From Crassostrea angulata (lineage: Eukaryota), in NCBI RefSeq assembly GCF_025612915.1, contig NC_069114.1:49706639-49770638 (forward strand): a stretch of DNA of 64,000 nucleotides, in the 5' to 3' direction. Made by a program: the position numbers and the translations under genes. The notes beneath the pieces are model-generated. The model saw only the letters and a list, made by a program, of their open reading frames with translations. It was not told the DNA's origin and did no database searches. Shown here one piece after another: positions 1 to 64,000 of the stretch. Positions within the stretch are counted from its first letter, which is position 1, and the number at the start of each line of letters is the position of its first letter.

Positions 1-1194
1 TTGGGGTGGGCGGTTTTGGGGTCTTGAGGAGTTCAGGTGTACTACTGAAGATGGCGTCCGCCGGGTCTGAGTACAGACGCCGACATTTAGGCGTCCCCGA
101 GGAACCGGCGTCTGGTTGAACTGTCCGCGTGTTTGTGCGTGTCGGGGGCACGAACTTCTGGCTGCCGCGCATTTTCTTTCTGTGACCTAGAAATAAAACA
201 CAGTAGCGTGTGAAGGAACCAAATTCGTCTGGTTTCATTTAACGTGAAGTAAAAGCAATGACAGTTGTGCGTTTATTGAATTAATGCAAAACAATAAACA
301 ACTTATTTTCTATTGCGATGTACCATTCATCCCCCATTTATTTAATGTAGGTCAAGGAATTGTCATATTTTTTTCTTAATCTGGTGACATTCAAACTTAC
401 AAAACGTTTTCTAATCGTGCTAAATCTATTTAAAGCTTCCAATTTGATATTTCTTTGATATGAAAATTCTTATATTAATAATATATTTGAATACATGTAC
501 TTCTTTCCATAAAATGTTATTTGCGTTTCCATTCAAATACAGGCGCACCATAATTAATTTGCATTTTGCGTAACTTTTATACATTTTATGAACGAAGTAT
601 TTTGTTTGCAAGTAACGATCATTCTGCGATGGTGGTGATACATTTGTAGTTTCAATTAAAGCACACTTATTGCAAAGGGCGATGGATTACATAAACATAC
701 AGACGATTTATCACATCCACTATACATCAAAAATAAATTAAAGCTGTTCTGATATTATATTATTCGCTATTCTGTAAAATATCAGCAAAAGTCTTATTGC
801 AAGAGACGTCGTCTTGGCTATTTTAAAAGAATCGTTGTTTATAGTCTTAAATTAGATTATTTTATATGTCATAAAAGCTGTGTACGTGCCGAAAATCATT
901 TAGCGGTAAATGCACGTGAATATCCTGGTTTGGGGATTTGACAGTGCATATGGCATCATCTCTCTGCCCCAGTCCACTACACCTGTGAGGCCTATATCCT
1001 TGTTACCTCCATCACAAAACTAAACAAGACATGTTTTAGAAACATGTATGCCCCAAACCATATATGTGGCGACACTGAGAAGGTCGGCTTTTTTCGCAAG
1101 GTTAGTTCTGAGTGCACGGCAAAGCAAGAGATTCTCAAGATATTAATTAATGGGGCAATATCTACCCATGTTCAGACTCCAGCAAGTAAGTTTG

Positions 1195-1460
1195 GCCCTT
1201 GACCCTACAACTTTTAACCTTAGAATCAAAAGAGTTCTCTACTTTCAAACGAGAGCCAAAAGGGAATCATATACTAGTATAAGGCTTGGTGTTTATTTGG
1301 GAAAAGGTTTTCAAGATAAACAGAAAACGTCTTTCTGTTACCCTTGACCTTACACCTTATAACCTTCAAATCAAAGGGGGTTCTCTGCTCCTCGTATATA
1401 AGGAGTGTCATCGAAAAAAAAGCTTGGTGTCATGGTTTTCGAGATAATCGGAAACTTTCT
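1195..1460. repeat. Tandem duplication, two diverged copies of about 130 bp (ttgacc.tacaac.tttaacct.a.aatcaaa.g.gttctct)
   Basis: Two adjacent related units. Confidence 0.5.
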
Positions 1461-2529
1461 CTCTATTTCGGGGCATTTTGATCCTAGACCTATTTATCTG
1501 GAAACTCTATGAATTACTAGTATTAATATTGGCTACGTCTGGGTTTCCTGTAGCCCGAGGTGCATTATGATTCTCAAAGTATAAGTGGACAACAGTTGAT
1601 GAACTGTAATGTTACCATTGGCCTTGCGACTAAAATAATAGCAGTGGTTAACATCTCCATAAATGGCACCATTGAATCTTATTTGGTGTTTATGTTCATC
1701 CTGCCAATTCGAGTCTATCGGAAAGCACTTGATCAACCCTACATAGACCTTGACCTTGTGACCTCAGGATAAATAGGGGTCATCCACTCTTTATGGGGTA
1801 CCAAGGTTTTAAGCTCAGGCGGTGATTTTTAAGATATTGATCGAACATATTGAATTTTGATTTTGTTCAATGACTTGCTCGTTGCCCGACAGGTGAAAAA
1901 AAAATACCCCCCCCCCCTTTTTTTTAAAGGGGGAAGGGGGGGGGGATAAAGCTACATTTTGTATTATTAAAGGATGTCTGAATATTAACGTATGACTGAA
2001 AAGGGAAGGGGGTGGCAAGTGAAACATCGAGCGAGTATAAGAAATTATATAAATATGCATGTGCATATATAACGAGCACGTGCATTGTCCCCAAAAGCCG
2101 CGCAGACGTCAACTTGTACTTATGCGTTCACAGAAGATAATTTGGAGAAAAATATCAATGTTTTAACCTGCATCATGTAAACCATATGCATACTTTGTAA
2201 ATGATTGGAAAATAAACTGTCGTAATGTAAATCTTATAGCGAGCGAAGCGAGCTCTGAGAACCAGTGTGCGCGGGAAAAAGAACGAGCTAAACCTACAGT
2301 TCATCAAACAAAATTTTTTGTCTACGTCCCATAATGCTCTCTAATGTTTTCACCCGTGGTGCTACGCCAAAAATGGCCGACTTTTAACTCGTAATTTACA
2401 GTGACTTAAAGTTTGAAGACACGTTTTGAGTACCGCATATGCTTTGGCGAGACTCAAAAGATTTGTTACATGCTTCCATACCTCCGTATTGAGTCGAGAA
2501 ACGTAAACAAAGACGAACAAAGTTATGGA

Positions 2530-3392
2530 TGACGTCACAGTGCACTCGCGCTATATTTCCCGCGATAAATTTAGAGGTGGATCAAACATCTGTAATGCGT
2601 GTACTAGCTATTTCAGTATAGACTGCGATACCCGCCTCATTGACGTATGATTTATTTTTAATTTTTTTAATATAGAGATTTTATGTATATATATTAGCAA
2701 GAGCCTTACTGTACTTTACTGTCATATCGATCCATTTTTAAGCTAATTGTGCCTGCATGAGTAGGGAGGAAATAAACAATAGGACATTTTGAAATAAATA
2801 AAAAGGAATAAAATGAAAAAAAAACAGTTAAAAAAATTATGTAGGACATATAGTCAGACTATTAAATTTAAAAGTGGGAAATTACACACCTACAAACAGG
2901 TACCGGTCTCCCGATCTCTCTCTCTCTCTCTCTCTCTGGGAAGGGGGTTGCGCTGTATGTATCATAACCATTAAAATTAGTACCTTTGGCATACTTATTG
3001 TAGAGCAATACTCTCTCAAAAATTCTTTGACGCTCGTTGATGCAAGGTATGTGTAATTCTTGCTGCGCTCGCCAGAACGGTAGCACCGTAAAACATATTA
3101 ATAAATGAATGAAATTTTAAAAAAAATTACCTCTAACACCGCTTGAACGGAGAATGAACTTTGACCTCATAAGCCACACCTCTTGACGTCACTGTTATAC
3201 GCTATACACAACGCGGTGGGCAGTTGATTCATAATACGACGATGTTTGTGTTCGTGTTGAAATATTGAAGTCTTGAACTATTTATACCAGTGATTTATAT
3301 ACAGGGAGAGGAATTACAACAACTCTTCTACCAGATAAGTTACATTTATCGACAAAGAGAATTCTGACATTAAAATTCCGCTGACGTCCATT
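2530..3392 (+). promoter_or_regulatory. Cluster of CRE/ATF motifs upstream of the SMOX-like ATG: TGACGTCA at 2530-2537 and 3185-3192, TGACGTC at 3383-3389. Candidate promoter.
   Basis: The motifs are read directly. The nearest is 36 bp upstream of the ATG at 3425. The regulatory role is inferred. Confidence 0.3.
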
Positions 3393-3424
3393 GTCAGCTG
3401 GCTGATTTGCATGTCAGACGAAAC

Positions 3425-13755
<10,331 letters not shown>

Positions 13756-14644
13756 ACGTCATGGTTCATTGAATTCCTTCCAGTGTGCACTGTGTATCAC
13801 CATGACAAATAAGAGACCACATGATATATACTATATTGATGAACGTGTATACTGTCAATGTTATTGTTTTTTTTAGTTGTTTTTTTTCTCCTTGCAATTA
13901 TTTCCTAGTCTGTAGCTGATTTTTTATAAGCACCATGAAATGGACAAGAGATGACAACAGTAACACAGTCATCTCCCTTTGTTGTGAGGACCGTATATAT
14001 CTATTGCTTTTTTCTATACATTGTACCAAGTGATCAGTAAGGAGTTCGTACATCTTGATCTCAGCTATGTTAAAGGGTTTGGGAAACTTACAACGCACAA
14101 AACAGTTCTCTTGCCGGTGACAGCACGGAAAGCTTAGGATGTGGGGATGGTGTCTTATTCACTGCCAAAATTCAAACTCTAAGAAGTTTTACCTCAGTAC
14201 ATAAGTTTAAGCACAGATTAGACTTACGGAATTAATGTCACTGATTAGAGAATAGGAATTTAGTGGTGCTTTTATTCCAGACATTTTTTTTTTAGAATTT
14301 GAAATGGTAATGGTATTTGCATCTACCTATATGATAACAGCTTAAGGAACACTGGTGCGAGCTGATTTATTTGCTTTAAGCTTCTCAAAGAAATCAAAAC
14401 TTTGATGTTGGATGTTTGTTTAAAGCACCTCTCATAGACTCTACCTCTTTGTTACAGAGATGAAGGAAAAACATGATGATAAAATGTTGGAATTGTTTTG
14501 TAAATGTTTATATATTGTAAAAACTTGTAAAACTAGGCAATCGCTAGGATTTTGTTTTAGTTCTCCAGGCTCCAGCTGATGCAGCATGTTTGCTTTGAAT
14601 ATAAGCATAGTCAGCCAAGACATCCCTTACCAAAGCCAGGAAAT

Positions 14645-15110
14645 AGGAATCTGGCTTCTGTGACATTAGCCAGTCTATAGGATTCTGGCTTCTGTGACAT
14701 TAGCCCATCTATAGGATTCTGGCTTCTGTGACATTAGCCCGTGTATAGGTTTCTGGCTTCTGTGACATTAGCCAGTCTATAGGAATCTGACTTCTGTGAC
14801 ATTAGCCAGGCTATAGAGGTCTGGCTTCTGTGACATTGGCTATTGAGGTCTGGCTTCTGTGACATTAGCCAGTCTATAGGATTCTGGCTTCTGTGACATT
14901 AGCCAGGCTATAGGAATCTGACTTCTGTGACATTAGCCAGTCTATAGGATTCTGGCTTCTGTGACATTAGCCAGACTATAGGATTCTGGCTTCTGTGACA
15001 TTAGCCAGGCTATAGGAATCTGACTTCTGTAACATTAGCCAGTCTATAGGAATCTGGCTTGTGTGACATTAGCCAGGCTATAGGAATGCTATAGGATTCT
15101 GTGATGTTAG
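14645..15110. repeat. Minisatellite, about 12 copies of a 39-40-bp unit (ctataggattctggcttctgtgacattagccag), in the SMOX 3' flank
   Basis: Tandem array visible directly in the sequence. Confidence 0.85.
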
Positions 15111-16187
15111 CTTGGCCTCTTTCATGTTATTCAGTGTTAAGGTTTCTGTGGTGAAAAATATTCACTCCAGCAATTTCTAGCTTCATTATTCATCAATAGA
15201 GATAGACCTATGATGGATGAAAGTGTGAATAGAAGAAATAGTGAGTAGTTTGAAAGCAACATGGAAGAATGCTGTTTGATGTTTTTATCAGTACAAATGA
15301 AATGCATTTAGAATTTTTTTTCATTCAATGAAATATGTAAATTTCCATGATATATGAAAAAGAAATGTGCTATTTTGTATGCTTTGATGTATATATTTAG
15401 ACGTTATGATTAATTTATTGATGAAATCATACCTCAGATGTGTCGCAAATTTTATCATGAAAGGTTATGCATTGAATTATTGTGAATTTTGTCTCTAAAT
15501 TTTATTATTAGAGTATATGATATTTTACTGTGGTGCATTGAGAACAGTTGTGTATTTATTCAGAAAACACTAATATGTACCAATGATACTGGTGGGATAA
15601 AGTCGGGGACAGACGCACCAAGGAATTGACTTTTCTGTCCCTTCTCCAGATGTTGATGAGATTGTTTTTATGTGAGCAGATGATGATAAGACATATATAG
15701 GTGTATATCTGGATTATGCTGTCGTGACAGCAGTCCTAATGGTAATGTTTATGTATCCAATAAAAAATGAATCACAATAGGGCTTGTTGTTACTAGCTTT
15801 TATCTGTGTGCTGTGGGTGTATCCAACCAGTTGTTGTGAAGGTACAGAGCTATCTGGCTGCAGTGTTTTAGATGGACCACTATCCCCTTTCTAGCCAATT
15901 AAAAAAAAGGTTGAAATATTAAAAACTGATGATTGCTATAAGGAAGAAATTCAATAGCTAAACAATTTATGCTTGTATACAATGGGTTGGAGCAGTTTAC
16001 ACTTTATAAACAGTGTAGCTGTTCTTAATAAAGTAACAACTGTTACAATGACGGTGACAAAAGGGAATTCTTACTGTAATAACTGACTGAAGTTTGCTGG
16101 TCATGATTTTCCAGTATTGGGACTTGTAATTCAAGATTGCAGATCATGATCTTTCTGTACTGTAGTTGTCATACATGTATGTGAGTA

Positions 16188-16360
16188 ATGACTGAAGTTT
16201 GGTGGCCTTGATCATCCAGTATTGTGACTCTGTCATCAGTGACTGAAGTTTGCTGGCCTTGATCTTCCAGTATTGGGACTCTGTCATCAGTGACTGAAGT
16301 TTGCTGGCCTTGATCTTCCAGTATTGTGACTCTGTCATCAGTGACTGAAGTTTGCTGGCC
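16188..16360. repeat. Tandem repeat, about 3.5 copies of a 57-bp unit (gactgaagtttgctggccttgatcttccagtattgggactctgtcatcagt)
   Basis: Tandem array; explains the MTESQYWKIKASKLQSL repeat in ORF 16144-16338. Confidence 0.8.
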
Positions 16361-19300
16361 GCTGTCCTGGAATTTACCCTAAGAAATCGGGAATGTTCTG
16401 TGTGCCACCTTCAAACAGCATTTCCTGTTAGCTATGTCATAAAGCTGACAATGGTGGGCCATAATGAGAGGAAGAGGACTGACCCAGTGATAGATTGCTA
16501 ATGACTTGCACTTAGCCTCATTAGACGTCAGTCCCATTAATTTACCAAGTGTCCCCATTACCAGCAAGTTGTGTATTTTCCATTAACAAATACTTCTTAA
16601 AATGAATTTTAATAAGGTACTGTTTCTGATTTTTTGAAAATCTCGGATTTCCAGATATTGATTTGGTTTGTAGGTGTGTCATGTTTTTTTTGCTTGTAAG
16701 TGATATTCTATAACATGTACAATTTAATAAAAAAGACATTGGAAACATTTTTATTTTCAAAAACTTTACATGAATAACAAATCAACAACCAAAGCATACA
16801 TGTACATGTAGATATAATAAAGTAACGGGACTGCACACATACACGCAGCACAGTAGGACTATCACAGAGCTAGGAAAACACCTATACAGATATCATCTAC
16901 GAAACTCAGAAGATATTCGGTACTTTCAAGCATTGCACACAAATAAATAAAAGAAAATAATATCTTAAATCAATAATGAATACAATGATCAAGCAAGGCA
17001 ACAGTTCAGAAAATAGTTCATCTAGTATTCTATGGTCATTCTAAGTACCTGTACTTATCTTTGTGCAATTAAAGTTTTTGGAGTGTTAATATTCATCGAT
17101 CTAATGACACAAATGTAAAGCATACACATTAATAAACACAATGTAGGTATAGACGGCAATGACAACCCGGGCTGCAATATTTAATCTATATCTACAAGAG
17201 CCGCAGGTTAGCAGATCTATAAACTCTGAAGTTTGTTGTCTGTTTTATAGCAAAGAAATTTCCAGTGACAATGAACACCAGATGAAAGTGGCCATAAAAA
17301 ATGTCACACCAAGTCCTATAGGTAAAACAGTGCAGCTTTGAAATGGGTCAAGGTATGATGTCCCTAACTCTCATCATGGGATCTGAATGGACACACTTCT
17401 GCTCCATTATTTGATATATCTCCAAAAGTATTTATCATTATGATAAGAGATTAATTGCATGGGTATTTCTGATTGAGAAGGGTCTATATTTTGATCTCTT
17501 AAAAAAATCAATGATGTTGCTATATGACGTCTCATGATTACGGTACACAATAAACACAGAAAACTATTAAGTTATAGTACGTAAACTGCATTTCAATTTA
17601 AAAGTTTTAAATTTAAATCTAATATATCAGTTCTATAGCATAACTATTACATCTTATAACCTAGATGTTCTGGTATATAGAAGAAGACCTGTGGGGTTTT
17701 TTTATTCAGCAAATTTTAGCTCGGATACAAAATGAATTCTTCCCCTACAGCTTGAAATTACACTGCAGTTTTCTTCTTTAAGAATGTTTGTAAGCATAAA
17801 TTAAGCAAGACATTTTGAAACATGTACCATCAATATACGTACAGGTCTATGTTCCTGTAAACATACAGGGAAGGGTACAATAAATCAGATAGGAGACTAG
17901 AGGAGACTCCTCATGTTCCCAGGCCAGAGATCAATATGGTAGGCAATGGTTCACTGTATCACTCAATTTACACATGATCTGGCGAAATCATATAAATCCA
18001 TTTCAAGGACTACGATCAGTCCAAATGGAGGCTGTCATATCAAGTACACCCAAACATGTCAAAATAGAAGAGTTATCAAGTATCAGTAAATTATCTTAAA
18101 ATACTGGGGCAAGGAATGTAGAGAACCATATAAACATTCGCACATATACAAATACTTGCACACATTATAATAACACCCCCCTCCCCAATAAATTGATACA
18201 TCTGGTGCCCTTGTTTTCAGAGCTCGATAAAAAACAAATAGTATTTAATTGGCTCCATTCTTATTGGGCATCACGCCCGTAAGACACAAATAGATAAACT
18301 TGTTGGCACAGAAATTTCATTAAGACATGAAAATGGTAACAAAAATTTTACAATAACACAGCAGTAATATGAATGTAAAAAATATATACTATCACAGAAA
18401 AGTATGTAAAAAACACCATGAGGTTCCCAAAAAAAGTTCCAGCACATCTCCATAGAAATAGAAATATTTTACAGTGTATATCAATATTAAGATATAAAAG
18501 CATCAGCAGAATTGAACCCCTGAGGCTTTTTGATCCACCCCCATAATGCTGATCATCAGAATGAAGATTTTGACGTGGTATGTAGTAAATGAACATCATA
18601 TCACTCCATGCTGAGTGATATTCTGTAATCTAGCGCAGACATCAGGGTCAAATTGATAGGACTGAAAAAAGCAACACAAAAAAACGGCATTACAATCAGT
18701 CGTTAGAGAGGTCGGAGCAGCCTGATAGTGCTACACTTGGCATCTGTGTGCTGAGTAACATGTAATTGTAACAGACAGAAAAATGAAACTCTGTCATCAA
18801 ACTGCAGCTCGTATTTCTTGATATTTAATATAATTTAACATTGATCTCTTTTTGCTGGTGACAAAACATTAAACTAAACGATACCAGGTCAATTTTATGA
18901 CAGTCCTTCAGGTTGTTATATACAGACATAAACATCAAACAGGTCACTACCAGTATATATTTGATACGGTCAAACATCTGCTCCTATTTTTTACCATTTT
19001 TAGATAGCATAATACATGTATCAAAAGTAGATTTTCATTGAACATTCATTAGTAAATGCCTATCACGATAATCTCACTATTAACCATTAAAGTTTGTTTA
19101 TCTTATATGTCACTAAAATTGGCAACTTTTACAATTTTTACAAACAAATGCAAAAAATTGCATTTTTTTCTTCATATTAATTTCCTCTTTTGAAGTATAG
19201 GGGGCATAGCTATAATTTTATTTTTAGCTGATCCCATACCATTTTTACATAAGTTTGATGTTCACAAACTTTGGTGATTCATGCGGAAAGCGAGTTTGCA

Positions 19301-19364
19301 GAAAAAATAAACATCCCACGTTTGTAGTAAATTTTTTCTGCAATGATCACTACCATCATAGCCC

Positions 19365-19500
19365 TCAAACTTTTTAGGAGTTTGATTTTTTGGAGCAAAA
19401 AAAAAAAATGCACGCAAACTCTTTAGAAGTTTGATTTTGGGGCCAAAAAAAAAATGCTCGCACTCTTTAGGAGTTTGATTTTTGGGGCAAAAAAAAGCAT
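19365..19500. repeat. Tandem repeat, 3 copies of about 55 bp (ctttaggagtttgatttttggggcaaaaaaaaaatgc.cgca)
   Basis: Tandem array; explains the repeats in ORF 19262-19516. Confidence 0.75.
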
Positions 19501-21987
19501 AATAGTAATACTGCATGTAGTCCTTATAAATGTCTATTTCGATTAATTCATTATGTTCCAGGACTAAGACATCTCTTACATAACATGTGACCTTGGCTCA
19601 ATGACCTTGATATTAATAAGATAATAACTAACATTATGTGGCAGTTTTGAATTACTCTGAGAAAGCTAAAACATATGTTTTATGTGGATATATAGAGTGC
19701 AGACTATCCGATTGATGTATCAAAAACAATGTATTTTTGTAAATAGCCTGAATTTATACCAAGAATTGAGACTGAACCAGTAATAAATTACCAGCAATTT
19801 TAAGAACTTGACTCTGGCTGGCTTTTAATTAAGCTCTCATAGTGTTCCAATTTTAAACTATGTGTAAAATTCTGATGCTTCAACTGTCACTACATTAATT
19901 TAAGTTTCATAAATAAAGTAAATTTATGCACACACAGAAAGCCATTTCCTGGTCCTATTTATGCAGACAAGTTTATATCTATCATAAAGTGAGTCAGCAG
20001 ATACTGAAAGTATATAATGTATATACTATTGTGTAATCATTGTTTGGCATATGAATGTATAGACTGAGCTTTACCGAGCTTTGTCGATTAAACCATAAAT
20101 TGGGACATTAATCTGGGGACTCGCAGTTACAACATAATGGATGCATTATCCCACTCTGATGTGTCGAGCAACATTGACTGATGCAAGTCCCCCAAACCTT
20201 AAAGACTTCATGAGGCTGTGTCATGTATTGCATGGTACAAATTAATTCATTATTCAAAAGAGAAAAAAATATACATCAAAACAGAGTACAGGTATTTACA
20301 TGTCACAAACTTATTTGCAAACAAGAACATTTGATGTTAAACTTGACATTACACAAATCAGTGGCATGGTCTTCTAGTGCAAGTTGCTTTCAGCAATTAA
20401 TTAACATAATATATAGTCAGGTACTTCAGCAGTTCAAGATATATCTGCAAACACATTCAAAGAGAGCCAGGCAGCGGAGTGGTAGGGGACTGTGACAGTT
20501 CAAGATTTAGTATGCAGCAATAAAATTTAAGTTATTGTTTGCTTATCAAACCTTTTGCATACAAATGAAAGGAATTCCAGATCAGGAACTTATAATTGTC
20601 ATTAACTTCTATCACTTTTGAATTGAAATAATTAATAGTTAACCTACAGGTAAAGAACCTATAATTAAACGGCTATCAGAAAGAATCTGCAATGGCTATG
20701 ATCTGTAGGCTTCTATCAACCTTAACTTGTGACCTTGAGAAAAATTTCCACTGATGTCAAGAAGATATATAGTCGGGACTGCCGACAGAGAAGCTAGCTG
20801 ACATTCAAGTTGTAACCACACCCTGGCACACTTCGTTGTTATGAAACTACTATCTTCCATATAAAGACTTTTTTTTCTGTTATGAAACTACTGACTTCAA
20901 TATAGACTTCCTCCTTTATTACAATGCCAATATATATATTTCCCCTGGCATGAAAAAAGTATAATTTTTGGGGTTAAACCTATTATGTTCATTAGCATGT
21001 AGCTAGTCGATTAGTTTTTTCTCAGGTATTTTTAATTCATTCAAATAACAATTTTTAAACATGTGAAAACTAGCCATGCCACAGTATTTAATATTTACAT
21101 CTGCAACTGCATGAGTACCCCTATATGTATTTCCTCTTATATATTTACATAAAAATTAAAATGTATTCATGTGTACGATAGCACCAATAGGGCATGTCTT
21201 ATTATAAATACATCTGGTTAAAGCAGGTTATATTAATCAGTAAGTAAATTGCAAAAAGACCAAATATGGAGAAAAGTCAAAGGTCATATGATTACTAGCT
21301 CTTCCATCTAAGTAACAAACGGTATGATCAATAAAATGACATTTAAGGTACATTTTACTCACTTAATATGAATAATTTAAAGAGATGCATGTATATTTAT
21401 ACAATAAAATGCTTTCTCTTTTTTCATTGCATTTAACCAGATGACACAGATAATAGACCACCTGGGAACTACAGTGCCTCCCATAGTTTAAAAAACTGCA
21501 ATTTACAGTGCACAAAAAATTGCGCTAGTTTTAAAATGATTAATCTTATTTCCGAACAATTTCTGTACAAGTGTTAGATTCAAAAAAAAAATTCCTGGAA
21601 CGTTTTACTACAGATATCGTCACTTTACTTGTACAGAGACAATGTCAGTAGGAAATTGTATGAAGAATTTAATGGTACATGTACTAATTTTTTCCACAGA
21701 ATATGTGTGTAAATAAGGTTAATCTCTCCAAAACAAGGGCAGATTTTTGTGCACCATAAATTGCGGTTGTCCATCCAAATTTTTTCAGATCGGGAGCTAC
21801 AGACCTGCAGCTATGTACGATCAGTGAAATCACACTGCAGAGCAATGCAAGAGCAATAACCCTGATAGGCTGCTGCATCAATGGCAGTGTTTTCATGCTA
21901 TCACCTCAGTAAATATTTCCAGGTAAGTAATTCATCAAATAAAATTCTGACAACAATTACATATAAGAAATAATTGTGAATCAGTCC

Positions 21988-27400
<5,413 letters not shown>

Positions 27401-27831
27401 CTTGAGAAGAAAACCTGATATCAGAAAGATATATGAAAATAAAAAATCCAAGCAAAACATCAAAAGATTCATTTAAATAAAAGCTGTAACCATTTTTCAT
27501 TTAAATTTTCTAAGAAAAAATACTGCATAAATTTAAAAGTCAATGATGGCTTGGCGAAAATGTGCCACAAACCAAACCCTTTCCTACGTGTTGTGCCATA
27601 TATATGCTGCTGTCATTACACTAAATGATTCTAAATATTATGCACGATCACGATACAGAGCAACGAGAAAATTCGAGTTATCCATTTGTATCGTGTTTTC
27701 GGGTTGAGATAAAAGTAATGTTTGTTCCAAATTGAATCAACCTACTTTGATAGCCTAGTTCTTCATCATAGTGTGCAATCTGATATAAAATATTCATTAA
27801 AATGAAAGATTTTCTCTTTTTTCTTACCCTA

Positions 27832-27960
27832 ACAACAAGTCCCAGACCCAAACAATACCAAGACGTGCGTAATATTTAAAACCAGAAAATGTTCCGGGTA
27901 ACAAAAGAATTCCCGGAGCAAACACTACCTCTCCTCTTTTGTTGATTGATAATGGTTTGG
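27832..27960 (-). other. LRP2BP: Putative LRP2BP non-coding 5' exon (donor AGG|gtaaga at 27832-27827), splicing to the acceptor immediately before the ATG
   Basis: The minus strand reads gggacttgttgttagg|gtaagaaaa, and an acceptor ttttcttctcaag abuts the ATG at 27401. The TSS is not determinable. Confidence 0.3.
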
Positions 27961-28115
27961 AAGTAAGTTTTCCAAGTTTTCACACATTACTATGATTTAA
28001 AATGCATATGTATAAAAATATCTTTGTGTTGTAGCGCTACGGAGAAATCCTATATAATTTCTTTTTTAATTTAATTTCGAGTGCTATTGGCAAATTTTAT
28101 TTTACTGGATTCTGA

Positions 28116-28118
<3 letters not shown>

Positions 28119-28181
<63 letters not shown>

Positions 28182-28203
28182 ATATTGAACATGTTGAATG
28201 AAA

Positions 28204-28274
<71 letters not shown>
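28119..28274. repeat. Compound microsatellite with mirror symmetry, (CT)about31 - 27-bp spacer - (GA)about15 - (GT)about18, in the LRP2BP/zinc-finger intergenic promoter region
   Basis: tctctc...ctctcatattgaacatgttgaatgaaaaatttgagagaga...gagtgtgtgt... Confidence 0.9.
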
Positions 28275-28278
<4 letters not shown>

Positions 28279-28804
28279 TATAATTTTGAATACAATAATT
28301 GATAAGTACTATGTCTCTTAACATTTATAATAAAAAGGATTTTTTATATGTTGCGATTAGAGGATGTTTTATCAAAAGTGTTTTCTTTGATTTAGGTGAT
28401 AAGCTGTTAAAAAATAGTATAAGGCTCCGTGCGCAACTTTCTGAACAAAACGCACATTAATTTCTTCTTCTGGGAATTATTAAAACCACAAATTAACAGT
28501 ATGACTCTCAAAATTCAAGACTTTACATAACGAATGTACTAGCTATTAAGAATGTCCAATTTCATCAATACCCATTATTTCCGAGTCGTAGAACTTCTGA
28601 AAGGTGTACACAGATTTCCCCGGGCATCGGCTCGCAGTTAGGGTGCCAGTAATCGGCGGGTAGCTACAGGTAGTCGGTGGCATTAGCAGGGTGATAATTG
28701 TTTACCTGAATAGACCAATAAACAATTGTGTGTGTGGATAATAAACAGAGTTTGACTCGGGGCAGGCGAATTTAATCCACTAACAATTACGTAACACTCA
28801 CGAT

Positions 28805-28937
28805 GTCCCTATATAATACCTGATACACCTGTCAAGCCAGTTTGAGTTTTAACTCAGCTTGGTCCAATTCAATAAAAAAAAAAACCTTGTTCAAATCAAT
28901 AGTGACCGTTGATGGACGCACACATCAAGTTGAGGTT
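28805..28937 (+). promoter_or_regulatory. Putative zinc-finger gene core promoter (TATA ctatataat at about 28811) and first non-coding exon ending at donor gag|gttagt (about 28937)
   Basis: The coding exon at 31055 is preceded by the acceptor tctaatctgtag, so a 5' UTR exon must lie upstream. This region has a TATA box plus a GT donor. The call is speculative. Confidence 0.25.
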
Positions 28938-30452
28938 AGTGTTTAAATGTCGTACATGTATTCTAATTTAGTGTACAATTTATGTTGCTGTATTTAAATA
29001 TTCATACCAATGCAAGACCATGTGCACAGACGGTGTGAAATTTTAACTACGTTTAAATAACCTTTAATTTTAAAAATTTAAAGTTAAACTGTTATGAAAC
29101 TGTTGGTTTACAACATTAAACATTGAAGCTGGTCTATGGAGAATTTTTCTAACGCTTACAAAGGGAAAAGAAAAATGCTTGTATATCTGTTTATTGTAAA
29201 TGTATTTAAATAGTTTTATATTCTCGATATGCCTGTAATTATTTTCAGACATTAATAAAAATAAATCTACAGTCTTTTCATGGGACACTTTCTTATTCAA
29301 GTGAAATGAAAATTTTAAAAAAATCCAAAATGTAATATTTTTCGATATTAGTCAAATTTTAAAAGGAGGGCAAATTATGTAGATTTAACAAGTGAAGGGG
29401 GAATGTTGGACAAAAAATCATAAAATTTTCTTATTAAAATTATGAAAAAAGGAATGACCAGCTTTGGTATTCTATTTGAAAGAATAATCATTTTATTAAC
29501 AAGTAATGACCAGTATAAACAGAGTTTTTGGCCTTGAAACTTTGCTACATGTATGTATCAAGTTGTGGGCCTTTGCTACTTATATATATAGCTATCTTCA
29601 TGACAGTATTGAGATAATTTTTCAGAACATGTATGTATATATAATATCTAATGACTTTAACTTTATTTACTTGACTTTAATACTTTTAGAAGATTTATCA
29701 ATTTTGGTAATTCAGAACTTCAAATATTCAATAAAGGTGAATCGGTTTTAATTGAGGCCATACATATTGGGATATGATGATATATTCATCATATAATAGG
29801 GTGTTTTCTGTGTCTTCAAATGACTTAATCACTCATTCTTATTCAAACTGCATTGAATGAAAATTGTTTATTGAATTTTTTTTAACCTAGCTATTCAAGC
29901 TGAAGTAAATGATATATGAAGTATATGCATGCATGCATGTACTATACACTAGCTGGTACAACACTGGTACGTACTTTGTAATACATGTACCGGGTACAAG
30001 CATATTTGGTGCATGATGTAATGACCAAAAAGCATATGTATAAGTATATTTGGTGATTTAATGACCAAAGTTTGATTGATTTCAAATGCTGACTCATTCC
30101 TGCATTAAGTTTCCTTTAAAAATACAGGAGTTTACTTAGAAATTATCATATGCATTCAGTTCTACTGGACGGTATATTTACTAGCAAAATAGATAATTTA
30201 TTGGGAGTGACCAGTGACTTGAATTGCAATAACTCAAAAAAAAAAATCAACAGGCCAAACATTAAAAATGAAATAATTTCTTTGGTGTATTATGTACAGG
30301 CTATGAACTGCAAAGAAATACATAACCTGTTTTTAAAGGGTTACGTATATAATGGTAAAAATTATTATTAGATTATCGGTATTGATTAGTTAACAAACAT
30401 TGGAACCACTAAAGAATTGATTAGTTAACAAACATTGGAACCACTAAAGAAA

Positions 30453-30617
30453 GCACTTTGCTGGCGTGCCAGTCCAGTTCTCACCAAGTACCATTTCTCA
30501 GCAGTGCATTGTTACATCATTTTTCATTTATAATTTTATGTGTTGATAAAATGATGTAACAATGCACTGGCAAGAATTAATTGGTACTTGGCGAGAACTG
30601 GTTGCATGCCAGTATAG
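30453..30617. repeat. Long imperfect inverted repeat (about 65-bp arms, about 85 percent identity) about 450 bp upstream of the zinc-finger ATG. Likely MITE or hairpin.
   Basis: ctggcgtgccagtccagttctcaccaagtaccat...gcagtgcattgttacatcatttt pairs with aaaatgatgtaacaatgcactg...ggtacttggcgagaactggttgcatgccag. A 33-bp tandem duplication (gattagttaacaaacattggaaccactaaagaa, two copies) precedes it. Confidence 0.4.
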
Positions 30618-31054
30618 TTTACATGTGACTAGCATCCTTACTGAAACATTCTTCATTTTCAATGTAATTATGCATAAATTTTCTTTTTTTTCCTTTTTTT
30701 TTGAGTACCTGTATTAATACAATCAGTTTAAAATGAAATTTTGCATGGCCATGGTTAATTTTATCAAACAGCAAATACAATCATGTTATGTTAACACATA
30801 TACGCGGTATACATGTATATCAACAAGGTTAGCAATTCTGTACATTAACATCAAGTGAGTTGTAATGGAATAAATATACCTCAGACGGCCATCATATTTA
30901 AGAGAAAAACAACTAGATGTACCTTCTATGTAAATAACTATGTCAATTTCCAAAGATTATACTGAAAATATATTTTGAAATAAAATTATTAAACAGATTT
31001 TTTCTGTACAAGTAGATATATGTATTTAATGCCATGCTTGTCTAATCTGTAGGA

Positions 31055-34000
31055 ATGGATGACACAGGAAACAGTTCAGTTCTCGACACCTCAGAGGGGG
31101 CGCTAGTGGTGGACCTATCTCACTGTACGGATGACTCGCAGCTTGCTGATACCTCAAGATGTACTCTGGAGGACTCGAAACTTACCGAGACACACACTGC
31201 CGTTGCCTCCGAGGAGAGGAATGGTCCTGGAGGTGTCACCTTCACCTCTGAGGACCTACCTCAGAAAACCGAGACAAATCCTTGTGAGAAGTCTGCGTGT
31301 ACTAACAGTGACTCATGTGGAACCAAAGGAGTGAAAGAAAAATCAAACCTTGATACAGACCCCAAGGAGGAGGCAGCAACTCACAGGAAGTTAGATGAGG
31401 CCCAGACTTGCACCAAGTTCACGCCTCAGAAAGCTATGAAGGCTGTGCTACAGAGAGGTACAGAAGAGCCCCAGAGGAGTAAATACACCCCACAGAAGGT
31501 CGACCACAGACTGGCCCAGCTGGCAGTCAATGCTTACGTATCCCCCTCCAATAGAGGGGGCTCCCCAGAGACTGATAGAGGGGATCCAACGGACAAGGAA
31601 CAGTCCACTGCTGGACGGAACATTAAGGCAGATAAATCTTATCTGGAAACATCCCATTCTGCAGTACCTTCTGCCCCTCCAAATACCTTCCACGGAAGGA
31701 GCAGTGTTCTTACTACAAACCAAAACTTGATTCATCCCCATGTTCAAATCCAACAAGAATTGAACAGTAATGTACAACAAACCACAGAATCAGGCATTGG
31801 CCATTCTACAGGGGAGCATCCATCTTCATCAGAAGCTGCACAACCTACAACTACCTCTTATGCTATGAATCCTCTGTCGAACAGAAAAGAACCAACACCA
31901 GCAAACATGGTACCAGTTCAAGAGAAGCAGAAGATTCCCTCTCAAGCAGATCTGTATTCTCAGGAGATGTCTCGTTTATATTCTAACGTGAAGCAGAAAG
32001 AGAATACTTTAGGATTGGATGGAAGAGGTCCACCTGAGGAAGATGAGGAGGAGGAAGAAATGGAGGACATGAATGAGACATATGACCAGAGTGACCTCAG
32101 TAAAATGGAGGATGAGATGGAGACCAGTCAAGTTGAGGAGAGAGAACCAGTCCAGTTTCAGACAACAGATGTTCATTGTGCTGCCTGTAACAATTGGTTT
32201 ATGAATATGAACTCGTACACCCTTCACATGCCTAGACATGCTCAGATGGGCTCCCCTTTGTTGGGACTAAAGTGTGAAATCTGTAAGAAATCATATCTGT
32301 ATGAATTGGAATTCAAAGCTCATGTACAAGCCCACTTAGAGAAGCAGAAAGTTTATAAGTGTCGGGTTTGTTTGAAGCCTTTCCATGAAAAATCGGAGCT
32401 TCAGCGTCACGCAAAAATTCACCAAGACAAGAAAGAATTTTCCTGCCAGTTTTGTGGTAAGGAGTTCCATTACACCTTTAATCTCAAGAAACACCTGAGA
32501 ACTCACACAGGTGAGAAACCATATACCTGTGTTTTGTGTGAACTCAAGTTCACCCATAAGAACAGCCTGAACCGCCACATGAGCGTGCACACTGACGACA
32601 ACAAGGTTGAGTGCTGTGTTTGTGACCGGGTGTGTCCCGATCGGTGGACCCTTCAGAAACACCTCGCCTCTCATCAGATCCTCCACTGCCCTCAATGTGA
32701 ACAGTACTTCACCAACAGCAGAGAACTGCAGGAGCATCGGAAATCTCACAAAGAAACAGAAAACTCTGCCCCTGAAGTACTCCAGATGCACAACACTAAC
32801 CAGGCCAAGCCCTCAGACATTGCCATAGCTAGTTCAGAAAACATGAAACCGTCAGACCTTCCTCAGAAACCAAAAGCGAAGCGTAACAGAAGATCTGCTG
32901 AAACACAGTGTGAAATCTGTCGAAAAGTTTTCAAAAATCCAGGAAATTATTACCGACACTTACAATCCAAAGAGGGAATGCCGATTCAGACGTGTGACTT
33001 GTGTGGGCACCAGTTCCATGATGTTTACGATCTGTTGAAGCACACACGCCAGGTTCACTCACAGACTGTAGACACAAAGGGCTACAGCTGTCGTATGTGT
33101 GGGCAGAGCTTCACAGACCTAGCCCTCCTGACGGAACACATGTCTGAGCATCTACAGAAAATGAAGAAATCAGGCTCAGCTTTACCCAGACCCCAGCCCA
33201 TCAAGCAGGAGGAGCCTCTCCCTCACTTTTGCTCTGTTTGTGGTGAACAGTTCCTCAATGTGACGCTGCTGGAGCTCCACATGATGGAGCACTCCTCCTC
33301 CCATGGAGCAGTCAATGTTCTAGATCTCTCAAAAACCAAGGATTCTGCCAGTCAGCCTCCTCCAAGAAAGCGTCTGAAGCTCGAGTCTGTAGAAACAGCC
33401 GAGTCACATGAATATTACGACAGTGACAAGGAAAATGAACCTCTCAATCTCTCCAAGAAGACATACTCTCCGAGGGCAAAGCCAAAGATTCTGGGAGTTC
33501 ACCAGCCCAGGGGTCACTCATCTCTCTCCAGCGTCAGTAATGTGCCTCCTGTCACAAGTCACATGTCTTCTCATCTCAGCCACAAATCTCTAGCCAGTTC
33601 AGATTCTAGCCCTGTCGGATTAGATTTATCATGCAGATCAAAGGTGTCTGAAGCACATCAGAATATTGCTGCTGATGACCAAACACAGAACAAAAATGAA
33701 TCTAACAATGCCTCTGATCATTTCCTGCAAAAGTCTGCAATGGAAGATAGTACTGAGAGAACAGACAGAGAGAAAACTGAGGTTGGTCCTGACAATGGGA
33801 TTGTACCACTGAAATCCTCACCCGAGGAGACCAGTGTTACCATGGACACAACTCATGATGATTCTCCAGATGAGAACTCTAACCTAACAGACAGAAGTGA
33901 TCACCTTGAACAAGTGCCTGACCTTGGCAGTAGAACAGTTTCCCCTTCGTCCTTGACCTGTGAGTATTGTACAAAGACCTTCAGCGACCCGGTGACCTTG

Positions 34001-34428
34001 AACAGACACCTGTCCTCCCACTATAAGGAGTGGGCCTTCTACTGTAACTACTGCAACACCATGTTTACGGAGGAGGTCAGCTACAGGGCTCACACCCCCA
34101 CCCACCCCTCACACACCCCTTATATGTGTAATGTGTGTAGCACCCATTTTTCGGACAGAATCAGCCTCGGGGCCCATCTCTCCCAAGCTCATTCCCAGGA
34201 GAAACCATTCCAGTGTGGCGTTTGCCAGAGGAGGTTCCCAGTGAAATCCTACCTCGGGTCTCATTGCAGGACACACCTGACAGAGCGCCCATTCAAGTGT
34301 AACATCTGTGAGAGGACCTTTGTCCACAACTTTAATCTGACCAAACACATGAGGACACATACTGGAGAGAAGCCCTACACATGTGCTTGGTGTGACAGAA
34401 AATTTAGCCAAAAGAACAGCTTGAATAG
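31055..34428 (+). CDS. Zinc-finger gene coding exon 1
   Basis: ORF 31055-34432 is 1125 aa. It ends at AG|gtaaat, where the in-frame TAA lies inside the donor. Confidence 0.85.
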
Positions 34429-35133
34429 GTAAATAGTTTTATTGAGACTTAAATATGTGTTGTTAAAAATGTGTTGGAAAATCTAAATGTTCTTATATTT
34501 GCTTCATTGTTTAATGAATTTCTAAAATGTTGTAGGCATGAGAAAATCCACATGCGAGAAACGCCCTCCAAAGGAGCTCTACAGCCTTCTTCTGGAGGTG
34601 GTCAGCTGTTCAGCCCAGGGCCAGGACAGGAGGAACCCCAGCATGGTAGGACCACACCCTACAAATCAGAGAGATCCACCCCCAGCACTATCAGTAGTCC
34701 CCACCCGACCACCCCCCAGAGTCAGCACCAGAACCGGTCAGTTCAACGCTCCAGGAACAGCTCTGCCAGCTCCACTGGTACCCACAGGTCTACCCCAGAA
34801 CCAACCTCACAGGACAGGTACCCCGCCCCTGAGGTCCTACAACATATGTACATGCAACAGATGGCTATGATGCAGCATATGGCTCAGCAGCAGCATGGGG
34901 GCAGCATGAACTTGATGCAGAGCCCCTACATGATGGCAGCATACATGCAGCAGATGCACATGATGCAGCAGATGGCGGGCCAAGATCCCAGCATGATGTC
35001 CTATCCCCCAGCAGCAATGGAGTCCATGATGTCCTCTTATGCCAAGTCCATGGAGGAATACAATAAAAATCTCGAGCAACAGACCAGGAAAGACCCCAGC
35101 CATTTCCCAGGCGGTCATGGTAAAGGGGTGTAA
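31055..35133 (+). CDS. Large multi-C2H2 zinc-finger protein (about 1323 aa) with a CtBP-type PLNLS motif and a Q/M/H-rich C-terminal tail; gene span, 2 coding exons
   Basis: Exon 31055-34428 runs from the first in-frame ATG (an upstream in-frame TAA sits at 31043) to the donor AG|gtaaat at 34429. Exon 34536-35133 uses the acceptor tgttgtag. The splice rebuilds a canonical finger, YTCAWCDRKFSQKNSLNR|HEKIH. There are at least 15 C2H2 fingers (e.g. FSCQFCGKEFHYTFNLKKHLRTHTGEKPYTCVLCELKFTHKNSLNRHMSVH), an acidic stretch EEDEEEEEMEDMNE, PLNLSKK near aa 790, and a C-terminal MQQMAMMQHMAQQQH low-complexity region. Orthology is not assigned. Confidence 0.85.
34536..35133 (+). CDS. Zinc-finger gene terminal coding exon
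   Basis: Same frame as ORF 34471-35133. Completes the C2H2 finger (HEKIH) and ends at TAA 35131-35133. Confidence 0.8.
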
Positions 35134-35365
35134 CTCTCAAGTTGATGGGATCTAGTGTCACTTGGATAAAGAAACTTCTACAGACAGTAAAGTGAATTCA
35201 TTAGACTTCACATACAGGGGACAGCTGAGAAATCTGCCAGAAACTTTGGTGTTTTTTTGTTCTGAGTTTAAATTAGGATAATCATTTCAGTTGATTTCAG
35301 TTGATTTTACAATGTGTTGATTAAAACTCTAAAATATGATTATCAAAGTATGAACATGGTTGGTC

Positions 35366-35371
35366 AATAAA
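35366..35371 (+). other. AATAAA polyadenylation signal for the zinc-finger gene (233 nt after the stop)
   Basis: ggtcAATAAAttg. Confidence 0.45.
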
Positions 35372-36580
35372 TTGTAGTTTGTTAAAATCTCAATTTTTTG
35401 TTAATTAATTAAGAGAAGTTTACACAAGAAGTGCATTTCCTTCAATGCTGATGTATTGTGCAATCCAGAATTAAATTTCCATGGATTTTTAATCCCTTGA
35501 AATTTTGGTACTTATAAAAATTACCGGTATTAAAAAAGTTGTCTCCCTTTTGAATTGATTCTAAAATTTAATCATTTTCAAAAATATCTAAATTCAAGTA
35601 CAGGTAATCAATATATGGTCTTCATTGGGTTGTGTGCGATACTTTTTTTATGCTTTCAATTCCTGAAATCAGACGTATTCTAAAATGATAAATGTCTAGC
35701 TGTACACCTGAATTACATATACATGTATCAAGTTTTAAAATAATTAATGGAATACATTTTATAGTGGGGAGTACAATTGATGTAACTTACTAGAGTAGTT
35801 CAGTATAGTGCTTGATAGTCCAATTCACAGTTATGAATACTTATTCTTAAGACTTTTTTTTGCAGCATCTATTGTAAAGAAAAATCATCAGATTTTTTAC
35901 AGTAGCCTGTTCCCAAAGAAATTCCTCTCAATTACAAGTATCTTGATCAAAACAAAATACATATATCTGGGGATGTATACTTCTTTTTTGGGGGATTAGA
36001 ATAAAATTTTGTTTCAAACAAAAGAGTTAGAGTTCACAGTAGAAGACCCAGGAGAGAAATTTCAATTTTTCCCTTTTATCTTTGCTAGCCAAGGATTTTT
36101 TATACACTACGGTCCATGGTTCCTCACAAATGAAGAGTAACATTATTCCCTTGTTTCCACATAGGGGCACAACTCAATTCACATTTCACAATGTTCGGAA
36201 AGATTCTCTGTCTTTATATAAGAGGCTTATAAATAAGAAAAAACAAACCCAAAACCCATATCTTTAAATCTTCATAAATCTACAATATAGTAATTTGAAT
36301 AGCCCGCCATCATATTGACAAAGGGGGCTAACTCCAACCACCTGCTGTTCTTAGCAACGTGTAAACCATAACAGGGCAAATCACAATGCGTATTAATTCG
36401 CAAATTCGTAAAAATCGGAATCAAGAGTTTTAATTGCTTTACAATCGGAGAGAATAATCTTTTTTATAGTTTGAAGATATTGAATTGATCAAAATTATAT
36501 TATATTATTTCATATATCTATTAAGTAAACAAATATGGAACTATATTGATCCACAAGAGAGAGTAAAGCGGTTCGTCAAA

Positions 36581-36721
36581 ATGGCGACTAGTGCCAAAAC
36601 TCCGTTTAGCCATTATCAAAATGGAAAATATGGCACTCTACCTGGGAATCCGGGTAATAACTCAGAGGTTACGCAGGACATGCATCTCAAGATGTCAAAG
36701 AAAATAGCACAGCTCACAAAA
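36581..36721 (+). CDS. FAM184A: FAM184-like exon 1 (ATG 36581, Kozak caaaATGG)
   Basis: MATSAKTPFSHYQNGKYGTLPGNPGNNSEVTQDMHLKMSKKIAQLTK|gtaagt. Confidence 0.75.
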
Positions 36722-39700
36722 GTAAGTGTTACGAGCGTTATGTTTGACAAAGTCACGGTGACAGTTAGGGATCGGGTGACGTAGGAAAATAACAGTGTAG
36801 ACATACTGCGTGACACTTGTAATACATTTTACAGCTGTTTTACAAAAACAGAAAGGTTTGATTAAAGACTTATTGTCACTTTCTTTCACTTTATGTATGA
36901 GAAATGTCCTCTGGTTGTCGGTGCGAATGTCCTCTATACCAGAGCTACCAATTTATTTGTGCATATATTGCATTAGGCTTTCTAAACACTAGACAATATT
37001 ATACACTGTCAATACATAGAGCCTGTGGGGCTTAATTAAATCTTTTTCCGTGAATGCAGTTAAAACAAGAATGAATGTACATGAAGTTGCATGCAGCAAG
37101 ATTTTTTAAATTTCATTTAAGTTAATATAATATGTGACAGTAATAATGATAATTTCCATACAAGTCTCAAATTTTATGAAATAGATGTCATTGAGTACTT
37201 TAATTTAATCCTTTTTAGGTCATTTATGCACTGAACACAAAGAATGATGAACACGAAGCAGTTGTCCAGACTTTAAAAGAGCAGCATGAAGAACAGATAC
37301 AGCAATTGTTGTCAGAGACAAGAGAGAAAATCCTCAAAATCAAACAGAAAATTGACAATGACAGTGACCACAAACACACAATTTCGAACCTACAGAACTG
37401 TGTGGCAGAGCATGAGAAACACAAAAAGGAGGCCCTCAGTAAGTTTGAGGGCTACAAGAGACAGGCAGAGGAGCGTGAGAATAAACTCAAAACCGAACAT
37501 TCGCAGAAATACCTGGAACTATCGCAGGAGGTCTTGTCAGCAAAACGGCATTTCGAGGAACAGTTGTCCAAGTTTGAGTTGTGGCGAAAAGAAGCAGATT
37601 CAGAGAAGGAGAAAGCTTTGGAAGAACAGAAACAAATCCACACCAAAGAAATGGATGAACTTCGTGATTTCTTCCGATCCCAAAACAACGACTGGTTGAA
37701 CGAATGTGCTAAAATAGAGGATAAATACAAGGCGGAACTGGAGGGACTGAGGGCCCAGAGTGAGACACTGAACAGTGAGAAACAGAAACTGACAGAAGAC
37801 TATGAATCCAAACTTGCCAAAGCCAAGGCCTTCTATGAGAAGGAGTTGGAAGTGTTACGAAACGCCAAGGATAGTTCAGTGGAGGACGTCGTTAACAGAT
37901 ACAAACAAGAGCAAGAGAAACTCAAGAAAGACTTCCTGTCCCAGCAGAAGGAGCTAAAGTTACAGATAGAGCGCCTAGTCAACGAGTTGTCTGTCAGCGA
38001 GGAAAACACCGACAAACTCAGGAAGGAGCTGGACAGTCTGAGAGACAGCATGAAAGACAAAGACGCCACCTCATCGGGGCTCTTCCAACAGGTGTGTCCA
38101 TTGTTCTTATGGTTTGTTGATCAAATTCAGGGCTTGCTTTGTTAAGATTCAGGGTGGGTTTTACAAAGGAACATACAACTTTCGACGAAAATTATTTTTT
38201 TCATAAATGACATACATTTAAAAAAAATTCACAATAGATACAAATAGAATATGATAACAGATGTTGAAAAAAGTTTAGAATAAATAATTTTCAATCTATT
38301 CTATGCTAAAGGAGATCATTCCATTTGAATGTATAGATATTTATAACTTTATCCTAAGTGTTTTTGTAAATCAACCCCCCCCATGATTTTGTCTTAGTAT
38401 AGTACAGCTACAATATGTGTGGGTGTGATCAACTTTTACAGCATGTTTGATAGCATTGTGATGATCTTGGTATATCATTGTACAGCTACAACAAGTGCGT
38501 GTGGAGGCGGCAGACGCCAGTAAGAGACTGAAGGAGCTACAGTCAGAGCTGGTGGCGACCAAGGAGCGGTGCAGTCAGCAGGCGGAGGACCTCAACAGGA
38601 AGTCAGGTATGGTTTAAGGCGACGTGCCGTAATGTGTTATGTGTAGCTAATGTACAAGATCGTAAAATCAGGCATTGGAGTTCAGTAAACTAAACTTAAG
38701 TGTTATTTATCATTTGTAAGACTTTATATCTGTCATCAAAATCTGTTTTCAAAACAAATATCATCTCCCTCATGCTATTCATCTTTTTTGTAGTTCACAT
38801 TGGACAACTGGAAGGAACCGTTGTCCAGAAGACGTCTAAGATTAAAGAACTGGAGGACGAGATCAGGAAACTAAAGGACCGCTTGTCATGGCTGGAGTCG
38901 GAGCGGAAGTCCCTGGAGAACCAGAAAGAGTCCCTTTCAGAGAGTCAGCAGTCTCAGCTCAAGTCACTTGAAAGGGTAGGTCATGAGGTCAAAGGTCAAA
39001 CAGTGTCCACACATCAAGGTGTTGTATAAGGTTGTAAAATCCTTAATTTATCCTTTTGCTTGAAAATAGAACTCATTTAATAGAATGTACATCATAGTTA
39101 AGTTTTTGGAGCATTGTTAAATCCTCAATATATATTTTTACTTTAAAAGAGTTTTTTTTTATATAAAATGCATATGATTTTTTAGTCTTTGGAGGATCTG
39201 TCGATTGAAAAGCAGACAATGATGACTCGGCTAGAGAAAGAGATTCAGTCGCTAAAGGAGAAGTCGGCGACCAGAGAGAGGGAGCTGACAGAGCAGCACA
39301 CCAGCCAGGTACAGCAGCTCAACCAGGCCCACTCCCAGAGTCTGGAGATGACCAAGAAGAAGGCGGACGATCAGCTGACGCAGACCAAGGAGGTAGGTAG
39401 CGTTGAGGGGTGGGGAGACAGGGTCGGCAAAAAAAAGTGGGAAATACTCATAGTGTCCAGGACAGTGGAAAATAATGGTATGTCTTGGGAGTTATTTTTA
39501 TTTTCCTGGGAAATAAAGTCTGACAACATACTTCAAACTTTTCATCATATCTGTTAAGATGTGGAGAGTAGTACACCGGGGACCTCACAGATTATAGGGG
39601 GAATAGAAATCCATCCGATAATAAAATGGAGAAATTTTAATATATTCTCAGTATAACATTTATTTACTAATTTCAGGAAATGCTGAAGAAGTACCATGAA

Positions 39701-42700
39701 GATGTTGAGAGATTAAACAAGGACAAATCTTCATTGCTGGATGAGTTTGAGAGAACTAAGCAAGAGTTACACAACAAGCTGGCAGCCGCTGAAGCAGAGG
39801 TGGGTGTCTAAATGTGTCAATTATTCCAGCAAGAGTTCAGAAGTGGGTGTCTAAATGTGTCAATTATCTCAACAAGAGTTCAGAAGTGGGTATCTAAATG
39901 TGTCAATTATCTCAACAAGAATTCAGAAGTGGGTGTCTAAATGTGTCAATTATCTCAACAAGAGTTCAGAAGATCATTTTGGATCTGATTATCTGATGTA
40001 AAAGAGAAGACTATTTTGTGAAACAATGTAGATAAGGAATTTACACATCAAATGCTTCCATGTTTAACCATTTTGGGCTCTTTTTTTTACATATCCAGAT
40101 CAGAGTACTGTGGAATCATGAAAATTTGTGGCTCAATTTTCTTAAATTTTGTGGGTACTCCTCACCCGCAAATGAGCATTTTCAATAAGTTTTAAAACTT
40201 GTCTTATTTTGTAAGTTGACAAAACTTGGCCCATACACATTTGAAGATTCCATAGCATGTGAGAAGAATTTTATTTGGGCTCTTAAAAAAATTCAAGAGA
40301 AGAAAAAATTAAATCTTTAATTCTGGTATATGTACACACTTTTAAGAAACAAACTGCAGATGCATATAATAGATCAAATATAACCAGATAAGATGTGATA
40401 GAATGAAGAAATTCCATTAAATCTAACCCCCCAGATGTTAAGATGATATAGTATATCAACAGGTTCAGCGACTGGAGAAAATTGTCAAGGACAGCGAGAG
40501 CGGTCTGGGAACCGCCTCGAGCCAGATCAACAGCTTAAAGGATGCCTCTCATCGCCTCAAGTCCGAACTTGAGAAAACCAGAGAGGAGCTCCGAACATCC
40601 AAAACCAACGCTGCAAATCTTAAGGTGAGTAGTTCTGTAGATATTAATTGTGTAAAAATATGGAAGGAGTTAATCCACAAAACAAGGACAAAACATATGA
40701 AATTTTTACAGTGTAAAAAAAAGGAATGACCCCAAAAACTCACCAAAAGAATATTCTCAAATCTGAATATATGAAACTTGTTTGAAATAATGAGATGAGT
40801 GAGATGTTTGTGTGTTAATTGTTTACAGTTGGAGTTAGACAAATTACAGAACCTGTATGATGCTAAGATGATAGAAGCCCAGGCAGAGCTCAAAACTAAA
40901 CTGGAGAAATTGTCTGTGGACTTGGAATCCAAGTGGTCCGAAACTCTCAAGTAAGTGAGATTTTTCATGTGGTAGAGCAGTGACATTATTCATGTGGTAG
41001 ATCGGTTAGGAAGTGTCAAGACAATCTTAATGTCAAAAGAAATCTATGCAATCCCACTAGATAGACCTGAATTCTATTTTTCATGGTTGCCTATTTTGGA
41101 CAAGTGTGATGTTTGTAAATATGAGCTCTGACTAAGAAGTCCATTGCTCTTCACGTAGTGTGGTCAATTTTGCTTGCTGGGTAGTGAGTATAGCAAGGTT
41201 GTGTGTTTGTTTACAACAGGAAGGAGACGATGGAATTGAGGCGAGATCTGACTCATCAAAAGGAGGAGGAGAAGAAGGCGGCCCTTCAGCAGCTGTCACG
41301 CCTCAAAGACGAGGAGATTGCTGCCTCAAAACGAGGCTGGGAAAACATCGTCAATGAGCTACAGAGACAGGTAAAGAGAAAACATTCAACTGAATTCATG
41401 CTGTTTTATCATTTAATCAGGTCACTTTTGACTATAAATATGAACATTTCACTGATATTGTATATTCGGTGGTGTAAAGAAGAATTTTGGTATTATAACA
41501 TGATTTTTGTGTTACTTAAAGTAATGCTATTTTACTTCATTCAATGGCAGGCCTTTATGTATGCCATTTATTGTAGAATTCCTACTCAAAATTTGATAAT
41601 CTTCACATGCCTGTTACTTTGATTAATATTGTTTTAGTCCACCGAGATGAAGCCAAGTGAATACGGAGGAGACTAACGTTTCCTCAATTTTATGTATAAC
41701 CCCTTTGTTTATTTTTACTAGGTAAATGAGCTGAAGAGTAAATTAAACAACGCTGAGACAGTCAGTGCTGGCGAGCTGGAGAGACTTCAGAGAGAGGCTG
41801 CGGAGGAAAAGCGCCGCCTAGAGGAGAGAATGGCACAAGCTGCTGAGGAGTTTGCACAGGAAGTGGCAGCCATTGAAGCAAAGCATGCTGCAGAGTTACA
41901 AGCTCTCATCAAACAGAAAGAGGAGGAAATTCAGGTGACTGAGTTATCTATTGCTATGTCTGCTTTCACATGATACACTATTTACTTTAATCATTCAATG
42001 TACCTTCTGAACCAGCAGAAGATACTCTGTTAACTTAAGCTGTGTCCTTCCACCTAAACAAGAACTTGGTTCACATAATCCTTCATATATAATGTAATTT
42101 ACCTCTTTGTTTGTAGGAGATGGAGAGCAGTCTGAAAACTAAGCACATGCAGGATATCCAGACGTCACTGACGGCGCACCGAGCGGCCCTAGACGGACAG
42201 AAACTGGAGGGGGAGAAGCTGAGGCAGCAAGCCCTGGAGGAGCAGAAAACCGCTCACCAACAGCAGTTAGGTATGGATCCGCAGCCAATTAGATAAAAGT
42301 CAAATCTGTTTATGTACTTTTGTAACGATCTACAGGAGCGGATCAAAAGATCTGTTGGCTGTTTTGGAGATCAGGGGCAGCCCCATGGGCCATAAATTAT
42401 TATCATATTATTTCAAAGCAAAGGCATTTTTTGTTAGGAGTTTTTTTTTTACTCATTGTTATTTTGGAATTGTAGAGAAAACAAAGGAAGAGCTTCATGA
42501 GCGTCACATGACTCATGTCACCGAGATCACGGAGTCCCACCAACAGCAGCTGGAGGCTGCTCGACTCGAGCTGGAGCGAGCTGTCGAAATATCTCACCAA
42601 AGAGTAAGTCCAGGGAAAAGTCACACTATTGTTTACACTCAGATGTCTCACTAGTGTATATTCTAATTTTATGTTACCTTGAGTTAATTCAATAGACATT

Positions 42701-45700
42701 AGTTTCCTGACTGGAATTGACTGAAAGATGTAAAAAAAAATTGTGTGTTATTATAAATGTCAGTTATATGTTAAATCCAACGATGACATATACAAAAAGT
42801 CCAAAGTCAAACTGATGTCACAGATTTTGCTTTGAGAACAAAAGCTTGCTCAGTCTTTTTTTTGCATGGTCCTCGAAAATAAAAGCCTTGTCCAGTCCTG
42901 TTGTGTTTGTTATAAATACAGTCAAACTTCGTTATTACGAACTAGATTGGACTGTTTAAAAAATCGAAATATCCAAGCATTCGAGATATCGAGGGTAAAA
43001 CACTTAAAAAATAAGTGGTTGGGACTTACAAATCACTTTGACACATATATTGTATTCGAGATACCAGTGTTCGAGATATCAAAGTTCAACTGTATGTGTA
43101 TCATTATCTGACCCCACAGGACAGAGACCACTGCATGCAGATCGAGGAGCTGAAGGCAGAGATCACACAGAGAGAGCGACACATTAAAAACCTTCAGGAG
43201 GAGATCCAGAAACTGAAGAACAACATCGACAAACTGACGCGAGAGCTGGAGCAGAAGGCCAAGGAAATGCTCAAAGTCCGCAACGACGCAAACCTTCAGA
43301 TCAAGTAAGACCAGGCTAGCAAAATTAAATACAATATCGGGCTATGTAGTGTAGAACAAGTAAGACCGAGGTACCCTAGGTGTAGAACAAGTAAAACCAA
43401 GGTACCTTAAGTGTAGAACAAGATACAACCATTAAAAATAGAATACAGAAGGAATACTGAGTATAGTACACAATGTTAAGTGTAGATCTTGTTAGAACCA
43501 AAAAATAATTATTATCGAAAGAGAAAATGGTTGACTTGCAAATTTTCATTACAGTGTTGTAAGGTATGGGATTAAGGGGATGCATATTGCCGAGAGGTGA
43601 TACTGTAGATTCCTAATGAAACGGGAGGAATTGATATCCACGTAAAATCTCGAGAAGCACATCTCGCAAATTTTAAAAACTCGCCTCTATTTTTCGGACA
43701 CATGTAAAGAACATGCAACTTTGATAAAATTCGGCAATTGCGATTTTATGTTTTTGTGATTTGATGGAAAATGGTTGAATTGCGGAAATGAGTCTCGCGT
43801 AAAATTAGGATTCTACAGTAACCAATAACCAAACAATTTACAAACATATATTTCTTTTTATTTCTATGATGGATAATCATATTTCATTTAAAACAAAGTT
43901 TTCAAGATTACCAGTAAACCCATTAAATGGCAAGTGTAGGACTACTATAGTATAATATTAACCTTTTTAGCCACCACATTAAATTATTTCAATATCTATA
44001 CTACTACATTAAAATAATAGACTCAAATTTTTGGGCTTTAATACCGAGAAATCGGAAGAGCACTGTCTTTTGTTTTATACATTTTAAACATCATTGGTAC
44101 TTGAAGATTACCAATTTGTTTTTATTTTTTCTCAATCAACCTTCGCTAATTAATAATTAATGAAAATTCCTTTAAAAAATCCGGAAATAATCTGGATTTT
44201 TTGGATTTTACAATCTTGCGCATGTGCATTATATTACATTCACGCTAAATCAAGGGAGGCTCTCTAGTATTCTTTTAATTAACTTTTGATTCATTTACCT
44301 TCACAGGACTATTTTGTGTAAATAAAGTAATCATGGTTTAACTTACAGCTTTAATTTGACATGATTATTCCACAGGAAAAAAGAGGAAGTGCTTCACAAG
44401 CGCCATCTGCAAGAGATTGAAAACATAAAGCAAGACTTTTCTCGAGAATCTGAGTCAATGATGTCCGAGTTTACAGAGGCTCAAGAAATACTCAAGGACA
44501 AAATTTCAGAGTTACAAATCATGTATGTATGATGCTTATTTAAATTGAGAGAATTTTTGTCTTTGGTTAACGACTCAATCTAGATGTATTGTGACCTTCA
44601 GTAAATAATAAAGTTTTTCCAAAATTCAGCATACAATGTGTGTGGGTTTCTTAAGCTACTTCTTGTCAGTCACCAACATTGTACTGTAAAATCAAACTCT
44701 TTTTGACCTTTAACCTCCTGATAACAGGTTAGAGGAGGCGGAGGAGAAATACAACAATCGCGACTCCCGTCCTGAGGATCTGGAACTTATTCAGCAGTTA
44801 AGGGACGCCATCTCTGAGAGAGAAGGCAGGATGAAGCAGCTTATTGTAAGTGATTCATGCTATAGTCTTTGTTAACTGTAGTTTCCTAATAAAATGTGAG
44901 GAATTAATATCCTTGGTAAATCGTGAGAAGCAACCCTCACAGATGATAAATTCTCAATTTTATTTTTCAGACAGTTTTGAACTATAAGAAATTTTAACAA
45001 AAAATTGGTGCTCGCAATTTTATGTTCTCTTGCGATTTGATACAAAACAACAGAGTTGCGGAACTAAGCACTTGCATAAAATAAGGAATTTTAATACAAT
45101 GTTTACTTAACTATCAGATTTTTAAATGACGTCTGGCAGAAACAACAAATCTGTTTTTATTATCTTAATCATAAGATGATTAAATGGCATTTGGTAGAAA
45201 CAAGTCTTTGTTTAATTTAATATTATGAGGTTATTGTTGACGTCTGGTAGAAGCAACAAGTCTTTGTTTGTCACCATAACTATGAATCAAATTATTGGAT
45301 GGCATTTGCAAGATATATTTTGCAGGAGAAACTGTTAACACAAGCCAAACTTTGGAATTTGTGTTGGTTGCACTGATTGACCTTTTGATTTGACATTTCA
45401 GGATGAGAAGAGATATTATCAGCTGGAGCTCGTGAACAGGGAGACGAACTTTAACAAGGTGTTCAACAACACCACAAATGTTGGCGTCATCAACCCACTG
45501 GCAAATAAGGTAAGTCTTTCTATTGGTGCAGACTAAAACTATTGGTCCAGACTCACTAAAACGACCACCTTGTTTCTATTGATCCAGACTCACTAAAACG
45601 ACCACCTTGTTTCTATTAATCCAGACTCACACAAAGGATCACCTTGTTTCTATTGGTCCAGACTCACTACAACAATCACTTTGTTTCTATTGGTCCAGAC

Positions 45701-47758
45701 GTACTAAAATGATCACTTTGTTTCTGTTGGTCCAGACTCACTAAAACGATCACTTTGTTTCTGTTGGAAAATGATCACCTTGTTTCTATTGGTCCAGATG
45801 CACTAAAACGATCACTTTGTTTCTATTGGTCCTGACTCACCAAAACCATTACCTTCTTGTCAGACCGTACTGTGTGACTTTATTTGACTTGTACACGGTA
45901 CTTTAAGGTACCTCACTACACCCAGACTAATATTTTTTAAGACACTATGTCACAAGATGGCGACTTAAATATTTTGTTAAATTGTTTATATCGTTCGATT
46001 CAGTTGTATATCGTTGTAGCTCAGTGGCTAAAGTATTGGGCTTCTGAACCACAGATCATGAGTTTGAATCCGCCTGGAGCTTTTGTTCATGTTTACTGAA
46101 TTTAAATTTTTGAAAATGTAACTTTTCATCCAAAATTGCACATTTCTTGCCTATTTGACTTAAATACTTCTTATCCATTATGATATCTATCATAATCAAG
46201 TAATTTTCTGCTGATTTGAGTTAATATTTCAAGGTGTAGCAGTGATTGAGATAAGCAATGGGCCAAATCTGACAATTGCACGTTCCAAGGCAGTGTTAAT
46301 GTGACATTTCCAAAATCAATGAGCCAAATGGAAATTTTATGGGACATTGTAAAATGACAAGTTAAAATTTGATAAGTTTATAAAAGACTTCATTGCAATT
46401 GTCAAATTACTGAATGACACTGAATTAAAAGCTATAACAATAATTTTTTAATTTAGTAATGAAGACCATAATTTAGTTTCAATTCTCTATTTTTATTCTT
46501 CTTTTCATTCAATTTGACTTAAATTTTTGTTTGATTGCATCAGTCTTACCATCAGTGTCTCCATTCACTATTTCATCCGTCTGTTCTGCTTTATCTGTTG
46601 ATTCATTTTCATCTGATTTTTATTAATCAAATGAAAATTGCAGAGAAGTTTGTCCTTTCTTGGGACGGGGAATTTTTTTGGCAGCTGCTTACATTTAGAC
46701 CAGGCACGTTTGATATCAAATTGACAGTATTAAAAAATCAAAAAACACCTTACACTTAAGAAAACAAGATCATGATCATGCTTTGCTGTACGACATTTGA
46801 CTACTATTTGTTAATGTAAAATAACAGTGATCGTTAAAGAATTCTAGCCAAAGATATTCCAAGTGTTGATTGGGGAAAGCTCAAAGTTAAAAAGGATGTA
46901 CTGAATAGTGTAATGATAATTTGCGCCAGCAGGGTGCAACATTATTAACATCAATGTGCCATCACTTTATTTAATGCAATTATGGCGCAGGGCGCATGCT
47001 TATCCCAATCACTGTGTAGTGAGCGACCTTAAGACCCATTTCATGACCATGCCATAATTAAGGATCCGGAGTAGGAGGGGCGTTGACTAGGGTCTAAAAT
47101 TATGACTACTGGTTTTGCTCTATCCTTTTCATTACCTCTCCTATGTAGAACTGATTTGAAATATAAATTTGCTATTTTTTAAGTACATGTGTATTTTTGA
47201 ATTTTTATAACTAGCTGAATGCATGTTGAAGTCTGGAGAAATCATATTCGTCAAACCTCTTATAGCGCAAGGTTTTCTCTAAATCGCTAATTCCAAACTA
47301 TAAGATGAAACTACATTGTACAGAATATTTGTACGATGGTTGTTTGTGCGGAATTGATCCAGACATTAGAAATACATGTACCTAAAAATTTACAGCCAAG
47401 GGGAATGCGTTGTCATCATTTTTTTGGGCAATTCAGGCAATTTCCGGTATTTTATAAATCGTGTAGAAATTATGATATAAGCTGGGGGAGGTGGCTTAAA
47501 ATTATGCCTTTAAGGACCCTTTGTTTTTTTAGCGTAAATTCAGAAATGAAATTAAATAATTTGTGATGAAAATCAATTTCTGATGTTGTTCATTCACAGA
47601 AACCAAAGAAAGGAGAGAAACCGCCCGTGTCCAAACATTCGAGCCAGCCCAGCCTGGGGACCAACCGTCTGGACCCCCTCCCCAACTCCCCCATGCACCA
47701 TGAGGCCCTGAACCCCAGCAAACCTCTTCCATCCTTCACCAAGAAGTTTGTCAAATGA
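36581..47758 (+). CDS. FAM184A: FAM184-like coiled-coil protein; gene span, 17 coding exons, about 1097 aa
   Basis: Exons are 36581-36721, 37219-38091, 38486-38606, 38794-38975, 39186-39392, 39677-39799, 40463-40624, 40829-40950, 41220-41370, 41722-41934, 42117-42270, 42476-42603, 43120-43304, 44376-44522, 44728-44845, 45402-45509 and 47600-47758. The N-terminus MATSAK...DMHLKMSKKIAQLTK|VIYALNTKNDEHEAVVQTLKEQHEEQIQ is diagnostic of the FAM184 family. The rest is heptad-rich coiled coil. All junctions are GT-AG, the phases are consistent, and the total is 3294 nt including TGA. Confidence 0.8.
37219..38091 (+). CDS. FAM184A: FAM184-like exon 2
   Basis: Acceptor ctttttag. Encodes VIYALNTKNDEHE...SGLFQQ, covered by ORF 37306-38145. 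Donor CAG|gtgtgt. Confidence 0.8.
38486..38606 (+). CDS. FAM184A: FAM184-like exon 3
   Basis: LQQVRVEAADASKRLKELQSELVATKERCSQQAEDLNRKS; donor G|gtatgg. Confidence 0.7.
38794..38975 (+). CDS. FAM184A: FAM184-like exon 4
   Basis: VHIGQLEGTVVQKTSKIKELEDEIRKLKDRLSWLESERKSLENQKESLSESQQSQLKSLER; donor AGG|gtaggt. Confidence 0.7.
39186..39392 (+). CDS. FAM184A: FAM184-like exon 5
   Basis: SLEDLSIEKQTMMTRLEKEIQSLKEKSATRERELTEQHTSQVQQLNQAHSQSLEMTKKKADDQLTQTKE; donor GAG|gtaggt. Confidence 0.7.
39677..39799 (+). CDS. FAM184A: FAM184-like exon 6
   Basis: EMLKKYHEDVERLNKDKSSLLDEFERTKQELHNKLAAAEAE; donor GAG|gtgggt. Confidence 0.7.
39800..39970. repeat. Tandem repeat, 4 copies of a 43-bp unit that starts exactly at the FAM184 exon 6 donor, each copy regenerating a donor-like gtgggtgtc
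   Basis: gtgggtgtctaaatgtgtcaattat.tc.a.caagagttcagaa repeated four times. Confidence 0.8.
40106..40256. mobile_element. MITE family B copy (degenerate), in FAM184 intron 6
   Basis: The left arm tactgtggaatcatgaaaatttgtggctcaattttc matches 60041-60262, and the right end carries gattccatagca. Confidence 0.4.
40463..40624 (+). CDS. FAM184A: FAM184-like exon 7
   Basis: VQRLEKIVKDSESGLGTASSQINSLKDASHRLKSELEKTREELRTSKTNAANLK; donor AAG|gtgagt. Confidence 0.7.
40829..40950 (+). CDS. FAM184A: FAM184-like exon 8
   Basis: LELDKLQNLYDAKMIEAQAELKTKLEKLSVDLESKWSETL(K); donor AA|gtaagt. Confidence 0.7.
41220..41370 (+). CDS. FAM184A: FAM184-like exon 9
   Basis: KETMELRRDLTHQKEEEKKAALQQLSRLKDEEIAASKRGWENIVNELQRQ; donor CAG|gtaaag. 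Confidence 0.7.
41722..41934 (+). CDS. FAM184A: FAM184-like exon 10
   Basis: VNELKSKLNNAETVSAGELERLQREAAEEKRRLEERMAQAAEEFAQEVAAIEAKHAAELQALIKQKEEEIQ; donor CAG|gtgact. Confidence 0.7.
42117..42270 (+). CDS. FAM184A: FAM184-like exon 11
   Basis: EMESSLKTKHMQDIQTSLTAHRAALDGQKLEGEKLRQQALEEQKTAHQQQL; donor G|gtatgg. Confidence 0.7.
42476..42603 (+). CDS. FAM184A: FAM184-like exon 12
   Basis: (E)KTKEELHERHMTHVTEITESHQQQLEAARLELERAVEISHQR; donor AGA|gtaagt. Confidence 0.7.
43120..43304 (+). CDS. FAM184A: FAM184-like exon 13
   Basis: DRDHCMQIEELKAEITQRERHIKNLQEEIQKLKNNIDKLTRELEQKAKEMLKVRNDANLQI; donor AA|gtaaga. Confidence 0.7.
43601..43820. mobile_element. MITE, family A (TIR TACTGTAGATTCCTAAT), in FAM184 intron 13
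   Basis: Perfect 17-bp terminal inverted repeats, tactgtagattcctaat ... attaggattctacagta; about 220 bp; no ORF. Confidence 0.55.
44376..44522 (+). CDS. FAM184A: FAM184-like exon 14
   Basis: KKKEEVLHKRHLQEIENIKQDFSRESESMMSEFTEAQEILKDKISELQI(M); donor AT|gtatgt. Confidence 0.65.
44728..44845 (+). CDS. FAM184A: FAM184-like exon 15
   Basis: LEEAEEKYNNRDSRPEDLELIQQLRDAISEREGRMKQLI; donor ATT|gtaagt. Confidence 0.65.
44875..45097. mobile_element. MITE family A copy (right end degenerate), in FAM184 intron 15
   Basis: Shares with 43601-43820 the blocks ctgtagtttcctaat...gaggaatt.atatcc...gagaagca...tttatttttcagaca...gcaatt..attttatgtt...gcgatttgat..aaaac...gttgcgga. Confidence 0.45.
45402..45509 (+). 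CDS. FAM184A: FAM184-like exon 16
   Basis: DEKRYYQLELVNRETNFNKVFNNTTNVGVINPLANK; donor AAG|gtaagt. Confidence 0.65.
45520..45850. repeat. Minisatellite, about 7 copies of a 45-bp unit (tattggtccagactcactaaaacgatcac.ttgtttc), in FAM184 intron 16
   Basis: Tandem array. Confidence 0.8.
46010..46330 (+). mobile_element. tRNA-derived SINE-like element / tRNA pseudogene fragment in FAM184 intron 16
   Basis: Has a perfect pol-III A box, TAGCTCAGTGG, and a B-box-like GAGTTTGAATCC. The cloverleaf does not close (D-stem and acceptor do not pair) and an AT-rich tail follows. Confidence 0.3.
47600..47758 (+). CDS. FAM184A: FAM184-like terminal exon
   Basis: Acceptor cattcacag. Encodes KPKKGEKPPVSKHSSQPSLGTNRLDPLPNSPMHHEALNPSKPLPSFTKKFVK followed by TGA at 47756-47758. 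Confidence 0.7.
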   Translation, partial: KPKKGEKPPVSKHSSQPSLGTNRLDPLPNSPMHHEALNPSKPLPSFTKKFVK

Positions 47759-47974
47759 TGACGACTCGACTGTGTTGATCAGTAGTGCTAGTTAGTGTGA
47801 GAGTGTGTGTGTTGACATCCTAGAGCCAGTATCTTTTACGGAGACTGTTCCCACCAGGGACCTGGGGGACGAGGCACTGAGCCCAGGAGGGCACTGTACA
47901 CATATCAGAGGAAGAAAAAGGAGTGGTGGAAGGAGGCAGGAAGAAAAAGTGTTAATTATCTTTTGTGTGTTGTA

Positions 47975-48043
<69 letters not shown>

Positions 48044-48050
48044 TTTGTTA
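47975..48050. repeat. (GA)n microsatellite, about 38 units, in the FAM184 3' UTR/flank
   Basis: Direct. Confidence 0.9.
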
Positions 48051-48471
48051 ACATCTAACAGTGACAGAATACCTTTTCTTGTTGATGAAATAGTTGACAC
48101 CTGTTGAGATATGCGTGTCAAAGTACAGATCAGATCAGAAGCCAAGCTGTGATAACCCATCATTTAACTCAGTATTGCATTTGTATGTATTTATATGAGC
48201 TATATATATAGAGTATTTCCGTCCAGATTTTACATTGTCTGAGTGTATAGTTCTGGTTACTCCTCAGTTAGGGGCGATGTGATACATGTTTAATTTTTTG
48301 TTAAAATATGCTCTGTTTCTTGGAATTACTTTTACCATTAGGATTTTTTCTTACCCAATTGGAACTTTTGTTACTGAACTTTTTGTTGGGATAAAATGCT
48401 ATTAGTATTTGAGATCATGTGAAAAACACTTAAATTGGTCGTTGGGAAATAAATGTGAGACCAAGTGTGTT

Positions 48472-48477
48472 AATAAA
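48472..48477 (+). other. AATAAA candidate polyadenylation signal for the FAM184-like gene (about 715 nt after the stop)
   Basis: gttAATAAAtttttttt. Confidence 0.3.
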
Positions 48478-49693
48478 TTTTTTTTAATAATACCAAAAAA
48501 GGAAAAAAAAGAGAGATCTGTGTGTTAATTAAGATGATGTAAGCGATCACAAGTAGATATGGCTTGAAATGACAGCCACTAGTATTTAGTGCCATGTTAA
48601 CGACCTTTTAGGTGGCGAAATGTCATAACGGGTCCGTGGGTGCAGCTGTCGTCAGGTCAGCCTACAGCTAACATAGTCAGAGATACGCAGTGGTCTCACT
48701 TCTCAGTTTCTATTTTTAGTGTAAACCAAAGTTTATTAACGTACAACATATATATACATGTACAATGATACATAATTAAGCAAGGATTCGGAAACAAGTA
48801 AATATGCACTTATATTAATCCGTTTCCTTAGATATAATTTACAAATTATAAATCATTGAAGTGCCCTGGTTGTAATGTCTTTGTAATCACGTTTATGAAA
48901 AATGTACGTCTAAACTTGCAATGTGTATGAAAAAAATGCGTTATGGAAAAAAATTAGATGCAGGGTGAGTAAAATAACCATGAAGAGGTTTGCGCATGGA
49001 ACAAGGGTGTGTATGAATGTGGAAATAGTCGATTATATATTACACATAATTGTTTTGCCTCGGACAAGAATGTCTCGACGTCATTGGGTGAATTGCGTCA
49101 CGTGATTGCCTTATAAATTTCTTTACAGTGCAAGCGTCAAAACTTATTCTGCAACATGGCGGACGTAACGTTATTTGAGCTGATTATTTACACAAACGTT
49201 CAACCATACCTTTAAATTTTAAGCCCCAAAATATTTAGAGTGACCCCTCTTTGCCCGTGACGTAATATTATGATCCTTCATGAGCATCAACGTTTGCACA
49301 AATGACAGACAATGAAGGTAAAGAGTTGGAGAATTAAGCTATGAATTTAAGAGATCTTATCCCTTGAAGCAGGATTTCGCGCCATAATGTCATTTTCATA
49401 ATTTTTTTACGCACCGAGATATAGTGGAGGAGTCCAAAATAGAATCATTAGATTGAGCTGTAGCTCTCCTGTAATGAGATACTACAGAACACAGTGGGTA
49501 CACATGCGGCTTAAAAAAAAGTTTAATGGAAAAATAAACCCCAAACTTTCCAGTCACTTTCCTGTAATGAGAAACCTTTCCTTGGAAATCAGAAAAATTA
49601 AAATAAAATTTAAATGTGTTTTTTCTGCTTTTAAGCTTACAATTATTTCATATGTTTTTTTTTCTGAAATAATTTAAAGTAGTATATATATGT

Positions 49694-49703
49694 GTCATGT
49701 TGT

Positions 49704-49741
<38 letters not shown>

Positions 49742-49745
49742 TACA

Positions 49746-49783
<38 letters not shown>

Positions 49784-49795
49784 ACAACATGACAT
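49694..49795. repeat. Perfect palindrome of about 100 bp (no spacer)
   Basis: tgtcatgttgtaaattttgaatttactgggtgggtgtaaatacaaaattt|acaa|attttgtatttacacccacccagtaaattcaaaatttacaacatgaca. Confidence 0.6.
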
Positions 49796-50427
49796 ATGCA
49801 CTAAAATTAAAAAAAAAAGGACTGATTTAGAACTGCACGTTCTATTTATGAACAGCAGCGAAAATTCAATTTTAGTTTAATAAAATAATTGATACATGCT
49901 TCCAATTGAATATTTTTTTTGAGTTAGGCAAGATTTTTGCAAAGCCATTATTTGTAATTCTTATATTATTAGGTAGAGGTTATGTTCTTTTAATTTTTAT
50001 AATGATAAATATATAACGTCAGGTGCCCGTGCACAGAACTTTTTTATAAAAATATCTATTGCTACAAAATGAGATAATCAACACCCTCAGTTTGTTTGTT
50101 TTTTTTTTGGGGGGGGGGGTTAAAATTGCTTCTTTCACGATAACTAAATATAGAAGTTACAAAAATATAAAACACATCACTAAAAATAAATGACGCAGTT
50201 TGAATGCTTTCAAACACCAGCTCCTATCACGGGCACTCTATGACAGGACCGGACCAACCCCCAAACCACCCCAACCACAGTAAAGGCCTCAGGGTCTTTT
50301 TACTAGACCCTGGTCTCCTTTTTCATAAATCATCGTATAACATCGATAAAACTACCTTAAACATAATACAAACATTATATAAAAGGTCATACCTATTTAC
50401 ACATGTATTTGTATTCCGTGTGTAAAT

Positions 50428-50549
50428 CAATTTAATTAAAATTAGACTTGTAATTCCGCTCCTCTACGATACGCTATACAAGTATACAAGAAAGCATGTA
50501 TAGCGTATCGTAGAGGAGCGGAATTACAAGTCTAATTTTAATTAGATTG
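50428..50549. mobile_element. Foldback/MITE-like element with candidate 9-bp TSD TGTGTAAAT
   Basis: Inverted arms of about 50 bp, caatttaattaaaattagacttgtaattccgctcctctacgatacgctatac and its complement, with a 17-nt loop. Flanked by tgtgtaaat on the left and tgtgtgtaaat on the right. Confidence 0.45.
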
Positions 50550-50764
50550 TGTGTAAATGGGTATGATTTTTATAAAAAGACTTTTTTTTCGAATTGAGGG
50601 TATTATTTAGATCATAATTTATCATTAAAAGACGATTTATGAAAAAGAAGTAAAGACTCGGGGGTTCTGTACCGTGGGGAAGGGGGGGGGGGGGGGGGGG
50701 GGTCCCGTCCTCAAGCACCTGCAACCTATTTGCTTATCATAAGTTTTGTTTTTCTAGTTTCGAA

Positions 50765-50770
50765 TTTATT
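50765..50770 (-). other. AATAAA (minus strand) candidate polyadenylation signal for the T-box gene, about 190 nt after the stop
   Basis: Plus-strand tttatt at 50765-50770. Confidence 0.3.
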
Positions 50771-50957
50771 TTTCCTATACATTACAATAAAAGTACAAGA
50801 TTTCACAAAAGAAATACAAAATATATCACAAAAGAAAACAATGCCCGTAAAAATAATATAAAGTTATCGTAAAAAGAAGGTCAACAAATTGCACTATTAC
50901 ACGTTTCATTGGACGTTACCCTTCTCCCCGCCCATTTCGTTTCCACGTGCTGAAGCA

Positions 50958-51133
50958 CTAAGTGTCTGAGGCGCTGTTGAGCTCAGACAGCCGCGCATGG
51001 TAAGCCACTAGACTGGCGTAGATCCCAGCGTTATAGCGGTAGGCACTCAGTAGATACGGTGACAGCGACACTTTCTTGACGGCAGACTCCCGGTCAGATT
51101 CGGTCACAAAATTTCCCTTCATCTGGATTTCAT
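50958..51133 (-). CDS. T-box gene terminal exon
   Basis: Acceptor ttttgtag. Encodes DEIQMKGNFVTESDRESAVKKVSLSPYLLSAYRYNAGIYASLVAYHARLSELNSASDT followed by TAG, in the same frame as ORF 50958-51179. Confidence 0.6.
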
Positions 51134-51829
51134 CTACAAAATAATAATTAAGATTGCAATAACTTCCAGGAAAAGGCAATGAAAGACACTAAGAGATTAA
51201 AGGGCGTTTCCGTCAGCTGAGCATGTTTACCTTCGTTAGGATGGACCACAATAGACGGACTCGTCCACGGAAAAATCAGGTGAGAATCGCTGATTCCTTT
51301 GCTTCTCTCGTCACTGGCAATGTCACCATCTGAAGAAAATTGAAGATTTGTTAACTGAGACAGAGAACAGACTGTAAATTAACAAACTTGTGAGTGAGGA
51401 AAGTATGACATCATGGCAGTGTTCAAGGTCAAAGTTCACGTCACGTTTAGACCCCGCAGTAGTTATGGTGTATCTATTCGGGGTTTTTTCGAAAGTGTTA
51501 GCATACTAAGGATAATTTGGAATGGGTGAAATGTAAGAAAACGTGTACTATAAATCAACAACAGTTAAATTAGTAATAAACACGTTTATGTTGTTTTTGG
51601 GGTGGTGGTGATTTTGTGCGTGTGTGTGTGGGGGGGGGGGGTTCTTGGTTGAATTTTAATGCTTACCTGTTCCAGTAGAAAAAATTTGGTCAGTCTTGCT
51701 GTCTTTTCCATCTAAGTGCCTTCGTCTCAGTCTTTTGTACCTACAAACACAACAAACCATCAAAGTACTGAAGTACTGAATGCCGGGCTCTTTTGGCGTG
51801 TCTTTATGCATATTGTGTAGTAAAGACTG

Positions 51830-51898
<69 letters not shown>

Positions 51899-53278
51899 CA
51901 ATTCTCTCGAAATTAAAAAAACAACAACAAAATGCCAACATTTTTTACAAAACTTGGCTCTTTGTGTAACTATTTAGTATAGCGGAAGCTTTTACTTTGA
52001 CGCTGTTTGGTTTTTTGTTTACTTTTGAAGTTGTGCTATTTATAGTAACATTGGCGATTTGCCTGTCTACAGCCAGAACTCTGCTTTCAGCAGAGCCAGG
52101 CTAAAAATAGAAAATCTCAATGTGGGCAAATACATGTACATACATTGTTTTACAAAAAGAGTGAATGACTTAAACTCTGTCATTGCGTACAGAGCGAGAT
52201 TCCGGCTAGGAATAGCTTCCCCTTCACATTTATATCTTTCTTATTTCTCATTTATGTCAATAACAACAGCATCATGTCATGAGTGGTTTTATAATATCAA
52301 TACAGAATTTCCCGAGAATATTAAGTAAGTAATAATTATCGGTGTTCAACTCAGTTTATAAGCCATATCGGCGTTTCCGTGTGTTGGCGGACTTGTCAAC
52401 AATGCGTCACCTGTACAAGTCTACGTCATGTCCGGTCACTGACCTTGGTTTGTCCCCGCGGAAGGCTTTAGCGAAGGGATTGTTGAGGATTTTCAGGTGG
52501 GTGATTTTGCTGTTCTGATAGGCTGTCACGGCGATAAAATTCGTCTCTTGCAGCAAAAACCGCGTGAAATTTTCTACTTCCGTCGTGACCTTATTACGTT
52601 TCTGTAACGTAATCCTAATGACGTATTTATGCATAGAATGTAGAAACACCTGAAAAATATCAAACAACATATGTAAATACAAAAAATGCAAACAATCAAT
52701 TGATAATAATCTTATTTAATATAATAGTTTGATTAAACTGTATAGATCTTTATAGATATGGTATGTCATATTAATGGGAGAACGCAACCTCTGACCAGCG
52801 CCACGGACAACTACCATGCCTTTAGTGACTTGCTTTCATGGTAATATATTTACATCACTAAGCATGATTCCCTCTATTTTTTTTATAGAAAATGATTGAA
52901 TCACCAAACAAAGCATTTTATAGTTTAAATAAATGCTGGAAGTTTCTTACGTTTTCCGGGTTAGACTCCAGGCTGTTTGTGAGTTTGACTCGGGCGAACG
53001 AGATTTTCCGAGCCATCCACAGGGAGCCAGGGCTGGGGCTTTCGGGGTGTACATAGGGGGCGTTCTCTTGCTGCGGTTCAGCGACCCCTACCGGCATCCA
53101 GGAGTCATTGAAAAATTTGAATCTTCGCTTATCCGCCGGAAGTATGTCTAACAAGACATCGTAAATACCTTCCGGGTCCAGACCGGAAACAGATATATAC
53201 AGGTACGGGAACATTCTTCTGGAATATTAAGGAGTAAAGCTGCGTGTAAATAATTAGTATCAATGAGAGAGAGAGAGA

Positions 53279-53330
<52 letters not shown>

Positions 53331-55142
53331 CGTATAGATATTAGTTCGTAATAGATGATACTTTGATACATTTAGTACGTGCATAACTATATCAGGCATG
53401 GGGTAATCGTAATCGAGTAATCGTAATCGATTGTAATGATTACTCTTTTTGGAGTAATCGACAGTAATCTGTAATCGAAGAGATTTTCGATTACTTGTAA
53501 TCGTAATTTAATCGATTACAGCCAAAAAGTTCAGTGTAATTATAATTACTTTTTCGATTACTTTCGATTACTCTTTACATAAACATATTGTGATGCACAT
53601 ATTGTATGAAAAATGCTCCTCAAGTGTTGTTTATAATACATTTGATAAAATATAAAATAAAATTGTTTACATTCATTTTTTATGATTTTCCATTTTCACT
53701 TAAAATATAACTATTGGTTCAAATGTCATTGAGTATATAATCAAATAATCAGTTCACTCTGTTTTTCACACTTCCTTGCAGAATTTTTTGATTATTTAAC
53801 CTAGTGTGGCTTAGAAATATCACTAAGCTACTGACCATTATTTAAAGAGGGATAGAAAGAGGGAGAGAAAGAGAGAGAGAGGTTATATTTAGTGTCTTTT
53901 TTGCCAGAGAAAAAACAAAAGGGTGTGTAAGTGTCAGTAAGTGTGTTTGTTCTTGCCAGGTAAGAAATGCACGAAGCACTTAATGAGGTGTGACCACCCT
54001 AATCATGTTAAAAAAACTCAGTTTAGATAACAATTGAAATAACCCCAACAAGGATCTATTAAATCAGAACAATTATAAGCTTCAAACCCAATTCATTCAA
54101 ATCATGAAGCAAGGTTCCCTCAAAGTTCTTTGGATATTGCCGATGATATTTTCAAAATTATAAAATTTTAATCTAATTCCTATTGTAGAGAAATTATCAA
54201 TAACAACAGAAGATTATGATGTTAATGGTGCAAGGTCAAGATTTCATACAAAGTCGTTAACTTCCAAGAAAAACCTTTGTTTTCATAATTTAAATGACAG
54301 TGCTTTCTTTATAATTGCTTATGATTTAAATAAACCGTAGAAATTATAAAATGTTATCTTATTAAAATTGAAATATAAAGTCTGAAATTTTCATATCATT
54401 CATATAATGAAAATACATCTTTAATAAAACCAAATTAACTTGAAGAGTTTATATGATATGTTCTGAAGAGGTACATGTACCATGCACATTTTAATGAATT
54501 ATTTTTAGAGTAATCGATTATTAATCGATTACATGTTATAAAGTAATCGATTACAATCGATTACTGGACAAAAATGAGTGTAATCGATTAATAATCGATT
54601 ACACAAAATTGCCCTATGTAATCGATTATTAATCGATTACATTTTTGAGTAATCGTGCCCATGCCTGAACTATATATTATTTCTTATATTTTGTATATGT
54701 TAATATGTATTCTTTGTATCTGATGAACCATTTGGCTAAAGGAATAAGTAAACTAAATTAAGCAGGGATGAAGTAGTTGAAAAAATATTCGTAATTGAGC
54801 GTTAATTACTTTTTCCAAAGTATTATAAAGTAATTTGTGATTGAGTCTCTCGATGATTACAAGTAATTTAATGCATTTCAACCATTCCAAAAAGTTCATG
54901 TATTTTCAATTAACCACTATCCGCTGGATTGAACAAGCAAATACTAACACTTGTATTTTTACGCGAGACATACACTGATTGAGATCGATTCGTCATTTTG
55001 ACACCATTATACAAATGTCACCGATTTTGCAGAGGTGTGGACGTCTAACAGTTGGTTATCACGTTGTATAAATGTAGGTTTAATTGTTTTATAAACATTG
55101 TTATGTCATGGAATTATTAAAATCGAAATGTATCATATACCC

Positions 55143-55176
<34 letters not shown>

Positions 55177-57079
55177 CTATCAAGGTTTAACTTGAAGACA
55201 CTGTAATTCAATAAAAACTGCATTGAAAAAAAATTATAAAAGTAAGATGTTGTTAAGAAAAGACAACCAGGCCTAACCTAACGAAGAAAACGAAAAATAA
55301 TTATTCTGCTGCTCCGAAACTCCGAGAAAAAGTGCGTCCAAAATCGGGAGTTCATCCAACCCTTATCTGCCCCTCTCCCCCTTACTCGTGGTGAACACGA
55401 TATATTAGTTTGCAATTAATTTTTTTAAATATTTCCATACGTATTCCCTTCGTTGCCTCCAAAATAAAAAAATAAATATAGATTTATTTGGTACCTTATA
55501 AGTTTTTAATAAACATAAGCTTTTAAAGCTGCTTGGTCCGATTTTTTTGTAATTACAGAATCAAATTTTTTTTCCATACAAATCATTTATCTTAGGAAGT
55601 TATGGACTTTCTCCTATTTACACCAGCAGAATCAGTCTCCTTTCAAAGTTAGAAATATTTAAAGTAAATAAAAATAATTTCTCTTTGGGCAAACGAAAAA
55701 ACAAACCAAAATGCATCACGGGAATGTTTAGAAAAGGAAACCACGTGGTTTCGTCCCCCGAATGATTGGGGTTATTCAACCCGCATGCTATGCATCGATT
55801 GTAAAGAAAGCAGACTTTGGAAATATTAGTGAACAAAACATACACATGTTTATTTGTAATTTGTCTGATCATTTCGACCTTTATTTAAAGCGATGTCAAA
55901 GTCGTAATACAACTATACCCTTCTCGTCGTCAGGGGTGAAACTTAACATGAGGCGAAATAACGCGGTACCATTTAATGTCGTTTGTTTTGTTAGCAAATT
56001 TTGTACGTATTTTTCTTCATTGAAATTTGACATAATTGACGGGTAAAACTACTGCAATGTCTATTATTATACATATACTAAGCATAGCCATCGTTTAAAA
56101 GCGTGCATAAAATTTGACATAAAATCGGACCAAGCAGCTTTAAACGGCAATAAAAGAATTCGCCGTCCATATGTTAGACACTGACCTTCCGCCTCGGTTG
56201 ATGATCATCTCGGTCTGGATTTCGTTGAATGCCATCCACAGGTGCGCGTCCAGCACGCTCACCCTCAACCCCTCCTGCTCATAAGACAAGTTCCCAGGAG
56301 TGTCTATCCCCGGGGGTAACTGCTGGTCGGGCGCCCACTCCCCCTGGGTCGGGGTGTGTCTCCCGCCGTTCTTTGTTGCCTCCCCCTGTAGCCTGAGTAG
56401 TTCGCGCTGTGGACTTTCGGCAGAGCGCGGGTCCCGATACAGCGGTGACTTGATGACGCATTGTTGTGTAGTCTGGGTTCTGTCCTCCTCCTTTGGGATC
56501 CCAGTGTGTGAAGGGTAATCAAGGCCCGATGCCGTTCTCATAGATGTGTTTACCAATTCGACAGAGTCTTTGTGATAGGTAGTCTCAAAATACCTGCACC
56601 TCGGATTACCAACATCCTCTAACGACGGACGCACACCTGTCAGAACCACCCCACCGTGGTCCGCACCTCGCACTGCGTCCTCCTCAGGGGGCTGTAGGCG
56701 CGGGCATTCAGGGTGGTATTCCTCCCTTTGTCGCGATGGTGGGAAATACTGAGCATTGTCAAACGGGATTTCTGGAATGACTTTTTTAGTCGTCAGGTCA
56801 AGTGGCTGAAAAAAGTATATTTTACTCAATAATGATACTATACAAGCTATACAAGCTGCTATAATTTCATGCTGCGTAATCAAAAAAAGTAATCCACACA
56901 AAACCCAGAGGTATATGCTTTGAAGAAAAAAAAATAAACAAAATATACAAAATCTTTGGCTGCGTTTATATTCACCCTGCTTTGTTTCATTTTCAACATG
57001 TGTAAAATAAGCACAATCCAAACTTTCTTAAATCATAAAATCTTACCTCTTCCATTGCAGCAAAACGATCTCTCGCCAT
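50958..57079 (-). CDS. T-box transcription factor (divergent; mixes Tbx6-like and Tbr/Eomes-like motifs); gene span, 6 coding exons, about 461 aa
   Basis: Exons on the minus strand are 57047-57079 (MARDRFAAMEE), 56186-56805, 53218-52951, 52649-52444, 51313-51231 and 51133-50958. The T-box domain reads LWMAFNEIQTEMIINRGGR|RMFPYLYISVSGLDPEGIYDVLLDILPADKRRFKFFNDSWMPVGVAEPQQENAPYVHPESPSPGSLWMARKISFARVKLTN...|VFLHSMHKYVIRITLQ...FLLQETNFIAVTAYQNSKITHLKILNNPFAKAFRGDKP. The intron inside GGRRMFP is at a classic T-box intron position. Phases are consistent (0,2,0,2,1) and the total is 1386 nt including TAG. Confidence 0.75.
51231..51313 (-). CDS. T-box gene exon 5 (tentative)
   Basis: This is the only acceptor (cattgccag) that keeps the frame open between exon 4 (phase 2) and the terminal exon. 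It encodes (S)DERSKGISDSHLIFPWTSPSIVVHPNE with donor G|gtaaac. The polypyrimidine tract is weak. Confidence 0.4.
51761..52104. repeat. Interspersed/duplicated segment, copy 1 (in T-box intron 4); includes the (CT)n tract at 51834-51894
   Basis: About 90 percent identical to 61151-61812 apart from a 350-bp indel. Shared blocks are caaagtactgaagtactgaa.gccgggctcttttgg.gtgtct.aatgcatattgtgtagtaaagactgaaaatct(CT)n and aattctctcgaaattaaaaaaa...ggctctttgtgt...tatagcggaagctttt.ctttgacgctgtttggttttttgtttacttttgaagttgtgctatttatag.aacattggcgatttgcctg...cagcca..actctg...agcagagcc.ggctaaaaat. Confidence 0.6.
51834..51894. repeat. (CT)30 microsatellite
   Basis: Direct. Confidence 0.9.
52444..52649 (-). 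CDS. T-box gene exon 4
   Basis: Acceptor ttttcag. Encodes VFLHSMHKYVIRITLQKRNKVTTEVENFTRFLLQETNFIAVTAYQNSKITHLKILNNPFAKAFRGDKP. Donor AG|gtcagt. Confidence 0.8.
52951..53218 (-). CDS. T-box gene exon 3
   Basis: Acceptor attccag. Encodes (R)RMFPYLYISVSGLDPEGIYDVLLDILPADKRRFKFFNDSWMPVGVAEPQQENAPYVHPESPSPGSLWMARKISFARVKLTNSLESNPEN. Donor AAC|gtaaga. Confidence 0.8.
53266..53327. repeat. (GA)n microsatellite 48 bp upstream (in the intron) of T-box exon 3
   Basis: Direct. Confidence 0.9.
53393..54667. mobile_element. Non-autonomous hAT-like DNA transposon (1275 bp) with 8-bp TSD AACTATAT, in T-box intron 2
   Basis: Left terminus is CAGGCATGGGGTAATCG. Right terminus is GAGTAATCGTGCCCATGCCTG, whose reverse complement begins CAGGCATGGG. 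Both are flanked by perfect direct repeats AACTATAT (53385-53392 and 54668-54675). Both subterminal regions are packed with the palindrome GTAATCGATTAC, with about 20 TAATCGATTA copies. The internal 0.9 kb has no long ORF. Confidence 0.6.
56186..56805 (-). CDS. T-box gene exon 2 (N-terminal region and start of T-box)
   Basis: Acceptor ttttttcag|CCACTTGAC. It forms the lower part of ORF 56140-57021, whose N-terminal 70 aa are intronic. It ends ...TEMIINRGG(R) at the donor AG|gtcagt. Confidence 0.75.
57047..57079 (-). CDS. T-box gene exon 1 (start codon; short)
   Basis: tctgcATGGCGAGAGATCGTTTTGCTGCAATGGAAGAG|gtaaga. It is in frame with exon 2, but support is modest because the exon is short. 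Confidence 0.45.
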
Positions 57080-58059
57080 GCAGACTTCACACTCTTGAAT
57101 GTGAGAGATATTGCATTAGGGCATAATATGTACGTGACACTCGGGAGAGGTGTTAATAGTCTACAGTATACCCGAAGTGTGAAACCCACTACGTACAGCC
57201 AGCTCGTCAAGCAATGCCGTATAAAGTGGTAATTACGGCACACAGCACACAACAGACGACGACGATTTTTTTAACAGTTTGAAGGTAACGACACTGATTT
57301 CAATGGTCATACTCTCGATCTTTTTGTTTGCTGGGAGGGTCGCGATTCACACCTCTGGGAGTTAAGCGTAATCACAGTGGTCTATATCTTGGACCAGGGG
57401 CTCTCTCACGAAACTGCGACGAGGGTGAGAATTTCATCGTACAGACAAGCTCTGGATCCATGAGCGGCGTCACAATTTACACGTGGAACACGAGAAATAT
57501 AAAGTCTTGTCACAAAATGAAGAAAAAAATCATCTTTGACAACAACGAGTCCATTTTATTAATTAAATGCTAAACACCCAGAGTCCTTGTACATACACGG
57601 TAACTTGTCTTGTTCTCAGATCAAATAACCTAAAAAGCATTTGTTGACGCATGCGTCAAGGCGACAGTACCAGTCTTCTGTAATGAAATTTCTCGCTCAT
57701 GGCGAATTAACATGTAATGAAGCGACCATTTTCTTTTGTTTAAGACACGATTTTCTTCCCCTCCCAAGAACAGCCTTTCACATCCGCCGTTCCTTTACAC
57801 CTCCTGGGTAGCGCTGCAGCTTCGAGGTGTAGAGTCTGCCTCCCTCGCTCCTTCAATTGACGCGGTCTTTCGGTCTTTGACGCCTGGGGTGATGGAAATG
57901 ATTTGATTGTTCTTTACAGACCACTCTCACAATGAATACGACATTGACGCCCCTTGTGAGATTTCTTGCATATAAACCTACTCTGTTATTATAAATTAAT
58001 AATGGAGAGAAGTAAGGGGATACGCGTTACTAATACCAAGAGTTTATTTTTTACAGATG

Positions 58060-58440
58060 ACATGTTATATGTACAAATAACGAAAGGTAACGATAACTAT
58101 AAATAAATGACAGATTACACGTACAAATAACGAAAGGTAACGATAACGATAAATAAATAACAGATTACACGTACAAATAACGAAAGGTAACGCTATCGAT
58201 AAATAAATGACAGGTTACACGTACAAATACGAAAGGTAACGATAACGATAAATAAATAACAGGTTACACGTACAAATAACGAAAGGTAACGATAACGATA
58301 AATAAATAACAGGTTTCACGTACAAATAACGAAAGGTAACGATAACGATAAATAAATAACATGTTACACGTACAAATAACGAAAGGTAACGCTAACGATA
58401 AATAAATAACAGAAGTAACGGTGAATAAATGACGATACAC
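58060..58440. repeat. Minisatellite, about 6 copies of a 60-bp unit (ttacacgtacaaataacgaaaggtaacgataacgataaataaataacagg)
   Basis: Tandem array. Confidence 0.85.
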
Positions 58441-59155
58441 GTTAAACAAAAGACCGTCATGGTTTGGCGGTTACCTGAGTAACATAGCCCATAAATAGAC
58501 GTCTTAGGAAGTTTCTTGTTCGCAGTTTTAGCTTCGTTTTGGAGTCTAACTCCTACTCCCAGGTCCTCTGACTGTTACCCCGCTTTTATTATTTGATGTT
58601 TGCAAACACAAATTAATTTTTTTTTTAAAAGGGGGGGGGGGGGGGTCGGGCGAATCTCGGATTTTCTATATCTTAGCTTAAGATGTAAAACATCTCAAAA
58701 CTCGGGGTTCATGGCGTTCACAATTTCAGCAGAGGGCTTCATAGGTACCATTTAGATTTTTTCTACATGATTTGTGGAAAAGAGAGACAGAATTTTGAAA
58801 ATTTGGCCTTTTTTGCATTTTTGGTCCCGCCATGAGCCCTGGGGTGGTAAAGTCGTAAACTTTACAATTTAGATTCCTCTTATCTTGATGCATACCAAAA
58901 CGGTAACAATTGGCATTGTAGTTTTCAGTAACTTGAAAATGTAAACTTGTTTACGGACGATGCACGACGCCTGACGACGGACAAAGTCAAAGGTAGAAGG
59001 TCACCTGAGTAACTCACGTGTCCTAAAAACTGAGGAAAAACAATAAACAGAGAAGGAGTTCACATCATAATGACACCAAGAAAAGACACAATATAGAACC
59101 CAACTTCTGCCTTCTCTGCCACCCAAATTATGAAAGTTCTTCATAACATTTTAAG

Positions 59156-59347
59156 GAATGAATTCAATATCTTATAGTTTTATACGATTTAAAATGGTTT
59201 GGGACAGCTTACGCTTTATAAACCGCGAAGTAGTTTATAAAAAAGCGTAAGCTGCCCCAAACCATTTTATATCGTATAAAACTATAAAGCGTAAGCTGCC
59301 CCAAACCATTTTATATCGTATAAAACTATGAAATATTGAATTCATTC
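59156..59347. mobile_element. MITE-like inverted-repeat element (arms about 62 bp) with internal partial duplication
   Basis: The arm ggaatgaattcaatatcttatagttttatacgatttaaaatggtttgggacagcttacgcttt pairs with aaagcgtaagctgccccaaaccattttatatcgtataaaactatgaaatattgaattcattc. Confidence 0.4.
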
Positions 59348-60040
59348 GTAATAATTTAATTTTTTGCTATTAATTGTAGATAAAAACAGTCCTTTGACCT
59401 TTAAAATGACATCTAATTGTGAAAAATTCAAACGTAACGTCAGGCGGATTAATACAATTTTGACGATAGTCGTACTATGACGTAGGCAACATTCTCTATA
59501 AAATATTTTTTTAGCCAATCCGAAAGCGCGTTACAACCAGAATTAAATTATTCCAAAATAAAACAAAAATATAACGGTTTTATAGTAAATAAACACATTG
59601 TATTGAAGATTCGGAAAAGCTTTGATTGAAATGAAAGTTGAACAAGCGAAGCTGAGTTGAAATGGTACACTACTGACTAGATCGAATGCGTACATTTATT
59701 TTCAAAGGATCAAAATAAACCTAACACAAAGGCTTTATAAAGGTCAAAAAATGATGGGTAAAATTCTTGTTATTTATTGCTGCATAGAAATGTGATCGTT
59801 TAATTACAACTCGATTCTTTTTATTTGTGTAAGGAAGGTGTGATATTGGAAAAGACACTACGGCTGTTATAAAATAAATATAAAAACAGACTGATAGAAG
59901 AATGGACACCAAGGATAATGTCATGATTTGCAATGGTAAAGAGTTAATGACTCGACTTTCCAGAATGTTCCATGGGCAATAACTTCAAAAGTCTAACTCA
60001 CGGTTTAAAATACCTCGTAAGTTGTGATTTATCAACAGTA

Positions 60041-60262
60041 TACTGTGGAATCATTAAATTTCGTGGTGGCTCAATTTTCGTGGAATTCGTGGGTACCTCT
60101 CATCCACGAAATAACATCCGCCACGAATTGATAAAGTAGAGTAATAAAGTCATGTTTCCTTTTGTAGATATATAAGAATACACGAAATTACGTCCAACGA
60201 ACCTGTAAAATTTAAGCCATCCACGAAAATTGGCCCCCACTAAATTTAATGATTCCACAGTA
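60041..60262. mobile_element. MITE, family B (TIR TACTGTGGAATCATTAAATTT)
   Basis: The left arm tactgtggaatcattaaatttcgtggtggctcaattttcgtgga and the right arm tccacgaaaattggcccccactaaatttaatgattccacagta form inverted arms of about 45 bp. Confidence 0.5.
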
Positions 60263-61150
60263 CACTAACTGCGTTCTTTTATTTTATATCGATTAACAAA
60301 TTTTAGATAAAACACGCAGAAAATAGTGTACATAAAACAACACTTACAACAACAAAAACTAGTTTTATCATTTACATGATTTCCTTGAACTTTTTAAAAC
60401 GCCTTTCATCGCCGAAATTTTTCTCAAATGTACGCTTTTGAACAAACTGCCAATTCCCCCTTCACACAAACCTTACTGCACTAAGTTGAAAATCATGCAT
60501 AATGAAACTTTATGTGTACATCAAGTTTTACATAGGCCCCCTGTAAGAAACGGCGAGCATTACATTCCTGAGAGTGTAAGAATATAGTACACAGTATAAG
60601 ATTTTTTTGAGAGTCGGAAAATATTTTATTTCAGAAGGGGATAAGGTATCATAAGATAAAGTAAACTAAGGTAAGGTTAAGTAACGTCATGCGAAGCAAT
60701 GTAAGACACTTGCCCACCTCCCGCGTAAAATAGGCGCTGAATCAGAAACAGACCAAACAATGACAAATCTCTGTTTTCATTCAAGCACTATGACTCATAA
60801 TCACTTTTGTCGTTATTAAACAATAAAATGCTATAGGAATCATTGCAGAATTTATTTTTATCATACCTCAGTTTGATTCTTCTCTATAACATATAACGCG
60901 ACATCTGATTGGTTCTAGACAATCATGTCCCAGGAAAATAAAACTTCATTTTTCCCTGTAATCGTCATATTTTTCCTCATATCCAACCCACTCATATTTT
61001 CATTCCATGCCTATAAAAAATCCCGAGGATAAGCATACGATGTATATCTTTAAGGTATCCCACTCCTCAATGTTGTTAACTTGTATCAAGAATATCTTGA
61101 GAAGTATTTCACGTATATCATTGAAATTTGTAGACAAAACTTACTTAAAT

Positions 61151-61228
61151 CAAAGTACTGAAGTACTGAAAGCCGGGCTCTTTTGGTGTGTCTTAATGCA
61201 TATTGTGTAGTAAAGACTGAAAATCTCC

Positions 61229-61259
<31 letters not shown>

Positions 61260-61812
61260 GCATTTAATGTCGGCAGAGCGTCAAAGAGCGACCAACTTTT
61301 GCAAGCGGCTATAAACAAAAATATGTCTGTCTAGTAGAAAAAAATTTAACAGTTGCTGCCTTGAATTTTGCAAGAAGCGTTATATATTCAATCCCCATTT
61401 CTTTACGCGCAGCAAAGTAGTTCATGGAAATTCATGCGCAGTGTATCTGTCCAAAATGCATAGTCTCGTTTTTAAAACACGTTAATAATAAGAAAACTAA
61501 ACAAATGTTATATAAATACTAAACCAAACTTCAAGTTTTTATAAGAACTACTTATGCAAGCGGAATGTGTGCGCACGTGGAAACATTTGCCGGATGCCTC
61601 ATTTGAACACAACAATTCTCTCGAAATTAAAAAAAAATGCCAACACTTTTGACAAATCTTGGCTCTTTGTGTCACAATTTGGTATAGCGGAAGCTTTTCT
61701 TTGACGCTGTTTGGTTTTTTGTTTACTTTTGAAGTTGTGCTATTTATAGCAACATTGGCGATTTGCCTGCATACAGCCAGGACTCTGTTGAAAGCAGAGC
61801 CCGGCTAAAAAT
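61151..61812. repeat. Interspersed/duplicated segment, copy 2 (about 4 kb upstream of the T-box TSS), with a 350-bp internal insertion relative to copy 1
   Basis: See 51761-52104. Relative to copy 1 it carries an extra segment at about 61254-61607 and a shorter (CT)n at 61225-61253. Confidence 0.6.
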
Positions 61813-64000
61813 GTAAAGATAAAGGGCTGGGGGGGGGGGGGGAGAGAGGTTCAGTATTCATCCCTCTGAGTTATTGTCCATTTAATTTGACCTTTTTGCA
61901 CCTTAAATGCAATTTCAGCCTCATTAGGATTTGTTGTCAGTATTTTTGATTAAGCAAACTTATTTGTTCAAATATTGTTTTTAATTATGCACAATGGTCA
62001 CACTGAATAGAGGGATCACGAAAATTATGTACGAAGCTGCATAAACTCTTTTGTGACCTTTTTGCACTTAATATAGACAATTTTTATTTAAATACTTACA
62101 ATTTGATTTCGAATAAAAACTTTTTGAATATCAAGAATTTAATAAGATTTATCTATTTTGCCTTAATATGTATTCAGTATTATTTTGACGTAATAAAACA
62201 TGGGGGGTCATTGATGTCAAATTTTAGATATAGGGCTTGAAAGGTAAAATTCTCGAAAAATTTGGATTTTATAGATATATTTGCATGATTTTATGCTAAA
62301 CGTGTATCACTCTGTAAAGATTTAATTTTGTACATGTCACACAGAACTTATATAGAATGTAACAAATGATATGAATAATGAATAAAGTATAATGAAAACA
62401 AAAATATATTAAAAATTCATAATTTTGCTTGTTTCTGTCATTTTCGTCCAAAAAACCTTCCGCACGAAAAAATAGAGTCCCCCCAAACTTGTTTGTTTCT
62501 TGAATTTAAATGGATTTTCTTTATAAATGTTGTGTTATTATGAAATATTAATCTTTCTGTGATAATAAGATAAAATAATAAAATAATATTCATTTTTTAT
62601 ATCATGATCATATGCGCAATAAAATCAAAGCGTGAGGAGTGAGATACCATAAATGATGAATTCTATTCAAAAATAGAAAGAAACCGATCAACATTAAGTA
62701 CGTTATTGTCATACTAGAAATAAAAAAAGATTAGAACCGGATATATTCTAAATCATCACCTGTCGTTTGGTATAATAAACAGTTTATTGCATGAACGTTA
62801 GGGAAATATGAGGATTTATTCCCCCAGGAAAATCCTATTTCCCTCGGGAATCTTCATTATTTTCCTCACAGTCATGCAATAAATGTATAATATTACCCGC
62901 TGACGCAGGTTATGTATTTTTCTGCAATATCACCACCTTCATAACTCGCATGAATCATCAAAGAAAGCATTTTGTTGTTTATATTTGCATCTTTCTTTTA
63001 ACAGATTAATAAATTTATCGTAAAAGTAAGTAAAATACACTTAATTACTGTTAATGTATATCGGTACGTAAGCTAAAAGAAACAGCTAAATCATCTCCTA
63101 TGGGAGTTTGAAACTGACATCATCATGATTATTTCGTGCAGCCCGTGATTTTTTTTTTTAGATCGCTGTAGGTTTCCTGCAAAGTTTCTTGAAAGTCTAC
63201 CGTATTTTGGGGGCCGTCTCAAAATATGAGGATGGGAAGGAAGGACACCATGACGAGAAAAATTCAATGTTTAACGTGGTCGACCTGGGTTTTATCAGCT
63301 TTGTTTTTTGCGCAGGATACAGTAGTCAAATCCACGTATTTTAAAACACTTGAAAAAATATTTTTGATCCCATATCAAATTTAATGGATCAACTAATAAA
63401 AATAATTGCAGAATAATTTTTTTTTAAATAATTTACAATTTACAATTTTTATTTGACAATTTTTATTATTGAGTGGATAGCAGACGTCAGTCACCTCACC
63501 TTACCTCTACGTGCCCGCTGGCACATAAGGCCCGGATAAACTGCCTCCACCTGTCCCTGTCTTTTATTTACTGTTTTTTTTTTTTTTTCAAATGGGCTGG
63601 ATCATGAATATCTCATTCTTATGTTTGTATCTCTGCAAGTATAAATGAAGGTGATAGGTTTGTTAATGTAGGTGAGTGAACATGTCTACCAACAATATGT
63701 CTTACAATCATATATGGGAAATGCTCATATAATTATTTAATACTGTAGTATTTGTATTGTAGTTTTTAAAAATCTTTGTACACTTCTCTAGCGAATTTAA
63801 AAAAAGGAGTTTTACTGAATTGTATATTTTAACGTGTAACCATGCATACAAACACTCTTAAAACATATTTATATATATATATATATAATTTTCCAATACA
63901 ACAAAAAATAAATCGGCACAGTTTTAAATAATTTAAAAATGATAAATATCCAGAATAAAATCACAAATTGATCCTATTAACCGCAAACGTTTTCGCCATT

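Follow-up and report, generated by a model that had tools for sequence, protein, structure and literature searches.

A 1275-bp segment (29% GC) at positions 53393-54667 of the 64-kb stretch of oyster DNA analysed here (the whole of which is called the window) very probably belongs to a bivalve hAT-Ac clade as a non-autonomous, MITE-like element that was inserted by cut-and-paste, and its ends are likely read by the transposase of the family hAT_A.kagoshimensis_16. A hAT-like non-autonomous transposon had been proposed at this position in a first-pass annotation made from the sequence alone, and the proposal was borne out by empty sites, by an 8-bp target-site duplication (TSD) and by homology of the ends to an autonomous hAT element. 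The result offers genome annotation a clean, fully bounded case of a hAT-Ac non-autonomous insertion that is polymorphic and lies within a developmental gene, in a major aquaculture species; it can be used as a presence/absence marker and adds to the evidence for current activity of DNA transposons in oysters. The autonomous family had been catalogued before, and novelty is limited to the non-autonomous subfamily member and its polymorphic insertion.

Anatomy of the element and its host gene

The host was identified as Magallana (Crassostrea) gigas/angulata. A spliced approximation of the T-box ORFs in the window matched, at 95%, a cluster of 491-aa proteins that includes XP_011443115 (Magallana gigas, 'T-box transcription factor TBX20 / TBX6L') and XP_052707122 (M. 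angulata). Mapping of the exons by tblastn (Table 1) placed the element in intron 1 of this gene, with its left end 172 bp from the exon 2 acceptor, in agreement with the T-box intron location given earlier.

The element's terminal inverted repeats (TIRs) match perfectly over 10 bp, as had been claimed (10/10 matches), and both are flanked by the identical 8-mer AACTATAT, the perfect TSD of the first-pass annotation. The whole window was scanned for perfect 10-bp inverted pairs lying 50-5000 bp apart with identical 8-mers outside them, and the element was the sole match, apart from a trivial match within its own array; in first-order Markov simulations, 5 such structures were obtained per 200 windows (approximately 0.025 per window). 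The core (53580-54510) has no long ORF, and no transposase domain was detected in a Pfam scan of the 101 stop-to-stop ORFs of at least 70 aa in the whole window. For three short ORFs lying within or close to the element, searches for exact matches returned no record, and no homologue was found for a 679-aa concatenate of the element's six-frame peptides. Other copies of the element numbered zero in the 64-kb window, where only microsatellite matches were obtained, and a second copy of the non-autonomous subfamily including its core was found neither in the window nor by the peptide and exact-ORF look-ups. The element encodes nothing and has kept only such cis sequences as mobilisation requires, namely the 10-bp TIRs and approximately 180 and 150 bp of subterminal repeats.

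Table 1. Positions of the element's parts and of the T-box exons in the window
Feature	Position	Strand	Remark
Left TSD copy, AACTATAT	53385..53392	.	single AACTATAT in empty alleles L012, L013 and L014
Left TIR, CAGGCATGGG	53393..53402	+	identical to start of hAT_A.kagoshimensis_16
Left subterminal region, 11 GTAATCG/CGATTAC units	53403..53579	+	with TIR, 187 bp homologous to autonomous left end
AT-rich internal core, ~931 bp, 28% GC, CpG observed/expected 0.22	53580..54510	.	
Right subterminal region, 10 GTAATCG/CGATTAC units, first at 54510	54511..54657	+	mostly palindromes
Right TIR, CCCATGCCTG	54658..54667	-	exact reverse complement of CAGGCATGGG
Right TSD copy, AACTATAT	54668..54675	.	adjoins right TIR
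T-box exons 1-3	56808-56179, 53220-52948, 52649-52443	-	tblastn of XP_011443115.3
T-box exons 4-6	51742-51668, 51333-51232, 50961-51134	-	tblastn of XP_011443115.3

The two subterminal regions are built from the 7-mer GTAATCG/CGATTAC, of which 21 of the 23 copies in the window lie within the element, 11 in 53403-53571 and 10 in 54510-54655. The exact 12-mer GTAATCGATTAC occurs a single time in the window, at 54543, and the 10-mer TAATCGATTA occurs eight times (0.1 expected), always within the element, once at the left end and seven times at the right. The true repeat unit is the 7-mer half-site and not the 12-bp palindrome, so that the earlier count of about ten repeats per end stands for the former (11 left, 10 right) and not for the latter, which is present in one copy. 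The ends are built differently and are not mirror images: at the left end four direct units abut the TIR (element positions 11, 17, 25 and 31) and the innermost units are inverted, while the right end consists mainly of palindromic pairs, including three 23-bp composites of the form GTAATCGATTA(T/A)TAATCGATTAC. Every CpG of the element ends falls within the GTAATCG units, and the CpG observed/expected ratio, which is 0.61 for the whole window, reaches 2.4-2.6 in the ends and is as low as 0.22 in the core. A full-text literature search for TAATCGATTA returned only unrelated primers and sequences, and three exact-pattern scans of viral sequences gave nothing or chance matches. Four bacterial or archaeal MAG contigs each contained one 21-bp palindrome and no array, and were taken as chance or unrelated matches.

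The autonomous partner family and its relatives

The autonomous family hAT_A.kagoshimensis_16 is present as a 3030-bp consensus in a curated bivalve TE library, where it is classed as hAT-Ac (PMC10294476, supplementary file 12); the suggestion that the element may be unclassified was therefore not upheld at family level. Element positions 1-187 align to consensus positions 1-187 with 91.4% identity, and element positions 1119-1275 (54511-54667) align to consensus positions 2874-3030 with 93.0% identity, with 0 gaps in either alignment; the first 52 bp and the 10-bp TIRs are identical. The GTAATCG units are found at the same positions in both, the difference being that the consensus carries a transposase gene, whereas the shorter window element has no gene and an unrelated core.

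The consensus codes for a two-exon, 609-aa protein with a Pfam zf-BED match at residues 21-49 (26.9 bits, cutoff 20.6) and a Dimer_Tnp_hAT match (PF05699) at residues 529-605 (75 bits). Against Hermes (PDB 6dww) the protein gave E=9e-22, and the Hermes motifs for the catalytic D, D, CxxH, W and E had their counterparts in TVDLW, ITDNAAN, HCYAH, TRWNS and VERLFS, respectively. An autonomous hAT relative of the kind that the first-pass annotation proposed to look for was thereby identified, its protein carrying the BED finger, the DDE residues and the hAT dimerisation domain. In a database of 5.8 billion proteins the closest entry (P0137, 93% identity) belonged to a cluster of 63 derived from read assemblies only; no NCBI-annotated M. 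gigas protein matched the transposase, and all close matches came from Logan read assemblies. Contigs carrying P0137 or its cluster mates were 98.2-100% identical to consensus positions 841-3030. These contigs were from the oyster SRR6063xxx series, the source of the T-box contigs as well (SRR6063006, SRR6063249 and SRR6063037), and from SRR9945510, DRR846126 and SRR29726839, with the Magallana origin tied to SRR6063xxx. One 566-aa product (P0258) corresponded exactly to transposase residues 46-609 (exon 2), and five further runs contained copies with 96-98% identity that had split ORFs or were truncated at the 5' end. The presence of both intact-looking and decayed copies in oyster runs indicates that the family is resident in Magallana and, as judged from these contigs, an intact-looking transposase is present in the same species as the window element.

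Descent of the element by simple internal deletion from a currently active autonomous element, instead of from a separately evolving subfamily, would agree with the collinearity of both its ends with the autonomous ends, and a GA-rich patch in the core (53846-53882) recalls the (GA)n tracts of the transposase intron. Apart from that patch, however, the core of approximately 931 bp has no detectable similarity to the 3030-bp consensus, and the ends are 7-9% diverged, in contrast to the autonomous copies of that species, whose identity to the consensus is 96-100%; such an origin is therefore improbable. The diverged ends and the foreign core together point to a separate non-autonomous subfamily and not to a fresh deletion derivative.

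The divergence between the ends of this subfamily member and the autonomous ends is unevenly distributed. Differences occur at only 3 of the 136 positions within the motif units, compared with 24 of the 208 positions outside them (Fisher p=0.0016); in the left region the mismatches lie in the spacers, and there are 0 indels, so that the spacing of the units is kept. By this comparison the motif GTAATCG is selectively conserved, and is a candidate functional cis element.

Related ends were found in two other elements. In hAT_A.kagoshimensis_12, a sister family from that library, the TIR is CAGGGATGGGGTAATCG and the arrays consist of GTAATC(G/A) and GTAATTG. A full-length element of 3.2 kb in Mytilus trossulus (CM071706.1; locus L030, 2400-5612) is close to this sister family and has TIRs CAGACATGGGGT/CAGGGATGGGGT and a perfect 8-bp TSD, CTTGTGAT. 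Both ends of the Mytilus element carry GTAATC(G) arrays together with GTAATCGATTAC palindromes, the same end architecture as in the window element, and the Mytilus element has a BED-hAT transposase, but this transposase is only 59% identical and many of the subterminal repeats are GTAATCA or GTAATTG instead of GTAATCG. The BED finger (CKYC...ISGN..TTSNF.TH.KRKHR) is conserved in Mytilus and also in the Saccostrea and Argopecten homologues. Taken together, the regular 7-mer array, the substitutions that spare the 7-mer and the same architecture at 59% transposase identity make GTAATCG a strong predicted binding site for the whole bivalve hAT clade. The Mytilus element lies within the span of an ERAP1-like aminopeptidase gene and its transposase is labelled by NCBI as 'zinc finger BED domain-containing protein 4-like'; here a transposon gene appears to have been annotated as a host gene. 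Separately, a metagenome pattern scan returned a sole contig (Ga0307518_10222805, positions 1-205; 48% GC, eukaryotic) with an array related to but distinct from that of the window element and the terminus ...AATCGTTGCCGAGCCTG. The element end on this contig (...GTAATCGATTACTAATCGATTACAATCGAT...CAATCGTTGCCGAGCCTG) shares AATCGATTAC repeats and the CAGGC tip, which suggests the same end architecture beyond bivalves.

Among the read contigs L019-L029, those from Magallana runs were 96-99.9% identical to the consensus named after Anadara kagoshimensis (99.5-99.9% over approximately 2.2 kb), and two further runs, outside the Magallana-assigned set, were 100% identical to it. The next-best transposases were those of Mytilus (59% identity), Saccostrea (50%) and the arcid Tegillarca (48%). 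Near-identity of the oyster copies to an ark-clam consensus, with the next transposases at no more than 59%, suggests recent horizontal transfer, and we consider it possible, though tentatively, that the partner family moved very recently between the distantly related bivalve orders Ostreida and Arcida. The near-identity of the Magallana and Anadara sequences could instead be an artefact of naming or contamination, and the name Anadara kagoshimensis has to be read with caution as the bivalve library was collapsed across species (CD-HIT 80-80). If such a transfer were true, an active, horizontally spreading hAT family with highly regular, CpG-containing GTAATCG sites and a conserved BED finger would offer a clean model of BED-DNA recognition, which might be methylation-sensitive as in Ac. 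The possible cross-order transfer is the sole part of wider appeal, and it is not established.

Empty alleles and the surrounding intron

The site of the element was empty in three other haplotypes: two Logan read-assembly contigs (L012 from SRR6063429 and L014 from SRR6063247), which were found via the exon 1 ORF and span exon 1 into the intron, and the M. gigas assembly GCA_963853765.1 (OY970752.1, locus L013). The empty alleles join window position 54668 directly to 53392 (...GTACGTGTAT AACTATAT ATTATTTCTT...) and hold one AACTATAT. Since the empty site breaks exactly at the TIR tips and retains a single AACTATAT, the insertion is polymorphic and the 8-bp TSD is a true one; the element is a presence/absence polymorphism with a genuine target-site duplication. 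Population resequencing had been proposed as a check, and the two resequencing contigs proved empty; the resulting polymorphism supports the view that the insertion is young. No second individual yielded a filled allele, since the neighbouring contigs end within the microsatellites on either side, those that carry exon 2 stopping in a (GA)n microsatellite (53266-53327), short of the junction.

The polymorphism could in principle be read in the other direction, with the filled state ancestral and the segment lost from the empty alleles, either through excision or through a precise deletion from one AACTATAT repeat to the other, and not with a recent insertion. All empty alleles are on one divergent intron haplotype (81-85% over 54668-55509), and there is no outgroup proof of polarity. 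Excision of hAT elements is hairpin-mediated, however, and normally leaves footprints behind, whereas the empty alleles hold one clean TSD copy. In addition, TIRs and TSD are perfect, the segment is bounded exactly as a transposon, and the CpG-containing motifs are all intact in ends that are rich in CpG relative to the window, so that an ancestral filled state is considered very unlikely. Recent insertion is therefore the preferred reading of the polymorphism.

Several other features of the locus were observed. The part of intron 1 at window positions 54668-55509 is unusually divergent between the window and L012, L013 and L014 (the 81-85% identity given above), compared with 96.6-98% for the exon 1 region and, in other contigs, 99-99.9% for exons 2-3. 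A second polymorphic MITE of approximately 615 bp is present in the same intron (55526-56140); it lies approximately 35 bp away from the donor site of exon 1, its TIRs are AGCTGCTTGGTCCGATTTT.../...AAAATCGGACCAAGCAGCT, and it is flanked by a TTAA duplication (55522-55525 and 56141-56144). This MITE is missing from L012, L013, L014 and L015, each of which has a single TTAA, and several read contigs end approximately 25 bp inside it, as expected for a multi-copy repeat. Approximately 95 bp to the right of the element, 54763-54880 appears to be one end of a related hAT element, old and fixed, in which CAGGGATGAAGTAG is followed by GTAATTG, GTTAATTAC and GTAATTT motifs (four GTAAT per 200 bp versus 0.6 expected, a modest excess). 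This stretch is similar to hAT_A.kagoshimensis_12 with its CAGGGATG TIR and its repeats of GTAATT type, and both haplotypes carry it (the tail of L015 includes it); its partner end was not found in the window. The GCA_963853765.1 haplotype has an insertion of approximately 665 bp (L013, 5243-5906) at window position 52899/52900, just past T-box exon 2 on its 3' side. The insertion is in part 70% similar to window 62949-63146 and probably represents a further TE polymorphism. Read contigs break in tandem repeats upstream of T-box exon 1 (window 58150-58413; period approximately 50 bp), where five or six staggered positions are matched by the first 83 bases of L012 and of L014.

Probable recognition of the ends, classification and known systems

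The element ends are most likely recognised in trans by the 609-aa BED-finger hAT transposase produced from full-length relatives. By analogy with Hermes, the BED fingers of an oligomeric transposase would read the GTAATCG units, with cooperative binding of the palindromic TAATCGATTA sites by fingers acting in pairs. The DDE core would thereby be placed on the CAG...CTG tips for excision, followed by integration through an 8-bp staggered cut; mobilisation of this approximately 8%-diverged subfamily by that transposase is proposed on the same analogy. Binding by the Ac transposase is methylation-sensitive, and with a CpG in every unit, methylation-sensitive binding here would be a reasonable extension of the Ac precedent.

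The same palindromes could be thought to serve the host, the T-box gene having recruited the element or its array of TAAT-CG-ATTA palindromes as a regulatory module (for example as sites for a paired-class homeodomain dimer or for BED proteins). TAATCGATTA has the TAAT-NN-ATTA form of the paired-type homeodomain P2 site, its ATCGAT core resembles the DREF element TATCGATA, and the location is intron 1 of a developmental transcription factor gene. The insertion is polymorphic, however, and missing from the reference haplotype examined, and is thus not a fixed, conserved regulatory element; we regard co-option as highly improbable, and transposase recognition as the preferred role of the sites.

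Among the features that define the hAT superfamily, the 8-bp TSD (PMC3942097, PMC3517528) is represented by AACTATAT, which flanks the element at either end and is found a single time in each of the three empty alleles. The perfect 10-bp CAGGCATGGG agrees with the short TIRs of hAT elements (about 5-27 bp, typically starting with CAG or TAG); kinship to a DDE transposase with a hAT C-terminal dimerisation domain is given through the homology of the ends, the element itself being non-coding; and mobility is seen in the insertion polymorphism exactly at the TIR boundaries. The length of the TSD and the shortness of the TIRs are not sufficient to distinguish hAT from other superfamilies with TSDs of approximately 8 bp (P element, Mutator-like, Merlin, Zisupton and Novosib), and the element has no transposase remnant, but coincidental CAG...CTG tips on a member of one of these can practically be dismissed given 344 bp of terminal sequence with gap-free homology to an element that codes for a bona fide hAT transposase. 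Placement in the Ac family rests on the library label, on 'ZBED4-like' nearest named homologues and on precomputed Pfam matches (ZBED1_RNase-like, PF27041/PF27039), and not on phylogeny. Arensburger et al. are said to have given nTnnnnAn as the Ac-type target consensus in 2011; AACTATAT fits it at one of the two fixed positions (A at position 7, and A instead of T at position 2), and the TSD of the Mytilus relative fits both, for two sites in all. The target consensus of the Buster family is nnnTAnnn (PMC3517528, PMC3499496), and the TA at positions 4-5 of AACTATAT was taken as coincidence because the partner transposase is of Ac type. The element also has the features of a MITE (non-coding, a core of 28% GC, TIRs and TSD, intronic location), with a length that is long for this class.

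Among known systems, maize Ac/Ds resembles the oyster pair in being an Ac-family hAT with non-autonomous derivatives mobilised in trans and with TIRs that begin with CAGG. The subterminal transposase-binding repeats of Ac also contain CpG (AAACGG). The motif and the host differ, and Ds elements are mostly deletion derivatives of Ac, whereas the window element has a foreign core. The Drosophila MITEs Mar and BuT2 are likewise short non-coding hAT derivatives with 8-bp TSDs, have 11-12-bp TIRs starting with CAG, and had their parental lineage assigned through their ends (PMC3517528, PMC3942097); the partner of the window element differs from theirs in belonging to the Ac family (ZBED1/4-like). 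Hermes of Musca domestica (2BW3, 4D1Q, 6DWW, 8EDG) belongs to the same superfamily, and the partner transposase shares with it the BED finger, the DDE residues, CxxH and W. In Hermes the BED domains bind the subterminal repeats, a quasi-palindromic pair of which is bound cooperatively, and the ends are asymmetric (PMC10368747), so that short TIRs, many subterminal repeats, asymmetric ends and a palindromic repeat pair are common to both systems. The Hermes repeat is AAGT with AT-rich flanks, whereas that of the window element is GTAATCG, far more regular and with a CpG in every unit.
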